DNA of 64,000 nt, taken from a virus. The notes below the pieces were generated by a model. That model made no database searches and had not been told where the DNA came from. It saw only the letters and a program-made list of their open reading frames with translations. Shown in pieces: positions 1 to 64,000 of this stretch. The DNA is taken from positions 1-64,000 of IMG/VR virus record IMGVR_UViG_3300024329_000007. One strand, 5' to 3'. How positions within the stretch are numbered: position 1 is the first letter of the stretch; each line of letters opens with the position of its first letter. The translations under genes and the position numbers were made by a program.

Positions 1-436
1 TAGATAGTATAATTTCAATATCAACACCTAGATTAACTGGAATCATTTCAAATTCTGCCACAAAACCTTTAAATTCACCATTTGGTGTAATCATATTATA
101 TTGACCTAAGTTTCTTTTATTAACTAACTTAGATGGATCTATTGCAATACTAGTTAGATTAACAATACCTCTTGGTACTCTATCATAGTTACCATCTGCC
201 TTTATTGGATCCGGATCACAATTTTCACCATTTAATGTGCTAAATAAAAAATTGTCTCTCATAAAGTTTTCATCGCCAGCAATTGCATAATAAAATGGGA
301 CGTCTACTATTACCCTTTCATCCTGGTTAATCTGTCTCCAAAAACTTAGTTTTGAATTTAGATCAGCTAGAAGGCCAACAACAACATGTCTTACAACACT
401 ATCGTCTTTATTAAATTTAAGATTATAACTTGCCAT
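1..436 (-). CDS. Partial T4 gp15-like tail sheath terminator/completion protein (runs off the window; not in the ORF track)
   Basis: Manual translation from ATG at 436: MASYNLKFNKDDSVVRHVVVGLLADLN...IVDVPFYYAIAGDENF...YDRVPRGIVNLTSIAIDPSKL...IPVNLGVDIEI. The VP(F/I)xY, PR-x-x-x-x-x-x-I-x-x-DPS and PxNL pattern resembles gp15. A GATATATA motif lies just upstream. Confidence 0.6.
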   Translation of the reverse strand, partial: MASYNLKFNKDDSVVRHVVVGLLADLNSKLSFWRQINQDERVIVDVPFYYAIAGDENFMRDNFLFSTLNGENCDPDPIKADGNYDRVPRGIVNLTSIAIDPSKLVNKRNLGQYNMITPNGEFKGFVAEFEMIPVNLGVDIEIILS

Positions 437-477
437 TCTTTAGAAGTCCTTGTTTTTTATATATATCATAGAACATA

Positions 478-2148
478 TTACTCTATATTTTCAATACTGA
501 ATTTAGAGAAACCATTCTCACGATATATTTGTATTTTCTTATCAAAAATCTCATGCGGTAGTACCGTATGATTAATTACAAATGTATTTATCTTGTTTTC
601 TTTGATAACTTGATTTAATATCTTTAATATATTGTAAACGCCATCGTGATCTACTGAAGATAAGAGCTCATCTAAAAATAAAAGATTAAGTTGTGGAAAT
701 CTTAACTTTAGTATTTTAATAATTGCAATGATAATAATAAAATCTGCTTTCTTACGTTCACCAGTAGAAAGAGTAAGTGGATTAATATCTTCACCTAAGT
801 GATTAATAATACAGTCAAACTTTTCATCAAATCTAATATGGAATTGTAAATGCATCGTTGAGGCCATGGCAGCAATATTAGCATTAAGTCCTGGTAGAAT
901 AGTTTTAACTGCAAGATTCTTAACTCCATCTTCACCTAATACTTGTTCTACAATTTCCATAAAATTATAATCAGCATTTAGATTATCCTTCTCATTTGAT
1001 TTAGTAGATTCTTTATCTTCAAACTCTGTAATTAAAGTTTTTAAGTGGTCAAAGTTTTTATCATCAGGTGTATTTTTAAGTTTTAATAGTTCTGCCTTTA
1101 ATTGGCCCATATTAATCTTATGCTCTCTGATTTGTCCCTCTAATTCTAGTTTTGATTCTCTTGCATCAGTTACTTTTTCTGATAAAGCATCCATCTCAAC
1201 TTTAAATGATTTAATACTATCCATGTTAGTTTTAATATTTTCTTCAAACTCACACTTTTGATTTGTATGCCATTCTGAATCCAGTTTAGTTTCACATGTT
1301 GGACAGTGACCACTTTCATATAGAGCTAACTTTTTCTTTAAGTAATCTATTTCTCTTTTAATATCTTTAGCATCAGAATGTTTATCATTATATTGTGAAT
1401 TAAATTTATTCATCTCACCCTCATGGCTCTTTCTTTCTACATCTAACTTTTCAACAGTACTCTTTAATGATAATAAACCCTCTTTTAATTCTTCGATCTT
1501 AGATTTATTAGCTGTATTAGATTCTTCTAAGAGTGTATTTAGTTTACCGCGAACTGATTTAATAGATTCTAAAAGCTGGCTAAGTTCAGATTCATAAGTG
1601 TCAATATCCATTTTGACTTGCTTGCGCTCTTCTTTGATTTGCTTTTGCATATCATTAAGAATAGAGAACCCAAACATCCTATCAATAATTTGTCTTTTAT
1701 CACTATTGTTCATAGTTAAAAAAGATTTAAAATCATTAATTGACAGAATAATAATATTTTTAAATACATGGTATGGAATTCCAAAAACCTCTTCTTCTAA
1801 ATAGTCTTGTACCGATTTTTTACCAGCCTTATCAAATTCAATACCATTAATCATAACAGAAAACTTATTTGGCATAAGTCCTCTTTCAATATCGATTTTC
1901 ATAGTACCACATTGAATACCTATTTTTACAAGTAGATCTTTATTAATCCTATTCGGCAGGTCAGAAAGCTTTACACCTTCTACCTTTCCATATAACCCAT
2001 AAATAATTGCATTTGCAATAGTGGTTTTACCATCACCATTCTTACCTAATGTTAAAAACAACTCGGATTGATCTTGGTCAAATTCTAAACGTTGTACTTT
2101 ATTTCCGTAAGATGCAAAGTTCTTAAATTCAATATAATCTATTCTCAT
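478..2148 (-). CDS. 46: Rad50/SbcC-like recombination ATPase subunit (T4 gp46)
   Basis: Walker A GKNGDGKTT, coiled coil with CPTC zinc hook, signature LSTGE, Walker B LFLDE. Confidence 0.95.
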   Translation of the reverse strand: MRIDYIEFKNFASYGNKVQRLEFDQDQSELFLTLGKNGDGKTTIANAIIYGLYGKVEGVKLSDLPNRINKDLLVKIGIQCGTMKIDIERGLMPNKFSVMINGIEFDKAGKKSVQDYLEEEVFGIPYHVFKNIIILSINDFKSFLTMNNSDKRQIIDRMFGFSILNDMQKQIKEERKQVKMDIDTYESELSQLLESIKSVRGKLNTLLEESNTANKSKIEELKEGLLSLKSTVEKLDVERKSHEGEMNKFNSQYNDKHSDAKDIKREIDYLKKKLALYESGHCPTCETKLDSEWHTNQKCEFEENIKTNMDSIKSFKVEMDALSEKVTDARESKLELEGQIREHKINMGQLKAELLKLKNTPDDKNFDHLKTLITEFEDKESTKSNEKDNLNADYNFMEIVEQVLGEDGVKNLAVKTILPGLNANIAAMASTMHLQFHIRFDEKFDCIINHLGEDINPLTLSTGERKKADFIIIIAIIKILKLRFPQLNLLFLDELLSSVDHDGVYNILKILNQVIKENKINTFVINHTVLPHEIFDKKIQIYRENGFSKFSIENIE

Positions 2149-3260
2149 TTGTCGGTATCATAATTATATGCACATAATGTGTATAGTTGTTGTAACTTAG
2201 CCTTAACCTTTTGTTTCATTTCATCATCATCGCCAATACCATCAACATACATATTACAAAGATTAAGAATATTGTAATTCTTATACATTTCTTCTATCTC
2301 GTCTATGTCGTGAAAATCTTTATCAATATAATTATCCTCTTGGTAAATATTAGGTTCTAGCTTTCTACTAATATGTTGAATTTTATTAATAAGCTTTGAA
2401 AGAGCATTTGATGTTGCTATTTGACTAGGTACATAGAGATCTACAAAATTATTTTCTATCTGTGATTTAAACGATCCTAATGTGATATCAAATAGCTGTG
2501 TGACATTATATTTTAAAAACTTAGGTGATATATGGTTTTCAAAGAAGGTCTCTGACATGTCCTCTAAGTCGACAAGATCAAATCCCTTTGCATTATTAGA
2601 GTCTGATCTAGTTAATTGATAAGGAACTCCAACCATTAATAATTTACCACGTTCTTGTCTAAAGTGAATATGTCCACTATAAACTCTTGTATACTTATCA
2701 TAAATATTAGAGTCAGTACCATGTTCATTCTTAACCTTAGCATTAAGGTAAATACCTCTTACTTCAGAATGACAAAATACTATATCTGCTGTTGGAAAGT
2801 CTGCTAAAGTTTCAGCTTCATGTTCTGCGTCTCTTCTCCATGGCATCATCAAAATATTACGATTAGACCATTTCATTAATTTAGGCTCTTTATAGATCTG
2901 TACATTTGGGATCCACTTAAGACTATCAATAGAAGTAATCTCATTACTTTTCTTAGCCCATATATCGTGGTTACCACAGATAATATGAACTGGAAGTATT
3001 TTACCCAGCCTTTCAAAAAGATTTACAGCATAATTTAAAACCTTAATATTAATAGATTGTCTATTATCAAAAGTATCTCCTACTTGAACTAAGACATCTC
3101 CAGGTTTTACGTGCTTTTTTAATGTTGGTATAAATACTTTTTCAAAGAATTCTTTTTGAATATTAAGCCATTCTACTGAATTAGCTCTAACTCCAAAATG
3201 TAAATCTCCTAATACCCAAACCCTATTTGCACCAGCTTTAATAGTTTTAGATTCAATCAT
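2145..3260 (-). CDS. 47: Mre11/SbcD-like recombination nuclease subunit (T4 gp47)
   Basis: Metallophosphoesterase motifs GDLHFG, GDTFD, GNHD, SGHIH; adjacent to gp46. Confidence 0.95.
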   Translation of the reverse strand: MIESKTIKAGANRVWVLGDLHFGVRANSVEWLNIQKEFFEKVFIPTLKKHVKPGDVLVQVGDTFDNRQSINIKVLNYAVNLFERLGKILPVHIICGNHDIWAKKSNEITSIDSLKWIPNVQIYKEPKLMKWSNRNILMMPWRRDAEHEAETLADFPTADIVFCHSEVRGIYLNAKVKNEHGTDSNIYDKYTRVYSGHIHFRQERGKLLMVGVPYQLTRSDSNNAKGFDLVDLEDMSETFFENHISPKFLKYNVTQLFDITLGSFKSQIENNFVDLYVPSQIATSNALSKLINKIQHISRKLEPNIYQEDNYIDKDFHDIDEIEEMYKNYNILNLCNMYVDGIGDDDEMKQKVKAKLQQLYTLCAYNYDTDK

Positions 3261-3261
3261 T

Positions 3262-3702
3262 CTAAAATAATTTTTTAATATTTTTTCTATCTAATATTCC
3301 AGTACGTATATCAAGCTCTTGAATAAGATCTTCTTTATAAACATTTGATAATGAGCTATAGAACTTATCTGCTTTAATATCAAAATAAACACAAAGCTCA
3401 CTAAATAAATCTATTCTACTGTATTTAGCAACCATTTCATCTACTATAAATCCGTAAACTTCATTAATATCTGCTTTCTTTAATTTAGTACATCTGCCTA
3501 AATCATCTACTTTATTAAATTTACTAAACCTAGAGCCTTCAATTAATTCATGGATCCATCTTGCTATCATTTCAAAATGAATTCGTTCTTCTTCATGTAA
3601 GCCATCGTCTAATGATGGATCTAAGTCAAATTTTATAGTGCCATTTAATTCAAAGTCTGGAGAATCAAAATTATTATTAAATATTTTATCGTTTTTTGCC
3701 AT
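3262..3702 (-). CDS. Hypothetical protein; C-terminal half resembles late-transcription coactivator gp33
   Basis: YSRIDLFSELCVYFDI...SLSNVYKEDLIQEL...GIL..K..KKLF follows the gp33 helical pattern; weak, by-eye similarity. Confidence 0.4.
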   Translation of the reverse strand: MAKNDKIFNNNFDSPDFELNGTIKFDLDPSLDDGLHEEERIHFEMIARWIHELIEGSRFSKFNKVDDLGRCTKLKKADINEVYGFIVDEMVAKYSRIDLFSELCVYFDIKADKFYSSLSNVYKEDLIQELDIRTGILDRKNIKKLF

Positions 3703-3715
3703 GTTTTTATTTTTA

Positions 3716-5032
3716 TTATATGCTATGTAGATTTGAGTTAGTTATATCATCCGTTTCTATTAAACGCATATAATTCCAATCAATGTCTAATTTACACTTA
3801 GTTCCTTTACCTTCACCATCTCTAATCTTTAATAATTTAAGCCAATATTCTGCGTTAGCTCTCATTAAATCATCTTGAATAATACCTAACATAACATCTG
3901 CTGTATGTGAAAGACCTGCAGATTCTGCAATATCTGTCATTCCAATATCGGATGAATTATAACCATTTCTTGTGATTTGAGTTGCAGTAACAATTAACCA
4001 ATTATTACGTATGCCCATTGCTCGAAGGTCTTCAGCAATTTGCTTAATTTTCATATAAGTGTTTTCTGTATTTTGATTTCTATAATTAGCTAAAATGTTA
4101 ATATAGTCAATTACTACAGCTCCTACTTTAATTTGTCTTTCTTCTTCTATTTGACTAACATAAGCTTCAATATCTAACACAGTAGCCTGTGATGTTGGAA
4201 ACTGTTTAACAAACAATTCACCAGGTGGTGTAAATCCATCACCGACTGCTTCTAGTCTACGTTGTACATGTTCTTTATTTTTAGCCTTTTCAGCATAGTC
4301 ATTAATATTAATACTAAGTAGATTAGAACCAATACGTTTTACAAACTTATGAGCAGCCATTTCTGCAGTAATAACTACAGTATTTGTACCCATTTTTACA
4401 AAGTTAGCAGCATCATTTGCTAAGTAAATAGACTTACCAATGTTTTGTTCACCAGCATATACAATTAAATTACCACCTTTATCATAACCACCTCCAAGTA
4501 GTCTATCTAAAAAGTTATATCCGGTACTTACCTTTTCGGATTCTTTCTGATCATGTGAGTCTACCTCAAAAAAGTTAAGCCCTAGATCTGAATTAAATGT
4601 TAGATTATTTCTATCATTAATTAAACCCTTAACCTTTTGTATAACTGAGTCTGCATTTTCTGGAGTTACTTGTGTAGTTTTAATATACTCAATAGTATCA
4701 AATAGAGACGTATCGAAAGTTCTCCATTTAATCCATGATTCTGCAGTACTAGTTAACCATTCTTCGTCATACTGATCTAAGTCTACTTGGAATAACATAT
4801 CCAATATATTATCAGTGACTTTATCTTTAGCTTTATTAGAGTGGCTTACTAGTAGCTTAATTTGCTCTTGTGTTGGAGTCTCATTAAACTTAGTATAGAA
4901 TTTATTAGCCAAGTGACTAAGCACATCAATCTCTTCGGACGTATAATATCCACTTTTAATTGCTTGTAGGTATTTAGGCTTTTGTAAAGAAAGTCTAAAG
5001 AATATTTTCTCAAAATCTTGTCCGAATTGCAT
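3716..5032 (-). CDS. 41: DnaB-like replicative helicase (T4 gp41)
   Basis: Walker A AGEQNIGKS, ITAEM, VVIDY, TATQ, IAESAGL, KIRDG. Confidence 0.93.
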   Translation of the reverse strand: MQFGQDFEKIFFRLSLQKPKYLQAIKSGYYTSEEIDVLSHLANKFYTKFNETPTQEQIKLLVSHSNKAKDKVTDNILDMLFQVDLDQYDEEWLTSTAESWIKWRTFDTSLFDTIEYIKTTQVTPENADSVIQKVKGLINDRNNLTFNSDLGLNFFEVDSHDQKESEKVSTGYNFLDRLLGGGYDKGGNLIVYAGEQNIGKSIYLANDAANFVKMGTNTVVITAEMAAHKFVKRIGSNLLSININDYAEKAKNKEHVQRRLEAVGDGFTPPGELFVKQFPTSQATVLDIEAYVSQIEEERQIKVGAVVIDYINILANYRNQNTENTYMKIKQIAEDLRAMGIRNNWLIVTATQITRNGYNSSDIGMTDIAESAGLSHTADVMLGIIQDDLMRANAEYWLKLLKIRDGEGKGTKCKLDIDWNYMRLIETDDITNSNLHSI

Positions 5033-5042
5033 ATATATTATT

Positions 5043-5615
5043 TTAAGGTTCTATGCTAAATGAACCACTTTGTTTACCGGTAGGTTCCGTAGACCAAAGA
5101 TTAATTGCAATAGCCTTTCTAACACCACTAGTAACATTACTTACTCTATGATAATATTTACCAGCATCGAAAATAACTAATCTATTAGGCCTTGCATATA
5201 TTCTTTCTGGATCTTTGTCTGGGCCATGTGAATAAATTTCTAGCATTCCACCTTCAAATAAGTCTTGCTCCGGATAATAAACTGTGCCGATGTCTGGTGT
5301 TGACAATTCGCCAGTAGCTTTCATTAATTCTTCATCTTTATCAATATGTAGCTCAAGCTTATTATTAAAACCATCATCTACTGAAGACTGAATGCCAGTC
5401 CAATACTCAAAACCTTCTATTGTAAATATTTCATTTATAGGACAGTTTTCTGCCCAAATATATTCTATAAGTTCTTTTTTAACTGAGTTTGTCGGACTAT
5501 TCCACCAACCATCCCACCAGTAATATTCACCTGGATCATTAAAAAAATTAGAGTCATTTTGGATCTTATCAAGAAGTACTCTATCCTTTACAAAGTTATC
5601 TATTACTATTATCAT
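5043..5615 (-). CDS. 2OG-Fe(II) oxygenase (prolyl-4-hydroxylase-like)
   Basis: HxD (LHIDKD), GG-x-L, NRLVIFD, distal H (YHRV) and 2OG-binding R (RKAIAINLW). Confidence 0.85.
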   Translation of the reverse strand: MIIVIDNFVKDRVLLDKIQNDSNFFNDPGEYYWWDGWWNSPTNSVKKELIEYIWAENCPINEIFTIEGFEYWTGIQSSVDDGFNNKLELHIDKDEELMKATGELSTPDIGTVYYPEQDLFEGGMLEIYSHGPDKDPERIYARPNRLVIFDAGKYYHRVSNVTSGVRKAIAINLWSTEPTGKQSGSFSIEP

Positions 5616-5911
5616 TCAAATGGGTTTATTAAAATTTTATATGCTTCTTTACCTTCTTCATTATTAGTTTGTTCTAATAGACCTAAGTTTTTTAAGTCTT
5701 TTAAAGATTCTAATAAATGTGGTTGTTCTGTTTCAGGGAATCTATATGTCTTTAAAGCATGAAGTGTAAAGCTACCCTTATATCTGTCAGGGCTACGCTC
5801 ACACATTCTTACTTCATTATAGACAATATCAAATCCGGTCGGATATCCTGGAAGATCTTTTTCTATGCCGAGAATATACTTTATTGGAGTATTATCCTCA
5901 TTAATCTTCAT
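5612..5911 (-). CDS. Hypothetical protein, possibly winged-helix
   Basis: Overlaps both neighbours in the operon; LKDLKNLGLLE followed by a beta-hairpin-like C-terminus. Confidence 0.5.
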   Translation of the reverse strand: MKINEDNTPIKYILGIEKDLPGYPTGFDIVYNEVRMCERSPDRYKGSFTLHALKTYRFPETEQPHLLESLKDLKNLGLLEQTNNEEGKEAYKILINPFE

Positions 5912-7013
5912 CTGTTGCGCTCATTAATTCATCAACATTAAGCTCTGTACTTGTATTATAGTTAAATAAGTCATAAACTTTTTTATCGATTTTTTCTAGA
6001 ATTTCTTGCGTAAATACTTTTTCACTAAAGAATTCTTTATTTGATACAACTTCATCTATGTGTTTACAAATCCAGCCTCTTGCTGTTGCCTTTGGAATTT
6101 TAACACCCTTTTCAATTTTACCTCTAGTAATACCAATATCTTCCCAGTCAATATACTGTTCTAATCCAACATACTTGTTCATACCTTCGCTAAAGTGCAA
6201 GTGGAATTTAATAGGATGTGGTTTTGCAAATCTATTCTTGTTTGGTTTTGCATTTACAATAATACCAGCCTTTTCTCCACCTTCTTTAAGTTGTGCTTTA
6301 CCTAAGAATAAAACAATTGATGCTGCATATTCTGGTCCAGTTCCACCACCAGCAACTTGTCTTGAAATAAAATCTTGAGTCTGGTATGTGTGGTTAGTAA
6401 ATAAGAATGGAATTTTTAAATCAGCCAATGGCGTCATAATAATTCTAAAGATAGACTTAAGAATCTTAGAACGTGTCATATCTGATTTTTCAGATCCAGT
6501 TCTTGCATCATCAATCTCTTTTGCAGTTGCTAAGTTACCAGCAGAATCTAAGATAATCATAACCTTAGGTACTTCACCACCAGCTCTTTTTACATCTTGC
6601 ATCTTTCCAGTAATTGTAGTAACAGAAGTTCTAAACTCTTGTACAGTATTACATGGTTGGTAATTAACTTTCTTAGTATCAATGCCAAACTTTTCCATTA
6701 ATGTTTTATCAACAGCTGCCTCAGAATCATAAAAGATTACATTATAGCCCATGTCAATTGCTCTCTTAACAGAGTTTAGAATTAAATAAGTTTTTCCAGT
6801 TCCAGAAGGTCCAGCAATCGAACAAGATCTATTGTTTGGCCATCCACCAAAAAGTGAACCACTAACACATGCATTTAAGTGATAATTACCAGTGTCAATC
6901 CACTCTGTAACTTCACTAAATGTTGATTGATCCATTACAGATCCCAATGGGTTTAAATTAGCTAGCTCTGCGTTAATATCGTCAAAGCTAAATTGTTTTT
7001 TTGTTTTTGCCAT
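5901..7013 (-). CDS. uvsX: RecA-like recombinase
   Basis: DTGNYHLN, Walker A GPSGTGKT, YDSEAA, ILDS, NHTY, GGGTG. Confidence 0.95.
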   Translation of the reverse strand: MAKTKKQFSFDDINAELANLNPLGSVMDQSTFSEVTEWIDTGNYHLNACVSGSLFGGWPNNRSCSIAGPSGTGKTYLILNSVKRAIDMGYNVIFYDSEAAVDKTLMEKFGIDTKKVNYQPCNTVQEFRTSVTTITGKMQDVKRAGGEVPKVMIILDSAGNLATAKEIDDARTGSEKSDMTRSKILKSIFRIIMTPLADLKIPFLFTNHTYQTQDFISRQVAGGGTGPEYAASIVLFLGKAQLKEGGEKAGIIVNAKPNKNRFAKPHPIKFHLHFSEGMNKYVGLEQYIDWEDIGITRGKIEKGVKIPKATARGWICKHIDEVVSNKEFFSEKVFTQEILEKIDKKVYDLFNYNTSTELNVDELMSATDED

Positions 7014-7025
7014 AATATTGTATGA

Positions 7026-7199
7026 TTATTTTTCAAAAAGTTTCTCTTCTTCAGTTCGTAAGACTTCTAGTTCTGCTAAAAGCTTATTAGCCTCTTCTTT
7101 TAATTCGGCCATATTATTTTCTATAACAGACAATTTCACATAAAGAGTTTTATATTTCTCTATATGTGCTGCCTGTTCTGGTGTCATATTAATATCCAT
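7026..7199 (-). CDS. Small coiled-coil hypothetical protein, 57 aa (not in the ORF track)
   Basis: MDINMTPEQAAHIEKYKTLYVKLSVIENNMAELKEEANKLLAELEVLRTEEEKLFEK*; fills the gap in the operon. Confidence 0.65.
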   Translation of the reverse strand: MDINMTPEQAAHIEKYKTLYVKLSVIENNMAELKEEANKLLAELEVLRTEEEKLFEK

Positions 7200-7202
7200 A
7201 TC

Positions 7203-7358
7203 TTATTCTGGAAATTCTATTTTTAATTGATTAGGATCCGGCTGATTAGCCTCTTCTATTTTCCATATCAAACTTCTAACTTGCTCCCCAAATTCCATAT
7301 TATTAGGAAGTTCTTTATGAAGAGATTTAATTGTTTCGTAAAATGTTGGTGTTGTCAT
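7203..7358 (-). CDS. Small hypothetical protein, 51 aa (not in the ORF track)
   Basis: MTTPTFYETIKSLHKELPNNMEFGEQVRSLIWKIEEANQPDPNQLKIEFPE*; tightly packed between polymerase subunit B and the 57-aa ORF. Confidence 0.65.
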   Translation of the reverse strand: MTTPTFYETIKSLHKELPNNMEFGEQVRSLIWKIEEANQPDPNQLKIEFPE

Positions 7359-7373
7359 AATTATTTTTATATT

Positions 7374-8582
7374 TTAAAATAATGCCGAAGCATAGATTAA
7401 GTTTGTATCTAGTGTTTGTAAGCCACATGCTACAAGAACTCTATTAAGAGGATCTATCATTGACTTTTCAAATTGAGTATCATAGTCAACTTGTGGTGCA
7501 AACTCATAAGGGTGGTCTCCAGGCATATAAGCGTAAACCTCACTAATTGGACTTTTACAATTATAGATTTTAAGCTTTTCACCATTACCGATTACTTTAT
7601 ACTTTGTCTTATATTTTGCATTAGTATTTAATAAGTAATTATAGTAACCTGCTGCTTTTACATTTGCTGGACATTTTAGACCTACTTGTAATTCAATCTG
7701 ATCATCTACAATATACTTTTCAATATTATTAGTTCTACGATTAAAACTAATATCGTCTATATTAGCCATTTGAAACTCCTTCTTAGTCTCTTTCATAAAA
7801 TTAACTAGAGTTTGCAAATCTTCAGCAGTCGGAGTACTTCCACGCTTAAAAATAATCTTTAATGCTTCAACAAGCTTTTCTCTAACAAATTTAGGAGTTG
7901 AAGATTGGATTGTATCAAAGCCGATAGTCTTAACTTTCTTAAGAGGCTTGTGTCTATCGGTCACTTCTAATTTATCATCCCATGCAAGATTCTGAATATA
8001 CTTTTTCTTTGCTAACCAGATTCCATTATAAGCTAATGATTCTAACTCAAACATTAAGTAATTGTCAGTATTTCTAGCGTCTGCATATTTTTCCATGCAC
8101 TTAGTAATATAATCTTTAAGCCTAAATGCATAAAGCTCTAATATAAAAACATCAATTGCAACTTTTTTATCTTCATCCGGCCATACAATAGATTCATATA
8201 GATCTTGAAATTGAATATAACAAGAATCTGTATCAATGTAAATTACTGCAGGCTTTTCAATCTTACCTTTAACTTTAAATCCAAAATGCTCATGTACTTT
8301 TGTATCTTTATGCCAGAACTCATTTACATATTTGTTTAATATGTCTTCTGAATAAAGAATAGCATTTTTACTCTGTTTAGTAATAGACTCTGCAATATTA
8401 ATATCAAAAAAGTGAAACCATTTATTTCCAAATGCACCGTAAATAGAGTTAAGTGTTAATTTAACAGCCTGTTCGTATGCGGTATACTTAGCCGAAAGCT
8501 GCTCATAATGTTTTATGAGCAGCTCAGCTTCAGTTTGTGAAATTTGATCTATTGGTTTATTTTCTAATTCTTTGATATCCAT
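7374..8582 (-). CDS. 43B: Family B DNA polymerase, C-terminal subunit (gp43B: fingers/palm/thumb)
   Basis: Motif B KLTLNSIYG, motif C YIDTDS, KKKY, TIQSSTP. Confidence 0.93.
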   Translation of the reverse strand: MDIKELENKPIDQISQTEAELLIKHYEQLSAKYTAYEQAVKLTLNSIYGAFGNKWFHFFDINIAESITKQSKNAILYSEDILNKYVNEFWHKDTKVHEHFGFKVKGKIEKPAVIYIDTDSCYIQFQDLYESIVWPDEDKKVAIDVFILELYAFRLKDYITKCMEKYADARNTDNYLMFELESLAYNGIWLAKKKYIQNLAWDDKLEVTDRHKPLKKVKTIGFDTIQSSTPKFVREKLVEALKIIFKRGSTPTAEDLQTLVNFMKETKKEFQMANIDDISFNRRTNNIEKYIVDDQIELQVGLKCPANVKAAGYYNYLLNTNAKYKTKYKVIGNGEKLKIYNCKSPISEVYAYMPGDHPYEFAPQVDYDTQFEKSMIDPLNRVLVACGLQTLDTNLIYASALF

Positions 8583-8585
8583 TAA

Positions 8586-9329
8586 TTACGCAGTTTGGCA
8601 AGTTGATATTGTTAATAATGTATCTGAGTTGTTTGATTGGAATACAACTTTAGAATCAGAAACATATACCGTTTGCTCTTCACGATCTAATAGATTTAAG
8701 TATTTTTTGTAAACTGTTACTTTACCAGTTCCATTTGCTGCAGGATTAACTACAACTTTAAATGATTTACCATCTACATTTACACCAGCAACATCTGATT
8801 TAATATTAAAAGTTTCTTCTTTATCTAGAGAGAATAAGTTCTTTACTTTTCCTAACATGTGAGTATCTAGTGCAAAATCAAATTTACCATTATCTCTAGC
8901 AAATATTGCTTCAACTTGTGTTTCAGTAAGATCTTTAAATCCTAATGTCGGCTCTGAACAAGATAATGTAATTTCTAGTTCGTCATTAAAGATGCGGAAT
9001 GTAGATGCTACTAGATCTTCATCGTTCTCAATAAATTCAATTTCGCCTTTAATAGCATCATGGTCAAAGTGCTTAATAGCATCAATAACTTTGTTTCCTT
9101 CAAAGAATGCGATTTTCATTTCTTTATCTGTATCAGGCCATTCGCTGATTTGGAAGATTTCAGAAACGTCTACGCTGTGACTTTTAACAGCATCTCGTTG
9201 TGGTAAATAAACTACAGATTTTACTCTGCCCTCGGCTACTTTCATATAAATGAAAGAGTCAATTAGCTTGACGCGGTTTATAAACTCTGTCAAAGCGTGT
9301 TGGTCAATACGATCAATTTTTAACTTCAT
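8586..9329 (-). CDS. 45: Sliding clamp (T4 gp45/PCNA-like)
   Basis: 247-aa alpha/beta protein of clamp size immediately upstream of the polymerase subunit, with a beta-rich C-terminus; assignment mainly from context. Confidence 0.65.
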   Translation of the reverse strand: MKLKIDRIDQHALTEFINRVKLIDSFIYMKVAEGRVKSVVYLPQRDAVKSHSVDVSEIFQISEWPDTDKEMKIAFFEGNKVIDAIKHFDHDAIKGEIEFIENDEDLVASTFRIFNDELEITLSCSEPTLGFKDLTETQVEAIFARDNGKFDFALDTHMLGKVKNLFSLDKEETFNIKSDVAGVNVDGKSFKVVVNPAANGTGKVTVYKKYLNLLDREEQTVYVSDSKVVFQSNNSDTLLTISTCQTA

Positions 9330-9355
9330 GTTTTTTGTTTTTTTAAATATAGTTA

Positions 9356-9382
9356 TTATATGTTGAAAACTAGATTAGTTTC
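9356..9382 (-). promoter_or_regulatory. GAAAC-N17-TATAA promoter (middle-type) upstream of clamp and gp43B
   Basis: TGAAACTAATCTAGTTTTCAACATATAAT; the same motif recurs upstream of five other replication/early genes. Confidence 0.6.
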
Positions 9383-9397
9383 AGTAAGATTTGTATG

Positions 9398-9483
9398 AAA
9401 AAAGCGAAGCCAGGAAGTAGCGAACCCCTGGCTTCTATCCGAGAACTATCCCGGTCCTAAAATCCGATCGTATTTCAGATCGG
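9398..9483 (-). ncRNA. Three-hairpin structured element after nrdA, ending in an intrinsic terminator-like hairpin
   Basis: Stems CCGAUC/GAUCGG (9464-9483), CCGGGA-UAGU-UCUCGG (9439-9454) and GAAGCCAGG/CCUGGCUUC (9406-9435), followed by GC and U6; GC-rich island in AT-rich DNA. Confidence 0.55.
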
Positions 9484-9490
9484 CGTTTTT

Positions 9491-11311
9491 TTATCCGTCA
9501 CATGATAAACAGTCTGGATCTGTTGCGGCCATTGCAATATCGCCTCTTAGTACAGATTCTGTTCTCATATAATAGAGTGTTTTAACTCCTTGCTTATAAG
9601 CTTCTAAATGAACTTGATTAATAAATTTAGGAGTAGCTTCAGAAGGGAATGCTAAATTTAAACTTACAGATTGGTCAACATATTGTTGTCTAACACCTGC
9701 TTGTTTTACAAGCTCTAATTGATTTACTTCTTTAAAGGTTTTAAATATATTTTTTAAAGACGTATAATTTCCTTTATCCATATCCGGAATTCTATCAAAA
9801 GCCTTTAGCTTTAATGGTTTATTATCTTTTGAAATAGGATCTCCAATTCTAACTTTATATTCATCAATAAAATCAAGGCCTAAAATGCTACCACCATCTG
9901 CTAGAATTTGATCCCAAACAGATTTAGTATTCTTACCAATTAAATCTAGAGCGTTTTCTAGTGTTGGGTTCTTTCTAATAAAAGTACCCTTTGCAGTTTG
10001 TTCTGTGAACACGTTAGCCGCCCAAGGCTCAATCCCTGCAGATACATTACCAGCAAGTTTTGAGTTGCTTACAGTTGGTGCTACGGCTCTAAGGTGAGTG
10101 TTTCTCATTCCAGTTCCTACGCACCATAAAGGCTCTCCCATTTCTAAAGCCATATCTCTAGAAGCCTTTTCACTTTCAGTCTTTAATTGACTAAAAATCT
10201 TTCTAGTCTCAAATTGAGCAGTTAAGCCCTCAAAAGGAATATTGTTATTCTGTAAATAAGTATGCCATCCAAGAACTCCAAGTCCTAATGCTCTACCTTT
10301 TTCTGCAGATCTTACTGAATTCTCAAAGCCTCTCATAAATTTAGCCTTTTGGATAAATTCACTTAAGACTCCATCAAGAAACCAAGTTGCTGTATAGACT
10401 AAATCAGTATCTTTCCACTCTTGATATCTTGCTAAGTTAACAGAAGATAGACAACAAACAAAAGAATGAGATTCATCTGTGTGTAAAGTAATTTCAGAAC
10501 AGATGTTAGTCATATAGACTTTTAATCCGTTTTGCTTATAAGCATCTGGATTTGCTCTGTTGACATTACCCTTAAACATTATATAAGGCTCTCCAGTAGA
10601 TCTACGTTTTCTAAGCACTGCGGCCCATCTTTTTCTAGACTCTTTATCGCCAGCTTCTACCTTTTGCATAAATCCATCCGGTACTATTACACATTGATGC
10701 ATATTAAGAGATTGTCTATTTACATCTCCTTTAGGCTCTCTAATTTCTAGCCATTCCCAGAAATCATCATGTTCAATATCAATATTAACTGACGCAGCTC
10801 CACGTCTGACAGACCCCTGGTTAGTAGCAAGGATTGTAGAGTCATATATTTTGCAGAACGGTACGACTCCGTCGCTTGTTCCATTACCTGTGATTTTTGC
10901 ACCTGCTGGTCTAATTTGATTTATTCCAATCCCAACGCCACCGCCATGTTTAGCAAGTAACATCATCTCTAGGTTTTTTTCACCTATATCGTGAATTGAA
11001 TCTGCAACATCAATACCGAAACAAGAAATAGGAAGTCCTCTTTCTAATCCAGTGTTTGATAATACAGGAGAGGCTAGGTTTAACCAGCCCTTCCATATAT
11101 AATCAAAGAACTTGCTTGCCATTTCCGGTTTTTCAAGTCTTTTAGCAACAGTAGTTGCAACTCTCCAATAAGCATCTTTAGGTGTTTCACTATCCATAAG
11201 ATATCCATTGCTTATTGTTTTAACATAAATTTCTGTATTTGCCCAAGTTGGAAAGTCAACTCCTAACTCCCAACCTAGGTCTTCTCCGTGGTTTATTTCT
11301 TTTTCTGTCAT
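9491..11311 (-). CDS. nrdA: Class I ribonucleotide reductase alpha subunit, no N-terminal ATP cone
   Basis: SPVLSN, ISCF, GGGVG, RRGA, NICSEI, APTVSNS, TLYY, C-terminal CLSCDG. Confidence 0.97.
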   Translation of the reverse strand: MTEKEINHGEDLGWELGVDFPTWANTEIYVKTISNGYLMDSETPKDAYWRVATTVAKRLEKPEMASKFFDYIWKGWLNLASPVLSNTGLERGLPISCFGIDVADSIHDIGEKNLEMMLLAKHGGGVGIGINQIRPAGAKITGNGTSDGVVPFCKIYDSTILATNQGSVRRGAASVNIDIEHDDFWEWLEIREPKGDVNRQSLNMHQCVIVPDGFMQKVEAGDKESRKRWAAVLRKRRSTGEPYIMFKGNVNRANPDAYKQNGLKVYMTNICSEITLHTDESHSFVCCLSSVNLARYQEWKDTDLVYTATWFLDGVLSEFIQKAKFMRGFENSVRSAEKGRALGLGVLGWHTYLQNNNIPFEGLTAQFETRKIFSQLKTESEKASRDMALEMGEPLWCVGTGMRNTHLRAVAPTVSNSKLAGNVSAGIEPWAANVFTEQTAKGTFIRKNPTLENALDLIGKNTKSVWDQILADGGSILGLDFIDEYKVRIGDPISKDNKPLKLKAFDRIPDMDKGNYTSLKNIFKTFKEVNQLELVKQAGVRQQYVDQSVSLNLAFPSEATPKFINQVHLEAYKQGVKTLYYMRTESVLRGDIAMAATDPDCLSCDG

Positions 11312-11320
11312 ATTATTTTA

Positions 11321-12322
11321 TTAATCGAATAAATCGTCTTCGTCCCAGTTTTCATCTTCTCCAGCTTTAGCATAATCAGTAGGTCTGATTGCAAAAAAGT
11401 CTGTATGCGTGTGCCCTCCAGTTAAATGATAAAACCAATCTAATTCTGCAGCTAAATCCTCATCAAACTTAAATTCAGATTCATAGCCTAATTCTATTAG
11501 CTTTTCATTAGTTCTTTTAGTAATAAAGTGTTTTAAGCTTTCAGCCTTCATATTATCTAAATCGCCCATCTCAAACATTTTATCAATAAACTTGTGTTCC
11601 ATTTGACGCATCATATCTGCTGCTTGTAATACATCATGGTAAACTTCTTGTTTTAGTTCTGGATATTCTTGGCACATGTGTCTAAATAATTGGCAGCCCA
11701 TTTTAGAATGAAGTGATTCATCTCTAACTGACCATTTCATTTGCTGCCCAATACCTTTAAGTAAGTTTCTCATTTGGAATGAGTATAAAACTGCAAAAGA
11801 ACTATAGAGGCTTACTCCTTCTGCAAAAGCAGAAAAAATTGCTAAAGATCTTGCCACCTCTTTTCTTGCTGTTGGGTTTTCTGATAAATCCTTGTGTGTA
11901 TAATTTGCAGAAGTTGAAGTTAGTAACTCAAACTTTTCTGCAATTGCTGGCTCATGTAAGAATGCCGCAAAATCTTCTAGGCCTAATGTCTCATTTAAGT
12001 AAGAATACGCAGTTGCATGTATTGTTTCCTGAGAGCCGAACATCATTGCCATCTGTTTGATTTCATGTTTCGGGAACCATGTGGTTACATATTGTGTCCA
12101 ATAATCAGAAACTGCACATTCTGTTTGTGCAAATCCTAAAAGTATATTACCTACAATATTTTTTTCTGGTTCTGTTAATCTTTCGTTCCAATCTTTAACA
12201 TCTCCTTGCATGGAGATTTCAGTATGTAACCAAAATGCTTGTGCTTGTTTAAGCCAACCTTCTGTATAGTACTCTGGGTACTCAAATGGCTTATATTCTA
12301 TTCTTTCTTTAAATAATGACAT
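11321..12322 (-). CDS. nrdB: Class I ribonucleotide reductase beta subunit
   Basis: FW..E, ETIHATAYS, EGVSLYSSF, RDESLH, DFF. Confidence 0.97.
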   Translation of the reverse strand: MSLFKERIEYKPFEYPEYYTEGWLKQAQAFWLHTEISMQGDVKDWNERLTEPEKNIVGNILLGFAQTECAVSDYWTQYVTTWFPKHEIKQMAMMFGSQETIHATAYSYLNETLGLEDFAAFLHEPAIAEKFELLTSTSANYTHKDLSENPTARKEVARSLAIFSAFAEGVSLYSSFAVLYSFQMRNLLKGIGQQMKWSVRDESLHSKMGCQLFRHMCQEYPELKQEVYHDVLQAADMMRQMEHKFIDKMFEMGDLDNMKAESLKHFITKRTNEKLIELGYESEFKFDEDLAAELDWFYHLTGGHTHTDFFAIRPTDYAKAGEDENWDEDDLFD

Positions 12323-12415
12323 ATTTGCTAATGATTTTTTTAATATTCAGTTAAGGCTAAAAAAGGTCTGCTTTTAGGTAGACCCACTTTAATCAATAAC
12401 ATAAGTTGTTTAATA

Positions 12416-12470
12416 AAATTACTAGCAGCGCTGCTTAGTGTTTTATATATCTTCATGCTGCTGGTAATTT
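12416..12470 (-). promoter_or_regulatory. Long inverted repeat enclosing a GATATATA late-type promoter upstream of nrdB
   Basis: AAATTACCAGCAGC...GCTGCTAGTAATTT (13/14 bp); GATATATA at 12444-12451 lies in the loop. Confidence 0.55.
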
Positions 12471-12476
12471 CTAAAA

Positions 12477-13877
12477 TTATACTTTAAATTTTTTTTTCAA
12501 TTCGTGTGCTTTTTCATAATAAGTATAAGAAGTCTTCTTATATTCCTTACGTTGTCCATATAGATCGCTTAGGATCAATTTTAGCATTGAATCTTCTTTT
12601 TTGTAGACAGCTCCGTTTTCACAAACAATAATATCTTTTTCTTTTCTTTTTTGTTTAACTTCCATTTCTGGAATCATTTCTATAAAAGAATCAGGAGAGA
12701 TATTAAACTGCCTCATAACCGATGGATATAGAGAAGCAAAGTCAAATGCGCTAACCCCAGAGTAATATCCAACAATCGGTTGTTTAACAAAAGCACCCTC
12801 ATATTTAGTATCTTTTTTAGTATCGCGATCCCATTCTACTGCAATTTTTTTATTATCAGTAGCTAGTTTTCTAGCGATTAAAGATTCTGTAACAGCAACC
12901 GGAGAGGCTGCTTTATATAAAGGCATTCTTGTAATTGTTGCTAAAGTCAATAGAACTTCCATTGATCTTAGCTTTTCATCTATATAATATACAAGACATG
13001 AATCGACTACGTTATAATAGATATATTTTACAAAGTTATTTTCATAAAGTTCTTGTAGTCCACCTGTGTATTTAATTTTAGCAACATCAAGTACTGCGCC
13101 TGAAACAAAATCAAGTGAATTAGATTCTTTAACAGCAACTGATCTATCGTACTTATCATAAAGTTGCATGTAATCTAAAATACCCATGTGTAAAGGTCGA
13201 CCATCTTTTTTATCTAAAGAACCAGTAATTGCTACTTCAGTTAAATCAATCTGAAGACGTTTACATCTATTAACTATATATTGCCAATCATAATTGATAA
13301 AATTCCAGCCGGTCATCATAGGGAATTTAGGTAAAAACTTATGCAAGAATGTATATAGCATATTATACTCATCCTTAAACTTATAATAAGAGAATTCCCA
13401 GTCTTGGTCATAATCTTTAAAGTGTGCATTTGTATCGTCTTCTATCTTTTTAATTTCAGCTGGAGACATATCGTTTAATCCGAGAACAATAGCTTTACGT
13501 TCTGGCGTGATAATAGAGAATGATAGGATTCTAGATTTAGCTTCTTCTGGCTTTGGAAAACCATCTACAATTTCTGTTTCAATATCCACAAAATAAGTAC
13601 GTGGCATATTAAACTCATAGATCTCTTCTTTATCTTTTTCCGGAAGGCTATCCATGAAATAAAGTAGACTAAACTTATTAAATGATTTAGAAATGCTACG
13701 TTTTATAGAACGGCCATCCCAGTTTTTAAAGTTTTGATCTCGCCACTTGTCACTATCTTTAGCAATAGTCCAGTTTTGGAATTTGTCTACAGGGTATCTT
13801 TTAAATGAAACCTTACCCTCTTTGTTGTAATAAGACACGATAAGCTCGCGTTCTGTTTGTTCTATATCTAATAACAT
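12477..13877 (-). CDS. 43A: Family B DNA polymerase, N-terminal subunit (gp43A: 3'-5' exonuclease and motif A)
   Basis: Exo I DIET, Exo II GWNFINYD, Exo III YNVVD, YEGAFV, motif A DFASLYPS, NISP. Confidence 0.93.
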   Translation of the reverse strand: MLLDIEQTERELIVSYYNKEGKVSFKRYPVDKFQNWTIAKDSDKWRDQNFKNWDGRSIKRSISKSFNKFSLLYFMDSLPEKDKEEIYEFNMPRTYFVDIETEIVDGFPKPEEAKSRILSFSIITPERKAIVLGLNDMSPAEIKKIEDDTNAHFKDYDQDWEFSYYKFKDEYNMLYTFLHKFLPKFPMMTGWNFINYDWQYIVNRCKRLQIDLTEVAITGSLDKKDGRPLHMGILDYMQLYDKYDRSVAVKESNSLDFVSGAVLDVAKIKYTGGLQELYENNFVKYIYYNVVDSCLVYYIDEKLRSMEVLLTLATITRMPLYKAASPVAVTESLIARKLATDNKKIAVEWDRDTKKDTKYEGAFVKQPIVGYYSGVSAFDFASLYPSVMRQFNISPDSFIEMIPEMEVKQKRKEKDIIVCENGAVYKKEDSMLKLILSDLYGQRKEYKKTSYTYYEKAHELKKKFKV

Positions 13878-14344
13878 TAATAGCCTCTTTTTTGACGTTG
13901 AACATTCTCTTCTGCTTTCGCAAAATAGTAATTGTAAGCGGTCTTTGCGTCAAGGCCTATGGACGCGGCATAATTAATAAAGAAGTGTAGAATATCTACC
14001 CATTCCATATATAGTTCTTTTTTATCATCTTCAGATAAATCAGAAACTTTCTTGTTATCAAATGTTGAGAAGTCTTTCTTCCAGTATTTCCATACTGCAT
14101 TTCCACTTCCGTCTTTAATTCCACCAAGAGCATCTGTCATTTCGTGAATTTCATCAATTACAGCATGAGTATTACAGTGCCAGAAATTCATTACATCTCG
14201 CAATGACATTTCTTCAAAGTTAAAACCATAGGTTTTTTCTTGCATGTTTTTTTGATGAGACATAATGTCTTCTAAGTGTGTTGTTGATTCTGCGTAGAAG
14301 TCTTTTACTTCAAGGTCTTTACATTCGTTGTCTATGTTCGCCAT
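13877..14344 (-). CDS. All-alpha dimeric dUTPase/dCTPase (T4 gp56/MazG-like)
   Basis: DEIHEMTD, WKYWK, EWVDILHFF, KxxENxxRQxxGY. Confidence 0.85.
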   Translation of the reverse strand: MANIDNECKDLEVKDFYAESTTHLEDIMSHQKNMQEKTYGFNFEEMSLRDVMNFWHCNTHAVIDEIHEMTDALGGIKDGSGNAVWKYWKKDFSTFDNKKVSDLSEDDKKELYMEWVDILHFFINYAASIGLDAKTAYNYYFAKAEENVQRQKRGY

Positions 14345-14365
14345 GTGATTTTTTTTATAATTGTT

Positions 14366-14390
14366 TTATAGATAGTATTCCATTAGTTTC
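14366..14390 (-). promoter_or_regulatory. GAAAC-N15-TATAA promoter upstream of dUTPase and gp43A
   Basis: TGAAACTAATGGAATACTATCTATAAAA. Confidence 0.5.
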
Positions 14391-14394
14391 AATA

Positions 14395-14889
14395 CTAGTC
14401 CCACCATTTTTGAATATTATGTTCTATTAAATCCCACGCCAGTTTGTGGGCTCTTTTTTGTTTTATTCTAGAATTAAGTTGCTCTGCACTCTTTTCTTCC
14501 GATATTATTAATAGCTCAGAATCCGTATAATTATGCTCATATTCTTCAACCATTTCATAATATGGATTACCATTTGCATCAGTTTCTTTAGATTCTATAA
14601 ATCTAAAATCAGAAGGGCCATATTTTTCTTTAATAATATCCGTATATTCCATGGCATAATCTTCTTCATAAACTTTTTCTAACAACTCAACTACAGTTCT
14701 AATTCTTTTAGCATCAGAAAGAGACGTAGTATGTCTGTTCTTTTTTTCAAGATAATCTGCAGTTCTTAAAAGTTGATACGAGAATAGATCAATAGCATAT
14801 CTATAATCAAAATCTGCACCATGCCATATTAATGGAAAGAATTCAAATATTCTTTTTATCTGTCTGTATTTTCTTTTTATGTACCGCAT
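14395..14889 (-). CDS. Hypothetical protein
   Basis: 164-aa ORF coupled to the PLP-enzyme gene; ends in WWD. Confidence 0.7.
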   Translation of the reverse strand: MRYIKRKYRQIKRIFEFFPLIWHGADFDYRYAIDLFSYQLLRTADYLEKKNRHTTSLSDAKRIRTVVELLEKVYEEDYAMEYTDIIKEKYGPSDFRFIESKETDANGNPYYEMVEEYEHNYTDSELLIISEEKSAEQLNSRIKQKRAHKLAWDLIEHNIQKWWD

Positions 14890-15785
14890 TACATATCCAT
14901 TGTTTTAATCTCGCCCCACTCTCTTTCCGAGTCCATATTTATTTTTGTATCTAATAATTCTGGTTTAGGGTCACCGCCCACATTCCAGAACCAAGAACCT
15001 GGACTTCCATGTTTAGCCATAAATTCCCATGCCTTAGCATCATAATTAAGAGCTGATGGAAATGGTGGTATATTATCTGGGTGTACGTTTTGAGTAAATG
15101 CCTTTGGATGAGACCATAGTTTTGCCCTACCTCTCTCTCCAGTTTTAATATTTCTAGAGACTGCAACTGCATTAAAATTAGCATCTGGCCAGGCTATTTG
15201 TAAAGATCTAGATAGAACGCCAGTAGATATTGCTGACCATACTTCTTCCGGATATCCATGTTTCTCTGCAAGATCGTATGCAACCTTGACAGCAGCTGCT
15301 GTAACAAGCTCATGACGAAGTCCAAGTGGAATAAATGTTGCATTATTTTCTTGGGCCCATTTTTTAGCATGTGCATTTAATACTGGCATTGCAGCAATTC
15401 TTTTAAATTTAAGTTCAGCACCTCGTTCAGCACAAATAGCCTGATGATCTGAAATCTCTTTTTGACTTGGGCAAAATAGAACTAATTTTTTATTATATTT
15501 TTTTGCTAGGTATCCAAGTGAAATACCAGCGAAACCATATCTTGGTTGTACATATACCAAAGTATCTGTCGGTGCTTTCTGAACTAAAATATCTCCAAAC
15601 CTACATTTAGATCCAAAGCCCATCATATCTTCCCTAACAACTTTAAAGCCATCGTGGTCTATTAGTTGTGGTGAATCAAAAGGATCTTCCCAATCACCTG
15701 CTAAATCTAACCATGCCTGTCTATTTGGCATCATTAGATTTAGATCCTGGTTCATTAAACTTTTTGTGTGGTTATTATGCGCCAT
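14889..15785 (-). CDS. Fold-type II PLP-dependent enzyme; likely decarboxylase/lyase acting on a modified DNA base
   Basis: VVRED...GSKCR (Schiff-base Lys), GFAGISL, GAEL, IPLGL, AISTGVL phosphate loop, YDAKAW, WNV; adjacent to the transferase-like gene. Confidence 0.8.
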   Translation of the reverse strand: MAHNNHTKSLMNQDLNLMMPNRQAWLDLAGDWEDPFDSPQLIDHDGFKVVREDMMGFGSKCRFGDILVQKAPTDTLVYVQPRYGFAGISLGYLAKKYNKKLVLFCPSQKEISDHQAICAERGAELKFKRIAAMPVLNAHAKKWAQENNATFIPLGLRHELVTAAAVKVAYDLAEKHGYPEEVWSAISTGVLSRSLQIAWPDANFNAVAVSRNIKTGERGRAKLWSHPKAFTQNVHPDNIPPFPSALNYDAKAWEFMAKHGSPGSWFWNVGGDPKPELLDTKINMDSEREWGEIKTMDM

Positions 15786-16992
15786 AAAATTCTTTTACTT
15801 TTTGTTTATATTCTTCTGGTTTAATTCCAGCCGCATCTAAAACCTTAAGGTCAGATGGAAATGAAGTCATACCATTAAATGTTTCTAATAGACCAAGGTC
15901 TAACATAGCCCTTTGTCTTCCTGATGGATGGTCTTTAATTGTAGATGAGTTCCATAAAGTGTCCATGTTAATATGTGCATAATCAGCACCTGGCCTTAGA
16001 TAGTTTTCAATCCATCTAATAAAGTCACAGGCTACATCCTCAGCATTATAAGGTAGACTACCAGTATCTTCATAGATCTTAGTCATAACTGCATCCAAGA
16101 ACTCTTCAGATTTCTTACCTTTCTTTTCTACAGGATCTGCAAGATAACCAATACATTCTACTGCATTAGTACCATAATAGAACATTGATTCTCTATTCAT
16201 AAATTCTGGGTACCAATCACATACATCTGCAATAACTGCAGCATACTGGAATCTATAAGCTCTTAATCCATTTGCAGCATTCCAATCAAACATCCATTGG
16301 CCAAGCTCTCTTAAATCCTTCTTACCACCTTCTCTTAAAAAGTTTGCCATATCTCTTGCCATTCTCGGTGCAAACTCACATAAGAAATAATCGCCACCTT
16401 TTTTATAAACATATTCTGGTTCTGTAAAGTTATCCATTCCTACAAATAAATCCTCATTCCCGGAGGGTTTTGGTGGCTTAGGAAATGCTGGAAACTGATA
16501 GCCAACTGAAGTATAAAAAGAAGTTGGATGGTGTTTCACCTTTTCACACATATCTTCAATAGTGTCACAATCATATAAATCAAATAAGATTGTGTTATGA
16601 TATCCGGATGGTTTAGTTGCATAATTAATTGCAGAGCCACAAACTCTATGGAGAATAAAAATATAGAGCCATTCTTCTAATCCAAAAACTTCTTGCCTTC
16701 CAGTCCAATTCTTTGCAACCTCTTCTCTTTGGGGGTAAATTTTACCAGCTTGCATGTGTTTCCAATAAGGATGTTCTGGGGCCCAACCATAAAAACAATC
16801 ATTTATGATCTGACTAAAACCTGCATACTTGCGCTCGACAACATCATATAATTGAATCTGTTCCATAAGAGGATCTTGCATGCCACTCTCATCATGTGGA
16901 GTCATACCAAGGTTTGAAAGCTCTTGTTGCTTTTTAGCAAGAGCAAAATACCTTAAAAACTCATCGTAATATTTTGTTGTTGTTATCTGCAT
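15775..16992 (-). CDS. Amino acid:DNA transferase-like protein (aGPT-Pplase superfamily, DNA-glycosylase-like helical fold)
   Basis: Motif order YDVVER, LHR, FQYAAVIAD, YGTNAVECI, AEDVACDFIRW parallels aGPT-Pplase1 (FTNVxR, FxAYQxxxD, GPGA, xNxxCEFxK); PLP-enzyme neighbour matches known thymidine-hypermodification loci. Confidence 0.6.
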   Translation of the reverse strand: MQITTTKYYDEFLRYFALAKKQQELSNLGMTPHDESGMQDPLMEQIQLYDVVERKYAGFSQIINDCFYGWAPEHPYWKHMQAGKIYPQREEVAKNWTGRQEVFGLEEWLYIFILHRVCGSAINYATKPSGYHNTILFDLYDCDTIEDMCEKVKHHPTSFYTSVGYQFPAFPKPPKPSGNEDLFVGMDNFTEPEYVYKKGGDYFLCEFAPRMARDMANFLREGGKKDLRELGQWMFDWNAANGLRAYRFQYAAVIADVCDWYPEFMNRESMFYYGTNAVECIGYLADPVEKKGKKSEEFLDAVMTKIYEDTGSLPYNAEDVACDFIRWIENYLRPGADYAHINMDTLWNSSTIKDHPSGRQRAMLDLGLLETFNGMTSFPSDLKVLDAAGIKPEEYKQKVKEFYGA

Positions 16993-17144
16993 TAATCTTT
17001 AATTAATTCCCATGTTAATGCATCTCTATTTCTCTGATACTGATCCATAGACCAATTAAGATCTGCTGTTGCTATCTCTAAAATATAGCTTGCATCTGGT
17101 GCATTGTGTGGTGTAATTCTAATTCTGTAGTCTATTGCTTTCAT
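16992..17144 (-). CDS. Small hypothetical protein, 50 aa (not in the ORF track)
   Basis: MKAIDYRIRITPHNAPDASYILEIATADLNWSMDQYQRNRDALTWELIKD*; TAATG stop/start overlap with the downstream gene. Confidence 0.7.
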   Translation of the reverse strand: MKAIDYRIRITPHNAPDASYILEIATADLNWSMDQYQRNRDALTWELIKD

Positions 17145-17146
17145 AT

Positions 17147-18217
17147 TTAAAATAGCGCTGTTTGAATAGTTGCGACTTCTAATTTTTTATTAGGTTCATT
17201 GTTAATTAAATCCCATCTATAGAATTCTCTAGCCAAGTGTACTGATTTAGGTTTTTCCATAACATCAAAACTTAATTCGCCTAGTGCATTTTTATATGCA
17301 TCTGAATGTTGCCATGTAGACCAACCATTACGATCACACATTGAAACTATCATCTCATTCATAAGATTTACCAGATTAGTTCTCTCTTGCCAAGAGCCAG
17401 CAAATGGTGTTCCTTTATAATAACCAGTCTTTGGTAGCTTGCGAGATTCATTCTCAATAGGCAATGCTTGTATAACTTCTATAGTTTTTATACCTGAATC
17501 AATAAGCGCTTGCTCATACTGAGCCATCATCTTAGTTAGGGCCGCACTGGGATCTGACTGTCGCATTAAATGATGTCTTATGTCGATATTACCAAGGTAG
17601 ATCCTAAGATCAGTGGTCCATGGGTAAACATACTCTGCGAGTCCACGTTTTAGGGTCCCGAATAAAGTTAAACCATCATTACGATTTACCATATACCCAG
17701 GAGTATACATACTAAAAGAATGACTATCACCAAAACAGAGTTTATCTGTTTTTTCAATATGATCTACTCTATGAATAAAATCACTACAAATTTTAGTAGC
17801 CATTTCTATTTTATCTTCTAGAGTTTTAAATAGATCAGATCCGGTCTTAAGTCTTTTAGTTATAAGCTCACCAATATCTGGCATATCGTGGTGCATACTG
17901 TACATTCTTACTCCACAAAATAATCTATTTAGTTGATGGTATAAATCATCATTTGCACCTCCAAAAATATTAAAGGTGCCTTTAAATTCCATACCATGAT
18001 CTAATATGATTCTGTCATATTTAGTCCAGTCTTCACTAACGCTAGTAATTACTGTCACATCTTTATATCCAGCAGTTCTTAATTGATTTGCAAGCATAAA
18101 AGGCCAAGCACTTTTATGCGAACTTAACTTATCTGAAAACTTACCAACTAAAATTGCAATTCCAATCTTAATATCAGTGTGTGGTTCTAATTCTGTGAAG
18201 TACTTAAATTCCTGCAT
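17147..18217 (-). CDS. Two-domain protein: N-terminal domain resembling the T4 beta-glucosyltransferase N-domain fused to an SGNH/GDSL hydrolase-acyltransferase domain (probable start MQEF at 18217)
   Basis: SGNH blocks FGDSH, G, GNID, SVH; N-terminal KIGIAILVG...YDRIIL...FNIFGG...MYSMHHDMP. Confidence 0.6.
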   Translation of the reverse strand: MQEFKYFTELEPHTDIKIGIAILVGKFSDKLSSHKSAWPFMLANQLRTAGYKDVTVITSVSEDWTKYDRIILDHGMEFKGTFNIFGGANDDLYHQLNRLFCGVRMYSMHHDMPDIGELITKRLKTGSDLFKTLEDKIEMATKICSDFIHRVDHIEKTDKLCFGDSHSFSMYTPGYMVNRNDGLTLFGTLKRGLAEYVYPWTTDLRIYLGNIDIRHHLMRQSDPSAALTKMMAQYEQALIDSGIKTIEVIQALPIENESRKLPKTGYYKGTPFAGSWQERTNLVNLMNEMIVSMCDRNGWSTWQHSDAYKNALGELSFDVMEKPKSVHLAREFYRWDLINNEPNKKLEVATIQTALF

Positions 18218-18521
18218 CTGCGTCGGTTGTATTGATTGGTTTTTCAGTTTCGCCATACCCATATTTTTTAATATAGTTATCTAGGCCGCCAATATATGCA
18301 ACAGCATCAAGAAGGTTATCTTCTTTATAATTATAAGAATGTCTACTTAATTTAAGTGCGACTAACGCAGCATACATGTCAGCTCCGGTAAATTCTTTGC
18401 CAGTCATACCTGAGCAAACCATTGCAGCTCGACGCATACCTTCTTCAAAAGGGCCATACATGCGTTCTTTCTCTTCTGATCTATGATTAATAATCTTGTC
18501 AGCTTCGTTTAATATATTCAT
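18204..18521 (-). CDS. DUF6378-like all-alpha nucleotide pyrophosphohydrolase (probable start MNIL at 18521)
   Basis: ILNEA..II...R...YG.F, LKLSR, EDNLLDAVAY; the longer start in the ORF track would run through a promoter and a terminator. Confidence 0.7.
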   Translation of the reverse strand: MNILNEADKIINHRSEEKERMYGPFEEGMRRAAMVCSGMTGKEFTGADMYAALVALKLSRHSYNYKEDNLLDAVAYIGGLDNYIKKYGYGETEKPINTTDADAGI

Positions 18522-18537
18522 GTGATTTACTTTAGTG

Positions 18538-18564
18538 TTATATGTGTAATTGCTAGTTTGTTTA
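18538..18564 (-). promoter_or_regulatory. TAAAC-N17-TATAA promoter heading the base-modification cluster
   Basis: TAAACAAACTAGCAATTACACATATAAC, directly after a terminator. Confidence 0.5.
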
Positions 18565-18577
18565 GATTTAAACCAAT

Positions 18578-18603
18578 AAAAAAGGCCAGTCTTTCGACTG
18601 GCC
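18578..18603 (-). terminator. Intrinsic terminator
   Basis: GGCCAGTC-GAAA-GACTGGCC followed by T6. Confidence 0.9.
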
Positions 18604-18628
18604 AATTTAGGAAGTAGAGTTTCAGATC

Positions 18629-19762
18629 TTAATTCAATAAGGCTCCGACTTGTGCTCTAGGATCTAGTTGGTTTGTTTTAAATGGGTTTGGAACTTGATT
18701 TCCAAGGTTCCAAGATTTACCCAACATATTACCAGACTTAATCATTAGTTCAGTAGAGTCTTTGTCAGTCATTGCAAACGCAAGTTGTTCTGGGGCATGT
18801 GTTGCCACGTGAGTCATTCCGTTTACTAGAGACCAAATTGATTGGTTTGTATGTGCATTTTTTAATTCATCTGTTGTGAATTCTGTAGGATTTTGATTGT
18901 TCTTAATGTAAGCTGAACGGTTTTCGCTAAGTGGAATCCAATTATCAGCAGCATCTCCAACGTGACTTTTAATAGTGCTATGTGCTCTTTGCATTTCAAA
19001 TAGAGATGCTGGAGTGTTCATTGCATTATTTACTGTGTTTGCAAAATCATTAGGAACAAATCCAGTCTTACGCAAATCAGACATGTGTTGAAAAAACTTT
19101 TCCATAGAATCTTTACTTAAATTATTAAGAGAGTAAGATTCTTTTGCCATTGGAGTTGAAAGTCCATTTGAACACCATAGTCGATTAATATAAGGCATAA
19201 CTTGAATTCCGTTGCTTGGGCTATTTGTTAGCGTTAATCCAGATTTAAAAACCTCATCAGCAACTCCGAATTCAGCATTAGGGTTATATGCATTAATAGT
19301 TACTAAACCTTTATTAGCATCAACGCCCCAGTTTGTAACTTCAAATCCATGTTGATCTATAATTTGATCTGCAAGATTTATAAACCTTGAATGACTAATA
19401 AGCCCAGTTGCTGTTTTTGAAAAACCTAATACTTTTTTAGTAGTAGGTGATACAATTAATGTAATCTCGTTTAATTGAGATGCCATTGCGTTTTTCATTT
19501 GATTAACAAATGATGCTTTAGCTTCAGGAGAGAAAAGATTATCAAACTTTTTAGCAAATGTTTGACTCATTCCAATTAGCTTAATTAGACTCTTAAATGC
19601 ATCTTTAGTAATCTCTAGGCGTTTACCTTTGATTTCAATAGTTGTGTCATTAACAAGAGTAATTTCTCTAACTGCAATAGTTTTACGAATTGCTTGTGAG
19701 TTTAAAGTTTCCGCTTTACGGCTTTCAATTACTGAATTGGATAGTGTTGTTACTGTTGGCAT
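18629..19762 (-). CDS. DUF932/DUF945-like phage protein
   Basis: GLTLTNS...G...RLWCSNG motif and C-terminal W.LVN..T. Confidence 0.65.
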   Translation of the reverse strand: MPTVTTLSNSVIESRKAETLNSQAIRKTIAVREITLVNDTTIEIKGKRLEITKDAFKSLIKLIGMSQTFAKKFDNLFSPEAKASFVNQMKNAMASQLNEITLIVSPTTKKVLGFSKTATGLISHSRFINLADQIIDQHGFEVTNWGVDANKGLVTINAYNPNAEFGVADEVFKSGLTLTNSPSNGIQVMPYINRLWCSNGLSTPMAKESYSLNNLSKDSMEKFFQHMSDLRKTGFVPNDFANTVNNAMNTPASLFEMQRAHSTIKSHVGDAADNWIPLSENRSAYIKNNQNPTEFTTDELKNAHTNQSIWSLVNGMTHVATHAPEQLAFAMTDKDSTELMIKSGNMLGKSWNLGNQVPNPFKTNQLDPRAQVGALLN

Positions 19763-19778
19763 ATAATTTATTTTTAAT

Positions 19779-19806
19779 TTATAGTGAATAGTTTGTTAAT
19801 TGTTTC
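19779..19806 (-). promoter_or_regulatory. GAAAC-N18-TATAA promoter
   Basis: TGAAACAATTAACAAACTATTCACTATAAA. Confidence 0.55.
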
Positions 19807-19810
19807 AAGA

Positions 19811-20128
19811 TTATGCGAACCTTTTCGCTGATTCTTTTTGAAGTAATTTAAGAAATTTATCGGAATCTAACTTAGTTGGCTCTGACCATTGTATCTCATG
19901 ATCTATATATTCGAATGCTTCGTAGTCATTAGACTCTGCCTCTAGCATTTGATTAAAGACTGCAACGCAACTTTCCTCTTCATAAAGAAGAAAATCAGCA
20001 TCCATCTCAACTGAGAATTGAAAACCACCTTTCATTTTCCAACGTTGTGGACATTGACCGTTTCCATCCCAATCATGTGCTCCATAGTTCTCTTTGTATT
20101 GACAATTGATAATAACTTTACTTTTCAT
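19811..20128 (-). CDS. Hypothetical early protein
   Basis: 105-aa ORF with QYKENYGAHDWDG..CPQ.WK.KGG, directly behind an early-type promoter. Confidence 0.75.
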   Translation of the reverse strand: MKSKVIINCQYKENYGAHDWDGNGQCPQRWKMKGGFQFSVEMDADFLLYEEESCVAVFNQMLEAESNDYEAFEYIDHEIQWSEPTKLDSDKFLKLLQKESAKRFA

Positions 20129-20153
20129 AATTTGTGTTGTTTAAGTGTTGATG

Positions 20154-20217
20154 TTTAATTACAGTACTAATATAATAAAAAAGATTGACATAAAAAAACT
20201 TTTTGGCAATTATTTTG
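20154..20217 (-). promoter_or_regulatory. Early-type promoter, copy 1 of a direct repeat
   Basis: 30-bp block 20154-20183 identical to 20378-20407, plus CAATTATTTTG at the same offset; the minus strand contains TATATTAG, similar to the Bacteroidota -7 box TAnnTTTG. Confidence 0.7.
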
Positions 20218-20228
20218 CAAAAACTTTG

Positions 20229-20366
20229 TTAAAAGTCTTTATTTTTGCCTTTATGTTTATCCTTTCTTGTGTATTGCTTCTTACTTTTATGGACATTACC
20301 ACGCATTGCTTGCCATATCTCTTGTATGGTAAACTGTGTTTTTTCTAGTTTTTTATTCTTGTCCAT
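20229..20366 (-). CDS. Small basic protein with an ArfA-like C-terminal motif, 45 aa (not in the ORF track)
   Basis: MDKNKKLEKTQFTIQEIWQAMRGNVHKSKKQYTRKDKHKGKNKDF*; sits between the two promoter repeats. Confidence 0.65.
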   Translation of the reverse strand: MDKNKKLEKTQFTIQEIWQAMRGNVHKSKKQYTRKDKHKGKNKDF

Positions 20367-20377
20367 TGTATTTGTGC

Positions 20378-20441
20378 TTTAATTACAGTACTAATATAAT
20401 AAAAAAGCCTGAGACTAAAAAATCTCAGGCCAATTATTTTG
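20378..20441 (-). promoter_or_regulatory. Early-type promoter, copy 2 of the direct repeat
   Basis: Identical 30-bp core and CAATTATTTTG block as copy 1. Confidence 0.7.
20401..20430 (-). terminator. Intrinsic terminator of the late internal-protein operon, embedded in the early promoter spacer
   Basis: GCCTGAGA-N8-TCTCAGGC followed by T6 on the minus strand. Confidence 0.75.
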
Positions 20442-20457
20442 TTAAAGTTATTAACAA

Positions 20458-20937
20458 TTATCCAAACTTTTTAATTGTCTTTGTTAATTCATCTAAAGAT
20501 TTACCAACATGTTCACCAAAATCTGCATGAAGATCTTCATCAGCATCTAAAGGCTGCATATCTCTCCACTCTGTATATTTAGAAACAAACAATTCTGATG
20601 CATCCACTATTTTCTTAATATCGGATTTTGCATAGTCCTTTCCATAGTAACTATTAGGATCTACATCCTGTCTTGCTGTTTCGTCAGTAAATGGATTTTT
20701 AATATCGATGCCATCGTAATCAAAATTAAAAGCCTCAAATGATTTTAAATGCTTCATTCTTTTCTTTTTCTTTTTTTTGTACTCTTCTTCTGCGTCACCC
20801 CTGCCGGCAGGAACATCACCAGAACCTACACCACCATCCATTGGCAATACAACAGGTCCCATTCCGCCCATTCCAGCTGGAGTTATATTTTCATTGATAT
20901 CATCAATGAATGACTCAAATGTTGGTACGTATTTCAT
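20458..20937 (-). CDS. Putative capsid-internal protein with two capsid-targeting-like motifs
   Basis: MKYVPTFESFI...INE and internal MKHLKSFEAF. Confidence 0.55.
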   Translation of the reverse strand: MKYVPTFESFIDDINENITPAGMGGMGPVVLPMDGGVGSGDVPAGRGDAEEEYKKKKKKRMKHLKSFEAFNFDYDGIDIKNPFTDETARQDVDPNSYYGKDYAKSDIKKIVDASELFVSKYTEWRDMQPLDADEDLHADFGEHVGKSLDELTKTIKKFG

Positions 20938-20956
20938 AGTTGTTTTTGTTTTTCAT

Positions 20957-23872
20957 TTACCAAGCGTAATCAAAAGTTTCAATTTTAGATATTTGATCCT
21001 TAATTGTTTTAGCGTAATTTTTAGCTTCTCTTTCGTAGTAAGATTCAGATTGTCCATATCTTTCTTCAGATTCTTCACCCTGTCTAATGTAATCACAATA
21101 TCTAGAATAGTTATCTAAAATATTTGACATGTGATTAGAAGCATCTCTTAATTTAGCTTCTCTACCTTTAGAGTTTTCTCCTATTTTAATTTCATCATAT
21201 CTAGTTTTATTACCACTCGACAATCCGGCTTTAATTTGTTCTGCTAATTCATCAATAGCCTTTTCAACCATTTTATCAATTGGTAAAGAAGCTGCCTTGG
21301 TAGCTAAAATTTGGTGATATCTGTCTGCGTTAGCTTTCTTAAAAGCTGCATCATCTGTAAATGCAGTTGCACCTTCTTTTGCTCTTGCTCTGTCACCTCT
21401 TAAGTTTTCAGTAGAATACTTCTGTCTAATTAGATCTAAGCTTACAATAATAACTCTATCAGAAACTTCTGCAATTCTTTTACCATTACTTAAACCAGAA
21501 GCACCCCAGCCTCTATATTTCTTGTTTACACCAACTTGATCTGCAGAACCTTTTCTACCATCTTTTTTCCATGAAGTTGTCTTAGCCCATCTAGACCAGT
21601 CGTTAGTATAAAATTCTCTATCACCACCCATAGCTGCTAATAAACACCCGCCACCTGGAATTGTGCTCATTGCATTGTATGACCTAGAATCCTGTGGTAA
21701 ATATGGATTCTCTTTTTCATTATCTGAAATAAAGAAAATAATATTTTTAGAACCACCATGGTTTTTAAATGCTTTTTGTGGGTTATTGTCTAAAATAAAA
21801 TCTTCATCTTGTATTTTATCAAGGGCAACTTTAGTCAGTTGGTAAAAACCACCTGCTAATCTAGCTACGTTTTTTCTAGCGTGTTTTCCTTCTTGGTTAC
21901 TTTGTAAAATACCTGATAATATAGCACTAGATATTTTTTCGTTTAATACGTTATATTCTGACTCAGTAGTAGCTGATTCTTCGATAAAACTAGCTAAATG
22001 TCCATCATCATCCCATCCGTATTTAGAATCGGCTAAAACAGCTTCAATATCTTTTCTTTTTCCAGTTAATTCAACTTCTGGATGTCCTCCTGCTGGGCCA
22101 ATCTCTCTTAATACTTTTAATTCAACTTTGTGTTTCTTTAAAAGTTTTTTAAGTCCTTTTGATTCAGGGTCTGTAGCATCCATTATTACAGTAGCTTCAC
22201 ATAATTTTTCGTCTAGCCTATCAAAGAAGTCAAAGTGTTCACTTTGTAAATCTTCACCATACTTTTCGTCCCATATTTCAGCTAATTCATATTTAGTAAC
22301 TTTACCTTTATACTTATCCATGATTTCAACATAGATACTACCATATTCATATTCAAAATCTTCACCATAAGAAAGATCCCATGCCTTTTCAATATCTTTA
22401 AATGTAAGCTTTTTGGCTTTGGCTTCAGTAACTACTGATTCTTTTACGAAATTCTTAAGATCATCTGGATCTATAGAGTATTCTACGTCATCCTCGTCAC
22501 TTCTAAGAACAACTTCATATTTACTTATGTCCCAAATCTTAAATTCGGCATCTTTATTAAGAGTAGATCCATCTACGTCGTTAGTTATATCGTAAACATC
22601 TCCATCAAAATCATCGCTATGGACTGTAGTTTTAATCTTTTGGCCTTTTTTAAATTTAGCCTCGTTAATAGATTTGCTTGAGCTATTAATAAAGCTTGCA
22701 AATGATTCATGTAAAAATTTATTATTCATTTTTTTTGTATTTTTATTTGTTACTTTATAAGTTTTACCATCGAATTCAAATTCTTCGCTGCCCTCTTCAA
22801 TTGCTTTAGCTCTTGCTCCTAAAAATGCGTTACCTTCTCTAACATTATCAGCAGATTCAGTATATAGGTTTACATAATTTCTACCTTTTTCAGAGTAAAT
22901 TGAAGTGATTTTAAATTCACCATCAATTTTCTTACCAGTATCTTTTTTATAGTATTTAGCATAGTAAGCTTTAAAGAATAAGTTTGGTTCTAGTTCTCCA
23001 AAGAAGTGTGTCATTTTACCCATAAAGAATTTAGCAGATGGATAATAAGTTGTTATATCTGCTTTGGTTTCAGCATCTAAAACACCTTTATCGAAATCTT
23101 TTACAAATTTAGCTTCAGTAACTACTGATTCTTTAACAAGAGAATCTGCGTCTATTGCTATTTCACTTGAAAAAGTCTTTAAACCATTAACCACAATCAT
23201 ACCATCTTTTTGTATACGAGTAACTTCACCTGAATCGAATGGTTTTTTAGAACTTCTGCTTAGAATAGAAACTTTATCTCCTACTCTAAATTTAGCTTCA
23301 GTAACTACAGATTCTTTAATTCTATACTTTTTCATTAAAGATTCAGCATCATCAATTGCATCTTGTAATTCTTGATCGCCCAAATCTGCCCAGTATTCAG
23401 ATCCTCTTTCTCCGTCTAAATAATTCTGAGATATTTGTTCCCATTCATTTTCTGCTTTTCTATCATACATTAAAATACTATCAAGGTCTCCGATTCTGTC
23501 TACAAGAGCGTTAACGCTATAATTTCTATTATCAGAGCCAGCCATTGGACCATATTCATTAAGTTCTTTAGACTTAGAAGTTTTATTTAGCTCACCAAGA
23601 ATTTTAATACCCCATCTCGAAAGTGATACACCATCTTCAGATACATTAAAGTATTTTTTATTTCTAGATTTCCATTGTTTATGATCTCCGGAAAGTTCAG
23701 AAATAATTTTAGTAAATTCTTCTTTAGTAATTACACCATCTTTAATAGCCTCAATAACTGAATTTCTTACACTAGCCGTTTTACCAACAGTCCTTGCTGG
23801 ATGGCGTTCTGTATATTTTCGTTTAAGTGTTAGTTTTTTACCTTCACTCAAGAATTCATTAAATTTTTTCAT
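20957..23872 (-). CDS. Modular putative virion-internal polyprotein, 971 aa
   Basis: N-terminus MKKFNEFLSE; three KESVVTEAK repeats plus LNE, VRE, INE, LCE junctions separating unrelated 60-120-aa modules. Confidence 0.6.
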   Translation of the reverse strand: MKKFNEFLSEGKKLTLKRKYTERHPARTVGKTASVRNSVIEAIKDGVITKEEFTKIISELSGDHKQWKSRNKKYFNVSEDGVSLSRWGIKILGELNKTSKSKELNEYGPMAGSDNRNYSVNALVDRIGDLDSILMYDRKAENEWEQISQNYLDGERGSEYWADLGDQELQDAIDDAESLMKKYRIKESVVTEAKFRVGDKVSILSRSSKKPFDSGEVTRIQKDGMIVVNGLKTFSSEIAIDADSLVKESVVTEAKFVKDFDKGVLDAETKADITTYYPSAKFFMGKMTHFFGELEPNLFFKAYYAKYYKKDTGKKIDGEFKITSIYSEKGRNYVNLYTESADNVREGNAFLGARAKAIEEGSEEFEFDGKTYKVTNKNTKKMNNKFLHESFASFINSSSKSINEAKFKKGQKIKTTVHSDDFDGDVYDITNDVDGSTLNKDAEFKIWDISKYEVVLRSDEDDVEYSIDPDDLKNFVKESVVTEAKAKKLTFKDIEKAWDLSYGEDFEYEYGSIYVEIMDKYKGKVTKYELAEIWDEKYGEDLQSEHFDFFDRLDEKLCEATVIMDATDPESKGLKKLLKKHKVELKVLREIGPAGGHPEVELTGKRKDIEAVLADSKYGWDDDGHLASFIEESATTESEYNVLNEKISSAILSGILQSNQEGKHARKNVARLAGGFYQLTKVALDKIQDEDFILDNNPQKAFKNHGGSKNIIFFISDNEKENPYLPQDSRSYNAMSTIPGGGCLLAAMGGDREFYTNDWSRWAKTTSWKKDGRKGSADQVGVNKKYRGWGASGLSNGKRIAEVSDRVIIVSLDLIRQKYSTENLRGDRARAKEGATAFTDDAAFKKANADRYHQILATKAASLPIDKMVEKAIDELAEQIKAGLSSGNKTRYDEIKIGENSKGREAKLRDASNHMSNILDNYSRYCDYIRQGEESEERYGQSESYYEREAKNYAKTIKDQISKIETFDYAW
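22418..23319 (-). repeat. Three dispersed in-frame repeats encoding KESVVTEAK
   Basis: 23288-23319 and 23105-23136 are 31/32 identical; third copy at 22418-22444. Confidence 0.9.
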
Positions 23873-23874
23873 GT

Positions 23875-24270
23875 TTATTTAAGTTTTTTTAATATACCGT
23901 CTATTTCTGTATATGAGCAATTTGCACCCTTAACTATAAATGATCCATAAGAGATTGAAAGGTTTGCACCTTCACCTCCAGTTTTTACTTGAGTTTTATA
24001 TGCTTCTTCTATAGATGCTTGATCTTCAGCAACAGCAACAACTTTAGGTCTAAATCCAGCGCCTACATTATGATCGTCTAAAGATCTTAAATGCATTTGT
24101 TCTCCATTAACTTCTACTGTATTATGTAGTATTAATGCAAAGTGGGTTTCACCCTTACCAGGTAAATCAAAACCATCAAATGCATATTTGCTAAAATAAT
24201 ATGATCCGAATTTTATTTTTTCATTTACTAAACTATTAGTAAATTCTCCAAATGTTTTTGTATTTTTCAT
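23875..24270 (-). CDS. Putative capsid-internal protein
   Basis: MKNTKTFGEFTNSLVNE leader. Confidence 0.55.
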   Translation of the reverse strand: MKNTKTFGEFTNSLVNEKIKFGSYYFSKYAFDGFDLPGKGETHFALILHNTVEVNGEQMHLRSLDDHNVGAGFRPKVVAVAEDQASIEEAYKTQVKTGGEGANLSISYGSFIVKGANCSYTEIDGILKKLK

Positions 24271-24287
24271 ATTAGTATATTATTTTT

Positions 24288-26141
24288 TTATATATTCTTA
24301 ATAAAATCATTAAATGTTTGGAAATCCGTTTTAGTAGATTCTTGCACAACTCCCATAGAGTCTTCCAGTTTAGACTTTAACTCAGCATACATATTATGTA
24401 ATGCCTTTGGTGTTAGCTTCTTAAAGAGCTTCTCATCACCGTCTAACATTGCATTTCTTACCTGTGTTGCTGATATATTCTTACCAGTTCTAGGGATTTC
24501 AAATAAACCAAAGTCATCTCTAACTCCTAGGTCATCTCTATATTCTTGTTTATCTACTTGGAATCCATAAGTTCTCATTCTATCACTTCCTGTTCCCCAT
24601 AATACTGGTTCGTATTTTGGTCTCATTGCATTAAACATAGTGTCAATACCGCCGGTTGGAATTACAAAAACTTCTTCGATTGGATATTTAGATTTTAAAG
24701 AGTTAATCATTGCTACTTGAGTCTCCTCATCATAAGGTCTCTTAAATGCATCCTCTTTTTTCTTGTTCTTAGCTTTTACTAATAATATTACTACTGGGTA
24801 GCCATTTTGTTTATGAATAGTTTCAACTACTTTAGCATGGCCTAGTGTAAATGGTTGGAATCTACCAACAAACATATTAACTAATTTCTTGCCTTGTTCT
24901 GGGTGGTCCACCTTTAATGCTTCTAAAATAGGACTTGTTTGTGATTTTAAATCTTGATTATTTAAGTATGTTTGAAAATTCATAACCTCATCTTCTTTTA
25001 CATCTCCAACAATTAGGCTTTCAATATTAGTGACTATTGTGTTTACTTTTGACATTAAGTCTTTATTAATAATATCTGTTTCTTTAGTTCTCTTTTTTCT
25101 AAAGCTACCTAATGCTATTTTAAAAAGCTCAGATAAAACTTTATTGTTTACTAATGATATTGTTTTCTCATTCTTAATAAACGCTTTATTAAGTTCAAAA
25201 CCTGGAAGTGATGCAAAGTCAGCAGAATTAAAACTAGTTCCGATATACTTAGTAGCATGCTTATCAATATAAGCATTAAAAATAATTGAAATTAGTTCAA
25301 TATATCTTTCATCAGTTTTTTCTGCGTCTAATTGAATTGTATTAAAATCATAACCGCTCATAAATTCAACTAAGTCTAGAATAGACAGTTGATACATGTC
25401 GGATGGTGTTCTATCATTATTATAATCTCTATCAAATCTTTCTAATTTAAAACTTTTTACATTTTTACCTTCATAGAAATTAATAATAAACGAATCTATA
25501 TCTTTATCTAGAGTATTGTTTAATGCAGCACTAGAAGTAGCAGAATTAAATATATTGTAAACTGCTCTAGTAAAAGATTGTTCTTTAAATTTATTTTTAA
25601 AAGCCTCTTCGGAAAGTTCTAATATATCTAATAAGTCATTAACTTGATCTTCTGATAATCTACCTTGAAATATAATTTGAGGTCTTTGTACATCTAATAA
25701 ATCAGACCAATGATAAAGAATATTTGGGTCTCTAATTACCTTTTTAATTTGACTAGGATTAGTTGAACTTATCGTTTGTATGTGTGTTAATATTAAATTA
25801 TTTTTAGGTAAGGCATCGTACTCAATGTCGATTGCTTTTTTAGTTGGTAAATAATCAAAACCAAATTTCCAATCTGTTGGAAGCTTTTCTAAAAGTTTAG
25901 GATCTAAAGATTTAAAATAATTAATTGCATTTTCATAATATTTAACAATAGTCCTATCAACTTTATTCATAGCTATTTTTGAACCACTTTTATAAAATTC
26001 AAATTCTCCATTAGAAGATCTTTTAACATGAAATGAAGAGGCTTGTATCTTTTCAGATATAAGACTTGTTGATTTTATTAACTTAATAAAATCTTGTCTA
26101 TTACTTGATTCAAAATATGTTTTTAGGTTTTGTAATGCCAT
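24288..26141 (-). CDS. Degenerate ligase-like N-terminal domain fused to a cytidylyltransferase-like (HxGH) domain
   Basis: C-terminal GRFQPFTLGH, GSDR, ISATQVR; N-terminal SEKIQAS (degenerate EKxDG); ILE|A junction before the second domain. Confidence 0.7.
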   Translation of the reverse strand: MALQNLKTYFESSNRQDFIKLIKSTSLISEKIQASSFHVKRSSNGEFEFYKSGSKIAMNKVDRTIVKYYENAINYFKSLDPKLLEKLPTDWKFGFDYLPTKKAIDIEYDALPKNNLILTHIQTISSTNPSQIKKVIRDPNILYHWSDLLDVQRPQIIFQGRLSEDQVNDLLDILELSEEAFKNKFKEQSFTRAVYNIFNSATSSAALNNTLDKDIDSFIINFYEGKNVKSFKLERFDRDYNNDRTPSDMYQLSILDLVEFMSGYDFNTIQLDAEKTDERYIELISIIFNAYIDKHATKYIGTSFNSADFASLPGFELNKAFIKNEKTISLVNNKVLSELFKIALGSFRKKRTKETDIINKDLMSKVNTIVTNIESLIVGDVKEDEVMNFQTYLNNQDLKSQTSPILEALKVDHPEQGKKLVNMFVGRFQPFTLGHAKVVETIHKQNGYPVVILLVKAKNKKKEDAFKRPYDEETQVAMINSLKSKYPIEEVFVIPTGGIDTMFNAMRPKYEPVLWGTGSDRMRTYGFQVDKQEYRDDLGVRDDFGLFEIPRTGKNISATQVRNAMLDGDEKLFKKLTPKALHNMYAELKSKLEDSMGVVQESTKTDFQTFNDFIKNI

Positions 26142-26143
26142 TG

Positions 26144-27445
26144 TTATCTACCGTATTTAATAATTCCCATTAATTGATTAATTGCAGCAAAAGTTCCAGT
26201 TAGTTTATAAGTATGTCCTTTATATCTAAATACAAGGCCTTCGGTTGGTATGATAGATTCAATACCTCCAATTCTATCTAAACGTTCTAGTTCTTTAGCT
26301 ACTTTATTTATCTGAGTTATATCTCCGCCCTTTTTAATCTTATCAGCTTCTGTTCTAATTTGATTATGCAGTCTCTGCATTTCTTTATCTGGATTTGCAG
26401 CCACAAAGTTAGAAGCGTTCTTTAAGATAACAGAACCTAATTCTAAGAAAAGATCTTCAAAAGGTCTAATATTTTCTTTATATTTCTTTTTAACATCTTC
26501 TTTGTCAAATCTTTTAACAGCAGCTGCTTCATCTTTTCCTATTTCCTTTGCAAGACTTCTTAGATTAAGTGTTTTCTTATCTCCATAAGCCCATCTTAAT
26601 AATAAGCCTTCTTTATAGTCTTGTTGTAAATCGGGGAAGTTTTTATCAATAGTTTCTCTCCACCACATTTCATGATATCTAGAAACCTCATCTGCATCTG
26701 TTAATCCATAACGATCTCTTAGCGCTTCAACCTTTTTTATAAACTTAAGTTGGTTCTTTTCAAAATCAATATCCTTACCTATCTTAATAATTTGTGGTGG
26801 AATAACTGTAAAGACTTTACCAATATTAGCGTTAACTTTTTCTAAAGCAGCAGCAATTGATTTACCGTACTTAGGCTCTTCGCCAATTATATTACCATTA
26901 CCATCTGTTATTTTAATTCCATGAAATTGAATAACGTCTCTATCATAATAGATAACATTTGGGTTTTTAGAGTAGATAAGCTCCATGTTCATAAAGTTCT
27001 TACCATTATCAAATGCTTCTAAATCTTTATCAGATAACTTGACTAGAGAAGTTGCTAAATCTTTAGCAGCAAAAATATAAGTTTCTTCAACTAATTTTGA
27101 TGCATGTCCAGTAAACATATCGATAATACCATTAAGGTCTAATGGGTTTGCCATTTGTCCTTTATTTCTAGCAAACATTGCTTGGCCATCCTTTACAGTG
27201 ACAAAAAGATTTTGCCCATCAGTTTTTTCAGTAGGCTCTTCTTCAAAATTAAGTTCACCGCTAAGTCCAGATTGGATTAATTTTTTAAAGTCTCCAAATG
27301 TTAATTGTTTATTATCAAATGGATGTGACATGTGTCCTGCGGCACCACCTTCAAGTATTAAAGCCTCATTAACCGAAAATGAAGGAGCCTCTTTCAAAGT
27401 CCTTCTTTCCAGTACAAATTCTCTATAAGATTGTAGTTTTTTCAT
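26144..27445 (-). CDS. RNA/DNA-ligase-like nucleotidyltransferase with a capsid-targeting-like leader
   Basis: Motif I EKTDG, motif IV EGLVF, motif V YKLTG; leader MKKLQSYREFVLE and ILE|GGAAGHMSHPFD. Confidence 0.65.
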   Translation of the reverse strand: MKKLQSYREFVLERRTLKEAPSFSVNEALILEGGAAGHMSHPFDNKQLTFGDFKKLIQSGLSGELNFEEEPTEKTDGQNLFVTVKDGQAMFARNKGQMANPLDLNGIIDMFTGHASKLVEETYIFAAKDLATSLVKLSDKDLEAFDNGKNFMNMELIYSKNPNVIYYDRDVIQFHGIKITDGNGNIIGEEPKYGKSIAAALEKVNANIGKVFTVIPPQIIKIGKDIDFEKNQLKFIKKVEALRDRYGLTDADEVSRYHEMWWRETIDKNFPDLQQDYKEGLLLRWAYGDKKTLNLRSLAKEIGKDEAAAVKRFDKEDVKKKYKENIRPFEDLFLELGSVILKNASNFVAANPDKEMQRLHNQIRTEADKIKKGGDITQINKVAKELERLDRIGGIESIIPTEGLVFRYKGHTYKLTGTFAAINQLMGIIKYGR

Positions 27446-27446
27446 A

Positions 27447-29519
27447 TTATGCTAGTGATGATTGTAAAATTCCTGCACATTTTCCGTAGTCACCATCGCA
27501 TTTTTTTAATATGCCGGCAACAACCTCGTCTGCTTTAGCCTCATCAAATTCTTCTCCAAAAGCTTTTTGTAATACTTCGTATGCGTATTCTTTAAAATCT
27601 TCTTCAGATTTAATTTCAGCCTCGTTTACAGATTCAAAAAGAGAATTAAAATCATCTAATAAAGATTGTCCCATTCTTTCTTCTTTAAGCTCTTGTAAAA
27701 ATAGAGCAGTTCCTTCAACAATCCCTTGGCCAGACCATCCTGCCGCATTAGCGATATCTGAATAGTATTTGTCTAGAATCCTTTTTAAAGTAGTAGTTCC
27801 TAGTTTTACAAAGTGTCCACCTAGACCTGGTAACTTAATCTCTAAAGCCGCCATTTTACCTTTAATGTTTCTAGAAACAATTTTTTCTCTATGGAAGTTA
27901 GCGTCTGTCATTGCTTCTTCAAAAAGATATTTAACACAACCTCTAATAGACTCATGAGACATTGCACCAAAATCTGGTAAAGTCTTATAGAATATTTTCT
28001 TATATTGTGTAACTACCTTTTTAGCATCTCTTTTGCCGTCAACTTTAATAGCTTCATTAACTACTGATTCATTGCACATTGAAACTAATTCTTGTGCAAT
28101 CTTTTTTGCTTTAGAACCTTTATGTCCATAAGATTCAACTGTATCTAAAGCATCTTCCATTTCCATGCCATGTAATTCTCCCATGTCTCCTCCTCTTTCA
28201 TCTAAAAGATCCTGTAAGATATTTTCAGCTTCTGATTCATTAACTACTGATTCAAAATAATCTTCATAGTCAGAGATTGAGTCTGGTCCCCATACATCAG
28301 CTAAAACTTTTTCGATATCTTCTCTTTTACCGGTTAATTTAACTTCTGGGTAACCGTGGTCACCTTCTTCTTTTTGAACTTTCATTTTAACTTTATTCTT
28401 CTTTAAAGATGTAGTTAAGGGTTTAAATTTAGTTGGGTGTATATCGTCATCGTTTCCAAATTCTATACCCGAAAGAGATGTTTCATTAACAACTGATTCA
28501 AAGGTTGATGATGGCATTAGTTCTTTATCGCCATATATGTCTGCTACCAACCAATTTTTATTCTCTTCATCCCATAAATAAACCCACTCAGCGCCGGCTC
28601 CATTTGAAACATCATTTAAATATTGGTCTACTTTTTTATATTGTCCTGTTGTTTGCATGTCACCGCTTTCACCACGATCTCTTCCGTAAAAAATAGTATA
28701 ACCTCTAGTCGGATTAGAAAAACTATGTTTCTTACCTATTGATTTATCTAAAAATGAAATACCAGCCTTTCCTAATTTCATTAATTGCTTAATGTCACTT
28801 TCGCTATATCCTTTTAACATTGGTAGCATGTGCTCTGGGTAACCATCAGAATGTACGTATGTTGATGTGATTTTACCACTCTTACTAAGAATACCAATTT
28901 GAGATCTAGTTGATTCGTTAACCGCAAGCGACTCAAATGCTGGAACTAACTCTGCGTTTCCGTCTACATGTAGCATATACCATTTACCATCTCGCTCGTC
29001 AAAAAGATAAACATATTCTGCCCAACCAATATCTTCTAGATATTTAGACATGTTTTTAATCTTTCCTTTTTGATTTTCCATGTCGCCATAGTAATTCATA
29101 TACCTTGGGTCTTCTTCTAATCCAGAGCTACCTCCATTTTTAAGAACCATGTTTAGTGGCGAACCACCCTTTAAATATGTCATCTTAATAAGTGGTAACA
29201 TTGCTTCTGGATAAGAATCAGCATGTGTGTATACACTTTCTATATTACCTCTTTTGTCTATTTTACCAAAATGGCCTCTAGTGGCTTCTGTTAGTAATAA
29301 AATAGACTCATTAAGGCCTAAATTTTTTAACTTGTCAAAAAATTCAAATCTTTTTTCTTCTTCTAATTCTTTTATTCGAGTTACTCCATATTCAGATAAA
29401 AGTTCTTTAAATAGATCTGCTTCGTTAGATCTTTTAGCGTTCTGTTTTTTCTCTAATGCAACAGTATCTTTTTCATGTTTTGCTGCAGAAAATTCAGCAA
29501 ATGAATTTAATTTCTTCAT
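27447..29519 (-). CDS. Modular putative virion-internal polyprotein, 690 aa
   Basis: MKKLNSFAEF leader; junctions LLTE, ESLAVNE, 3x ESVVNE, ESVNE; two tandem (A/S)TR..HxDxYPE modules. Confidence 0.6.
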   Translation of the reverse strand: MKKLNSFAEFSAAKHEKDTVALEKKQNAKRSNEADLFKELLSEYGVTRIKELEEEKRFEFFDKLKNLGLNESILLLTEATRGHFGKIDKRGNIESVYTHADSYPEAMLPLIKMTYLKGGSPLNMVLKNGGSSGLEEDPRYMNYYGDMENQKGKIKNMSKYLEDIGWAEYVYLFDERDGKWYMLHVDGNAELVPAFESLAVNESTRSQIGILSKSGKITSTYVHSDGYPEHMLPMLKGYSESDIKQLMKLGKAGISFLDKSIGKKHSFSNPTRGYTIFYGRDRGESGDMQTTGQYKKVDQYLNDVSNGAGAEWVYLWDEENKNWLVADIYGDKELMPSSTFESVVNETSLSGIEFGNDDDIHPTKFKPLTTSLKKNKVKMKVQKEEGDHGYPEVKLTGKREDIEKVLADVWGPDSISDYEDYFESVVNESEAENILQDLLDERGGDMGELHGMEMEDALDTVESYGHKGSKAKKIAQELVSMCNESVVNEAIKVDGKRDAKKVVTQYKKIFYKTLPDFGAMSHESIRGCVKYLFEEAMTDANFHREKIVSRNIKGKMAALEIKLPGLGGHFVKLGTTTLKRILDKYYSDIANAAGWSGQGIVEGTALFLQELKEERMGQSLLDDFNSLFESVNEAEIKSEEDFKEYAYEVLQKAFGEEFDEAKADEVVAGILKKCDGDYGKCAGILQSSLA
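28053..28500 (-). repeat. Three dispersed in-frame repeats encoding ESVVNE
   Basis: TTCATTAAC(T/A)ACTGATTCA at 28053-28071, 28236-28254 and 28482-28500 (plus strand). Confidence 0.9.
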
Positions 29520-29552
29520 CTTTTATATTTTTTTATTTTTTATAGTATTAGA

Positions 29553-31061
29553 TTATATATCCCCCTCAAAAGTTACGTTTTTAATATCATACTTAAACTT
29601 CTGTTCTTTATAGATTTTCTGCCTAGCTTTTGAGTGTCTTATTAAGTAGTTATCCCAATCCGGTGAGCTTAAGTCATCTACAAAGTCAATAATGTTTACA
29701 CTATCCTTTGATTTATGTTGCCTTAAACCTCTACCAATAGATTGCCTAATGATTACTTCTGATTTAAATGATTCTGTAAAGAATATGTTGTGGATTTTCT
29801 TGATGGATATACCAGTTGAGAATGTACCGTATGAAGCGACGATAACGACTTCTTCTCCGGCTTCCATTTTCTTTTTATATTCTTCTCTAATATCTTTATC
29901 AATTCCGCCATCAACATAATAAACTATTTTATTACTTTCTTGCCTAAGTTTGTCATATATCTTTCGGCCATGTTCAATTCTGTGAAAAAGAACGAGGCTA
30001 TTTCTCTTAACTCTTGAAATTACACTTGTTATAAAGTTAAGTCTTCCAGGGGAATTAATTATATAGTTCTGTTCAAATTTAAAAACATCCTTGCTTTCAT
30101 ATCTATTCTGTGACATCTCTCTAAAAGCATCCTTTGTAGATTGTGCAGCATAATCCATTTTAATTACCTTAACGTGACATTGTGCAATATGTCCTTCATT
30201 TTGTAAAAAGTTTGCAGACACCTCCGTAATTACCGGTCCAGTATAAGCCATAAGAGTAAGTCTATCCAATGTGTTTGCTTTTGGTATTGTACCAGAGAGT
30301 CCGCTTCTATATTCAGCGTTAACACATTTTTGTAGAATAGTTTTAATTGATGTAGACTTGGCCTTATGTGTTTCATCAATAATAACAGCATCAAACTGTT
30401 CAAAATATTCTTTATCTTTTTTAACAAGGGATTGATAAGTACCAACTACTACATTTCTACCCGGCCTAATCTTTTGGCCAGAATAGATTTGTTGTACTTT
30501 AATATTTGCCCTGCCTTTCCAATTATAGTCTAAAAAATCTTCAGTGGCCTGTACTACAAGAGAAACATTAGGTACAATAAAGAGTATTCTTTTTGCCTTT
30601 TGTTTTTCTAACATATATGCTACTGTAAGAAATGAAATTAAAGTTTTCCCGGCAGAAGTTGCTAATTCAGATAAGCACTTTCTAAATTTAAGGATGTTAA
30701 ATGCAGCCTCAATCTGATAATCTCTTGGAGTTATTTGAGAGCCCTCAAAAAATTCTAAGGCCCATTCGGTAAAAGTTTCTTGATTAATATTTCTATCAAA
30801 CAATTCAGTAATACCATTTATTTTTAATTCGTATTTATATTCTTTACAAACATTCATCACTTCTCGCCAAAGACCAGAAGGAATCCATTTGTCATCTTTT
30901 ATATAAGATATGTAGCCATCCCATAGTCCCTTTTTAACCAATGGGTGAAATCTCCAATTTTCTACCCTACGGTTTAAAGAAATATTGAGCTGTTCGATTT
31001 CCATTTCTGTAGCCGAATCAACTCTTAGCAATTGCTTATTATCTGTTAAACTTATTTCCAC
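29553..31061 (-). CDS. uvsW: SF2 RNA-DNA/DNA-DNA helicase
   Basis: PRDYQ, TSAGKT, DETH, SGT, STGISI, QSIGRGLR. Confidence 0.95.
   Translation of the reverse strand: MEISLTDNKQLLRVDSATEMEIEQLNISLNRRVENWRFHPLVKKGLWDGYISYIKDDKWIPSGLWREVMNVCKEYKYELKINGITELFDRNINQETFTEWALEFFEGSQITPRDYQIEAAFNILKFRKCLSELATSAGKTLISFLTVAYMLEKQKAKRILFIVPNVSLVVQATEDFLDYNWKGRANIKVQQIYSGQKIRPGRNVVVGTYQSLVKKDKEYFEQFDAVIIDETHKAKSTSIKTILQKCVNAEYRSGLSGTIPKANTLDRLTLMAYTGPVITEVSANFLQNEGHIAQCHVKVIKMDYAAQSTKDAFREMSQNRYESKDVFKFEQNYIINSPGRLNFITSVISRVKRNSLVLFHRIEHGRKIYDKLRQESNKIVYYVDGGIDKDIREEYKKKMEAGEEVVIVASYGTFSTGISIKKIHNIFFTESFKSEVIIRQSIGRGLRQHKSKDSVNIIDFVDDLSSPDWDNYLIRHSKARQKIYKEQKFKYDIKNVTFEGDI
29554..29561 (-). promoter_or_regulatory. 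GATATATA late-type promoter of the internal-protein operon
   Basis: Motif overlaps the end of uvsW, about 35 nt upstream of the 690-aa gene; it recurs before other late genes. Confidence 0.6.
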
Positions 31062-31082
31062 TTAATGTGTTTTTGTTTCTTT

Positions 31083-31505
31083 TTATAGATCCTTTAATGC
31101 CAATCTATTTCGGATTGCAAAGCCCATATTATCTAGGGTTTTGACCGATTCTCTAAAAAAATCTAATTGATTTTCTAGATGTGATAGTATCATGTTCTCA
31201 TTTGAAAGATCAGTTTCAATAAACTTTTCTTTTTGCTTCTCACCAAGCTTATAGTCATATTCATAATAACGAATATAAGCCTCTCGATACCTAACACTTA
31301 TTTTTGATTTTTGCTCTTTAATCTTAACATTCATATATGCCATTTGATCTATAAGAGTCTGTCTAGAAGATAGCACATCTGCTATAGTGCCTTCCATTGT
31401 ATTAATATTACGAAGGCTTTGTGCGAGTGCTTTAATTTTATTAGACCACTCTGTTCTTTGGGTACTTAACTTAGCATCCAAATTTAATATTTGTTCTTTA
31501 CTCAT
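31083..31505 (-). CDS. uvsY: Recombination mediator
   Basis: 140-aa helical protein next to uvsW; RYY...IETD...L.NMGFAIRN pattern. Confidence 0.75.
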   Translation of the reverse strand: MSKEQILNLDAKLSTQRTEWSNKIKALAQSLRNINTMEGTIADVLSSRQTLIDQMAYMNVKIKEQKSKISVRYREAYIRYYEYDYKLGEKQKEKFIETDLSNENMILSHLENQLDFFRESVKTLDNMGFAIRNRLALKDL

Positions 31506-31515
31506 TTATGTTTAT

Positions 31516-31740
31516 TTAAAATAAAGATTTATCATCACCTCGCTTGGGCTTTATGTAAACGCTGGTTTTTTGTTTCTTTTTAAACTTGGGTTTACCAGGA
31601 TCAAAAGCAACACTTTCCGGTTTATGCTCAATTGGTGTAAAGTCAATAAGTAATTTAAGGTTTTTAAATCTACTCTTGTCTCTATAAAAATCTTCTAAGT
31701 TATCTTCCACTATATCGTTAATATCTTCTATAAGTACCAT
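31516..31740 (-). CDS. Hypothetical protein
   Basis: 74-aa ORF overlapping the primase 3' end. Confidence 0.55.
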   Translation of the reverse strand: MVLIEDINDIVEDNLEDFYRDKSRFKNLKLLIDFTPIEHKPESVAFDPGKPKFKKKQKTSVYIKPKRGDDKSLF

Positions 31741-32804
31741 AAGTCTAATTGGTTTGATGTGAAATAATTATTAATTTGCTTATGTGCATTTGACTTAAGC
31801 TCAAAACATTTTAACATCAAATCATTTAAATCTTTGATATTATATTTATCTAGATTATTATCTTTAAGAAATTTAGACCACATAAATACTGATTTACCTT
31901 TTTTAAGTTTTTCAATCATTTTAGAGCGTCCTGTTTTATCATTATCAAACATATATCTAACCGTAGCCATTTCGTCAAACTCATCTGTAGTTCTACCAGC
32001 AGTTGCTAAAGCAATAGAGTTATGCATAAACTTAGCATCAAGTGGCCCTTCAAAAAGAGTTACTGGTCTTTGAAAGTTAATTTGCATAATACCAAATAAG
32101 GTTGATGCCTTATTCATATTGCCTAATAATGTTGGTTCTACTTCAAGTTGATTTCCCATTTCAGAATAGAGTTTTGATAGATCGTAAGTTAGATACCTAG
32201 AACCATAGCCCTTCATTTTTCTAGTTTGAGCTCCCATCACCTTTCCAGTATTGGTCATATTAAGAATCCAAAGTCGATGGCCCTTTTCTGTATAAAGGAA
32301 TTCATCGGTTCTATTATGAAGAAGTCTATCTTTTAATTGAAACCAAATCCAATCACCAGGTTCAACTGGCTTAGCTTTAAAAGACTTTTTAAAATCATCA
32401 AGTGTTATTGCATATTCTTCAACTGAACTCATTACAGCATGCTTAAGCGTGTCCTCTGAGTTTATTTTGACCTTATTCTGTTGAATATAGTCAATTACTG
32501 TAAAAGCATCATCAGAATTACTAAGCTTAATGCCATGGTCTTTTAATAAAGAATGGATATTTGTATGTTCGCTGCAGTTATAACAATGATATTGAAGCGT
32601 ATCCCAATACATGTTACCACGCTTTTTAGTATGGTCTGTATGTGAATCGCCACAATAAGGACATGCCAGGGTTATTCGCCCTGGCATGCTCTTAAGAAGT
32701 TGTTTACTAGGAGAAGAGTGTTCTTGTACGCAAAGTTCCTTTAACGCTTTTTTAATTCTTTCTCTTAGTTCTTCCGTTAATTGTATATTAGATGTCGAGG
32801 TCAT
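31728..32804 (-). CDS. 61: DNA primase (T4 gp61)
   Basis: Zinc finger CPYCGDS...HCYNC, TOPRIM EGPLD, DND, KDLND. Confidence 0.92.
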   Translation of the reverse strand: MTSTSNIQLTEELRERIKKALKELCVQEHSSPSKQLLKSMPGRITLACPYCGDSHTDHTKKRGNMYWDTLQYHCYNCSEHTNIHSLLKDHGIKLSNSDDAFTVIDYIQQNKVKINSEDTLKHAVMSSVEEYAITLDDFKKSFKAKPVEPGDWIWFQLKDRLLHNRTDEFLYTEKGHRLWILNMTNTGKVMGAQTRKMKGYGSRYLTYDLSKLYSEMGNQLEVEPTLLGNMNKASTLFGIMQINFQRPVTLFEGPLDAKFMHNSIALATAGRTTDEFDEMATVRYMFDNDKTGRSKMIEKLKKGKSVFMWSKFLKDNNLDKYNIKDLNDLMLKCFELKSNAHKQINNYFTSNQLDLWYL

Positions 32805-33699
32805 TCAAAAAAGAATCTAAATCATCATCCGTACTAACTTTAGAATCTGTACTTGCAGTTGTAGTTGCAGAACCTGCAGTTTCTGCTACTTTAGCTGGTG
32901 CTGGTTTTTCTTCTTTCTTTGCAGATCCGGTTATGGCTGCAATAGACTCTCCTGGGTTAAGGTACATACGAAGTACATCGTTAACAAAGCTACGCATATC
33001 TTCATCCCATGCTCTGTAGTCATAGTTAGCTAATGATGGTGCATTGTCTAATTCTGTTTTGATCGTCGCCATTGTCTCTTTATTTCTTTCAGCTGGTGCA
33101 TCTTCTAAGATAATTGCTGATTTACTTGCAGAGAATTTAGACTTGTCATAGTTGTTGTATTCACCTTGTCTTGTGATAATCAACTCAAAGTTCTTTCCTT
33201 CAAAAAGGTCAAATACTTGTGTTGGCTCCCCAAAGTCTGGTTTTAATTCAGCATCGATCTTCTCTTTGATCTTATACCCGAATTTAAATACTTTGTACTG
33301 TCCTTCTAAATCTGGATTTTGTGGATCCTTTACGATTTTAATAAGTGCATAATACTGCTGACGTCTTTTCAGTTTCTCAGATGCCTTACGGTCAACTGCT
33401 GAGTCAGACTTTCTTAATTTCCAAAATACGTCTGCAATAGGACATTTCTCTCCGATTGTTGATGGACTGTCTACTAATTTACCATCTCCTGAAGAGTTAG
33501 TTAACCAGTGGACATATTTTTGGATTAGTGAGTTACGAGGGTTTTCTGGATTAGGTACAAAACGTATTAATGCTTTGTAAGTTCCGTCTTTACCATCGTC
33601 TGCTGTTGGTTTGTAAATCTCATTTGTTGAGTTACTTGTTTGTACTTGGTGAGTTTCTACGTCTTCTACGCCCAAGTTAAAAATGTCAAAATCTGCCAT
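32788..33699 (-). CDS. 32: Single-stranded DNA-binding protein (T4 gp32)
   Basis: ALIRFVP, KCPI, KVFKFG.KI, FDLFEGKNF, NYDKSKF, acidic tail DDDLDSFLNDL. Confidence 0.93.
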   Translation of the reverse strand: MADFDIFNLGVEDVETHQVQTSNSTNEIYKPTADDGKDGTYKALIRFVPNPENPRNSLIQKYVHWLTNSSGDGKLVDSPSTIGEKCPIADVFWKLRKSDSAVDRKASEKLKRRQQYYALIKIVKDPQNPDLEGQYKVFKFGYKIKEKIDAELKPDFGEPTQVFDLFEGKNFELIITRQGEYNNYDKSKFSASKSAIILEDAPAERNKETMATIKTELDNAPSLANYDYRAWDEDMRSFVNDVLRMYLNPGESIAAITGSAKKEEKPAPAKVAETAGSATTTASTDSKVSTDDDLDSFLNDLDI

Positions 33700-33786
33700 A
33701 ATTCCTTTAAATTGTTTAATTGTTTAATACTTGAAATAACTTTAATGTCCTTTCATTCCTTATAGTATGCTACTTTATTTAGTTTC
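33700..33786 (-). promoter_or_regulatory. Gene 32 leader: GAAAC-N17-TATAA promoter, four UUAAA repeats and an AAAGGA ribosome-binding site
   Basis: Promoter at 33760-33786; TTAAA (minus strand) at 33741-45, 33723-27, 33715-19, 33706-10. Confidence 0.6.
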
Positions 33787-33967
33787 AAATAGTTTGCAAT
33801 GTTAATATCGTACTTTCATTTTCTCTCCATCTACCGTCCTTAAGCTTAAGCAGCCCTGCCTTGTGTAGTAATGTATCACGCTCAATTGCAGTGATTTTAT
33901 TATCTTTCACCATTTTTATTAGGACTCTGTCTAGACTGAGAAAGTCAGTAGTAACTAACATATACAA
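33785..33967 (-). CDS. Small hypothetical protein
   Basis: 60-aa ORF behind overlapping promoter motifs at 33998-34024. Confidence 0.55.
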   Translation of the reverse strand: MYMLVTTDFLSLDRVLIKMVKDNKITAIERDTLLHKAGLLKLKDGRWRENESTILTLQTI

Positions 33968-34124
33968 GTTATTTTAATTGTTTAAGTAACATATAGGTTA
34001 TATATCTAAGTTTAAAATTGTTTCTAAATTAGCTTAAAAAAATTAATTTGAAAAAAAGTTGAAATAGTTTGGAACAAAGCCAGTAGGCTTGCATATAAGT
34101 AATGTATTTAAAGGAAAGATAAGG

Positions 34125-34775
34125 TTAGTTCAGAGCGTTAGCAGTATAAGCTACAAGATAGCAAGCATCAATAAGGTCATCAAAAGGTTTAGGCACCTTT
34201 TTCCCAGTTTCAATTTCCCTAACATATTTATAGAAAGAGCTTTTAAGCAGAGACTTGTCATTAGCGGTATTTGCTTTAAAGGCATCAAATAATTGTAGCT
34301 TACTCATATTACCTTTACCTGCAAACTTCTTAAGAGAGGTTGGAGCTACAGTCAAGATATCTTCCGGCTTTAAAGTCTTTATCATCTTTAATTTTAAAAT
34401 AGCAGCACCTGCTGCCATGTCAATCATATTATTAGTTCCCATTTTAGAACCATAAGAAGAGCCTTCAAATGCAATAGTAAATCCATCAGATTCAAATGTA
34501 TTCTGTGCAATTAAATTAAGAATATCATCAGCCATCCTGTCATATCTTTTAACTTTAGCTAATTCTGATTTTGAATAATCTTTATTACTTGTGAAATCTG
34601 GCTGAGCCACTAATGTGACATCTGGTAAAATGCTAATTTCTTCCTGCATTTTTTGTTCAGCCTTAGTACCTGATTTAGGCTTAAGATAACTTATAAAGTG
34701 ATACACTTTACTTTTATCATTCCAGATACAAATACCTGGTGAGTTTAATGAGAAGTCTACTCCTATAAAATTCAT
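34125..34775 (-). CDS. RuvC-like Holliday junction resolvase
   Basis: IGVDFSLNSPG, FEG, PTSLKKFAGKGN..K, DDLIDA. Confidence 0.85.
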   Translation of the reverse strand: MNFIGVDFSLNSPGICIWNDKSKVYHFISYLKPKSGTKAEQKMQEEISILPDVTLVAQPDFTSNKDYSKSELAKVKRYDRMADDILNLIAQNTFESDGFTIAFEGSSYGSKMGTNNMIDMAAGAAILKLKMIKTLKPEDILTVAPTSLKKFAGKGNMSKLQLFDAFKANTANDKSLLKSSFYKYVREIETGKKVPKPFDDLIDACYLVAYTANALN

Positions 34776-35150
34776 TTAAATTCTTTTACCCATTGCAGCA
34801 CCAAGAGCGGCACCAACTAATCTGGAAGTTAATAAATCGTAAAAAATACCTTTTTGAATTCCTAAAACTTTAGCAATAACCTTTCCAATTGATTTACCTA
34901 ATGCAAATCCAGCTAAACCACCTATAATAGAACCTAGAATACCTTCATTAGTCATCTCTTCATTTAAACGATCTAAATCATAAGTACCATCCTTTCTTTT
35001 ATATTCAGCTTCAAATGCTTCAATAGCCGCATCTACTTCAGCTTCTAATTCTGGAGTCCACTCTTCTTGTAAGCCCTCTTTGACTAAAGAATAGTCCTGC
35101 TCACTAATTTCGTTTTCTACTAAATAATCGTTAAATGTTTTCATATTCAT
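34776..35150 (-). CDS. Putative virion-internal protein with a glycine-zipper membrane segment
   Basis: MNMKTFNDYLVE leader, acidic N-half, then NE|GILGSIIGGLAGFALG...LVGAALGAAMG. Confidence 0.6.
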   Translation of the reverse strand: MNMKTFNDYLVENEISEQDYSLVKEGLQEEWTPELEAEVDAAIEAFEAEYKRKDGTYDLDRLNEEMTNEGILGSIIGGLAGFALGKSIGKVIAKVLGIQKGIFYDLLTSRLVGAALGAAMGKRI

Positions 35151-35177
35151 AATATTTTTTATAAAGTATATATCTTT

Positions 35178-35729
35178 TTATTCTATTTCTAGTCTAAGAT
35201 CTAGTTTATTGTAAAAAAATGAAACCTCAAATGTATTAAACTCTGCTACGTTCTGTGCCATATTAAGACTTAATTCATTTATTGAGTTCATAATCGGTTT
35301 TTGAAATTCCATATATGCAACAGAAGCTCCCTCGGCATCTAAAATTCTTAATGTTAAAGGCTGAGTATAAGGTTCTTTTGTACTTCTTGCATAATAATAA
35401 AGCAATGTGTCCATCATAATCCAATAATTAATAAAACCATCTAATAATTGCATGGTCACTGTAAATTCTCTTTGAATTGTATTTTGAATTGGAACTGCTC
35501 CCCTGTGATACCTTGTGGTTCCATCATTATCAGCTTGAGTAATTGGATCAAAAGAAATTCCTGGCACATTAATACCCTGTATAGAATAATTAATATAATC
35601 AATAGGCTCTGCTAATAAAGATCCCGGAATTCTATTTAAATACGATTTGTATTTATTTGCAACTTCTTCTGGTACAAATTTTCTAGGAAATCTAAAATCA
35701 TAAAGGTTATTTCTGCTATTTAAAATCAT
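35178..35729 (-). CDS. Tail-tube-fold protein (T4 gp3/gp19-like)
   Basis: IQGINVPGISF, FTVT, LRILD, P.....LSL, TFEVSFFY. Confidence 0.65.
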   Translation of the reverse strand: MILNSRNNLYDFRFPRKFVPEEVANKYKSYLNRIPGSLLAEPIDYINYSIQGINVPGISFDPITQADNDGTTRYHRGAVPIQNTIQREFTVTMQLLDGFINYWIMMDTLLYYYARSTKEPYTQPLTLRILDAEGASVAYMEFQKPIMNSINELSLNMAQNVAEFNTFEVSFFYNKLDLRLEIE

Positions 35730-35742
35730 AATATCTTATATC

Positions 35743-38208
35743 TTAAAGAAGATTGTCGTTTTTAAAATCATCAGAGCTAAAACCAGTATTTTGGCCTCTA
35801 GCACCACTTCCTCCGCCGCCGCTTCTACCGCTTCTAGGTGATTTTTTAGGATTTCCATAACTACTTCTATCCGGTTCGTATTGTAGAGGAGGTCCTTTTA
35901 CAAAGTTAACTCCAGAAGGCCCGACTTTAACAGGCTTTACATTATCTTTAGGATTTACAAATTTTGGACCCGAGTTCCCTTTAATTGAAGCAGTTGCTCC
36001 AGTTTCACTTATAGACGCCACCGACGGTGTTGGTGGTAAATCTTCTTCAGCTACAGTTCCAGGATCTTCTGGCGCTGGCGTCGGTGCCGGTGTCGGCGTT
36101 GGCGTTGGCGCCACATCTGGCGTTGGTATTGGTTTTGGTGTTGGTGCTACCGGAAGGTTTGCAACCCATCTACCACTTGTAATCATAGTCTCATCAGTAC
36201 CATTATCCATACTTATATAAAAAGTTCTAGAACGAAGGCCTCTAATAGCAACTGCATTAGCTTCACTTAATTTAAAAAGAACTTCACCGTCTCCCATATT
36301 AACAGACTTATCTATTATATGATTAAATTTTAATTTATTTTTACCATCGACAAACGATAATACAATATTTTCTACATTATTTAAAGGTATATTAATAATA
36401 TCACCAGTTTTATTTTTAGCTAATTTAAACTTTAAATAAGTACTGAATGGCGGTATTACAATCAATAAGTTAGCACTTGAAGTATAAGGCTTACTATCAA
36501 CTTCTTCTAATCCACCTTCTACTTGTTGCATTCCACTTGAGCCCACAACAACGTTATATCTTTCTATAAATGCCGGAACTTTTTTAATACTTCTAGCTGG
36601 CATCATATTAGAAATTAAACTACCTACTTTTCTATTAGTTGAAATGTTAGGAAGAATATTATAAACCTCAGTTAATGTATTGTTACCATTAATGTTTACC
36701 TTCTGCAATCTTTTACCGTATCTACCAGCTTGTGCAGTTGTTATGCTAGCTCGTTTTACTATTTGTGTATTATCAGTTTGATTCCAAATTCTCATAGTTA
36801 CATCTATTGAAAAATTAACTGCAACGTTTGAATTAATTATAACAGGTCTAAAAACAATAGGAGTATCAAAATCTTCATATTGTGAATATGTTGTACTAAA
36901 TGTTTTAATATTAGAAACACCTACTTGTTCAAAAACATCAACATCAAACATTACCATAATATCATCACCGCTAAGTTGAATTTTATCTAATAAGTATCTT
37001 TCAAAACCAGCAGTACTTCCATCTCTTTCACCATATAATCTAAAATAATCTCCGTCAGTAGCATCTTCAACCACTACAGTAAAATCTTGAAATTCATCTT
37101 CTCTAGAAATAGTAAATTTATTTTCTTCAGCAGTGTGTATAAAATCAAATTCAGTACTTGACTCTATTCTAGAAATCAATTTAAAATTAATACCATAATT
37201 ACTATCTGCTTTTAAATCAGAAGAACCTATAGATCCATCTCCAAAAAACCTATTTAAAAACTCTGTATTTTGGTTAACTAAAGTAGGAACTTTAACTTCG
37301 ATAAATTTAGCAAATAAAGTTTCTCCTAAAACAAAAGGCCTAGGATTAGCTAATTCGTAATTAGATGAGTTTAAATAAACTAATTGTGTAAGATTATTTT
37401 CTACACCGGATTCTCTTTCTGCTAAAACTTGAAATAAAAACCCTTCATAACCCCTAGATGCAAAACTATATCCACTTCTTAAGTGTAATCTAATAGTATC
37501 ATATTTAATATAATTAATATTAGCAGTGTTGTCTACTTGAGAATTTAAAACATCAGTTTCATTAGAACCATTCCAGTTTGGATTATTATTTAAATAATTA
37601 TAAGCATCGTATGCTCCAGTAGAATCATAACCAATAAGTGCATATCTATTCGCGTCATTTAAATGTTTAACTGCGTGAAATCTACCTAGTATTTGATTTA
37701 TATCATTACCTGCATTTTCATCTGGATTTGCAAAAAGAGGGTTAGCCCTACTTGCTACTGTAATTTTACCACCAATTAAATTATCTGCTTTATATTCAAC
37801 TTGTCCATTCTGAGTTGGTGTATAAGTTGCAATATATGTCACTGGTGAATAACTATAAACACCCAATGCTCCTGTAATTTCAAAACTAGATTGCTCTGCT
37901 AATGATAATCCAGATAAATCAAATTTATAAGTTTTACCATTCTGTAAAAGAAGAGTTCTTCCAGCAAAATTTTCTATAGACAAATAACCTGATGCTGAAG
38001 TAACATCAAAGTTAACCACGTTACCACCCAATTCACTTATTAGGTGTCTTTTTTGTGTAGAGTCACCTTGTACTGTATCTATAAATTTAACTTCACTACC
38101 ATTGTCATCTACTTCTATCTGATATGCAGAAGGATTACTTTGATCGTGATAGATAAATTCAATTAGTACGTCGTTATCTATTCTATAATATGCTGAAGAT
38201 TGTGCCAT
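35743..38208 (-). CDS. Virion structural protein with Pro/Thr-rich low-complexity C-terminus
   Basis: Position in the structural block; beta-rich composition; PT repeats. Confidence 0.6.
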   Translation of the reverse strand: MAQSSAYYRIDNDVLIEFIYHDQSNPSAYQIEVDDNGSEVKFIDTVQGDSTQKRHLISELGGNVVNFDVTSASGYLSIENFAGRTLLLQNGKTYKFDLSGLSLAEQSSFEITGALGVYSYSPVTYIATYTPTQNGQVEYKADNLIGGKITVASRANPLFANPDENAGNDINQILGRFHAVKHLNDANRYALIGYDSTGAYDAYNYLNNNPNWNGSNETDVLNSQVDNTANINYIKYDTIRLHLRSGYSFASRGYEGFLFQVLAERESGVENNLTQLVYLNSSNYELANPRPFVLGETLFAKFIEVKVPTLVNQNTEFLNRFFGDGSIGSSDLKADSNYGINFKLISRIESSTEFDFIHTAEENKFTISREDEFQDFTVVVEDATDGDYFRLYGERDGSTAGFERYLLDKIQLSGDDIMVMFDVDVFEQVGVSNIKTFSTTYSQYEDFDTPIVFRPVIINSNVAVNFSIDVTMRIWNQTDNTQIVKRASITTAQAGRYGKRLQKVNINGNNTLTEVYNILPNISTNRKVGSLISNMMPARSIKKVPAFIERYNVVVGSSGMQQVEGGLEEVDSKPYTSSANLLIVIPPFSTYLKFKLAKNKTGDIINIPLNNVENIVLSFVDGKNKLKFNHIIDKSVNMGDGEVLFKLSEANAVAIRGLRSRTFYISMDNGTDETMITSGRWVANLPVAPTPKPIPTPDVAPTPTPTPAPTPAPEDPGTVAEEDLPPTPSVASISETGATASIKGNSGPKFVNPKDNVKPVKVGPSGVNFVKGPPLQYEPDRSSYGNPKKSPRSGRSGGGGSGARGQNTGFSSDDFKNDNLL

Positions 38209-38220
38209 AATTTTTTATAT

Positions 38221-39027
38221 TTAAAACCTCAACCACTTAGGTGACCAATATACTCCTAAACCAATAGAAGGGCCAGTACTAATTACTTGATTATTATTTA
38301 AGTTTATTCCATACCCAACTCCTATTCCGATAGACCAACCAGATTTTTTTTCATATCTTTGGTTTAGTTTAGTATTTATCAGGTTTATATTTTCAATATC
38401 AGAGATAATTAATCCAGGATATGTTGTTGATAATTTAAGTCTATTTGAACCTTCTACGTTTTCAATTGCTGCACTTAAAGATAATGTTTGATCTATATTA
38501 AATTGACTCTCACCTATTATATAGAATTTACCACCACTAAATCTAACAGTAGAAGAACCTGTTAATGTTCTAGTATTCCCTTTGCTAAATATATCAAACT
38601 TATTGTACTTTATTTCACTTGTAGTAGAATCAATCTCCACGACGCTAGTTGATGCTAATAAACTATCTTTAATTGCAAGTTCAGCAGAAATCAAAGTATT
38701 TACTTCATTTAAATCTTTATTTAAATTAAGAGCATTTGTATACTTTTTAATCATGTCTTTCTGATCGTCTTTTAGGTTTATTATATCAAATTCATAACTT
38801 CTAATCGTGCTAATTAACTCACCAGTTCCGGTTTTATAAATTTCTATAGAGTCTTTAGAAGCTAAATAATTATTAAAGTTTCTATCTGAAGTTTCTTGTG
38901 TAGTTTTTAAATCTCTTTTAAGTTTTTCAGTCTGTTCACATTGTCTTAAAAATAATAAAACGAAAAGAACACCTAGTACAAAACCAAGTGTGCTTTTATT
39001 AGATAATATTTTTTTTAATTTATTCAT
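38221..39027 (-). CDS. Membrane-anchored coiled-coil protein with C-terminal amphipathic beta-hairpin (spanin-like)
   Basis: N-terminal transmembrane segment, coiled coil, WSIGIGVGYG...GPSIGLGVYW...RF. Confidence 0.55.
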   Translation of the reverse strand: MNKLKKILSNKSTLGFVLGVLFVLLFLRQCEQTEKLKRDLKTTQETSDRNFNNYLASKDSIEIYKTGTGELISTIRSYEFDIINLKDDQKDMIKKYTNALNLNKDLNEVNTLISAELAIKDSLLASTSVVEIDSTTSEIKYNKFDIFSKGNTRTLTGSSTVRFSGGKFYIIGESQFNIDQTLSLSAAIENVEGSNRLKLSTTYPGLIISDIENINLINTKLNQRYEKKSGWSIGIGVGYGINLNNNQVISTGPSIGLGVYWSPKWLRF

Positions 39028-39044
39028 TATTTACTTTTTAATTA

Positions 39045-41555
39045 CTAAACCATTGTTGTATTTAATTGTATTTGTTTAAATTCTACATCTAATTGAGAAT
39101 AATCTACACGATCAAATCCATCTGCATGTTTAATTACAGCATTCTCAGGAATTTCATCAGACATTACACCTTGGAATAATCCAACTCCGTGTACTAAGTC
39201 CTTATATTCAAAACTATATATGTTTAACCCACTTGGCGATTCACCAATTTTAGTTATATTCTTCTTTAATCTTCTATCAGACGTGGTTTTTGTTGGGCTG
39301 GTACTGCCTGGTGAGACTAGAGGAATTGGCGACGGTGATGGTGTTCCTGGTGGAGATACTACGATCGGCGTTGGCGTTGGTGTTGGCGTCGGCGTTGGTG
39401 TCGGCGTTGGTGTTGGCGTCGGCGTCGGTGTTGGTGACGGAGACGGATTAAGTACAACAGGGTTTTTCGGCCCCGGCGTCACTGGCGCTGGCGTCGGTAC
39501 CGGTGACGGCGAAATAGGCGATGGTGATCCTGGAGTCGGCGTTATTATCTGAGTATTACTTAATGTTTCATTATAGGTTGCTAATCTTTCATTTTGATTA
39601 AAAACTTCATAAGATTTATCATTCGTTGGATATGTAAAGTTATAATACAACATGACGGCATAAAGGCCATCAGGTGTTGTAGTTTTCCAATCAAAATCCT
39701 CAACATTTAAAAAGTCAGCCTCTATCTCATCTGCTAACAGCACCCCTGGAGTTGATCCGAAAACAGTAGATTGATTTTCTTCACCAAAACCATCGTTAAT
39801 TACAATTGTTGTAGGCTTTTTCTTAGCTATGTTAAAATAATTACCACCTGGCGGTATTGCACCCCAATATTCTTCGGTGTAATTATCTTCGAAACCATCT
39901 GTATTTTTAAAACCATCTATTTGAATCATTATTGGAAATAATATCCAATGTGCCGCGGCATTTCTATATGGCCAATAGATTGGTGATGGGAAAACAGCTA
40001 CCCTACCTTTTATGTTTTGAGCCATTTGTGAGCCACTTGCAGGCGTATTGTCAGCACCATATTCTCCATTTAAATTCATACCATTACTATAATGGATAGT
40101 ATTTAAAGGTGCTGGCATGTAATTTATTTGACCCGATGCTGTAACTTGGTGGCCAATTTTAGTATATGTAATTTTACTTTTTGAAGGTCTTATTGCCATC
40201 CTAAGTGCTTGTGCATTAACTAATGTCTGGTTTTGGTTACTAACTTTTTTATGTACTCTAAATTGATTAGTAGATGTTAACCAGGTAGCATCAAGAAATC
40301 TAACCCATGAGTTAGATGCAAATGCAGAATCAGTATTACCATCTAAAGCAAGGTCACCAAAATCTGAAGTTGTACTAGGTTGATAAAAATAATCATCAAT
40401 TCTTCTTTGGCTTTTAGGAGTACCTTCATTTGGCGCGTCTAATTCGCCAGCGCCTAATGAGCCACCTTCATCTGCTTTATACAAAATACCACGACCGGAT
40501 TCATTAATTTGCAAATCTCCTAGCAGCTCTGTAGTATTTTTAATAGATATTGCATTATCAGTAGTTGAAAAACCATCACCTATTGAAACATTTACTGAAA
40601 CTAGTTCAGTTCCACCAGCATACATTCTTAATACATCTTCATCAGGTGCTTCTTCTGCAGTAATATAAGTATCTTGATCGGCATCAATTAATCCACCTAA
40701 ACCTCTCCAATCAGAACCATGTCGACCCTCAAATTGATCAGTATCAGTATTAAACCTAATTTGACCCTGGTTGGTATCTAAAGTTCTTTCGGCAGTAGTA
40801 CCAGCCGGCAGGCGAATTGACGAAGTATTCGTCCAAACAGATTTAGCATAAAACAAAGTTTCAAGATCAAATTCCACGTTATGTACATTAAGACTGTTAA
40901 CCGTATCATGAAATTTAATAACGCCATTCCCTGGGTCTATATCTATAGTTAACCCTTGTGAACTTAATTGTATATCATTTTCAGCTGAAAGATTAATGCT
41001 ATTTACAGCGATTTGAAAAGCTAATTCACTTGTAGCAGATCCAAAATCTTTTTTAAATCCAAAAGTATCAACGCTATTTATTATATCGTGAGTAAAATTT
41101 AAAACTTTATCTGGTGCAATTCTAAAAGATTTAAAATGATCATACTCTCCTGGATCTAATTCTAACGTAATTCTAGCATTTGCTGTAGTTTCACCAGTAA
41201 GATCTTGTCCAGAACCACCCTCATTAAAAGTTGAATCTCCAAGCCATAAGGCTGACGCACTAGCGTCTCCATCTAATTTTGGTTTAAGTATATGTGAATT
41301 ATTTGAAACATTAGTTACGCGCTCCCATGGAGTATCTGAGACTCCAGGATCACCTTGGTCACCTTTAGTTCCAATTTCACCCTTTTCACCTTTAACACCA
41401 GTTGCACCTTCGGCACCTTGTTGTCCCTTAATTCCTTGTATACCCTGTGGACCTCCTCCATTAATTAAAATTTGATCAAAGTTATAATTGATCTTTTCAA
41501 ACTTTATAGAGTCTGAATCGCTTGGGTGTAAAATCTCTTTTATATTGATTGCCAT
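39045..41555 (-). CDS. Tail fibre protein with collagen-like repeats and a C-terminal intramolecular chaperone (peptidase S74)
   Basis: KINYNF N-terminus, (Gxx)n stretch, GQIRFNTDT..FEG, PT linker, SDRRLKKNI...VDY. Confidence 0.85.
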   Translation of the reverse strand: MAINIKEILHPSDSDSIKFEKINYNFDQILINGGGPQGIQGIKGQQGAEGATGVKGEKGEIGTKGDQGDPGVSDTPWERVTNVSNNSHILKPKLDGDASASALWLGDSTFNEGGSGQDLTGETTANARITLELDPGEYDHFKSFRIAPDKVLNFTHDIINSVDTFGFKKDFGSATSELAFQIAVNSINLSAENDIQLSSQGLTIDIDPGNGVIKFHDTVNSLNVHNVEFDLETLFYAKSVWTNTSSIRLPAGTTAERTLDTNQGQIRFNTDTDQFEGRHGSDWRGLGGLIDADQDTYITAEEAPDEDVLRMYAGGTELVSVNVSIGDGFSTTDNAISIKNTTELLGDLQINESGRGILYKADEGGSLGAGELDAPNEGTPKSQRRIDDYFYQPSTTSDFGDLALDGNTDSAFASNSWVRFLDATWLTSTNQFRVHKKVSNQNQTLVNAQALRMAIRPSKSKITYTKIGHQVTASGQINYMPAPLNTIHYSNGMNLNGEYGADNTPASGSQMAQNIKGRVAVFPSPIYWPYRNAAAHWILFPIMIQIDGFKNTDGFEDNYTEEYWGAIPPGGNYFNIAKKKPTTIVINDGFGEENQSTVFGSTPGVLLADEIEADFLNVEDFDWKTTTPDGLYAVMLYYNFTYPTNDKSYEVFNQNERLATYNETLSNTQIITPTPGSPSPISPSPVPTPAPVTPGPKNPVVLNPSPSPTPTPTPTPTPTPTPTPTPTPTPIVVSPPGTPSPSPIPLVSPGSTSPTKTTSDRRLKKNITKIGESPSGLNIYSFEYKDLVHGVGLFQGVMSDEIPENAVIKHADGFDRVDYSQLDVEFKQIQLNTTMV
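39362..39543 (-). repeat. GC-rich hexamer repeat encoding a (PT)n/PS linker
   Basis: (GGYGTY)n on the plus strand, in frame with PTPTPT. Confidence 0.9.
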
Positions 41556-41556
41556 A

Positions 41557-44500
41557 TTATGACTTTATTTTTATCATAGGCCTTATATCATAAGAGTAGC
41601 CTAACCTTTTATTATATATCAGTCTGAAGTTTAGTGGTGTTTGTGTATGCGGTTTATAAGTAAAATTATTGTCGCTTTCAAATCCATTAGAACTTAGATC
41701 GCCTGTATTTAAAGTATTAATAAACTCAGATCCCTTGCCTTTAAAAGACTTAGTATATAGTACTAAATTATCTATAGTTAAAACATCTATTAAGTTTTTA
41801 ATAATATAATTCTGAGAATCATCAATAAGTGTAGTTTTATCACCAAATGATTTTTCCGGATTAACAAACTCTATTAACGTATTTAAAACTCCAGAATCTC
41901 TAAGTTTTTTATAGATAACTGAATCCATATAAAAATCTGCAATAATATTATTTTTATCTTCAAATATCATAATATCTGCAGTATTGTTAGAATTTCTTAA
42001 AATATCATCTAATTCTTCTTTATTGTTAACATTAGCTGTAGTATAATCTAATAGTAAATATGAATCTTCTAGTGTCATCATTGTAGAGGCTAAATAAGAT
42101 CTTTCTTCAATAACCCCAAACGTTCCTACGACATTAGTACTTTTACCACCAGATAAAGACCTAGAATAGTATTCACTATCCCATGAAGACTTAAATACAT
42201 TTATGTCTTTTTTATCTATTGCGATCTCGCTAATTAGTGGGTAAAGTGGCAACAAATCACTACTGGCAGAAAGTTTAATAACACCCTTAGTGTTTATATC
42301 ATTAACTTTGTGGTAAAAATGATTTTTTATTACACCCCAATTAGAATCATGTTCTCCATTATCTTGTATAAAACCAAGATTAAATGTAGTTCCAGTTCTA
42401 TTATACCTATTATAGTATTTTCTAGCTATCGCAACCTCAGATACATCATTTAAAGAGTGTCTATATAAACTTTCTTCAAAAGATCTTTCAACAGCATTAC
42501 CGGAAACATGATCTCTATTTACTTTAAAATGAGTATATAAATCTGTAAACGTAACCACCGGTCTCATATCCACTGTATAATTTCCAGAATGTCTAATCAA
42601 GAATGGGTAGTATGTTTCCCCGGGTACAATATTATATCCAATAGTTCCAGAGCTTAACTTAAAAGTCTGTGGTTTATTAGTATCTTCTTCTATTTTTAAA
42701 TTTGATTCTTTAATAATTTCTTTACCATCTTCAAAGTTTATAATAAATCTATTATCAAGAACAGTACCGTCTGTAGTTATTGTTTTGTAATTTATATCTG
42801 CTCCATTTGAGTTTAACATTTTAGAAACATATTGTATAGAAAGTTTTTCTAAAAGTTTAGAATGTGCATTTACACCACCACCTTCATATACATAATCTGC
42901 ATTAACTAATAATGTTGAACTTAAATAAGCAACAGGCATTATTATACTAGGATCATCTACTCTATAAGGTATTTCCTGTAATACTAACTCTTCATTTGAA
43001 TTTACAGTGGCTACTCTTGCTGCCCAAGTACCAACCGAGCCTGCAAATTCTATTATAATTCTTCCATATAAACCATCACTCCCCGGTGATATTTGAGTAT
43101 CAAACTCAGGGTCAGTTCCATTGTTATGTTCCATACCTCTAACAACGTAGGGCCCAGATCCACTAAAATCAACACTTAATAAATTTAAAGCTCCTGAAAG
43201 GTTTGCATCACTATAAACATATTCACCAATACCATCTCCATAATTATCTGAATTATCAAAAACCATTTTATGATTTAATTCATACATCATTTTTCTAGAA
43301 AGAGTATTATCAATCCAAAAATCTGAAATATTTAGTGTAATAAAGAATATTACAAATTTATGTGCTTCGTTTTTTATAACATCATATTCAATAGAATTTT
43401 TGCCGTCTGCTGTATTGTCTTGATTAACCTTAACTAAAGTACTAAAACGGTAACCATTAAATTCATTATTTTTTACATACTCAGATGCTATTTGATTTGT
43501 AAACTCTTTTCTTGATCTAAATAAAACTTTAATACCTTTAAAGAAAGTGCTTGCAAATGAAATATCATTACCATTTTTAATAATACTATATTTCTTTTTT
43601 AAAGGTTTTTTTGCAAACGTGTTCATGTCAAAATTTACTGAGCGATCATCTTTTAAATCACTAGAATTAGAGCTTATTTCAAGACCATCACATATCATAA
43701 ACTTGTCAAAGTAGTCAAGATTATTATCCATAAACATCTCTTTAGTTATTTCAAAATCTTGTATAAAATTAATATAACTAAAAGTTTCATTAACATGGTT
43801 GTATCTATAAAAATTAGGTATTTTATCTATATAAAACCATTCATGAGTAAATGCCTTTTTATCTCTACCAGCAACTGATAAATCTGGTGCGAAATTGGTT
43901 CTACCAAAAGCTTCATTAGCATTTAAATAATATGGCTGTTCTCTAACAGTATCACAATCTTTAAGTACCCATTTATTAATATTAGGAACCACTCGTGAGT
44001 TTAAAGATAATTCCTTTACATTATTTTCTTCTAGCCTATCAAATTCAGAATTAATAAATTTAGAATTAGCACCTACAATAGATTCGTTATCTAATATAGG
44101 AAGCAGGTTTGAAAAATATTCAGATGGACTAAGTTCAAAATCTTCACTTAAAATATCACTGGTTTCAAGGCCTTCATAATTTGCTCTATAACTAAAGAGA
44201 TCTTCATCTGTCCATTCTTTAGTAGTCGAATAAGGTTTATACTCAATATTAGAAAACTCTTCTTTATATAGTTCTTTAAGATCAGAATTAGAAGTATCAT
44301 AAAAATCAAAGTTTAAATCATAAATATCATACGCTGAAAATAAACCAATTCTAAGGTTATTTTCTCTATATAATCTAAGCTCTCCAGAGCCAATAGAATT
44401 AGGCTCACTTAAAATTAACCTATGATATCCAGCATTTAAGTCTTCAACATATTCAACAACATCTTTAATTTTATTAAATCTGCCCGCGTAATTAGTAGCA

Positions 44501-47500
44501 ATGTAATCATTAATATTAATTTCACTAATAGTATCACTTTTAACAAGCATAGAAGTACCATTACTAGCACCACCGTTAAAATAATAAGGCCTCCAGCTAT
44601 TAAGTATAGTAGAGTCTAAGTTTAATAAAAAGCCATTTGGATCATAATTTTCTGCGCTAACAAAATCAATATTATTATTTTGATTAATTAATAACGCATG
44701 CTGAAGTAATTTATATCCAGGTATTTTTATACTAACATAAACATCAGCACCTATATTTTTAGCATTAAATTCTGAAAACTGATTAATACAACCACTCATT
44801 GCAATTGCAATATCTTTAGGTTGGCCATCTTGTGAAAATTTATTACCGTTAAACGTACCTTTAGTAAGTTCACCAGAATCTGCTGCAAAAATAGTACTAT
44901 TATATAAATCAACGTTTGTATATACATTACTAACTTTAATAATATTGCCATTAGGTATTGAAACAAATAGTCCTATATTTCCAAGTCCTGATTTTTTTTC
45001 AGAAACAATTATTGTTTTATTTAATTCATCAATTGTAATTGTAGACTTTTGAGATAAAGCACTAGCTAAAAAGCTAGTTTTAAAATTATTAATAGCATCT
45101 AAAACATCACTACCAGAATTAAATTGAAAACTAATTCCTGTAGAATCCTCTATAGTAATTTGACTTAAAGGTGTATGTTTAATAAACTTAAAGCTAAAAA
45201 CCTCTTCTTTTGTATGTACAATAGCTATATTATCATTAACAATCGGATTATCAGTTACTGTAAATTTAATATAATCAAAAGCAGCTCCTTCTACATCTTC
45301 TGCTTCAATAGATTTGTCTTTATATTTAATACCTAATTTACCAGATATCTCATTTAAACTATCTACAACTTCTAAGTTTAGATTAGATTCATCATAATAC
45401 TTATTAGTAGCTATTTTATAATAAGAGTCTTCAATAGAAACATAACCCAACGTCGGCGTGTTATTCATCATACTATGAGCAGGAATACCAGTAGCCGGGT
45501 TTGTAGAATCTACGTATGACTCAATAGATTTAAATTTAATTCTTCCGGATGTAGATGTAGAAACTTCTCCAAGTCCAGAATCTATATCGTTAACATACAA
45601 TCCAAAATATCTATTAACAGAATATTCGTTAGCAGATGCATCATCAAATAAAAATTCAAGATTTAAAATATTAGCAGACGCTATTGAATTTCTTCTAAAC
45701 CCATCAGTTATAAAGTCATTAGCCTCTATCAACGGTTTATCTTTTTTAACAAAATCTTCATATAAGTATTCTGCTTTACTAACAAAACCACCCTTAACTA
45801 AATCTATTCCATTATAAGTAGATTTTTCATCTTTTTCAAAAGAAAAAGTTAATGGTGCTTCTGGGAAGTTATCATCTTGTAAATGATTTCTAACATAAGC
45901 CCCTATTGCAGACTCGCTTGTTAAATCAAATGTTTTAACAATTTCAGCATTAGCTAAAATAGATTTAATCCTTGTTAAGTTATCGTCGTTAGTATTCTTT
46001 AATTCTTCAGATTCTCCAGGATTATTTATTTTAAAAATAACAAACATTTTAGGCATATTAAGATCCGCCCATATTGGTGCAAATATCCTAAACTTTTCAT
46101 CATAAAGCTTGGAGTAATTAAGAGTTGCACCATATTGATAATCTTCCTCAATCTGAGATTGATAATCTTCTAATACTGATGTGTCAGAAGATGTTCTTTT
46201 TGTTTTATAAATAATCTCACTAGGTGTTCTTTTAGAATTAAAGAAATTAGCAATGTCGTAAGAATACGATCCTGTCCTACTAACTTCATTTTTCTTATAT
46301 TCAATATTAGCTAAATCTTTAGTCGCATCAATAGATTCTAAATAGATTTTATCGTCAGTGTCTGCAACTAATTTAATATTTGTTGTTAACTTAGGGTTTG
46401 TTCTTAATAAAGGTCTAGAAATATTATCTATATTATAATTTTTATCAGTATTAAAATTAACACCCAATGTCGGATCAAAATCATCGTCATCTATTTCACC
46501 AAATTGGTACAAATATAAATTAGCCACAGGATCTCCACATTTAAGACAGCCCTCAAACGCCTTTATTTCATTATTACTAAAAATACCAATTGAACTTGCT
46601 AGTTTTTGCTGTACTATTGTTTTTTTACCTGCAACATCATACCCACCGATGCTTTTTAATAATAGCTCAGCTTCGTCTATGTCCGTAGCTCTAACTTTAT
46701 GTACAAATGTAACACATTCGTTACCGCCAGGTAATTCAAATGTTGTATAGTTTACGCTCTTTAATGCAGATATAAAATCAGAAATATAATTCTCATCTCC
46801 TTCAAAATGATCCCCATCAATAACGTACATATTAAATGTAATCTCTCCTGTTATTTCTTCCGGACTACATGACCAAAAAGCATAAAATATATTAGAAGCA
46901 AATGCGTTTGCACTATTAATTTGACTTATACCATAGGCATCTGGCCTCTCATATTCCTCACAAGACCCTCCGGTTTCAATTAAACCACCAGTGCTTAAAT
47001 CTCCAGTGCCTGTAAATCCAAACCATTGTCTAGGTGCTGGATTTCCATCTCCAAAATAAAACCAGCCGTCGATCGGGTTAGCATCACTCTTATAAATTTG
47101 TCTAGGCGCTAAAAAAGTAGATTCTTGATCTAATGCCGCCTGTTGAGTTGTAAAAATAGGAATATCCTGCTGCGCAAGATCTAAGAGCTCTAATGTAGAA
47201 CCCTCTTCTGCTAAATAATAAAATGTGCTTGTTGTTAAATTTGTAGTACAAAATTCTGCTGCGGATGTTGCATTATTATCAGGATCATGTTTTAACGAGA
47301 TTGAAAAAACATCATAAACTATAAATATACATTCTACAGCTGCGCCACCATTAGGCCACTCTACTGATGCTCCATCCCATTCTAGATGTGATGGCTCTGC
47401 TGCATCTGAAGATTCAAAAAATATGTTCGCGTTCCAAACTGTATTTAGTGTAGGCGATGTACCACTATTTAATTCATTAGAGTGTACTTCTGCATCGTTA

Positions 47501-49086
47501 AAACTTGTAAAAATAGGTAAATTCTCAGAAGCTATTTGATCTATATTTTTAAGGCCGTCATTAGTAACATAAAAAACATTTAACAGAGTTCCAAATTCAT
47601 TACAAATATTATTAAATTGAGTAGAAGATAAAACACTAATACTCTCAACACTGTATATTGGCCCCGTTGGACATGATACAATATCTACTACTTCACCAAC
47701 CTGGTCAATTTTGTAAGATTTATCAGTTGTAGCTTCATAAAACCAAGAACCCTCACCATCATACTCTACTTGTAAATTTTGATCGCTATAAAAAATAGTT
47801 CCAGTAACAATACTTGCGGCTACTGTATCGTTTGTATATAATTCGTTAGGAGTTGATTGATTACATGCTGTAAATTGATTACCAAATGGATTACTAAGCT
47901 GAATAGCTTCAAACGGAATCACACATGAGCCTATTGCTGCTACCTCTCCGCTTACCACCTGTGCCCAAGTATCAGTATTATATAAATAGTAATAACCATC
48001 TAACACTGGAGTGGTTTTGTCTACATCTTGCCAAATCACATCACCAACTACTAAAGAGCTTGTAGTATTTCCACTAGTGGTATAATATAAATTAACATAA
48101 CCAGAATTTGAACATGCATCAAAGCTACTTGTTTGCCTAGACCCTACTGAAACCCCAGTTGTACTAGTACACTGGACTATATTAATAACTTGGCCAGATT
48201 CATTTACTAAATAGGTCTTATCAATTTCACTTTCATACCAATATTGAGTACCTGCCGCCTTTGGCGTAGACCCATCTCCTTCATACTCATCTATATTTCC
48301 TGCAGTATCTAAGAATATAGTATCGTTAATTGCCGGCTCAGTTTTAGTACCAAAATTATCATCAAAATACCTTACTGCAACCGTTCCACCAGTACCTGAA
48401 CATGCACCAGCTGGAGTTGTACTATAAATATTGGTAGTATTAAATGCAGTGTATGTTGTACATTGAGTCCCAAATGCAACTATCTCTCCAATATCTGATA
48501 CTTCTATTGGTATAGAATTTCCATTACCAAGATCAAGAGTATACCAATATGTAGTTCCTGATGTTTTAGCAGTTGAACCGTCGGCTAAATAAGTATCGGG
48601 GATTGTAGCGTTTGCATCTGTATATACAGTCATCCCAATTTCTAGTGAACTTCCAGCAGTTTCAACAAATCTTTGTGTTTTATTTGCATCTAATATAACT
48701 GCACATGCATCAGCCTCATTGGCTTCAAATGGCTGAGTAGTTGAATTAGTTTCAAAATCAAGAATTTGTGTACAAGTATATTTTTGTGTAACTTTACCAG
48801 CTTCATCTACTAATAGCGAAATACCAATCCCTGATCCTAAATCTGTAGTATACCAATAATCAGTACCGGCCTGTTTTATACCACTTGCTGCGTCGGCAAG
48901 AAACTCATCAGCTTGAGTGCCGGCAATAGTCATAAAGATAGTATCACCAACCTCAGGCTCGGTGCCATTAGTATCATCAAAGAATCTTTGTTGAGGTAAA
49001 GTTGTAATATCTACGGCACATGCCGCATCTGCGCCAGATGAATACGGTTGTGTAGTAGGATTAGTATTAAAACTGATTATTGCCAT
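41557..49086 (-). CDS. Very large virion structural protein (2509 aa) with N-terminal Cys-pair repeats
   Basis: About seven 85-115-aa repeats AC...GD.I(F/Y)...(W/Y)Y...G.V...C in the first ~720 aa; GATATATA upstream at 49126-49133. Confidence 0.7.
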   Translation of the reverse strand: MAIISFNTNPTTQPYSSGADAACAVDITTLPQQRFFDDTNGTEPEVGDTIFMTIAGTQADEFLADAASGIKQAGTDYWYTTDLGSGIGISLLVDEAGKVTQKYTCTQILDFETNSTTQPFEANEADACAVILDANKTQRFVETAGSSLEIGMTVYTDANATIPDTYLADGSTAKTSGTTYWYTLDLGNGNSIPIEVSDIGEIVAFGTQCTTYTAFNTTNIYSTTPAGACSGTGGTVAVRYFDDNFGTKTEPAINDTIFLDTAGNIDEYEGDGSTPKAAGTQYWYESEIDKTYLVNESGQVINIVQCTSTTGVSVGSRQTSSFDACSNSGYVNLYYTTSGNTTSSLVVGDVIWQDVDKTTPVLDGYYYLYNTDTWAQVVSGEVAAIGSCVIPFEAIQLSNPFGNQFTACNQSTPNELYTNDTVAASIVTGTIFYSDQNLQVEYDGEGSWFYEATTDKSYKIDQVGEVVDIVSCPTGPIYSVESISVLSSTQFNNICNEFGTLLNVFYVTNDGLKNIDQIASENLPIFTSFNDAEVHSNELNSGTSPTLNTVWNANIFFESSDAAEPSHLEWDGASVEWPNGGAAVECIFIVYDVFSISLKHDPDNNATSAAEFCTTNLTTSTFYYLAEEGSTLELLDLAQQDIPIFTTQQAALDQESTFLAPRQIYKSDANPIDGWFYFGDGNPAPRQWFGFTGTGDLSTGGLIETGGSCEEYERPDAYGISQINSANAFASNIFYAFWSCSPEEITGEITFNMYVIDGDHFEGDENYISDFISALKSVNYTTFELPGGNECVTFVHKVRATDIDEAELLLKSIGGYDVAGKKTIVQQKLASSIGIFSNNEIKAFEGCLKCGDPVANLYLYQFGEIDDDDFDPTLGVNFNTDKNYNIDNISRPLLRTNPKLTTNIKLVADTDDKIYLESIDATKDLANIEYKKNEVSRTGSYSYDIANFFNSKRTPSEIIYKTKRTSSDTSVLEDYQSQIEEDYQYGATLNYSKLYDEKFRIFAPIWADLNMPKMFVIFKINNPGESEELKNTNDDNLTRIKSILANAEIVKTFDLTSESAIGAYVRNHLQDDNFPEAPLTFSFEKDEKSTYNGIDLVKGGFVSKAEYLYEDFVKKDKPLIEANDFITDGFRRNSIASANILNLEFLFDDASANEYSVNRYFGLYVNDIDSGLGEVSTSTSGRIKFKSIESYVDSTNPATGIPAHSMMNNTPTLGYVSIEDSYYKIATNKYYDESNLNLEVVDSLNEISGKLGIKYKDKSIEAEDVEGAAFDYIKFTVTDNPIVNDNIAIVHTKEEVFSFKFIKHTPLSQITIEDSTGISFQFNSGSDVLDAINNFKTSFLASALSQKSTITIDELNKTIIVSEKKSGLGNIGLFVSIPNGNIIKVSNVYTNVDLYNSTIFAADSGELTKGTFNGNKFSQDGQPKDIAIAMSGCINQFSEFNAKNIGADVYVSIKIPGYKLLQHALLINQNNNIDFVSAENYDPNGFLLNLDSTILNSWRPYYFNGGASNGTSMLVKSDTISEININDYIATNYAGRFNKIKDVVEYVEDLNAGYHRLILSEPNSIGSGELRLYRENNLRIGLFSAYDIYDLNFDFYDTSNSDLKELYKEEFSNIEYKPYSTTKEWTDEDLFSYRANYEGLETSDILSEDFELSPSEYFSNLLPILDNESIVGANSKFINSEFDRLEENNVKELSLNSRVVPNINKWVLKDCDTVREQPYYLNANEAFGRTNFAPDLSVAGRDKKAFTHEWFYIDKIPNFYRYNHVNETFSYINFIQDFEITKEMFMDNNLDYFDKFMICDGLEISSNSSDLKDDRSVNFDMNTFAKKPLKKKYSIIKNGNDISFASTFFKGIKVLFRSRKEFTNQIASEYVKNNEFNGYRFSTLVKVNQDNTADGKNSIEYDVIKNEAHKFVIFFITLNISDFWIDNTLSRKMMYELNHKMVFDNSDNYGDGIGEYVYSDANLSGALNLLSVDFSGSGPYVVRGMEHNNGTDPEFDTQISPGSDGLYGRIIIEFAGSVGTWAARVATVNSNEELVLQEIPYRVDDPSIIMPVAYLSSTLLVNADYVYEGGGVNAHSKLLEKLSIQYVSKMLNSNGADINYKTITTDGTVLDNRFIINFEDGKEIIKESNLKIEEDTNKPQTFKLSSGTIGYNIVPGETYYPFLIRHSGNYTVDMRPVVTFTDLYTHFKVNRDHVSGNAVERSFEESLYRHSLNDVSEVAIARKYYNRYNRTGTTFNLGFIQDNGEHDSNWGVIKNHFYHKVNDINTKGVIKLSASSDLLPLYPLISEIAIDKKDINVFKSSWDSEYYSRSLSGGKSTNVVGTFGVIEERSYLASTMMTLEDSYLLLDYTTANVNNKEELDDILRNSNNTADIMIFEDKNNIIADFYMDSVIYKKLRDSGVLNTLIEFVNPEKSFGDKTTLIDDSQNYIIKNLIDVLTIDNLVLYTKSFKGKGSEFINTLNTGDLSSNGFESDNNFTYKPHTQTPLNFRLIYNKRLGYSYDIRPMIKIKS

Positions 49087-49141
49087 TAGTTATTAAAATC
49101 TTTTAATATAGAGGTTGTTCTCTATTATATATCCTAGATTA

Positions 49142-52100
49142 TTATCTAACTAATTGAGCTGCTCTAATAGAATTTAAATTCTTGCCTTTAGGAGAATATT
49201 TAGCGAATACTTCTAGGTCAAATGAAAATTGATTATCATATTTATCAAATATATCCAATCCTATTTTCTTAGTATATGTTAGATTACCAAATCCAAATTT
49301 AGTAAACCCTCCGATTCTACCGATATCAGATTCTGCATCATTTCCATAATAATCAGTCATCCTATATTGGAATACTACATCTAAAGATAGTCCATTATTT
49401 TCCCCATTTTCAACAGATTTAGTACTCTGTTTTGTTTCTCCGGATACAGATAAAGTATCCGGGTTAATTGGAGATAAAAATAAGAAAGAACCTACTGATT
49501 TTCCACCTAATAAATATTGGTCATTTGCATCAAATGACATTTTAAAAGATCTATCACCAGCTGCAATCTTACCGTCCATTTCCATGAAACCTAACTGCTT
49601 CTTACTTAGTACTGAGTTAACATTAAGTACACCACTTACTAACGCTTGATACGGAGTTATTCTTCCTGAAGTTTCTAACGTAGCAGTTATTGGCATTGTG
49701 TATATTGCATTATTAACAAGAGCCTGTAATGATACACCCTGTTCAGATATAGTTACTGCCGAAGATGAAGATGCGGTTTGTCCGTAATCTAAATATAGGT
49801 TTTCTAAATCTGGGTGGTCTTTATGTAAATAAAGTCCTGTGTTATATTCTAATGCACTAACGTTAGCAAATGTTGTTACATCAATAACATTAGCGTTAAA
49901 CTGTCCACTTAAATCTGCGTCTGCACCGGCAGTACCTGCAGTGCTAATACCAAATGTACCCGACCAAATAAAGTTTGATGACGTTGCATCACCAGTTGTA
50001 GTTAATAAAGTAGGTAGTGTAGAACTTTCAAAGTCAGCATAACCCAATACATATTCATAATTATCTAAAGACCCAATCGAAGATCCAGTATTAGTAGAAA
50101 TAGGAGCAGTAGCATATAATGTGTTTGTACCAGATATATCCATATATCTAGAGTAAACAAATTGACCCCTCCTTTGTGCAGATTGATAAGGTGCTTCATG
50201 TAATAAGTCTATTGAACTTAATTGATTAGCGGATATGTTTTGGTACTGTATTGGTACTAAATCATAATTACCTTCTGTTGTATAATAAGTATCACTAATA
50301 ATTTTACTATCTATTGCCTGGGCGCCATCGTCATTAACAGGATTTCCAAATCCGTTTATGGATGCTCCGCCAGCATTTGATTTATGTGCCGGGAATGTTC
50401 TATCACCAGTAAGTCTAGAAATTAATTCTAATGTTGTAGCTTTTGTATTTTCAATTACTAATTTAAAAGTCTTAGTAACAATATGCCCCTTCTTTACTGT
50501 TAAATCTGCAACCTCGTCAACATAATATCCAGCAAATATTTGATTAGTAGTATCTTTATTAATGTTAATAACAGTTCCGTCCTCATTGATGAGTTTAACA
50601 AATAGCTCACCCTTAACAGTTTCAATATTTTCTGTTAACGCGCTGATTTGTAATTGTAATTCTGCTAATTTATCATATATTGAAATAGGCTTTTGCTCTG
50701 GAGATAAAAATCCAGAAGCTAAATCTTGTGCACTATGTGCATAAAACTTTTCGTTAGCAGTAAATGATCCAGCAACGTGTGTATAAACACCTTGAGCATT
50801 TAATTCTTCAGTTAGTTTTACTTTAGTTACTTCAGATATATTTTGTTGAAGTAGTGCGTTTAAATCTGTTGTATCAACCTCTCCTGCTGGGAAACCTATA
50901 ACAATAGGCTCGGACCAATCAGATAAAATTGGATTGGCAGGATAACCAGCTTCTGAAACTGATTTAATTCTAATCTCAACAGATTCACCTTGTGATATTG
51001 GTAAGTCTAATTGATTAAAGTTAACCTTTTGTGCATCTTCAACCCTAGAGTCTTGCCATCTAAATTTACCTCTTACGTCCTTTGCTCTATCTCTTACTAA
51101 AGTTTTCTTTTCATTCCAATTTGAAAACACTGCAGTTTTTTCTCTAGTGTTCTCAAAGAATTTAAGTTGGTTTACTTCTGGAGCTTTACCAGATGTAGAA
51201 ATATATCTATATTGAACTATAAATCTAACTACATTCTGATCTATTGTTCCGGCAACTGTTTTTGCAGTTGGCACCGTCCAAAAACCTCTTACTCTGTATT
51301 TAGGAGTAGCCTTACCGACATTTGTATCAACAGATAACGATTGTATTTGATTAACAATTGAGCTATATAGAGATGCCTCAGATGCTCTCTGGTCTATTAA
51401 TGTTTGTAATTCACTTCTATCTTTATCTCTCTCGATTTTAGACTTATACTTTTTAGTAGCAATCTCAGATCTTTTCTTAGCAATAGTTTCATCTAATTTT
51501 TCTATTGTCTTTTCAGCAGCTGTTTTAGTAGAGTTCATCTTTTTAATTTTTGAAGCAGAGTCACTCTCTGTCAAATGCTTATTAATTTGAACTACTTTAA
51601 AGTTTTCTACAACTAATGTAGGAGCATCCGGCTGAATACCTTGAGTTGCTGGTGGTATTGCATCATCTTTAAGTGCTTTAATATATCTACCAAAGTCAGC
51701 AACTTCATCTTTATAAAATTCTGAAAGTCTTAATACAGCACCATCATCTCTTGTGATTGTTAAATTATTAGAATAAAAACCAACACCTGGCGACCAACGT
51801 TCTGATAACATTTTAGATACTGGATCTATAGCTTTAATAAAAACTAAAAGTCTTTCATTAAATCCAACGTTAAGTTCTGCTTCTAACACATTACCAACAT
51901 TCTTATAAATACCAATAACGTTAACTCCAATTCTAATAGGTTCAAATCCCTCAACTAATTCTAATTCAACTTGCCTAGTAGATCCATCAACTTTGACAAC
52001 TTTATACCTAGTATTTTTATATGATGAATTAACCATTATCTCATCACCAGGCTTAATAACCTCGGTGTTAATCACATCTTTACTAGAATCACTATAAGTT

Positions 52101-52831
52101 AATTGATCTAATGTATATAGTTTAATAGCCTGCTTCTTAGTAACTCCATCAACAATAACCTCTCTTTTAGAATTACTAATTTTAGTAACATCAAATTTAC
52201 CATAAAATCTACTATTTCTATAAGGCATATCTCTAACCTCTTCGTCAACAGTATACTTAATGCTATTATTTTCTAAACCTGCAATTGCTGCAGTATATGA
52301 AATATTATTTTGATTTACAAAATTAAGATTAAAGTAATCTACAGCAATCTGATCACCAGAATCAAAAATAAATCTTTTAACTAAGATTCTTTCAGTATCA
52401 TTAGGAATCTGACCCGTAACATCAAATTTAGTTACTAATAATGGGTTTAAGAAATCCTCAAAGAAGTAATTAGTTTTAACACCAAATGTTATTGGTCGAT
52501 CTAATGCCTCAATATTATTTGCTGGAGTTTTAAGCGCTGCTGTAATTACCTTTTGGTAACTTCCGTCTGAAAGTCTAATATTTGTATCTCCATTTCCAAG
52601 TCCGCTAATAGACTTAAGATTCTTATCTAGTCTATCAAGTTCGCTTTTCATAAAACCGAACGAGGGTACGTAAACAGTAGTGGTTGAACCATCTTTGTTT
52701 AATATTTCTAGTGGAACATTTTTTTCACTAGTTGTAACCGCTTCATTTATTCTCTCAAATGTTTTTAATGAATTAACATTAATCTCAAGAAGCTGTTTAA
52801 TCGTGCTGGAAATAGAATTATTTGTATTCAT
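49142..52831 (-). CDS. Large virion structural protein (baseplate/tail associated)
   Basis: 1229 aa with coiled coils and an FN3-like segment (VEIRIKSVSEAGYP...SDWS); structural block. Confidence 0.6.
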   Translation of the reverse strand: MNTNNSISSTIKQLLEINVNSLKTFERINEAVTTSEKNVPLEILNKDGSTTTVYVPSFGFMKSELDRLDKNLKSISGLGNGDTNIRLSDGSYQKVITAALKTPANNIEALDRPITFGVKTNYFFEDFLNPLLVTKFDVTGQIPNDTERILVKRFIFDSGDQIAVDYFNLNFVNQNNISYTAAIAGLENNSIKYTVDEEVRDMPYRNSRFYGKFDVTKISNSKREVIVDGVTKKQAIKLYTLDQLTYSDSSKDVINTEVIKPGDEIMVNSSYKNTRYKVVKVDGSTRQVELELVEGFEPIRIGVNVIGIYKNVGNVLEAELNVGFNERLLVFIKAIDPVSKMLSERWSPGVGFYSNNLTITRDDGAVLRLSEFYKDEVADFGRYIKALKDDAIPPATQGIQPDAPTLVVENFKVVQINKHLTESDSASKIKKMNSTKTAAEKTIEKLDETIAKKRSEIATKKYKSKIERDKDRSELQTLIDQRASEASLYSSIVNQIQSLSVDTNVGKATPKYRVRGFWTVPTAKTVAGTIDQNVVRFIVQYRYISTSGKAPEVNQLKFFENTREKTAVFSNWNEKKTLVRDRAKDVRGKFRWQDSRVEDAQKVNFNQLDLPISQGESVEIRIKSVSEAGYPANPILSDWSEPIVIGFPAGEVDTTDLNALLQQNISEVTKVKLTEELNAQGVYTHVAGSFTANEKFYAHSAQDLASGFLSPEQKPISIYDKLAELQLQISALTENIETVKGELFVKLINEDGTVININKDTTNQIFAGYYVDEVADLTVKKGHIVTKTFKLVIENTKATTLELISRLTGDRTFPAHKSNAGGASINGFGNPVNDDGAQAIDSKIISDTYYTTEGNYDLVPIQYQNISANQLSSIDLLHEAPYQSAQRRGQFVYSRYMDISGTNTLYATAPISTNTGSSIGSLDNYEYVLGYADFESSTLPTLLTTTGDATSSNFIWSGTFGISTAGTAGADADLSGQFNANVIDVTTFANVSALEYNTGLYLHKDHPDLENLYLDYGQTASSSSAVTISEQGVSLQALVNNAIYTMPITATLETSGRITPYQALVSGVLNVNSVLSKKQLGFMEMDGKIAAGDRSFKMSFDANDQYLLGGKSVGSFLFLSPINPDTLSVSGETKQSTKSVENGENNGLSLDVVFQYRMTDYYGNDAESDIGRIGGFTKFGFGNLTYTKKIGLDIFDKYDNQFSFDLEVFAKYSPKGKNLNSIRAAQLVR

Positions 52832-52832
52832 A

Positions 52833-54773
52833 TTATCTTAAAATATCTGCTTCAAATTTATAGTTTATTGGATCTAAACATGTAATCTCAATATACGGCT
52901 TAGCTGTAATTAGCTGGTCTGGTTCAATATGTGCAATAGTTTTAGTAAAACCACTTGTCTTACCGGTCTTAATAATAATACTATTACCATTAATATTTAT
53001 TGTATCAAATACTATTTTAAATACATGACCAACTTGCCATGCAGTAGTACTGTCATCAATGTATATATACAAATCATCATTAGGGTCAGTTGAAAAAGTT
53101 TCATAAAGACTTAGCCTATTAGTAAAGTCTTGAAGTCTAGACCATATTGCATATCGATCCGCACCGTTTCCACTATTACCTGCATCAAATAGATTAGTAT
53201 TAGTAATTTCAACAGCTACTTCCTTTGCAGCTATATCCCATAAAAACTTTTGACTTGGTGCATAACCAACAACATTATTATTAATTTTAATATGCCCCGT
53301 TGCGTTTTTTGAAATAGAAGTTCCCTTACCACCAAAAACAACATCAGTATTATATTGTAATTCTGTGGGTATTGTACCATCAATCAAAGAATTTATCTTT
53401 TCATGTGCTTTCTGTATTAATTTTAACAAAGCATCAGAATCTTCTAACTGTATTGAGCTATTTTGAAAACTATCTTCTAACTCTCTTAATCTTTTTAAAA
53501 TATCATCAGAGTCGTCACTCGACACTAATAAGTTTTCTAAAGTATCAAGTCTAGATGCAATTCTAGAATATCTAGCATTAGCATCTAATAAAACTTCTAC
53601 GGCATTTTCTAATGCAGTAGTCGTATCCATAAAAAGATCCATCGAGAATGTAGTAAAGTCATTAATACTTGTTTCTACACCAACATTATCTAGAGATGAA
53701 TTAAATTTAAGATTAAGCTTTAATGAAAAAGCATTACCATTAAGTCCGGTAACTTCATTTGGCTTATTCTTAATTTGTTCGTTAATTTTAGAACCGACAC
53801 CACCAACCGACTGAATATCATCTAGTATAAGTATACCATATAAATTTGTCGCTCTATTTGAAGGCACTGATTCACTGTATAGGTCATAGTAAACTAAAAT
53901 AGCATTAAAAGTAAACCTTTGACCGGTTTTTGAGTAATCTAATAAGTTTTTAACAGAAGATGTATTTACAACCTCATGGTATGCTGTTGCATCCCACTCA
54001 ATTTGGACACTATCTGTAGTATTAACTGAAATATCATAATAAGGTCCATCTGATAAAGTATAATTATCAACAACAGCATCTATATTTAAACTTGGGTCTG
54101 GATGTGTTTGTCCAGCTCTACCCTCAATATCACTAGATGCATAAAGTTTACTTGCTGTTGTATTATAATTTTCAGGACTAAAAATAACTTGTGGCGTATA
54201 ACCAACTGATGTTGGCACATTAATAAATACCTCGTGGTAAGTATTACCGGCATAGGCGACATCATTCTCTGCGTCAATTGTACCTAAATACTTTACAACT
54301 CTATCATAAGCTGCTGTACCAATTCCATCACTATTCACAGGTTCAGTATAACCGCCCAGTGTACTAGTATTAGAATCTGCAGATTTATATCTAATAGCCC
54401 CAAGAGTGCTCAACCATTTAAAAAATATCTTTTCAGAATCTGATTGCATTATAATAGGATCGTAATCATCATCTTGAAGAAGTAATTCTTCCATGTTTAA
54501 TGCATAGTTTTGAAAAGTTTGCGCAAAATCTATATTTGGAGCGTTTCCAACGTAATTTGCACCAGATGCTTGTTTAAGCCCTAATTCAAAATCGATAGTG
54601 TTTGAGCCAGATACTGCTGTTGTAAAATCTGGAAGATCTATTAACGCAAATCTGCTAAACTCAAATTTAATATCTGGGTTGTTAAACGCCCTAGTCATGT
54701 CCTTTGCAGAAGACGCAAACGCATACATAGTGCCGCCCTGCGACTGTGGTATTCTAACTAGTGGAGTTGCCAT
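52833..54773 (-). CDS. Virion structural protein
   Basis: 646-aa ORF in the structural operon with a central coiled coil. Confidence 0.6.
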   Translation of the reverse strand: MATPLVRIPQSQGGTMYAFASSAKDMTRAFNNPDIKFEFSRFALIDLPDFTTAVSGSNTIDFELGLKQASGANYVGNAPNIDFAQTFQNYALNMEELLLQDDDYDPIIMQSDSEKIFFKWLSTLGAIRYKSADSNTSTLGGYTEPVNSDGIGTAAYDRVVKYLGTIDAENDVAYAGNTYHEVFINVPTSVGYTPQVIFSPENYNTTASKLYASSDIEGRAGQTHPDPSLNIDAVVDNYTLSDGPYYDISVNTTDSVQIEWDATAYHEVVNTSSVKNLLDYSKTGQRFTFNAILVYYDLYSESVPSNRATNLYGILILDDIQSVGGVGSKINEQIKNKPNEVTGLNGNAFSLKLNLKFNSSLDNVGVETSINDFTTFSMDLFMDTTTALENAVEVLLDANARYSRIASRLDTLENLLVSSDDSDDILKRLRELEDSFQNSSIQLEDSDALLKLIQKAHEKINSLIDGTIPTELQYNTDVVFGGKGTSISKNATGHIKINNNVVGYAPSQKFLWDIAAKEVAVEITNTNLFDAGNSGNGADRYAIWSRLQDFTNRLSLYETFSTDPNDDLYIYIDDSTTAWQVGHVFKIVFDTININGNSIIIKTGKTSGFTKTIAHIEPDQLITAKPYIEITCLDPINYKFEADILR

Positions 54774-54796
54774 TTATTAACTTGTTTATTTGTTTA

Positions 54797-55378
54797 TTAT
54801 ACTATTGTTGCACCATAAGAAGCAATAACAAACCATTTGTTATTAAAACATCTTAAAGTTGCAGAAGCGTTTACTATATTTGCAGAAGCTCCGGTTAAAG
54901 TTATAGTGCTTACACCTAAATCAACTCCGGCTGCACTATTAATTTCTATATCCGATGCAGATCTACTAATAATAGTAACTTCTTGGCCTTCCTCTCCTTC
55001 TGGAAGAGTAAATGTATTTGCAACAAAATAAGTACTTGCCTCTATAGATACAGGTGCATTGTCAATAGAAGGTGTTGCAAATGAACCAACTACTCCGTTT
55101 TTAATTAATTTACCACCAACTTTAAAAGCTCCGTTAAATGTAGTATCTACTTCAAAAGTTGCTTCAGTTGTGTTAATAGAAGCAATAGAGCTACCACCAG
55201 ATGTTAGTGAAAGTTCCCCAGCAGATACACTAGCTACATTACTTAATGTTTGCGTAGTTGGATCTAATAGGGCTGTGATTGAAGAAAGTTCATCATTTAA
55301 TAACTCAAAGTTACTATTGATAACTGGTCTCGATGAAGAAACTGAATCAGTTCCTAAAATTTCAGTAATGTTTGCCAT
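54797..55378 (-). CDS. Short fibre/structural protein
   Basis: N-terminus EIL..DS.S....IN.NF shared with the 836-aa fibre; TLP.G.EGQ.V.I...W C-terminal beta domain. Confidence 0.6.
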   Translation of the reverse strand: MANITEILGTDSVSSSRPVINSNFELLNDELSSITALLDPTTQTLSNVASVSAGELSLTSGGSSIASINTTEATFEVDTTFNGAFKVGGKLIKNGVVGSFATPSIDNAPVSIEASTYFVANTFTLPEGEEGQEVTIISRSASDIEINSAAGVDLGVSTITLTGASANIVNASATLRCFNNKWFVIASYGATIV

Positions 55379-55389
55379 TTTTAGTTTTT

Positions 55390-58188
55390 TTATTTTACTT
55401 TTATCATATTACGTTTTACAACGTTTTTATTTCCATACGTGTCTTCGGCATTTAGCTCAATTGAGTAGAAACCAGACTCTTTAAAAATATAAGTCAGCCA
55501 CATATTATTATAGTATATATCATCATTTGCTGGGTTAGTTGCATGTTTAATACTCCATGTTGGATTTTTTAGACCCGGCATTTTAGAACTATCCACTGCA
55601 ATTGTTACATGAGTCGATCTTTCTACTTCTGCAAAATCTTTAAAAACCCTAGTATCATCGAACGTTGGATTATAATGTATGACATGTTGTAAGCCCTCAG
55701 TTATATATATTGGTTCCAGGTCTGTAGGCCCTTGTACTGATACAGAATCAAAATCATAATTCTTAGAATACTCTTTACCAACTGCTAAAATATAGTAAAA
55801 AGTTTCGCCACTTCCATTGTTATCTATATCAGCAAATACTGGATTGTAATTAAACTTACTAATGATAGGATCCATAGACGCATTAAGTTCATCTGTAATT
55901 GTTTGCCAAGCACTAATATCTAAACTACCAGATGGTGTTGGAGATGTAACAGTTATAGAACCAGTCTCAATTTCATTAGTACTAACATTTGTATGTGTAA
56001 TAGATAGAACTGTTCCTGTTTCAAGATCATCTATTTTAAAAGACGAAGTTTGATCTGGCCCCACTCTAGTAGAATCCCAAGAAAGATTTTTTGTATCAAA
56101 CCATCTATAAGAAGACTCTTCCCATCTATAAGGTCCAGTAGTTTCACTAAAACCAGTCTCGCTATAAATATCCTGATATCTTCGCACTGTAGAAAATCTA
56201 ATACCTTGGCTAATATCATGCTGATAATTAGCTCGATCTAGCGTTAAATAAAGTGCAGCAATATGTTCATCTACCGATGTCTTGTTATTTTGAGGATTGT
56301 CCCAATAACCACCAGCTTTACTCCAGTCTAATTTTGTATCGTCCCATGTAAAAGACTCTAGCCATTTATAAATACCATACAATTCAATATCTTTTAAATT
56401 AACTTCAAACAAATCGTCTATTTTATAATAAGACCTATGTCCAAATAAATCATAAGTTCTCATCTCTACACTATATACATCATTGTGCGGAATGAAAATC
56501 GGTAATCTTAAATAATCATCAATTGCTCCTCTAAAACTTTGATTATACCCATTTCTACCCGTAACTATCCATTCTATTTCATATACCCATTTTTTCCACC
56601 AGTTTTCCCAAGTTACACCAGAGTGTAGTTGTTCAATTCCGTTTGGTACTGGATCATTTCCATCTGGATCTGCATCTTCCCATGTAAAAAGGGCCTCATC
56701 CCATATATCATCAAACGATGGAATTCCATTAAGTATAATAGGACATCCAACTGGAGTGCCCTCATTCCAAGTTTCTAAAGTTCTATCATGATAGTTTTCA
56801 TAGAATGCATCTACAATATCTCTTAACTCAGTGATTTCACTAGAAGTAAGTGTAGAATAATCTATATCACGGTAATTTAAAAACTTTACGTAATTATTTG
56901 TAGCATCATTTTGATCTAAAACATTACCAATTACCAGTGCCATATCTTCAATAAAAATAGATCTTTCTTCTTGGTCTATTTTAAAATCAATATTATGACC
57001 CTCACTAAAATAAGATATTGCATTTTGAGTATTCCACACATTTATATTTTTTTGTGTAAAATAATCACCTTCTGCTGTAATATCAATAATCTTAGCGTTA
57101 AGGGGTAAAAAATCTAATTGTAACTTTTTAGATAATCCATATAATTTAAGTAGAATTTCTTCTGGTGTAAAATCAAAAATCTCAGTTACATTTGGGATAT
57201 CCCACTCATCATAAGTTCCGTTTGGTTCATTAAGCCTATAAACAAGACTAAATTTACTAGTCTTTTTCATTGTTTTAGAAGGAGTCTGAATAACCTGCTT
57301 CTTTCTAGTCATTTCACCCCTAACTGAAGAGTTAGGTACTGGAACTGCATGTAATTTACCAAAATTACTTTTAGAAGAATCTACATTTAACCAATATTCT
57401 TTTAATGTAATATTATTATACCCAAAGAAATCAATTGCGTTTAAGATTGCTTTATATGTACCAACAAACGGCTTAATATTGTGTAACTCTAATAAGAGTT
57501 CTTTTCTTTTTTGATTTAATAAAATGTTATCTGGCGACATTTCAGAAAGATCATGACTTTTAAATAAAAGAAAATCACCTTCACTTAAAGTAGCTCCAAA
57601 ATTCTGTAAAAGATTTTTTAATCTTTCATCTTCAGCAACAACTTCACCATAAAATGAAATTGAAGCTATCATATTTTTTGAACTTCCTTCTTTTATATAG
57701 ACATTTAATATTCTAACATGAGCACCTTCAAATTCAGATTTAATAGCAATATTAACCTGAAGTGCTGATGTATTATTTTTAGAATCATTAATAATGTAAT
57801 AACCTTCTGGGTTTGTGCTATCAACATCACTAAAATCTCCAAGATTAATTTCAACTGTTTTTTTCTCTGTAACTATCGGTAATCCATTTTGCATTTCTGC
57901 ATCATACATAAAAATATCATCACTATGGTTTGAATTATTTTCTGTTGCCCATTCAAAACAAAGAATTGCTGGAGTGCTAGATTCTGACCTAGGATAATTA
58001 AATGTAAAATTATTTCTATGGATAACTTCCTCTAATACAAATATATTAGAAGTTTCATAAAGCCCTGTCGATACCTCATCTAAAAAAACACTACCCTGTA
58101 AGAAACTATCACTATAACTTGAAGATTTAGTCTTCAAATTTAAGTCATTTTCAGTGTCTTTAAAAAATCTTAAATTATTATAAGCCAT
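55390..58188 (-). CDS. Baseplate wedge-associated protein (gp7-like segment) with PKD-like C-terminus
   Basis: KELL...IKPFVGTYKAILNAIDFFG.....KEYW; C-terminal YIFKESGFYSIEL..ED.YGN. Confidence 0.6.
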   Translation of the reverse strand: MAYNNLRFFKDTENDLNLKTKSSSYSDSFLQGSVFLDEVSTGLYETSNIFVLEEVIHRNNFTFNYPRSESSTPAILCFEWATENNSNHSDDIFMYDAEMQNGLPIVTEKKTVEINLGDFSDVDSTNPEGYYIINDSKNNTSALQVNIAIKSEFEGAHVRILNVYIKEGSSKNMIASISFYGEVVAEDERLKNLLQNFGATLSEGDFLLFKSHDLSEMSPDNILLNQKRKELLLELHNIKPFVGTYKAILNAIDFFGYNNITLKEYWLNVDSSKSNFGKLHAVPVPNSSVRGEMTRKKQVIQTPSKTMKKTSKFSLVYRLNEPNGTYDEWDIPNVTEIFDFTPEEILLKLYGLSKKLQLDFLPLNAKIIDITAEGDYFTQKNINVWNTQNAISYFSEGHNIDFKIDQEERSIFIEDMALVIGNVLDQNDATNNYVKFLNYRDIDYSTLTSSEITELRDIVDAFYENYHDRTLETWNEGTPVGCPIILNGIPSFDDIWDEALFTWEDADPDGNDPVPNGIEQLHSGVTWENWWKKWVYEIEWIVTGRNGYNQSFRGAIDDYLRLPIFIPHNDVYSVEMRTYDLFGHRSYYKIDDLFEVNLKDIELYGIYKWLESFTWDDTKLDWSKAGGYWDNPQNNKTSVDEHIAALYLTLDRANYQHDISQGIRFSTVRRYQDIYSETGFSETTGPYRWEESSYRWFDTKNLSWDSTRVGPDQTSSFKIDDLETGTVLSITHTNVSTNEIETGSITVTSPTPSGSLDISAWQTITDELNASMDPIISKFNYNPVFADIDNNGSGETFYYILAVGKEYSKNYDFDSVSVQGPTDLEPIYITEGLQHVIHYNPTFDDTRVFKDFAEVERSTHVTIAVDSSKMPGLKNPTWSIKHATNPANDDIYYNNMWLTYIFKESGFYSIELNAEDTYGNKNVVKRNMIKVK

Positions 58189-58469
58189 TATCTAACGTTT
58201 ATGTCGTCTTTTTTAGTAGTGTAATTTTTAAAGTTCTTTAAGTATGCCGGTGCTTTTAAAATATTACCAAGCGATCTATCTATATAAAAAACAAAATTTG
58301 CAAGTATCTTACTCCTTAAAATAAATGGAGATACTGAATTACTTAAAATACCCGCAAGCCTAGTAGGAACTCCATTGTTTAATCTAGAATCCTTTCTAGT
58401 ATTAGAAGCTTCATAAAGCTTAGTATTAAGCGCAGCATTTGATTTTGTTTTATTAAGATCCTTCCTCAT
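58188..58469 (-). CDS. Hypothetical protein in the baseplate operon
   Basis: Translationally coupled on both sides. Confidence 0.6.
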   Translation of the reverse strand: MRKDLNKTKSNAALNTKLYEASNTRKDSRLNNGVPTRLAGILSNSVSPFILRSKILANFVFYIDRSLGNILKAPAYLKNFKNYTTKKDDINVR

Positions 58470-60301
58470 TACTTAAGTGCTTTTCTATTTCCTGCCTGTA
58501 CCCTAGTGTAAATTGTTCTAGGTACTGGAGTTGAGTCAAAGTTAATACTTAATGCTGCCTCTTCATTCATAAGAGCATCATCTACAATTACATCACCATC
58601 TCTATCTTGCCAACCTCCTCTAAATACTGCAACTTCTTCTTTATCCATAATAATATCACCCCATTGATCTAATCCAGCCACATCTTCTGGGATTGTAGTA
58701 GTATCATCAACTCTTACGACATTTACAGTTTCTAATTTTTTAAAGAACACATATTTCTGTTTACCATTTCCAATATCTTCTAATAATACTGGCTCTTGTG
58801 GCTGTACTTGTGTTGTAATTGATTCATAATAACCAAGTCTTCTAGCTGTTTCTTCAGTTTCAGAAATAAATCTAACATTTACTGAATCAATACCTTCTAT
58901 TTCTTCTAAGATGTAAATAATATCAGACTTAGGTAGTTTATCTCTTCTTGTTATATTTAATAAGTAATCAGAAACAACAGCCCTAACATCATTAAAAATA
59001 TCTTGTTTACTAAATCCTTCAAAATATCTAATATCAATATCCATTGAATATTTTCTAATTTGTGGCTTTACAAAATTAACTTCTGTCGTTACCATCATTT
59101 GACCAGAGTCTTCTAACACTTTTAACATTGCGTCATATTCCTCTTGTGCAAAAAACATTTCTTTTTCTGGCATTGAAAAATAATCACCGCCTTTAGAAAC
59201 TTTTTTCTTAATATCCGGAGTTGCAAAAATATAAATAACATTATCGTCGTCTAAGTATTGGTCGTCAGTTCTATTATAAGCGTCAATATAAGAGAAGATA
59301 CCATACTTAGAAAGAAAGTATTCATAATTATCTGGAGTAGCCAACACAAAGCTCTTAGAGGCCATAGGAGTTAATATCTTTGTAAAGTCAATAGATTCTC
59401 TATTAGCTCCCATCTTTGGCGAAGAAGTTACTTCAACATTTAATAGTTCATTAAGGTCATGTAATGTTCCAGTTGAATCTTCACCTTCAACTTTCCATTT
59501 AACTTTTAATTCACCGGAATCATTAAGATTACCTTGAGCACCTTTATGTTTTAAATATTCTACTTCTACAATAGCGCCTTTATTTGGTATAGCACCAAAA
59601 TTAGAGTTACCAAAATAAATATCTAACCCACCAGAAATTCCAGTCTTAATTAGATAGCCTTTTTCATTTGGTAGTAAATCATATAAAGATTCATGCTTAG
59701 TCCACTGTTCTCCATTAACACTAATAGTAACTCTATTATGATCTGTTAAACCGCTGCCAGTTTTACAGTTAAAAGATTGCATCGATTCACCAGTACTAGT
59801 AAACGTTTGTTTTTCAAAAACACCCTGTACGATTCCACATGTAGTCCAGTTAAAATCTGATTTAGAAATTCTAAAGGCATCCCTAGAAGTTAATAATGTG
59901 TAGAACAATCCATTTGATTCAAACTCAAGTTCGGCTCTACCATCTATAACTAATCCATTTCCGGCAATATCTCCTAAACTTGCAGATGGACTCCATCTAA
60001 ATCTAATTTCACCAAATGCAGAATAACCTCTTGTCGCATCATGTCCAGTTAATCTAGACATTCCATATACAGATTCCGGATGTTGTGCTGTATAAATATT
60101 TTGTTCAACTAACGCATCTTCAATATAAAACATGATAAGCTCAGTTATTTCAGATAGAACTAAAACAATTTGAGCAAACGGAGAAGCCGTAGTAAATAAT
60201 GTACCAGCTCTTTTATATGCTGATATAATATAATTACGTGCGTCCTCTCTAATTTTATTAGAAGTAATTCTTAGTGTATTTAAAAAATTTTGTTCAGCCA
60301 T
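58469..60301 (-). CDS. 6: Baseplate wedge subunit (T4 gp6/baseplate J-like)
   Basis: TAQ...SV....G, IYFGN..FG.IP..G..V.VEY....G..GN, G...ES, TPDNYE; follows gp25. Confidence 0.8.
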   Translation of the reverse strand: MAEQNFLNTLRITSNKIREDARNYIISAYKRAGTLFTTASPFAQIVLVLSEITELIMFYIEDALVEQNIYTAQHPESVYGMSRLTGHDATRGYSAFGEIRFRWSPSASLGDIAGNGLVIDGRAELEFESNGLFYTLLTSRDAFRISKSDFNWTTCGIVQGVFEKQTFTSTGESMQSFNCKTGSGLTDHNRVTISVNGEQWTKHESLYDLLPNEKGYLIKTGISGGLDIYFGNSNFGAIPNKGAIVEVEYLKHKGAQGNLNDSGELKVKWKVEGEDSTGTLHDLNELLNVEVTSSPKMGANRESIDFTKILTPMASKSFVLATPDNYEYFLSKYGIFSYIDAYNRTDDQYLDDDNVIYIFATPDIKKKVSKGGDYFSMPEKEMFFAQEEYDAMLKVLEDSGQMMVTTEVNFVKPQIRKYSMDIDIRYFEGFSKQDIFNDVRAVVSDYLLNITRRDKLPKSDIIYILEEIEGIDSVNVRFISETEETARRLGYYESITTQVQPQEPVLLEDIGNGKQKYVFFKKLETVNVVRVDDTTTIPEDVAGLDQWGDIIMDKEEVAVFRGGWQDRDGDVIVDDALMNEEAALSINFDSTPVPRTIYTRVQAGNRKALK

Positions 60302-60317
60302 TTTTTGTTATTATAAT

Positions 60318-60671
60318 TTACGTACGAACTGAGACTTCATACTTATTATCTATCTCAATATTAATGTACCCTATATCTCTTGCATTTCCTCTTTCAAAAG
60401 AAACATTAATTTTAACTTTATGTTTATTCGCTAATGGACAATATGTATTTAATTGACTTCTTATTTGCTTTTTAATTTTATATTCAGCAAAACCAAATGT
60501 ATATATCATATCTCCTAAGTTACAACCAAAGTCCGGAAATCCTAAAACATCACCCTTTCTAGTAAATAGAATAGTTTCAATTTGAGTAATTAATTGTTGA
60601 ACTTCGTCTTCAATATGTACTTTAGTTGCGTCAAAATTTGGGTCGCCATTGACTTTAATATAGATCTCCAT
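60318..60671 (-). CDS. 25: Baseplate wedge subunit gp25/GpW-like
   Basis: IETILFTRKGD....PDFGCNL. Confidence 0.88.
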   Translation of the reverse strand: MEIYIKVNGDPNFDATKVHIEDEVQQLITQIETILFTRKGDVLGFPDFGCNLGDMIYTFGFAEYKIKKQIRSQLNTYCPLANKHKVKINVSFERGNARDIGYINIEIDNKYEVSVRT

Positions 60672-60689
60672 TTTATATGTATTCGTTTT

Positions 60690-61556
60690 TTATGAGTGCA
60701 TCATCCAATCAACACCTTCATCACCTTTAATTTCTTCTTCAATTATAGATAATTCTTCATCACCCATATCTTTTATAGCTCCATAATCAAATTCAACATT
60801 ACCAGGCATTGCAAATTTAAAGATACCTAATTTTGCACCAAGTGATTGTTTAATCTTAGCACTTACGTATCTAAAAAATAACTCATCATCAAATAAAGCA
60901 CAATCGTGAATAGTCTCATATACCTCTAATATCACATCGCCCTTTGGAGTATCTCCCATAATTTTTAAATCACCTGTTAGTTGTGAGTAATGAAATGAAA
61001 TAGGATTTTCTAGAATCTGTCTAGACAGATCAGCCATAGAAGCATTCAATACATAATATTGTAATTCTTCAGCAGCATCTGCAGCTCCAGCACCATCGTA
61101 CATTCTTCTAAATAACATTCTTTCCATAGAGAAGTCAGATCCACCTTGGAATCTTTTATCCATACCACTACCAACGCCATTCCAGCCTGATGCTAAATCA
61201 TAAAGCCCATATACTGAATAAACAGATCCACCTAAGTCTTTCTTATTTCCTTCAGCATCACTAGAAGCTGCACCTGGCAAAGTTAGAGTCCTATGTTTCT
61301 TAAAGTATTCAGTCTCAAATATTTCATTAGGTATATGATAATAATTCTCCTTAAGAGAATATTCATATTTTTTATACATCCACTTTTTAGCTCTTTTAAT
61401 AATATTAAGAACTTCCTTTGGTGGTAATTGTATTGGAATCATACAAGCTCCAGAAATATCATCCTGAATTTCTGTGAGAAATTCATTTAAACAGTTTGAA
61501 CCAAAGTCTCTTGGTGTATTTAAATTACTTTCATTTCCACTTCTAATTTCACTCAT
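60690..61556 (-). CDS. 13: Neck/head-completion protein (T4 gp13-like)
   Basis: FFRYVSAKIKQSLG.KL..F...MPG.V.F....I...G.EE...IEEE. Confidence 0.75.
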   Translation of the reverse strand: MSEIRSGNESNLNTPRDFGSNCLNEFLTEIQDDISGACMIPIQLPPKEVLNIIKRAKKWMYKKYEYSLKENYYHIPNEIFETEYFKKHRTLTLPGAASSDAEGNKKDLGGSVYSVYGLYDLASGWNGVGSGMDKRFQGGSDFSMERMLFRRMYDGAGAADAAEELQYYVLNASMADLSRQILENPISFHYSQLTGDLKIMGDTPKGDVILEVYETIHDCALFDDELFFRYVSAKIKQSLGAKLGIFKFAMPGNVEFDYGAIKDMGDEELSIIEEEIKGDEGVDWMMHS

Positions 61557-61560
61557 TTTG

Positions 61561-62868
61561 TTATTTTATTTTTTTACTTACTACTATTTCGGTATCTTCA
61601 AATCTAGCAGCATCGCTTTTAAAACCTTCTCTAAAAATACCCCCAATCATTTTACCTTTAAAGATTCCATCTCTACCAAAGACATAACAATTAGTTAACT
61701 CGCAACTTCCATGTACATAAGAAGATTCTATTTTAGATTCAAATACTTCAGTAGATCTATATAAATCACATCTTAATAAATTAGCGCCCTTAACGGTACA
61801 TCCATATAAATTAGACGTTTCAATATTACCAGCCAATTCACAGTCTACAAAATCATATCCTTCTAATAAATAACAGATTCCAAATTTACCATCTTTAACC
61901 TGTATTTTTCCTAAGTCGCTATCATAATTAATTTTACCAGAAACCATGCCACCATTTACAATAAGATCCATTACTTTTTTCTTTATCTTAGCCCACTGTA
62001 ATTGTATAATTTGTTCATGTTCTTGTAGGTCTACCATAATTGTAATTTCAGGCCAATATTTATTAATATTTTTCCAATCTTTACTACTTTCTATTATTGG
62101 TAAATTTTTATTAAGAATCTTTCTAAGCTCAATCTTATTTTCTTCGTTAAAAAGAGGGCTATTGCAAGAGTTCCACATTTGCATTAAAAACATTTCAGAA
62201 AGATAAAAAATGTTTTCAGATTTTTTTTCATAATCTGCGCCACCTAAATATCTAAATTCTAGATAATTACTTTCTTTCTTTGAAAAGTTAATTCCATAGT
62301 ATTTTGTATCTGCAAATTTATAACTCATAGATGAAATATTACTACCATCAAAAAAGTAGGCTTCATCTTTAGGCATAATCCATTTAATACTTTTTGCATA
62401 AACAGACTTTTCTCTTTTAGGGAAGAATTTATATACTTGTTGCTCATTAAAATCAAGAATGAATTTTAAAACATTCATTTTTGAAATCATCGCAGGATCC
62501 TCTAAATATTTTTTATCAAATGAAAGATTAATATGTATAGATGCTCTGTCATTAGTATAGCCATTCTCATTAATCCAGTTTAAAACATTAGAAATCATAA
62601 TCCTAGCGTTTCTATATGGAACAGGCCCTGTTACTAATTCTACCAAGCCTTTACCACCAGACATATCTGGTTCTAATTTAAACTCATCAGCAGATGGTTG
62701 AAAATCAGAATGGGCTTTATCTTCAAGCCTAATAGGTCGGCCTAGGAGTTTACTCAATGATTTTTGAGTCTCTTCTAGGCCGATATTAGAATAGAATTCG
62801 AACTCGACACCTACTAGCGCTGCGTTCAGTATAGAGTTGCGATCTGAATTCTTATTTAATTTTTTCAT
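61561..62868 (-). CDS. Putative amidoligase (COOH-NH2 ligase, Amidoligase_2-like) with a C-terminal beta-helix-like tail
   Basis: GVEFEF, ELVTGP, SIHINLS, KYYGINF, LEFR; C-terminal repeating hydrophobic-x-x-(C/S) units. Confidence 0.8.
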   Translation of the reverse strand: MKKLNKNSDRNSILNAALVGVEFEFYSNIGLEETQKSLSKLLGRPIRLEDKAHSDFQPSADEFKLEPDMSGGKGLVELVTGPVPYRNARIMISNVLNWINENGYTNDRASIHINLSFDKKYLEDPAMISKMNVLKFILDFNEQQVYKFFPKREKSVYAKSIKWIMPKDEAYFFDGSNISSMSYKFADTKYYGINFSKKESNYLEFRYLGGADYEKKSENIFYLSEMFLMQMWNSCNSPLFNEENKIELRKILNKNLPIIESSKDWKNINKYWPEITIMVDLQEHEQIIQLQWAKIKKKVMDLIVNGGMVSGKINYDSDLGKIQVKDGKFGICYLLEGYDFVDCELAGNIETSNLYGCTVKGANLLRCDLYRSTEVFESKIESSYVHGSCELTNCYVFGRDGIFKGKMIGGIFREGFKSDAARFEDTEIVVSKKIK

Positions 62869-62893
62869 CTTAGAGTATGATATTACGTTTCAA

Positions 62894-62901
62894 TATATAT
62901 C
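62894..62901 (-). promoter_or_regulatory. GATATATA late-type promoter
   Basis: Intergenic, about 25 nt upstream of the amidoligase start. Confidence 0.6.
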
Positions 62902-62919
62902 ACACTTAAAATGCTTTAG

Positions 62920-64000
62920 TTATTGTGGCATCTTTAAAAATACCTTTTTACTCTCCGTATCGATTCTTGTGATTTGTACTGTAATTTTATCACCAGAATT
63001 AAAGACGTCTATTAAGCCATCTTCAAGTTCACTAATATGTAATAAACCAGTAACACCATCTTCAATATTTATAAATAAACCATACTCTTTTTTAGTCTTA
63101 ATCGTTGCCTCGACAGTCGATGGAATTTGATATCTTTCAATAATATCATTCCATGGATTAGAGACTACGTTATCTTTTTGAGTTAGTGTAATTTTAGTGT
63201 TAGAAATAATATCTTTTACTTTAAATTTAATTTCATCACCTGGTTTAATATCTCTAGACTTAAACGCCGGGAGCGTTAATTCATCTAGGTCATTAATGTG
63301 TATCATACCAGTAAGACATTTATTAAATTCAACAAATACGCCATATCTAGCAGAGCCAGTAACTGTACCAGTATATTCTTCTCCCATATTATCTTTAATG
63401 GCCTGAATTTCTGTTGGTATTAGTGCTTGTAAATATTTTCTATGTGAAACCACAATAGTTCCTCTATCTGCTGAGAAGCTTACAGGTACTACATAAATTT
63501 CAGTACCAATAATAGATTCAAAGTCGTGAAGTTTATTAATTCCAGCAAGTGAACCTGGCATAAAGCATTCTACTCCTTGAACTTCTATAATATAACCACC
63601 ATTCTCGATCATGTTTTTAACAGTACCAACCCAAGCAGTATTACCTTCTTCAACTCCAGCTCTTAAGTCTAAGAATACCTTATGTTTTACACCACCTGAA
63701 ATCGAACCAAGTACATGTGTGTTATTTTTATTAGAAGTAATTAAAACTGCAGTTTCTTCTCCTGGTTGTAGTGCTTTAACAAGAGCAGTCTCTTTATCAT
63801 ACTTAACATAAATCAATTCTCTATAGCCAATATCGACTGAAATAAATTCTTGATTTACAGCAAAGATCTTACCTTCATATATAGAACCTTCTGTAATTAA
63901 TGGTAAGAGAGGATTTTGCTGATTAGCATGTTCCATAAGATCATAAAGTTCTTGAGCATAAGATTCTCTCGAATATACTCTATCTCCTTTTTTAGTCTTA
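62920..64000 (-). CDS. rpsA: Phage-encoded ribosomal protein bS1 homologue (5' end truncated by the window)
   Basis: Four tandem S1/OB repeats (GGYII...CFMPGS, VVSHRK, YGVFV...GMIHI, YGLFI...GLLHISEL...RID...KVFL); the frame stays open from 63936 to the window edge. Confidence 0.88.
   Translation of the reverse strand, partial: KTKKGDRVYSRESYAQELYDLMEHANQQNPLLPLITEGSIYEGKIFAVNQEFISVDIGYRELIYVKYDKETALVKALQPGEETAVLITSNKNNTHVLGSISGGVKHKVFLDLRAGVEEGNTAWVGTVKNMIENGGYIIEVQGVECFMPGSLAGINKLHDFESIIGTEIYVVPVSFSADRGTIVVSHRKYLQALIPTEIQAIKDNMGEEYTGTVTGSARYGVFVEFNKCLTGMIHINDLDELTLPAFKSRDIKPGDEIKFKVKDIISNTKITLTQKDNVVSNPWNDIIERYQIPSTVEATIKTKKEYGLFINIEDGVTGLLHISELEDGLIDVFNSGDKITVQITRIDTESKKVFLKMPQ

What the first reader, a model, noticed from the sequence alone, without database searches (positions are those of the whole stretch)
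13877..18564. Putative DNA base-hypermodification operon with an unusual gene set
A promoter- and terminator-bounded cluster directly upstream of the polymerase encodes a DUF6378-like pyrophosphohydrolase, a BGT-N/SGNH fusion, a 50-aa ORF, an aGPT-Pplase-like transferase, a fold-type II PLP enzyme, a hypothetical protein and a dUTPase/dCTPase. Established: in ViI- and M6-type phages a 5-hmdU DNA kinase activates 5-hmdU, an amino acid:DNA transferase adds Ser or Gly, and a PLP enzyme decarboxylates it. Here no P-loop 5-hmdU kinase or dNMP hydroxymethylase is visible in the window, and the transferase is divergent, so the final base may be new.
Basis: partly seen in the sequence, partly recalled or inferred. 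Interest (0 to 1): 0.82.

Follow-up and report, generated by a model that had tools for sequence, protein, structure and literature searches.

The report
Kinase-less hydroxymethylcytosine DNA hypermodification module
An abundant uncultured marine phage carries a conserved three-enzyme set, next to its DNA polymerase, that most likely decorates hydroxymethylcytosine (not thymine) in its DNA with an amino-acid-derived group, using a chemistry that lacks the kinase of all known pathways of this kind.

Summary
The 405-aa protein has the fold of the solved amino-acid:DNA transferase PUGT and a matching E-x-x-x-C motif. It is missed by every Pfam model tried. The 298-aa protein belongs to the PHROG family seeded by the proven decarboxylase M6 gp52 and keeps its lysine. 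The 371-aa protein is a T4 beta-glucosyltransferase N-domain joined to an intact SGNH domain. The 155-aa protein is a T4 gp56 dCTPase homologue.

The interpretation needs one large correction. 556 IMG/VR contigs carry the 405-aa family, and the trio (371, 405, 298) recurs in them. In some phages the 371 and 405 proteins are fused into one. In 13 related records the only divergent thymidylate-synthase-like gene has Asp at the T4 gp42 D179 position. Ten of these are 50-62% identical to T4 gp42, and most lie 0.5-2 kb upstream of the transferase. No 5-hmdU kinase was found in five large relatives, three of them near-complete.

The target is therefore most likely 5-hydroxymethylcytosine, and the BGT-N/SGNH enzyme probably takes the kinase's place. 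The final base and that enzyme's chemistry are inferred only. The window's own 80-kb record is about 27% of a genome and holds no hydroxymethylase. New variant of a known kind; high interest.

The parts
18584..18603 (-). Intrinsic terminator hairpin (8-bp stem, 6 GC pairs, T-run) after the upstream 377-aa gene. It marks the 5' boundary of the cluster's transcription unit.
   Evidence: RNA-library contigs of four seawater runs stop at about 18614 on one side and at about 18500-18520 on the other. This is a weak hint only.
18204..18521 (-). DUF6378 protein (105 aa from the ATG at 18521; the longest ORF starts at a TTG at 18605, inside the terminator). Function unknown.
   Evidence: Pfam DUF6378, E 3e-10. 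No PDB match. Linked to the module only in close relatives (16 of 80 loci).
17147..18262 (-). 371-aa two-domain enzyme. The N-domain (about residues 31-137) is homologous to the N-terminal domain of T4 beta-glucosyltransferase. The C-domain (about 172-358) is an SGNH/GDSL fold with intact GDSH (178-181), GN (224-225) and H342.
   Evidence: Model pLDDT 85. SGNH fold: Z 12.4, rmsd 3.8 A, 169 aligned. hhalign against the BGT family: probability 94.9%, E 4.5e-8, with the NFFGG motif and D100 aligned. Sub-threshold Pfam PF09198 hits fall inside homologous ORFs of relatives. More than 960 homologues exist. Natural fusions to the 405-aa family exist.
16992..17144 (-). 50-aa ORF packed between the two enzymes. 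No homologue was found in 80 related loci, so its status as a gene is open.
15775..16992 (-). 405-aa divergent member of the ADDT / HMUDK-helical (HhH-glycosylase-like) superfamily. It is the predicted DNA base transferase. Invariant residues include E318 and C322 (motif E-D-V-x-C-D).
   Evidence: Model pLDDT 93. PDB-wide search: top hit 8z2m PUGT, Z 9.1, rmsd 4.3 A, 213 aligned, followed by HhH-GPD glycosylases. BFVD hits to proteins named ADDT, Pplase1 and HMUDK_hel. Motif compared with PUGT E243/T244/C247. 139 cluster representatives. 556 IMG/VR contigs.
14889..15785 (-). 298-aa fold-type II PLP enzyme of the M6 gp52 family (PLP-dependent decarboxylases of DNA-bound amino acids). The predicted Schiff-base lysine is K60.
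   Evidence: phrog_7093, E 4.3e-40. M6 gp52 is the seed of that family, E 2e-159. K60 aligns with M6 K36 and is invariant in 47 sequences. Pfam PALP scores only 21 bits, below the cut-off.
14395..14889 (-). 164-aa hypothetical protein. It is not conserved in relatives, which carry other genes here (an ADDT paralogue, a GT2 glycosyltransferase, a UDP-galactopyranose mutase).
13877..14344 (-). 155-aa homologue of T4 gp56 dCTPase/dUTPase (all-alpha NTP pyrophosphatase). Its stop overlaps the polymerase start.
   Evidence: BLASTP against T4 gp56: 31% identity over 108 aa, E 3e-20. phrog_173 and phrog_18650.
12477..13877 (-). N-terminal half (exonuclease plus the start of the polymerase domain) of a split family-B DNA polymerase, probably co-transcribed with the cluster. 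Context only.

Best explanation
The cluster is a post-replicative DNA hypermodification module of an abundant marine jumbo phage with T4-like replication genes. Its conserved core is three enzymes: the 371-aa BGT-N/SGNH protein, the 405-aa ADDT-like protein and the 298-aa PLP enzyme.

Proposed pathway:
1. A T4 gp42-type dCMP hydroxymethylase makes 5-hm-dCMP. It is seen in relatives and presumably lies in the unsequenced 73% of this genome. The gp56-like dCTPase in the cluster depletes dCTP, so 5-hmC enters the DNA (inferred by analogy with T4).
2. The 371-aa enzyme docks on 5-hmC in DNA through its beta-glucosyltransferase-like acceptor domain. Its SGNH Ser-His centre modifies the 5-CH2OH group, most likely by acylation. 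This would create the leaving group that a 5-hmdU DNA kinase supplies in known pathways (speculative step).
3. The 405-aa PUGT-fold enzyme flips the base out and replaces that group with an amino acid (inferred from fold, motif and gene fusion).
4. The PLP enzyme, a relative of M6 gp52, decarboxylates or otherwise trims the attached amino acid (inferred from family membership).

Relatives add further tailoring genes: a second ADDT-like paralogue, a GT2 glycosyltransferase and a UDP-galactopyranose mutase. The window therefore carries a minimal version of the module.
For: Shown here:
- Fold and motif of the 405-aa protein.
- PLP family membership and conserved lysine.
- BGT N-domain homology, including the column of BGT catalytic Asp100 (D in 16 and E in 2 of 20 sequences), and intact SGNH blocks.
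- gp56 homology.
- The trio is conserved down to about 30% identity of the transferase, in jumbo-phage and in T7-like contexts.
- Single-ORF fusions of BGT-N/SGNH with the ADDT-like domain.
- 13 of 13 divergent ThyA-like genes in related records have Asp at T4 gp42 D179. Ten are 50-62% identical to gp42, and most lie 0.5-2 kb upstream of the transferase.
- No 5-HMUDK (PF18748) in five large relatives, three of them 99-100% complete.
- No canonical beta-glucosyltransferase above the Pfam cut-off in the own record or 12 relatives.
- Aeromonas T4-like phages that carry a 371 homologue also carry a gp42-like gene.
- The stretch recurs nearly unchanged in at least 14 seawater metagenome runs, and contigs from six RNA libraries hold parts of it.
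Against: - The window's own record is about 27% of a genome and holds no hydroxymethylase, so the hmC link rests on relatives at 59-75% identity.
- One 100%-complete relative (G004) has the transferase but no ThyA-like gene, PLP enzyme or 371 homologue nearby.
- The 405-aa family is not matched by Pfam ADDT or aGPT-Pplase3.
- The E-x-x-x-C motif is shared with the kinase-associated HMUDK_hel domain. It therefore cannot tell a transferase from a base-flipping helper.
- Z 9 is only middling for an all-helical fold.
- Nothing shows what the SGNH domain transfers or hydrolyses, or in what order the enzymes act.
- No chemistry was measured.
Confidence: 0.55

Rival explanations
1. One reading: a thymidine (5-hmdU) hypermodification of the ViI/M6 type, whose dUMP hydroxymethylase and 5-hmdU DNA kinase lie in the unsequenced part of the genome.
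For: The closest characterised relatives of the transferase fold (PUGT, ADDT) and of the PLP enzyme (M6 gp52) all act on 5-hmU derivatives. The record is only 27% complete. gp56-type enzymes also hydrolyse dUTP.
Against: Five large relatives, three of them 99-100% complete, have no PF18748 kinase. All 13 ThyA-like genes of relatives are Asp-type and most are gp42 orthologues, whereas the M6 dUMP hydroxymethylase has Asn. The closest complete relative also keeps a canonical ThyA, so it makes dTMP. The BGT-like acceptor domain points to hmC.
Confidence: 0.15
2. The target is 5-hmC, but the roles differ from those proposed. The ADDT-like protein could be a non-catalytic base-flipping partner, as HMUDK_hel is for the kinase, serving the SGNH enzyme. 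The final mark would then be an acyl or aminoacyl ester of hmC trimmed by the PLP enzyme. Alternatively, the SGNH domain acts last, as an esterase.
For: The E-x-x-x-C motif also occurs in M6 gp55 HMUDK_hel. One family member and the C-terminus of Aeromonas 44RR ORF233c give weak HMUDK_hel hits. Close relatives carry two paralogues of this fold side by side. The fusions fit any tight partnership.
Against: The best solved-structure match is the transferase PUGT. The BGT-like N-domain already provides a DNA and base binding module, which makes a separate helper less necessary.
Confidence: 0.2
3. The genes are neighbours without a common pathway, or they act on free nucleotides or on cell-envelope substrates rather than on DNA.
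For: SGNH enzymes usually act on lipids and sugars. GT2 and UDP-galactopyranose mutase genes in relatives are typical envelope genes. No activity has been measured.
Against: Single-ORF fusions exist and the trio is conserved across distant phages. Two of the three proteins have DNA-base-binding folds. The PLP family occurs fused to or beside ParB/'DNA modification methylase' genes in cultured phages. The module sits among replication genes.
Confidence: 0.05

Closest known systems
Thymidine hypermodification pathways of phages M6, PaMx11 and ViI (5-HMUDK kinase, ADDT/aGPT-Pplase or PUGT, PLP decarboxylase; Lee et al. PMC8989533; Wen et al. PMC11472151)
   Same: A PUGT-fold enzyme with the E-x-x-x-C base-binding motif. 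A PLP enzyme of the M6 gp52 family with the same lysine. Placement beside replication genes. Modular, fusion-prone gene sets.
   Different: No 5-hmdU DNA kinase. The linked hydroxymethylase is the dCMP type, not the dUMP type. A BGT-N/SGNH enzyme sits, and is sometimes fused, where the kinase is fused in known systems. The transferase is outside the Pfam ADDT and aGPT-Pplase3 models. Metavirome surveys seeded with the kinase (PMC8989533, section read) could not have recovered it.
T-even phage 5-hmC pathway (gp42 dCMP hydroxymethylase, gp56 dCTPase, alpha/beta-glucosyltransferases)
   Same: A gp56 homologue in the cluster. gp42 orthologues next to the module in relatives. The N-domain of the 371-aa protein is homologous to the N-terminal domain of T4 BGT, including the Asp100 column.
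   Different: The UDP-glucose-binding half of BGT is replaced by an SGNH domain. No canonical glucosyltransferase is present. An amino-acid-transferase-like enzyme and a PLP enzyme are added.
SGNH-fold O-acyltransferases and esterases (e.g. peptidoglycan O-acetyltransferases PatB and OatA; sialate O-acetylesterases)
   Same: The fold (Z 9.9-12.4) and the conserved Ser/Gly-Asn/His blocks.
   Different: Fused to a DNA-glucosyltransferase-like acceptor domain and encoded in a DNA-modification cluster. I found no paper in the searchable library that links an SGNH enzyme to DNA base modification.
Aeromonas T4-like phage proteins 44RR2.8t ORF233c and phage 25 ORF225c (hypothetical)
   Same: 30-35% identical homologues of the 371-aa protein, in phages that also encode a gp42-like hydroxymethylase.
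   Different: In 44RR the domain is fused to a different C-terminal region, with only a weak HMUDK_hel hit. Phage 25 has a UDP-galactopyranose mutase beside it. No ADDT-like or PLP partner was detected.

Membership tests
ADDT / aGPT-Pplase (Pfam PF18724, PF18746; PUGT 8Z2M) | Match to the curated Pfam models | tested here: not met
   There was no ADDT or aGPT-Pplase3 hit for the protein, for 46 family members, for the own record or for 12 relatives, even at E 1-10. The accession of aGPT-Pplase clade 2 was not known to me, so it was tested only through the whole-Pfam scans.
ADDT / aGPT-Pplase (Pfam PF18724, PF18746; PUGT 8Z2M) | Two-helix-bundle, HhH-glycosylase-like fold of PUGT | tested here: met
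   8z2m_A is the top hit of 48,161 chains (Z 9.1, rmsd 4.3 A, 213 of 287 residues). It ties with DUF2419 and is followed only by HhH-GPD glycosylases. BFVD gives hits to proteins named ADDT, Pplase1 and HMUDK_hel, and a 57%-identical protein is named as ADDT-domain-containing. Z 9 is middling for a helical protein.
ADDT / aGPT-Pplase (Pfam PF18724, PF18746; PUGT 8Z2M) | Active-site Glu and Cys that bind and clamp the flipped pyrimidine (PUGT E243, T244, C247) | tested here: inconclusive
   E318 and C322 are invariant in 46 sequences, with the same spacing and at the matching place in the fold alignment range. The equivalence was not checked residue by residue in 3D. The motif also occurs in HMUDK_hel. 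The second position is Asp here and Thr in M6 and PUGT.
ADDT / aGPT-Pplase (Pfam PF18724, PF18746; PUGT 8Z2M) | Genomic partnership with a 5-hmdU DNA kinase and a dUMP hydroxymethylase | tested here: not met
   No PF18748 in five large relatives. The linked hydroxymethylases are Asp-type.
ADDT / aGPT-Pplase (Pfam PF18724, PF18746; PUGT 8Z2M) | Transfer of a free amino acid to activated 5-hydroxymethylpyrimidine in DNA | not testable with these tools
   This needs biochemistry.
M6 gp52 / ViI gp226 PLP-dependent decarboxylases of DNA-bound amino acids | Full-length homology to the family and the Schiff-base lysine | tested here: met
   phrog_7093, E 4.3e-40, covering residues 44-270. M6 gp52 is the seed of that family. 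K60 aligns with M6 K36 and is invariant in 47 sequences. The STG loop and the C-terminal YD-KAW...WN-G motif are shared. Pfam PALP scores only 21 bits against a cut-off of 35.
T4 beta-glucosyltransferase (Pfam PF09198) | N-terminal domain of T4 BGT with the NFFGG motif and catalytic Asp100 | tested here: met
   hhalign of the two family alignments gives probability 94.9%, E 4.5e-8, over 100 columns. N98, F100, G101 and G102 are invariant. The D126 column holds D or E in 18 of 20 sequences. PF09198 gives sub-threshold hits inside homologous ORFs.
T4 beta-glucosyltransferase (Pfam PF09198) | C-terminal UDP-glucose-binding Rossmann domain (GT-B fold) | tested here: not met
   Residues 172-358 are an SGNH fold instead. 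The protein is therefore not a glucosyltransferase.
SGNH/GDSL hydrolase-acyltransferase superfamily | The fold, plus block I Ser, block III Gly-Asn and block V His | tested here: met
   Z 12.4, rmsd 3.8 A, 169 aligned, and Foldseek probability 1.0. G178-D-S180-H, G224-N225 and H342 are invariant or nearly so. The classic D-x-x-H acid is absent, but E336 is invariant nearby.
T4 gp56 dCTPase/dUTPase | Sequence homology to gp56 | tested here: met
   31% identity over 108 aa, E 3e-20. Pfam dUTPase_2 scores 17.8 bits, below its cut-off of 22.9. Substrate preference was not testable.
T-even-type 5-hmC DNA (gp42 dCMP hydroxymethylase) | A ThyA homologue with Asp at the T4 D179 / E. coli ThyA N177 specificity position, encoded by the same phage | tested here: inconclusive
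   It is absent from the own 80-kb fragment. It is present with Asp in 13 of 13 cases in related records, including the closest complete relative G001.

The most novel reading that the evidence does not exclude
Abundant marine phages make a so far undescribed hypermodified cytosine. In this reading 5-hmC in DNA is activated without ATP by a DNA-glucosyltransferase-derived SGNH acyltransferase. An ADDT-like enzyme then exchanges the ester for an amino acid, and a PLP enzyme decarboxylates it, for example to an aminoethoxymethyl- or aminoalkyl-cytosine. Relatives extend the group with galactofuranose. This would be the first amino-acid-type hypermodification of cytosine and the first role of an SGNH enzyme in DNA chemistry.
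Probability: 0.3. Interest if true: 0.9.

Novelty: new variant of a known kind. Interest (0 to 1): 0.78.

Why it matters
All characterised amino-acid-type DNA hypermodifications sit on thymine and start with a 5-hmdU DNA kinase. Published metagenome surveys used that kinase as bait (PMC8989533), so they could not see this family.

Here a related enzyme pair is tied to the hydroxymethylcytosine route and to a new kind of partner enzyme. It occurs in hundreds of viral contigs from seawater. If confirmed, three things would follow:
- a new natural DNA base would be added;
- a second way to activate 5-hydroxymethylpyrimidines in DNA would be known;
- enzymes able to derivatise 5-hmC selectively would become available, which is of interest for epigenetic sequencing chemistry.

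It would also help explain how abundant marine phages evade restriction and CRISPR.

Tried and rejected
Searches that gave nothing:
- Pfam, NCBIfam and PDB sequence searches of the 405-, 371-, 164- and 50-aa proteins.
- tblastn of the 405-aa protein, and megablast of the region, against 50,697 cultured or deposited phage records.
- Foldseek of the 405-aa model against the PDB: no hit at E <= 0.001. Only the Foldseek-independent wide search found PUGT.
- The ESM Atlas on the N-domain of the 371-aa protein: no usable hit.
- A literature search for SGNH together with DNA hypermodification: nothing relevant.

Comparisons that were not significant:
- hhalign of the 405-aa family against the single sequences M6 gp51 (ADDT) and M6 gp55 (HMUDK_hel).
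- hhalign of the 371 family against the single T4 BGT sequence: only 19.6% probability. It became significant only with a BGT family alignment.
- DUF6378 against DUF3310, by BLAST. The idea that the DUF6378 protein is the missing kinase or a pyrophosphohydrolase could be neither supported nor excluded.
- The C-terminus of Aeromonas 44RR ORF233c and the phage 25 neighbour against the ADDT-like family.

Other points:
- PF18745 turned out to be an unrelated family (SNAD2), so one search was wasted.
- Sigma-70 promoter matches were not above chance.
The contexts of the fused forms were fetched with the search for related loci instead.
- In the RNA-library contigs, parts of the PLP and 164-aa genes had no cover in some runs. 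This is not evidence of silence.

Full report
**What is there**

The window is the first 64 kb of a 79,936-bp IMG/VR virus record that CheckV rates 27% complete. GC content is about 32% and nearly all genes lie on the minus strand. The finding covers seven tightly packed ORFs. They lie directly upstream of the N-terminal half of a split family-B DNA polymerase. Reading 5' to 3' on the minus strand, they are:
- a DUF6378 protein;
- a 371-aa protein;
- a 50-aa ORF;
- a 405-aa protein;
- a 298-aa protein;
- a 164-aa protein;
- a 155-aa protein.

**Boundaries**

A good intrinsic terminator (18584-18603) follows the upstream 377-aa gene. It overlaps the longest version of the DUF6378 ORF, so the ATG at 18521 is the likelier start.

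At the other end, the stop of the 155-aa gene overlaps the polymerase start codon. No terminator separates the cluster from the polymerase half. Only a weak hairpin follows that gene. Sigma-70-type promoter matches are not above chance.

Contigs from four seawater RNA libraries tile the cluster at 99% identity or more. In all four, they break between about 18520 and 18614, which is the terminator and start region. This is a weak hint that a separate transcript starts there.

**The 405-aa protein**

It has no Pfam, PHROG, NCBIfam or PDB sequence match. A search of 1.8 billion cluster representatives found 139 relatives. An alignment of 46 of them (A1) has invariant G119, S120, G130, N133, F248, D256, G274, E318 and C322.

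With that alignment AlphaFold gives a confident all-helical model (pLDDT 93.3). The structure searches gave the following.
- Viral predicted structures: the best hit is a 57%-identical protein that UniProt names as containing an amino-acid:DNA-transferase domain. Weaker hits are to proteins named ADDT, Pplase1 and 5-hmdU-kinase helical domain.
- All PDB representatives, without Foldseek: the top hit is 8z2m, the 5-phosphomethyl-dU glycinyltransferase PUGT of phage PaMx11 (Z 9.1, rmsd 4.3 A, 213 residues). It ties with DUF2419. Only HhH-GPD DNA glycosylases follow.

The PUGT paper reports that Glu243 and Thr244 hold a metal on O4 of the flipped thymine and that Cys247 clamps the base (PMC11472151). 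M6 gp51 has the same E-T-V-L-C motif. The family here has an invariant E318 and C322 in E-D-V-x-C-D, at the matching place in the fold.

Three limits apply.
- The Pfam ADDT and aGPT-Pplase3 models do not match this family at all.
- The motif is also present in the kinase-associated helical domain (M6 gp55, E-H-T-L-C).
- Z 9 is only middling for a helical protein.

**The 298-aa protein**

It scores below the Pfam PALP cut-off. It matches phrog_7093 over nearly its full length (E 4e-40). The seed of that family is M6 gp52 (E 2e-159). M6 gp52 was shown experimentally to decarboxylate a DNA-bound amino acid (PMC8989533). K60 aligns with the proposed Schiff-base lysine K36 of gp52 and is invariant in 47 sequences.

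In cultured Erythrobacter and Microcystis phages, this domain lies inside or next to genes annotated as ParB or 'DNA modification methylase'.

**The 371-aa protein**

It has more than 960 homologues at 58-95% identity. The model (pLDDT 85) has two domains.
- Residues 172-358 are an SGNH/GDSL fold (Z 12.4, rmsd 3.8 A, 169 aligned). GDSH 178-181, G224-N225 and H342 are intact.
- The N-domain matched the single T4 beta-glucosyltransferase sequence only weakly. I therefore built a BGT family alignment. The profile-profile comparison gives 94.9% probability and E 4.5e-8 over 100 columns, aligning residues 31-137 with BGT 1-115. The aligned columns include the invariant NFFGG motif and the Asp100 column.

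Asp100 is named as the catalytic residue of T4 BGT in bioRxiv 10.1101/2023.12.21.572611. That the N-terminal half of BGT binds DNA and the flipped hmC is my own knowledge, not tested here.

Independently, the curated Pfam BGT model gives sub-threshold hits (E 9e-5 to 9e-3) that fall exactly inside the homologous ORFs of four relatives. It finds no true glucosyltransferase in any of 13 records.

**The 155-aa protein**

It is a homologue of T4 gp56 dCTPase/dUTPase (31% identity, E 3e-20).

**Conservation and gene fusion**

556 IMG/VR contigs encode a relative of the 405-aa protein. Among the 36 loci with at least 3 kb on both sides, 31 carry the 371 family and 28 the PLP family. The DUF6378 gene, the gp56-like gene and the polymerase neighbourhood are shared only by the closest relatives. 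The 50- and 164-aa ORFs are shared by none.

Some phages encode the 371 and 405 families as one polypeptide. These are P0155 and P0166, with hhalign E 1e-70 and 1e-55 for the N-part, and a 786-aa ORF on a 225-kb contig.

The three genes also occur side by side where the transferase is only about 30% identical. One such contig also carries a T7-type RNA polymerase and an integrase. This is strong evidence that the three proteins act in one pathway. It also suggests that the 371-aa enzyme holds the place the kinase holds in the known fused systems described in PMC8989533.

**Which base**

The own record has no ThyA or ThyX homologue, but it is a fragment. I searched 22 related records.
- Thirteen of them hold one divergent ThyA-like gene (48-88 bits).
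- In ten of these, it is 50-62% identical to T4 gp42. In most it lies 0.5-2 kb upstream of the transferase.
- All 13 have Asp at the column of T4 gp42 D179.
- The dUMP hydroxymethylase of M6 and a canonical ThyA have Asn at that column.

It is established knowledge, not tested here, that this Asn/Asp switch sets dUMP versus dCMP specificity in thymidylate synthase and in T4 dCMP hydroxymethylase.

The closest complete relative is G001 (256 kb, terminal repeats, transferase 74% identical). It has such an Asp-type gene and also a canonical ThyA. None of five large relatives, three of them 99-100% complete, has a 5-hmdU DNA kinase.

Three lines of evidence thus point to 5-hydroxymethylcytosine and not 5-hydroxymethyluracil as the starting base:
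- the Asp-type, gp42-like hydroxymethylases;
- the gp56 homologue in the cluster;
- the BGT-like acceptor domain.

There is one exception. A complete 174-kb relative (G004) has the transferase next to an HhH-GPD protein. It has no ThyA-like gene and lacks the other two enzymes nearby.

**Variation of the module**

In the closest relatives the gene order is:
1. DUF6378
2. BGT-N/SGNH
3. ADDT-like
4. a 350-aa protein
5. PLP
6. in G001 only, a GT2 glycosyltransferase and a UDP-galactopyranose mutase
7. gp56-like
8. polymerase

The 350-aa family is present in 53 of 80 loci but absent from this record. It is a paralogue of the ADDT-like protein (hhalign 90.5%, E 1.4e-6, with an E-D-K-T-C motif; the ESM Atlas points to HMUDK_hel/ADDT clusters).

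More distant relatives have the order:
1. gp42-like
2. sometimes a UDG-like gene
3. ADDT-like
4. the 350-aa paralogue
5. PLP
6. BGT-N/SGNH
7. sometimes a DUF3310 protein

The window therefore carries a minimal three-enzyme version.

Aeromonas T4-like phages 44RR2.8t, 31 and 25 have 30-35% identical homologues of the 371-aa protein. 44RR2.8t and 25 were checked and also carry a gp42-like gene. In phage 25 a UDP-galactopyranose mutase lies beside the homologue.

**Mechanism**

Shown:
- the folds, motifs and family memberships;
- the linkage, the fusions and the type of hydroxymethylase in relatives.

Inferred:
- 5-hmC enters the DNA as it does in T4;
- the BGT-like domain presents the hmC hydroxymethyl group to the SGNH centre;
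- the PUGT-fold enzyme then substitutes an amino acid;
- the PLP enzyme trims it.

Speculative:
- the SGNH step is an O-acylation that supplies the leaving group in place of phosphate;
- the Asp at the second motif position (Thr in the thymine enzymes) reads the cytosine amino group.

The order of steps, the acyl donor, the amino acid and the final base are all unknown.

**Comparison and novelty**

The system works like the M6/PaMx11/ViI thymidine pathways. It fails their defining features of a 5-hmdU kinase, a dUMP hydroxymethylase and a Pfam ADDT match. It shares its entry steps with the T-even hmC pathway but has no glucosyltransferase.

I found no paper in the searchable library that describes an SGNH enzyme in DNA modification or an ADDT-like pathway on cytosine. 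The published metavirome survey used the kinase as bait.

I rate it a new variant of a known kind, with high interest. It is widespread: 556 viral contigs, and near-identical copies in at least 14 seawater metagenome runs. It is also directly testable on hmC-DNA.

**Limits**

There is no chemistry and no cultured host. The hmC link rests on relatives.

Noticed in passing
window 7374-13877: The family-B DNA polymerase is split into an N-half (12477-13877) and a C-half (7374-8582). Both ribonucleotide reductase subunits and a 247-aa gene lie between the halves. The nearest polymerase relatives are uncultured huge phages (47% identity to a 462-kb record) and Sphingomonas phage PAU.
   Followed up: partly
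window 5043-5615: A 190-aa 2OG-Fe(II) oxygenase of the prolyl-hydroxylase type (2OG-FeII_Oxy_3, not TET/JBP) lies among the replication genes. It was not tested for a role in base oxidation.
   Followed up: no
L011:9224-13423 (256-kb complete relative G001): The closest complete relative inserts three genes into the same cluster: a second ADDT-like paralogue (350 aa, E-D-K-T-C motif), a GT2 glycosyltransferase and a UDP-galactopyranose mutase. This suggests a galactofuranose-bearing version of the modification.
   Followed up: partly
L110:2379-4739 and L109:47-1756; proteins P0155, P0166: These are single ORFs of about 720-790 aa that fuse the BGT-N/SGNH protein to the ADDT-like domain. In L109 a PLP gene follows directly.
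   Followed up: yes
L112:1535-7964 and L111: The same three genes sit beside a tyrosine integrase and a T7-type single-subunit RNA polymerase. The module has therefore moved between very different phage types.
   Followed up: partly
L081:7481-8011: A 176-aa ORF with a weak UDG-superfamily match (E 5e-4) lies between the gp42-like gene and the transferase. It is found in 7 of 80 loci. HhH-GPD-like ORFs flank the module in 24 of 80 loci.
   Followed up: no
L002:6004-8391 (Aeromonas phage 44RR2.8t ORF233c) and L003:3764-7035 (phage 25): Cultured Aeromonas T4-like phages carry homologues of the BGT-N/SGNH protein. In 44RR it is fused to a 450-aa region with a weak HMUDK_hel hit and lies beside a sodium:solute symporter gene. 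In phage 25 it lies beside a UDP-galactopyranose mutase. Both phages have a gp42-like gene. They could serve as culturable test beds.
   Followed up: partly
L107 (Erythrobacter phage vB_EliS_R6L gp1) and L108:5986-6696 (Microcystis phage Mae-JY30): Homologues of the PLP enzyme (33-35% identity) are annotated as 'DNA modification methylase'. One is part of a large gp1 that runs across the record start. The other follows two ParB/sulfiredoxin genes.
   Followed up: no
window 18629-19762: The upstream 377-aa gene (phrog_1362, unknown function) is absent from close relatives. In four RNA libraries it lies on contigs whose word depth is about three times that of the contigs over the cluster. Contig depth is a poor measure of expression.
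   Followed up: no

Follow-up and report, generated by a model that had tools for sequence, protein, structure and literature searches.

F, a protein encoded on the minus strand at 17147..18217 of the window (the whole stretch of 64,000 nucleotides of viral DNA that was analysed, from an uncultured T4-like phage), is a hybrid in which a domain like the N-terminal domain of T4 beta-glucosyltransferase (BGT) is followed by a domain with the SGNH fold. The fixed gene partners of F hint at a modification of hydroxymethylcytosine in phage DNA for which no description exists, and it is proposed that F belongs to a widespread, uncharacterised pathway of 5-hydroxymethylcytosine (5hmC) hypermodification in T4-like phages. 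In this pathway F could, with a likelihood that we place a little below even, acylate the hydroxymethyl group of 5hmC in the DNA of T4-like phages and thereby activate it for substitution by one of two partner proteins, T or H.

The F gene and its family

The reading frame gives 356 amino acids from the ATG at 18217 and 371 from an alternative ATG at 18262; the start is ambiguous, with 15 N-terminal residues that show no conservation. A Pfam search of F returned no matches, the PHROG families into which F falls have no assigned function, and neither phmmer with F nor hmmsearch with the family profile gave a meaningful match among the PDB sequences; neither of the two domains is visible to plain sequence searches. 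The family consists of 967 relatives after clustering at 90% and of 404 representatives at 50%, nearly all of which are unnamed proteins of metagenomic phages. Column conservation was computed over 122 family sequences (50%-identity representatives), and the AlphaFold model of F has a pLDDT of 96.7. Literature searches that combined SGNH/GDSL with DNA hypermodification or with BGT turned up no publication on the F family.

The N-terminal domain

Residues 1-152 (17762..18217, minus strand) form a domain homologous to the N-terminal domain of T4 BGT. When the profile of the 122 family members was compared with a profile of 33 BGT homologs, hhalign aligned F 16-125 with BGT 1-118 at a probability of 97.2% (E 3.5e-11), and the F profile against T4 BGT alone gave E 2.7e-5. 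The model of these residues (pLDDT 96.6) found its best VIA-align match among 48,161 chains in T4 BGT itself (1c3j_A, Z 6.5; rmsd 3.1 over 104 residues, model 16-152 on BGT 1-136), by a narrow lead over generic Rossmann-like matches at Z 5-5.9, and this structural match has the same register as the profile alignment. BGT was recovered by these two methods only, as a Foldseek search of the domain model against the PDB ranked CheY-like receivers first and gave nothing below 1e-3. Judged from the profile comparison, the resemblance to BGT is greater than expected by chance. The BGT-like N-terminal domain that the earlier note had proposed is thus borne out by the profile E-value and by the top structural match, and its proposed refutation, a domain devoid of BGT-like fold, is not what was found.

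The conserved residues of the domain are S33-H34 (18116-18121) and the NIFGG loop N83..G87 (17957-17971), in which the near-invariant N83, G86 and G87 pair with the invariant N70, G73 and G74 of BGT, so that the N-x-F-G-G loop is part of the likeness between the two Rossmann-like domains. The catalytic Asp of BGT, on the other hand, is not conserved in F. Thr99-Asp100, invariant in the 33 BGT homologs, has no aligned counterpart (a gap) when the two profiles are compared, and D111, the ungapped counterpart of Asp100, is Asp in only 25 of the 122 members, the commonest residue being Pro; the earlier reading, which had aligned D111 with Asp100, is corrected on this point. The two proteins also differ in that the UDP-glucose-binding C-terminal domain of BGT (R191, R195, R269, E272) is wholly exchanged for SGNH in F, in that F is undetected by the Pfam model PF09198, and in the clamp-type C-terminal tail that is present on F. 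They are alike in their probable substrate, which is predicted for F, too, to be 5hmC in duplex DNA, and in their neighbourhood in T4-like genomes beside dCMP hydroxymethylase and uvsX/41. The PF09198 profile found no canonical BGT in five genomes that carry F. F would be a case of a DNA glucosyltransferase scaffold that has been re-used with another catalytic domain.

The SGNH domain

The C-terminal domain (residues 153-356; 17150..17761, minus strand) was recognised as a three-layer alpha/beta/alpha SGNH fold by VIA-align, with residues ~153-343 matching 50 SGNH entries at Z 13.8-9.5, and by Foldseek, in which GDSL lipases appear at probability 1.00. Its structural neighbours include PatB (7tjb), OatA (6vjp and 5ufy), sialate O-acetylesterase (7pzg) and PAF acetylhydrolase (1bwp), and with 1bwp, 7pzg, 7tjb and 6vjp the fold is shared at Z 10-14. 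The conserved motifs, all on the minus strand, are GDSH (17720-17731, with Ser165), GNIDIRHH (17570-17593), E321 (17255-17257), SVH (17237-17245, with His327) and the terminal ALF (17150-17158); all motifs that the earlier note had quoted are found in F, and its placing of an SGNH domain where BGT has the sugar-donor domain agrees with the top Z of 13.8 and the almost invariant GDSH, GN(I)D and SVH.

The SGNH blocks of F keep to the canonical order, with three of them following strands 1, 2 and 3 and the last one at the C-terminus; they are Gly-Asp-Ser in block I, Gly in block II, a candidate block III G-N-x-D and a C-terminal His as the candidate catalytic residue. Ser165 comes right after strand 159-163. 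D164, H166, D212, R259, R279 and E321 are invariant in 122/122 sequences, and G163 (120/122), S165 (121/122) and H327 (120/122) are nearly so. Despite the common fold, F has no sequence-level match to SGNH/GDSL enzymes and departs from them in several respects: a His follows the Ser (GDSH); block III reads G209-N/S210-I211-D212, with an invariant Asp, an Ile at the usual oxyanion-Asn position and the Asn (or Ser) one position before it; position -3 of H327, which lies in the C-terminal loop, is Lys or variable and not the Asp of DxxH, for which the invariant E321 may, to judge by its conservation, substitute; an additional Arg/His cluster is invariant (R214, H215, H216, R219, R259, R279); and the domain is joined to one typical of a DNA enzyme, in a protein whose gene lies within a DNA-modification operon.

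SGNH enzymes are mostly hydrolases, and sequence cannot separate a transferase from an esterase. A DNA-acting esterase or deacylase, one of the two readings given in the earlier note, would strip an acyl or aminoacyl group that serves as protection or carrier, or would edit mis-modified bases. The predominance of hydrolysis among the characterised SGNH proteins and the conserved Ser/His centre of F are in keeping with such an activity; however, the conserved core around F has no acylating enzyme that would make the ester, and the activation of the hydroxymethyl group would still lack an explanation wherever the kinase is missing, and we regard hydrolysis as unlikely.

The Arg/His cluster could point to a phosphate-bearing substrate and not to a simple acyl donor. 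The SGNH-like domain might then carry out phospho-, glycosyl- or inositol-phosphate transfer from a phosphorylated or nucleotide-linked donor, or it might be an inert, clamp-tethered subunit that flips the base for T or H. Besides the cluster, this would suit the non-canonical block III and the position of F at the b-gt place with SGNH instead of the nucleotide-sugar domain, and Oskar OSK (5a4a, Z 11.8 to F) is a known case of an SGNH fold that has no catalytic activity and instead binds nucleic acid. Nevertheless, the near-absolute Gly-Asp-Ser-His and the C-terminal His in canonical order are what is expected of a working Ser/His centre, and SGNH enzymes are not known to use nucleotide-sugar or phosphate donors; a non-acyl or inert domain is considered distinctly unlikely.

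The C-terminal tail

In the window F ends in IQTALF, and the C-terminal subunit of the split family-B DNA polymerase (PolB-C; 7374..8582, minus strand; Pfam DNA_pol_B) ends in YASALF. The two tails agree within each phage and take two forms, Q[ST]ALF with A[ST]ALF and ASLEDFFV with ASLEAFFV, the latter pair being found in L115; the LF ending occurs in 20 of the 122 sampled 50%-identity representatives (~1/6). This correspondence of F with its own polymerase (ALF, and elsewhere SLE[DA]FFV) resembles the peptides by which gp43 of T4 and RB69 binds the clamp (gp45), and the ALF tail probably keeps F attached to the sliding clamp as it trails the replication fork.

The operon and the partner proteins

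All neighbours of F described here lie on the minus strand. Directly upstream is a DUF6378 protein (18204..18605; Pfam DUF6378 E 5.9e-10), whose gene adjoins F in 74/82 loci and which we infer to be nucleotide-pyrophosphohydrolase-like. On the other side, a conserved open reading frame of 50 amino acids (16992..17144), detected by tblastn at 50-96% identity and identically placed in 53 locus entries, some of which share contigs, separates F from T (15775..16992). T is a helical protein of 405 amino acids that belongs to no Pfam or PHROG family, adjoins F in 60/82 loci and is a candidate group transferase. It is followed by a PLP-dependent enzyme of fold type II (PALP-like; 14889..15785), identified by phrog_7093 (E 4e-40) and by Pfam PALP at E 2.3e-4, which is below the curated cut-off; Erythrobacter phage R6L has a homologous domain inside its 'DNA modification methylase'. 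Downstream of the PLP gene, in a conserved position, is a MazG/dUTPase_2-like NTP pyrophosphohydrolase (13877..14344; phrog_173 E 5.9e-13, Pfam dUTPase_2 weak), a candidate analog of the gp56-type dCTPase.

T had no match in the PDB, in Pfam, in PHROGs or, by tblastn, in isolated phages, and a protein search with it returned close relatives only, none of them annotated. In the ESM Atlas, PF18723 is present in 11-36% and PF18724 in 12% of the members of its neighbour clusters, and from these language-model neighbours a kinship of T to H or to the amino-acid:DNA transferases is a candidate. A homology of T with H was not significant in hhalign (E 0.07-0.56). A single-linkage cluster suggested that T is a paralog of F, but the link was a fused open reading frame, and direct comparison revealed no similarity.

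The constancy of these partners was examined in the 39 distinct F genes that have 4.5 kb or more of flanking sequence on either side. T or H lies within 5 kb of F in all 39 (T in 28, H in 11). The PLP gene accompanies T in 25/28 cases and H in 0/11, whereas Ino1 (inositol-phosphate synthase) accompanies H in 11/11 and never T. H has a match to the helical domain (HMUDK_hel) that is part of 5-hmdU DNA kinases, and its clusters bring a HAD phosphatase along with the inositol-phosphate synthase. Since F is constant across the T/PLP and the H/Ino1 modules, F would perform the common step and T or H the variable one. The partners are also found fused. F+T fusions occur in the complete 225-kb phage L079 and in P0127, P0145, P0151, P0162, P0190 and P0223 (all six 50%-identity representatives); F+H fusions occur in phages of the Aeromonas phage 44RR type, and FkbM+H+F in P0135, for which a locus search with the triple fusion found no related locus. 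The F+H layout is that of 5-HMUDK, a catalytic domain plus HMUDK_hel, with F replacing the P-loop domain. The earlier note had named as a refutation that F be unlinked to the transferase and PLP genes elsewhere; the linkage was found in dozens of phage contigs, with fusion to T in several.

The earlier suggestion of a capping role, in which F would N-acylate the amine that the PLP enzyme makes, is disfavoured by the same counts. F, T and the PLP enzyme do share one operon in the window, and in PaMx11 an acetyltransferase acts after the amino-acid transfer step (PMC8989533). F is, however, equally conserved in the 11 H/Ino1 clusters, none of which has a PLP gene, and it is present in Aeromonas phages without one, and amine capping is thus very improbable.

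The target base

Thymidylate-synthase homologs that adjoin F, or that are encoded elsewhere in its genomes, carry an acidic residue in front of the catalytic Cys ('MRSND') and an Asp at the position of T4 gp42 D179. This gp42 signature indicates the 5hm-dCMP synthase type and hence 5hmC, so that the target base of F is, on this sequence evidence, most likely 5-hydroxymethylcytosine and not the hydroxymethyluracil that the earlier note had also considered. The 5-hydroxy-dCMP type of synthase, which is marked by D169N (PMC13326640), was rejected as an alternative, as the diagnostic position keeps its Asp.

The gene order of several relatives is TS-like, dCMP deaminase, module, F, UvsX, gp41. Compared with the order 42, b-gt, segA, uvsX, 40, 41 of T4, F takes the place of b-gt in these relatives. 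Genes 42 and 56 are present in Aeromonas phages 44RR, 31 and 25, whereas a glucosyltransferase is not (PMC2993671), and it was noted by Petrov et al. 2010 that these phages make hydroxymethyl-dCMP yet lack such an enzyme; the presence of F in these three phages makes the question of 5hmC without a glucosyltransferase directly testable.

The kinase and the proposed role of F

In thymidine hypermodification (M6, ViI, PaMx11) the hydroxymethylated base passes through 5-HMUDK, an amino acid:DNA transferase (aGPT-Pplase2/AADT) and a PLP decarboxylase. The F system is similar to it in pathway logic and in operon, with a synthase for the hydroxymethylpyrimidine, an enzyme for its activation (as proposed for F), a helical transferase and a PLP enzyme, in the match of H to Pfam HMUDK_hel and in the multi-domain fusions that occur in both. 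It differs in the predicted base (5hmC and not 5hmU), in T, which has no detectable family, in a second module with inositol-phosphate synthase and HAD phosphatase in place of PLP, and in that no P-loop kinase was found and F takes up the kinase's position.

True 5-HMUDKs belong to the P-loop kinases (PMC8989533). All 147 F and all 104 T sequences lack a Walker A motif. H has the helical domain alone; the string GxxxxGKS does occur in 7/36 H sequences, but these are limited to a single subclade and have a Pro right after the string. In the two complete genomes searched with PF18723 the only match was H, and the F+T genome gave none; PF18723 and PF00303 had no match on the window's own record, a negative of little weight since the record is ~27% complete. 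The c13 protein beside H, a 'polynucleotide kinase' by PHROG, was rejected as the missing kinase, having the HAD phosphatase motifs DIDGV, TGRS and EDD and no P-loop. As for the co-occurrence with the transferase and the absence of the kinase, proposed earlier as a check, T or H was seen in 39/39 and no P-loop DNA kinase was found, although a kinase may be present elsewhere in genomes that carry F, undetected by these searches.

The idea that O-acylation takes the place of the kinase step appears, among those of the earlier note, to fit this context best, because F is accompanied by T or H in all 39 well-flanked cases, because no P-loop kinase was found and because F+H mirrors the layout of kinase plus helical domain. 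According to this model, the N-terminal domain, sharing a common ancestor with the acceptor-binding domain of BGT, would dock on 5hmC in DNA while the ALF tail would hold F at the sliding clamp. The SGNH domain (Ser165/His327) would take an acyl group from a cytosolic donor, of which acetyl-CoA is the simplest candidate, and the resulting acyl-enzyme would pass it on to the 5-CH2OH, so that the hydroxyl would become a carboxylate leaving group; F would in this way assume the role that the P-loop 5-hmdU DNA kinase has in thymidine hypermodification. T or H could then swap the acyloxy group for a nucleophile, which in the T module would be an amino-acid-derived group, later processed by the PLP enzyme, and in the H module an inositol-derived group. 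No CoA-binding element or acyl donor of F was identified. The analysis shows the homologies of the domains, the conserved residues, the linked and fused genes, the gp42-type signature and the tail common to F and polymerase; from these we infer that F acts on DNA, that it transfers an acyl group and from which donor, in what sequence the steps follow and what adduct results.

The full scheme, in which a clamp-riding SGNH acyltransferase derived from BGT replaces an ATP-dependent base kinase in T4-like phages of many environments, 5-acyloxymethylcytosine is the activated intermediate and T or H install amino-acid-derived or inositol-derived groups, is put forward tentatively, as possible but more doubtful than not. 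If true, it would represent the first non-glycosyl hypermodifications of 5hmC and a new way to activate a DNA base, independent of a kinase and leading to new cytosine adducts. F is of relevance for the resistance of phages to restriction and other nucleases, and for enzymatic tools that label 5hmC.

Sugar and cyclitol genes near F

Genes of sugar and cyclitol metabolism recur near F, among them UDP-galactopyranose mutase (phage 25 and L038/L046/L051), a PHROG glycosyltransferase, Ino1, an epimerase and FkbM. Together with the carbohydrate-acting SGNH transferases and esterases among the structural neighbours (PatB, OatA, sialate O-acetylesterase), they raise the question of whether F is a tailoring O-acyltransferase, which would act on free 5hmC as the end product or on the hydroxyl of an attached group (inositol, sugar or a serine-type adduct), much as PatB and OatA O-acetylate glycans, and with no activation step; the occurrence of F without T or H in phage 25 is a further point in its favour. 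On the other hand, F is invariant across chemically different modules, while tailoring enzymes are usually the variable ones, its repeated fusion to T or H suggests a coupled core step, and the T/PLP module may leave no hydroxyl to be acylated. A tailoring role is therefore held to be somewhat unlikely.

Aeromonas phages of the phage 25 type form a counterpoint to the otherwise constant pairing. Their F, for which neither T nor H was detected, adjoins UDP-galactopyranose mutase and a possible glycosyltransferase, and it fits a tailoring role better.

Domain architecture and ancestry of F

The module around F, the protein encoded at 17147-18217 (-), is a probable phage DNA hypermodification system with a new chimeric enzyme, and there is a realistic chance that its chemistry is new as well. 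A literature search for the F family found no paper describing it. F matched no Pfam family; it matches PHROGs 13881 and 17781, both of unknown function. The family comprises 967 clusters when grouped at 90% identity and has 404 representatives at 50% (E < 0.001). Nearly all are unnamed proteins from metagenomes, and the contigs that carry them reach 293 kb.

The AlphaFold model based on an alignment of 122 diverse members (pLDDT 96.7) has two domains. The C-terminal one (residues ~153-343) strongly resembles SGNH/GDSL enzymes, with VIA-align Z up to 13.8, 50 SGNH entries above Z 9.5 and a Foldseek probability of 1.00. According to the model and the conservation in the 122 sequences, the SGNH blocks follow in canonical order: block I (G163-D164-S165-H166) immediately past the first strand, block II (G182/T184) past the second, block III (G209-N/S-I-D212) past the third and block V (S325-V-H327) in the C-terminal loop. 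Of the 122 sequences, 121 have Ser165 and 120 have His327. F has the fold and the nucleophile/His pair of SGNH enzymes, but its oxyanion block is deviant, with Ile at the usual oxyanion Asn position, and it carries its own invariant set beyond the SGNH canon (R214, H215, H216, R219, R259, R279 and E321). Non-acyl chemistry or a presenting-subunit role for F, suggested by the Arg/His cluster and by the unusual block III, is quite unlikely overall in our view; action of F as an esterase or deacylase is also unlikely. Only the SGNH half is common to F and gp050 of Tenacibaculum phage PTm1 (L092 5566-6585, 339 aa), which lies between ribonucleotide reductase genes and whose PHROG 13881 match spans residues 150-329.

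For the N-domain modelled by itself (pLDDT 96.6), the best VIA-align match among 48,161 chains was T4 DNA beta-glucosyltransferase (BGT, 1c3j_A; Z 6.5, rmsd 3.1 Å over 104 residues, model 16-152 on BGT 1-136), and T4 alpha-glucosyltransferase took rank 9. Since generic Rossmann-like matches reach Z 5-5.9, leaving BGT a small margin, and a Foldseek search with the N-domain model found nothing, the structural match alone is insufficient to establish the relation. It is decided by profile comparison, where F gave E 2.7e-5 against T4 BGT (hhalign) and a probability of 97.2% with E 3.5e-11 against a profile of 33 BGT homologs (F 16-125 on BGT 1-118), in the same register as the structural alignment. 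N70, G73 and G74, invariant in BGT, correspond in this alignment to N83, G86 and G87 in F. The profile match stops short of the BGT donor domain, and the F family conserves no equivalent of the catalytic T99-D100; at D111, which the earlier note had aligned with the catalytic Asp, just 25 of 122 members have Asp. Judged from sequence, F is kin to the BGT family by descent of its N-domain. Functionally it is no member, because it lacks both the donor domain and the catalytic Asp and is not detected by PF09198, the Pfam model. The proposed fusion of a BGT-like N-domain to an SGNH domain is borne out by the profile E 3.5e-11 and the SGNH Z 13.8, and the BGT-like fold expected of the N-domain was recovered by VIA-align and not by Foldseek.

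The F gene, its surroundings and its tail

The F reading frame stops at 17147-17149 (-) and starts at 18262 or 18217. The 356-aa form begins with MQEFKYF, and an in-frame ATG 45 nt upstream of 18217 extends it to 371 aa; the start is ambiguous because neither candidate has an obvious ribosome-binding site, homologs are 353 to 376 aa long and conservation sets in only at residue 16. The surrounding genes are closely packed and run in the same direction. Along the minus strand, a DUF6378 protein (18204-18605) precedes F, which is followed by a 50-aa ORF (MKAIDYRIRITPHN..., 16992-17144), the 405-aa protein T (15775-16992), a PLP enzyme (14889-15785), a 164-aa ORF, a MazG-like pyrophosphohydrolase (13877-14344), the N-subunit of a split family-B DNA polymerase (12477-13877), ribonucleotide reductase and the polymerase C-subunit (7374-8582). 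UvsX, a gp41-type helicase and gp46/47 homologs lie beyond, and gp32 and UvsW homologs lie upstream of F; this content places the window in a distant T4-like phage. The source record is a 79.9-kb IMG/VR fragment with a completeness estimate of 27%. The polymerase halves are separated by the genes for both subunits of ribonucleotide reductase and by a 247-aa ORF; in more distant relatives (L062-L068, L143) the polymerase is one undivided protein of ~815-850 aa. A 377-aa protein (phrog_1362, unknown function; 18629-19762, -) upstream of DUF6378 is present in the two closest relatives only and is outside the conserved module.

The 50-aa ORF is conserved at the protein level (50-96% identity, same place in 53 locus entries, some sharing contigs) and is likely a genuine small subunit of the F/T module. 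Some relatives have a thioredoxin-like ORF (~84-111 aa) in its place.

The C-terminal residues in the window are IQTALF for F and YASALF for the polymerase C-subunit. Close relatives keep [ST/A]ALF in both proteins, and in a distant lineage (L115) the tails are ASLEDFFV in F and ASLEAFFV in the polymerase, so that the two co-vary across two tail types. The LF terminus occurs in 20 of 122 sampled 50%-identity representatives (about one sixth) and in 83 F tails among the loci collected. In T4 and RB69 a C-terminal polymerase peptide binds the gp45 clamp. The tail match predicts that F probably rides the sliding clamp, which would fit an enzyme acting on newly made DNA. A 146-aa protein (3262-3702, -) ending in KKLF has the LF terminus in common with F (17150-17158) and the polymerase C-subunit.

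Partner proteins and fusions

From two scans, 143 related phage loci with flanks were collected, and their ORFs were called and clustered. Linkage was counted for 39 distinct F genes flanked on each side by 4.5 kb or more, and a helical partner, T or H, was found within 5 kb of all 39. T accompanies 28 of them, 25 with the PLP enzyme and none with inositol-phosphate synthase; the linkage to a putative transferase and a PLP gene anticipated in the earlier note recurs in other genomes. H (~360-490 aa) accompanies the other 11, each with a myo-inositol-1-phosphate synthase homolog and none with the PLP enzyme; a small HAD-type phosphatase is its usual companion and an FkbM methyltransferase is often found. 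H matches Pfam HMUDK_hel (E 3.4e-7, above cut-off), the helical domain of 5-hydroxymethyl-dU (5-hmdU) DNA kinases. No family is detectable for T, its ESM Atlas neighbours are clusters with HMUDK_hel in 11-36% and PF18724 in 12% of members, and hhalign of T against H was not significant; T as a transferase like HMUDK_hel or the amino acid:DNA transferases of thymidine pathways therefore stays a lead only.

F and T form a single ORF in L079, a complete phage of 225 kb, and in six independent representatives at 50% identity. F and H are fused in ORF233c (795 aa) of Aeromonas phage 44RR2.8t and relatives, its H part being 42% identical to free-standing H, and FkbM, H and F are joined in one representative (P0135). 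F is the constant and T/H the variable member of the module, as expected if F carries out a shared step on the base, with the choice of the attached group left to T/H. The earlier note's second idea, that F caps the amine made by the PLP enzyme, is very improbable, since F is equally conserved in the 11 H cases, where that gene is absent.

The target base

Divergent thymidylate-synthase homologs adjoin F in H-type and many T-type loci, and others lie elsewhere in relatives' genomes, including that of a 69%-identical relative of the window F. All have an acidic residue three positions ahead of the catalytic Cys, 'MRSND', and Asp at the T4 gp42 D179 position (E. coli N177); in the canonical ThyA copies of these genomes the three signature positions are Leu, Asp and Asn. 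N177D marks a dCMP substrate, an acidic residue at L143 water addition and D169N 5-hydroxy-dCMP synthases (PMC13326640). With D169 retained, the signature residues identify the homologs as gp42-type 5hm-dCMP synthases, and the base acted on is most likely 5-hydroxymethylcytosine (5hmC).

A dCMP deaminase usually follows the synthase gene. The order in several relatives (TS-like, deaminase, module, F, UvsX, gp41), compared with that of T4 (42, b-gt, segA, uvsX, 40, 41), puts F at the b-gt position, and canonical BGT was not found in five F-carrying genomes. Among isolated phages, full-length F was found only in Aeromonas phages 44RR, 31 and 25, in close Aeromonas relatives of these, and in two Stenotrophomonas phage IME13 records. 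The three named Aeromonas phages have genes 42 and 56 and no glucosyltransferase, and the fate of their Hm-dCMP was described as unknown (Petrov et al. 2010, PMC2993671).

No kinase detected, and a proposed mechanism

Characterised 5-hmdU DNA kinases are P-loop kinases (PMC8989533). No Walker A motif was found in 147 F and 104 T sequences. H has only ~90 residues before its helical domain, and a GxxxxGKS string, followed by Pro, occurs in 7 of 36 H sequences, all of one subclade. A PF18723 search of two complete genomes with terminal repeats returned H only (G001, 293 kb) and nothing (G002, 225 kb, F+T fusion), which agrees with the kinase absence that the earlier note had suggested checking. 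With no P-loop kinase in F or T, and H mainly a helical domain, the F+H fusion has the layout of a 5-hmdU DNA kinase with F in the P-loop domain's place.

The best-supported reading, offered tentatively, is that F is an acyl-transferring activator of 5hmC, the earlier note's first idea, supported by linkage, fusions and the missing kinase. F would dock on 5hmC through its BGT-derived domain, and Ser165/His327 would acylate the 5-CH2OH with a group taken from a donor in the cytosol; this would create a leaving group, as phosphate does in thymidine pathways. T or H would displace that leaving group, and PLP or inositol-pathway enzymes would shape or supply the adduct. The operon would resemble the M6/ViI/PaMx11 thymidine pathways in its working, but with cytosine as the base and the kinase absent.

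It is rather unlikely that F is instead an O-acyltransferase with a tailoring function, modifying the adduct or 5hmC itself, a role favoured by the recurrent sugar genes near F (UDP-galactopyranose mutase, PHROG glycosyltransferase, epimerase) and by Aeromonas phage 25, in whose locus (L091 2764-6035) no T or H was detected and F has as neighbours the mutase and a 358-aa protein that faintly resembles BGT.

Variation among the modules

In phage 25 the mutase and the 358-aa protein (phrog_14998, MKILVTGTNNY...) precede F. The latter, whose two halves give weak in-register alignments (E 0.005-0.009) to the N-domain of F/BGT and the C-domain of BGT, may be a galactofuranosyl transferase for 5hmC. 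H-type modules (L072 8451-16986 in a complete 293-kb phage, L097, L142, L125) hold the myo-inositol-1-phosphate synthase homolog and a 130-aa HAD phosphatase, often with an FkbM methyltransferase, a C5-cytosine-methylase-like protein and an NAD epimerase, which suggests an inositol-derived, possibly O-methylated, group on cytosine. At L001 5411-9391, ORF233c comes immediately after a sodium:solute symporter gene, ORF234c, a hint that the phage imports the compound attached to DNA.

The closest isolated-phage relatives of the window PLP enzyme (33-35% identical; Erythrobacter phage vB_EliS_R6L gp1, L157, and Microcystis phage Mae-JY30) are domains within ~810-aa proteins annotated as DNA modification methylases, which supports a DNA-linked role of this PLP family. 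In T-type loci L038, L046 and L051, a gene resembling the PHROG 'beta-1,4-glycosyltransferase' and one for UDP-galactopyranose mutase lie between those for the PLP enzyme and MazG. A gene of the LOG/'lysine decarboxylase' family (c34) is found in some T-type loci; such additions point to further adduct variants.

Follow-up and report, generated by a model that had tools for sequence, protein, structure and literature searches.

Two proteins of 971 and 690 aa, encoded in the 64,000-nt stretch analysed here (the window), are probably polyproteins that are targeted to the capsid as cargo and cut by a protease, in a variation on the T4 internal-protein system. Their phage is an uncultured marine giant relative of T4 and belongs to a clade of Bacteroidota-type jumbo myophages, its host probably being a marine Bacteroidota; the source record is an 80-kb fragment, with a CheckV completeness of 27% and without its own head module. 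Both ORFs lie on the minus strand, with the same boundaries as in the first-pass annotation, which had described two mosaic proteins with MKxFxEF-type leaders and repeated linkers. This description holds. The leaders are MKKFNEFLSE (971 aa) and MKKLNSFAEF (690 aa), and the motif ES..V(N/T)E occurs in eight copies, all in these two ORFs and none in the others (78 ORFs searched, 26,365 aa of the 80-kb record); about 0.004 occurrences of ESVV(N/T)E are expected from composition. As reported, KESVVTEAK is found three times in the 971-aa protein (residues 186-194, 247-255 and 477-485), and the 690-aa protein carries ESLAVNE, three copies of ESVVNE, and ESVNE.

The natural unit is bigger than the region first singled out. 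It is a block of six genes (29561..20406) that runs from a GATATATA motif to a terminator-like hairpin (Table 1), with no second terminator-like site found on the minus strand within it. The operon is flanked by a UvsW-like helicase gene and hypothetical genes, in surroundings of replication and nucleotide-metabolism genes; the nearest structural genes are some 20 kb away, and there is no association with portal/MuF genes or with a conjugation apparatus. All 10 copies of GATATATA in the window lie on the coding strand, as do 20 copies in the collinear relative G001, against one on the opposite strand. In G001 the motif stands directly upstream of the head-core, protease-scaffold and post-capsid-protein genes and of the 690-aa homologue. 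Since its overall count in the window shows no excess over chance, the promoter-like reading is suggestive only and draws its weight solely from strand bias and from the location before the G001 head genes. Among the other products of the unit, the 433-aa protein has homologues in G001 and G004 that retain the tag; searching PDB sequences and the protein atlas with it returned DUF6267 only, and its KxDG motif might be that of a nucleotidyl-transferase or ligase. The C-terminal domain of the 617-aa protein matches PF01467 in Pfam (E = 2.6e-9) and adenylyltransferase models in NCBIfam.

Table 1. Features of the six-gene unit, in window coordinates; the arrow marks the predicted cut.
Feature	Coordinates	Strand	Remarks
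Promoter-like motif GATATATA, 5' of the unit	29554..29561	-	Coding-strand bias; position in G001
690-aa candidate cassette polyprotein	27447..29519	-	First gene of the unit
Junction LLTE↓A, residues 75-78 of 690 aa	29286..29297	-	pLDDT <50 at 71-78
Linker ESLAVNE↓S, residues 196-202 of 690 aa	28914..28934	-	pLDDT <50 at 196-203
Linker ESVVNE↓T, residues 341-346 of 690 aa	28482..28499	-	pLDDT <50 at 342-366
Linker ESVVNE↓S, residues 423-428 of 690 aa	28236..28253	-	Adjoins low-confidence 419-422; modelled within a helix
Linker ESVVNE↓A, residues 484-489 of 690 aa	28053..28070	-	pLDDT <50 at 485-488
Linker ESVNE↓A, residues 629-633 of 690 aa	27621..27635	-	pLDDT <50 at 631-634
433-aa tagged protein	26144..27445	-	Starts MKKLQSYREFVLE, then SFSVNE↓A; DUF6267-like; EKTDGQN motif
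617-aa protein	24288..26141	-	C-terminal NMNAT-type nucleotidyltransferase domain; partial tag; tag-like C-terminal tail
131-aa single-module tagged gene	23875..24270	-	MKNTKTFGEFTNSLVNE↓K
971-aa candidate cassette polyprotein	20957..23872	-	Tag, N-module, cassettes, C-domain
Ten-residue capsid-targeting-like tag MKKFNEFLSE	23843..23872	-	Conserved positions match T4 CTS determinants
Linker ESVVTE↓A, residues 187-192 of 971 aa	23297..23314	-	
Linker ESVVTE↓A, residues 248-253 of 971 aa	23114..23131	-	
Linker ESVVTE↓A, residues 478-483 of 971 aa	22424..22441	-	
Degenerate internal leader ending VLNE↓K, ~residues 612-645 of 971 aa, directly before the C-domain	21938..22039	-	
159-aa tagged gene	20458..20937	-	MKYVPTFESFIDDINE↓N; second, internal leader MKHLKSFEAF
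Terminator-like hairpin	20406..20431	-	11-bp stem, then T run; 27 nt past the last gene

In the 971-aa protein the tag (residues 1-10) is followed by a conserved basic N-module (11-106), six variable cassettes (107-645) and a conserved C-domain of 326 aa (646-971). Where the window has a degenerate internal leader, homologues carry a full one, NMKNEINLFESFSDFVGANFLNE↓. The C-domain is a separate gene opening with a leader in distant relatives, and the forms build a series: a stand-alone C-domain with leader in L021, N-module joined to C-domain in L025, and then full cassette arrays; the stand-alone forms were examined on IMG/VR loci. Across the family, N-module and C-domain are conserved at 65-82% identity, which looks more like a core function than arms-race cargo and which we count against the cargo reading.

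The 690-aa protein consists of a tagged helical module (residues 1-78), two phrog_1987 modules (79-202 and 203-346), a phrog_5922-like cassette (347-428) and the modules 429-489, 490-633 and 634-690. The two phrog_1987 modules are paralogues, and the phrog_5922-like type is found in both large proteins, so the modules are not all unrelated as first thought. The LLTE↓A junction is replaced in homologues by LIEE↓G, VLNE↓G or LIIE↓G, and the residue after the predicted cut of ESLAVNE↓S aligns with residue 2 of the free-standing CcrColossus gp083. The family's tag keeps F7 and F10 and has a three-residue N-terminal extension; the window's own leader has no canonical aliphatic-x-Glu cut site after the tag. 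Internal translation starting at the Met of the last linker was ruled out as a general account, the other linkers having no Met.

The six linkers of the 690-aa protein all overlap segments of pLDDT <50 in an AlphaFold model of pTM 0.35 (permutation p ~4e-4). The linkers are thus placed between the predicted domains and not within them, which answers the concern, raised with the original proposal, that they might be buried. Two linkers are modelled as helix, at low confidence. The model of the 971-aa protein is poor (mean pLDDT 56), and neither model matched the PDB at E <= 0.001 in Foldseek.

Using 11 module families as anchors, we surveyed 872 junctions, which represent 288 sequence contexts. 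The residue before the junction (P1) is Glu in all except one of them (871/872), and P3 is Val, Ile or Leu in 861 (98.7%); P2 and P4-P8 are variable. Judged by the motif, this is the cutting rule of T4 gp21, which cuts after L/I-x-E. At the linkers described here P3 is mostly Val, against Leu or Ile in the T4 rule. The weaker junctions ELNE, SINE, KLCE, VLNE and LLTE, of the LNE/INE/LCE/LTE types proposed earlier, are genuine module boundaries because homologues break there. In divergent junctions on unrelated DNA (EVFE, PICE, LIEE, KLEE, LVME and others), position -1 is still Glu and position -3 still aliphatic. Linkers are shortened forms of the N-terminal tag, with the same motif at their end. 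At the DNA level they contain nearly identical runs of 18-24 nt, and their codon choice is biased (GTA GTT, with no AGY serine) and differs from the background, so that part of the resemblance among linkers could be due simply to descent and recombination.

More than 1,300 metagenomic homologues were found, at least 539 and 769 for the two proteins. Their end modules are kept; the middle cassettes are gained, lost, reordered and exchanged, also between the two genes, so that cassettes are common to both families, and 120 members of the 971-aa family display 36 architectures. One module is an internal cassette in some places and a single gene with its own leader in others. Another type stands by itself in other phages: free-standing phrog_1987 proteins, which occur in unrelated jumbo phages, have as their first residue after Met exactly the residue that follows the predicted cut. 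Among 50,697 phage records we found no cultured relative carrying these genes, and megablast and tblastn searches of this set with the 971-aa protein, a shared cassette and a head-core protein gave no match. The relative G004 has an array of six single tagged genes resembling an IP locus, with no cassettes in common with the polyproteins compared.

The T4 capsid-targeting sequence (CTS) is MKTYQEFIAE, in which residues 4 and 7 direct targeting and residues 8 and 10 processing. In 65 aligned homologues of the 971-aa protein, M1, F4, F7, L8, E10 and G11 are each at least 90% conserved; the conserved positions coincide with the T4 determinants, which marks the leader as CTS-like. The tag core stands at the N-terminus of 10 of the 78 ORFs, versus 2.3% of internal 12-residue windows. 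This tag is also found in relatives, at the start of small acidic proteins encoded between the portal and protease genes and of the gene after the major capsid protein. In each of the five relatives examined, a gene adjoining the portal and gp23-type capsid genes encodes a protease with a Peptidase_S77 match above the Pfam cut-off and a fused scaffold-like domain; in the relative L031 the protease domain takes up the N-terminal ~175 residues of the ORF from position 1426 onward. The gp21-type protease that had been named as a check on the proposal is thus present in these genomes; the window's own 80-kb record, which ends before the head module, lacks it, and synteny with G001 puts the gene about 7 kb beyond the record's left end. 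Aligning the capsid protein with T4 gp23 did not place its maturation site, as the N-terminal match is too weak (i-Evalue 64); all that can be said is that its first 44 residues contain three (I/L)-x-E sites.

Searches for function yielded little. Pfam returned no family at cut-off for the whole polyproteins or for 15 modules searched singly, and hence none of the conflict or effector domains looked for (ART, nucleases, MPTase, lysozyme and others); with PHROGs and NCBIfam added, only PHROGs of unknown function rose above cut-off. The C-domain of the 971-aa protein had no match in PDB sequence searches or the protein atlas, and neither Pfam profiles nor fold matches gave any module a recognizable function. 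A weak Syd/SUKH-2 hint for residues 484-559 (E = 0.02) fell under the cut-off and was set aside. About half of the modules are acidic.

We propose the following pathway. The six genes, from 29519 to 20458, would form one late transcription unit for capsid cargo. Most of its proteins start with a tag of T4 capsid-targeting type (aromatic-x-x-aromatic-aliphatic-x-Glu), by which they would dock onto the scaffolding core as the prohead assembles. The two polyproteins would each comprise 7-8 independently folding modules, of 6-17 kDa with one of 37 kDa, joined by shortened tag copies that each end in (V/I/L)-x-Glu. A gp21-type protease, activated inside the closed prohead, would then cut after each Glu, and the freed modules, about the size of T4 IPI*, may stay in the head and exit with the DNA at infection. 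Recombination at the linkers would swap, add and delete cassettes, also between the two genes, because the linkers are nearly identical in DNA as well. Taken whole, that is as late-unit capsid cargo cut into modules by a gp21-type protease, we give this account slightly better than an even chance. Against it count the fragmentary record that lacks a head module, the Val at P3 of most linkers, the 690-aa leader with no canonical cut site, the biased linker codons, the conserved end modules of the 971-aa family, the two linkers modelled as helix and the failure of our searches to assign a function to any module. The first-pass annotation had held that each gene encodes a polyprotein loaded by one signal, cleaved during maturation and delivering small effectors at injection. 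That reading is partly supported, and it now has comparative support of kinds beyond the reach of that annotation (cassette shuffling, the invariance of Glu at P1 and V/I/L at P3, and the tag on relatives' head-module genes); loading, cutting, retention, injection and a role of the modules in the host we infer.

The same proteins might never be cut. They could be multidomain beads on a string, packaged or not, whose modules stay tethered as in polyvalent proteins and whose linker is a spacer reused by recombination. Their many domains in free order do resemble polyvalent proteins, a group with members that are delivered without processing (the N4 virion RNA polymerase is one); the conserved linker DNA with its biased codons and the two linkers modelled as helix fit as well. 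A spacer, however, needs no fixed Glu at -1 and V/I/L at -3 amid the drift of 288 contexts, nor need it be a truncated copy of the N-terminal tag ending in the same motif, and Pfam found neither known conflict domains nor a peptidase domain in these proteins. We regard this reading as unlikely. Linkers and leaders might also be mere scars of recombination between leader-bearing small genes, with the leader serving translation initiation or localization of cytoplasmic products. The near-identity of 18-24 nt in non-background codons, the setting among replication and nucleotide-metabolism genes and the fusion series from single genes to arrays would all follow, but junctions on unrelated DNA still hold Glu and the aliphatic residue, and the tag matches the T4 CTS determinant positions and is present on head-module genes, with which the unit shares the promoter-like GATATATA motif. 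This makes the scar reading highly improbable.

It is also conceivable, if decidedly unlikely, that the proteins are loaded and cut as we propose and serve as accessories of the prohead core or scaffold, like T4 gp67 and gp68, with a role in assembly after which they are degraded or inert, and are not effectors delivered to the host. Relatives do carry the tag on small acidic proteins encoded where gp67 and gp68 would lie, conservation of the end modules is strong, roughly every second module is acidic, and T4 core proteins are cut into several pieces. Yet hypervariable cassettes, with 36 architectures in 120 homologues, are unlike assembly parts; the modules appear to be folded domains, including one that unrelated jumbo phages encode by itself, and enzyme-like proteins bear the same tag.

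If the cargo reading is right, virion-delivered proteins would undergo integron-like exchange, so that the payload could be re-assorted quickly and also between genes, and the tagged enzymes of the six-gene unit would be delivered ready-made. It is possible, at somewhat less than an even chance, that widespread uncultured marine T4-like jumbo phages thus possess a cassette system at the protein level, in which one tag loads, a protease releases and recombination at linkers re-assorts an injected payload. Confirmation would let one tag and one protease explain the diverse, fast-changing protein payload of large phages, and would make the cassettes a list of candidates for proteins of abundant marine phages that act early and possibly against host defences. 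Metagenomes can be mined for such cargo with a simple rule, a CTS-like tag followed by module junctions that carry (V/I/L)-x-E, and the tag-plus-linker grammar could serve to load several proteins in fixed ratio into engineered T4-type capsids. Our literature searches found no description of such head-cargo polyproteins, and we know of no cleavable polyproteins in tailed phages that deliver many independent proteins.

The closest known system is that of the T4 internal proteins. Shared with it are an N-terminal tag of about ten residues (aromatic at 4 and 7, aliphatic at 8, Glu at 10), an aliphatic-x-Glu site with an S77 prohead protease, the cutting here being predicted from the motif, and small diverse cargo, mature IPI* (76 residues) falling in the size class of the modules. 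T4 internal proteins are single-module genes cut once, whereas here up to eight modules share a polypeptide, with internal mini-tags between them and cassettes moving between genes; there is no sequence homology to the T4 proteins, and P3 is mostly Val. Polyvalent proteins likewise carry many independent domains per polypeptide, are extensively shuffled, are proposed to enter the new host with the DNA and are in some cases proteolytically processed (Iyer et al. 2017, PMC5512222). What defines them is the presence of known conflict domains, in many cases alongside a metallopeptidase of their own or a MuF/portal fusion, and they lack a stereotyped linker; here we found no conflict domain, and the prohead protease would act in trans on a site that recurs along the chain. 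The giant phages phiKZ, 201phi2-1 and SPN3US use a gp21-related protease to cut many of their head proteins after Glu, some at more than one site, and their inner-body and ejection proteins resemble the present case in Glu cutting and large in-capsid protein cargo, both predicted here. Their motif is S/A(/G)-x-E and the cuts remove propeptides instead of releasing strings of unrelated cassettes; P3 here is V/I/L and not S/A/G, in another clade and with no sequence relation. RNA viruses and retroviruses make polyproteins as one translation product, which a viral protease cuts at stereotyped sites between functional units. The logic of product, protease and site is the same; the lineage and protease are unrelated, and there the units are a core replication or structural set, whereas here cutting would occur inside a closed capsid and the units are accessory and swappable.

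The 971-aa and 690-aa ORFs were found exactly as described in the first-pass annotation, which had proposed virion-packaged polyproteins cut by a gp21-like prohead protease. They belong to a block of six genes (690, 433, 617, 131, 971 and 159 aa, in that order) with intergenic gaps of 1-19 nt, a GATATATA motif ahead and a strong terminator-like hairpin behind. Their linker motif, ES..V[NT]E, has eight copies, confined to these two among the 78 ORFs scanned; for ESVV[NT]E, composition predicts about 0.004 occurrences. The window has a G+C content of ~31% and holds nearly all its genes on the minus strand; its parent record measures 79.9 kb and is 27% complete (CheckV). The T4-like replication genes of the record (gp46/47-like, ribonucleotide reductase, DNA polymerase, UvsW-like helicase), present along with baseplate and tail genes, and the closest structural proteins mark the phage as a T4-related jumbo myophage, probably of marine Bacteroidota. 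Those nearest proteins are from uncultured huge phages (LR7565xx), Lak phages, Tenacibaculum phages pT24 and PTm1, Chryseobacterium and Flavobacterium phages and Sphingomonas phage PAU. Homologues are present in Tara Oceans data.

Coordinates of the features discussed (window positions unless a contig is named)
Feature	Position	Strand	Observation
Six-gene unit	20406-29561
159-aa protein	20458-20937	-	Gly-rich peptide GGMGPVVLP.DGGVGSGDVP, shared with a 325-aa protein of locus L013; then a Lys run and, inside the protein, another leader that has its own Met (MKHLKSFEAF)
971-aa protein	20957-23872	-
617-aa protein	24288-26141	-	Unassigned N-terminal half; NMNAT-type nucleotidyltransferase domain (residues 423-563)
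433-aa tagged protein	26144-27445	-	DUF6267-like; motifs GGAAGHMSHPFD and EKTDGQN; tag kept in three lineages
690-aa protein	27447-29519	-
124-aa tagged ORF	34776-35150	-	MNMKTFNDYLVENE; outside the six-gene unit; tag and ORF conserved in relatives G001 and G004
GATATATA, examples	29554; 35167-35174; 49126; 62894		Second site immediately upstream of the 124-aa ORF
385-aa ORF	G000:C1:64591-65748	+	591 bases past the window end; starts MNLHNFADFKLLTE followed by AK (tag plus junction)
Tagged gene array of G004	G004:C1:101694-106765

The junctions obey a narrow rule. With the conserved opening residues of 11 module families as anchors, we read the residues upstream in 330 proteins and obtained 872 junctions, which fall into 288 different sequence contexts. 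Glu occupies position -1 in 871 of the 872, the lone exception being a protein start, and Val, Ile or Leu occupies -3 in 861 (98.7%), with Val in most linkers; positions -2 and -4 to -8 vary widely (VVNE, EVFE, PICE, SIHE, LIEE, KLEE, LVME, FLNE). T4 gp21 cleaves after the Glu of L/I-x-E, originally observed at a Glu-Ala bond (PMC9026906).

In DNA, the linker sequence is GAA TCW GTA GTT AMT GAA GCT AAA. Across relatives the two Val codons are invariably GTA then GTT, contrary to background usage, and the Ser codon is never AGY; the linkers are therefore related by descent or conversion. They supply 18-24 nt of homology for swapping cassettes, which accounts for how shuffling takes place. Such homology does not account for the junction rule at divergent linkers. 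Neither a pure DNA joint nor a passive spacer gives a reason for retaining precisely the -1 Glu and the -3 aliphatic residue, and we regard the rule as the strongest single argument that one shared protease cuts the junctions.

The N-terminal leader, or tag, of about ten residues resembles the T4 capsid-targeting sequence, MKTYQEFIAE (PMC8442874), in which residues 4 and 7 serve targeting and residues 8 and 10 processing (PMC9026906). Among 65 aligned homologues of the 971-aa family, M1, F4, F7, L8, E10 and G11 are each kept in at least 90%. The tag core (aromatic-x-[EDQSN]-aromatic) heads 10 of the 78 ORFs of the record, versus 2.3% of internal 12-residue windows; five of the ten belong to the six-gene unit, and two or three of the ten, the gp46-like and aGPT-like proteins among them, seem to match by chance. 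The 690-aa leader is without a canonical cut site, and so may target yet stay attached; T4 variants that target unprocessed are known (PMC9026906). In relatives, the tag also starts the gene that follows the major capsid protein, as well as small acidic proteins (e.g. MKIIKTFEEFIQE, MKYLRLFEQFLSE) encoded between portal and protease, where T4 has gp67 and gp68. The more distant G004 (149 kb) has 24 tagged ORFs, including six consecutive genes (132-322 aa) with a near-identical 13-residue leader, MKY(I/L)K.(F/Y)E(E/Q)F(L/V).E, and unrelated bodies, an array resembling the T4 internal-protein locus. Within the six-gene unit, the 617-aa protein has a tag-like C-terminal tail (KTDFQTFNDFIKNI) directly ahead of the next tagged gene, as if that gene's leader had been copied by duplication; EKTDGQN of the 433-aa protein is similar to KxDG, a motif found in nucleotidyl transferases and ligases.

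By their sequence, the linkers are themselves shortened tags. Most homologues carry a full leader (NMKNEINLFESFSDFVGANFLNE) at the junction ahead of the C-domain, the C-terminal module of the 971-aa family; a single residue distinguishes the core of that leader, FESFVNE, from the linker FESVVNE. At the distant locus L021 a gene of its own, starting MNKIHTTFESFVNESLEVNE, encodes the C-domain, and a stop codon lies two codons ahead of that start; locus L025 encodes tag, N-module and C-domain and nothing else, and other loci have cassette arrays. Some small genes consist of a leader and one module, and that module is met again behind ESVVTE as an internal cassette. CcrColossus, GAP32 and other jumbo phages encode the phrog_1987 module as a free-standing gene; residue 2 of CcrColossus gp083 (starting MATRS) aligns with the residue following AVNE in the 690-aa protein.

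Homologues number at least 539 for the 971-aa protein and at least 769 for the 690-aa protein, on contigs of up to ~250 kb. The 971-aa family combines a tagged N-module (~100 residues) and a 326-residue C-domain, at 65-82% identity, with a variable set of cassettes between them: 120 homologues display 36 distinct architectures. The 690-aa family is built likewise, and cassettes are found in either; one lies within the window's 690-aa protein and within the 971-aa homologue P0114, and in homologue P0232 the 971-type N-module, minus its tag, is an internal cassette. The freedom with which order, number and host gene change speaks for modules that function independently of those next to them. The conserved end modules, for their part, may have a virion role instead of effector action. 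Pfam searches of whole proteins and separate modules, and Foldseek of the models against the PDB, assigned a function to none of the modules.

The AlphaFold model of the 690-aa protein (mean pLDDT 72.5, pTM 0.35) predicts well-formed domains whose mutual arrangement is not fixed. The linkers fall between these predicted domains: all six junctions overlap segments of pLDDT < 50 (permutation p ~4e-4). The 971-aa model was poor and added little.

A Peptidase_S77 domain was found above the Pfam cut-off in 5/5 relatives tested. Its gene stands between those of the portal and the gp23-type capsid protein, and the domain is fused to a scaffold-like region that is acidic and rich in repeats. That region contains many (L/I/V)-A-E repeats, and RVNE followed by S comes after the protease domain. 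In four relatives (L030-L033, from G005, G001, G004 and G002) this gp21-type fusion sits in a T4-like head module and its scaffold-like region spans 450-600 residues, with the (L/I/V)AE-containing repeats in tandem; G005 also has extremely acidic, E-rich ones. The window's record is collinear with G001, whose head module begins ~7 kb past the gp46-like gene, a point that maps just outside the record's left end. In G001, GATATATA has 20 coding-strand copies versus one opposite and stands directly upstream of the head-core, protease and post-capsid genes and of the 690-aa homologue, which suggests co-expression with head genes. The window has ten sites (10:0 on the coding strand). Lying mostly within ~130 nt upstream of a start codon in both, GATATATA is a candidate late promoter of this phage clade. 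A separate, CATATAAT-like motif precedes several replication genes.

Altogether, the 971-aa and 690-aa proteins are probably polyproteins that are targeted to the capsid as cargo and cut by the head protease. Literature searches and comparative papers gave no description of cassette polyproteins of this type. The predicted modules, of 6-17 kDa and one of 37 kDa, are of mixed charge; mature T4 IPI* has 76 residues. If capsid-targeted and protease-cut, this cargo would add a new variant to the T4 internal-protein system.
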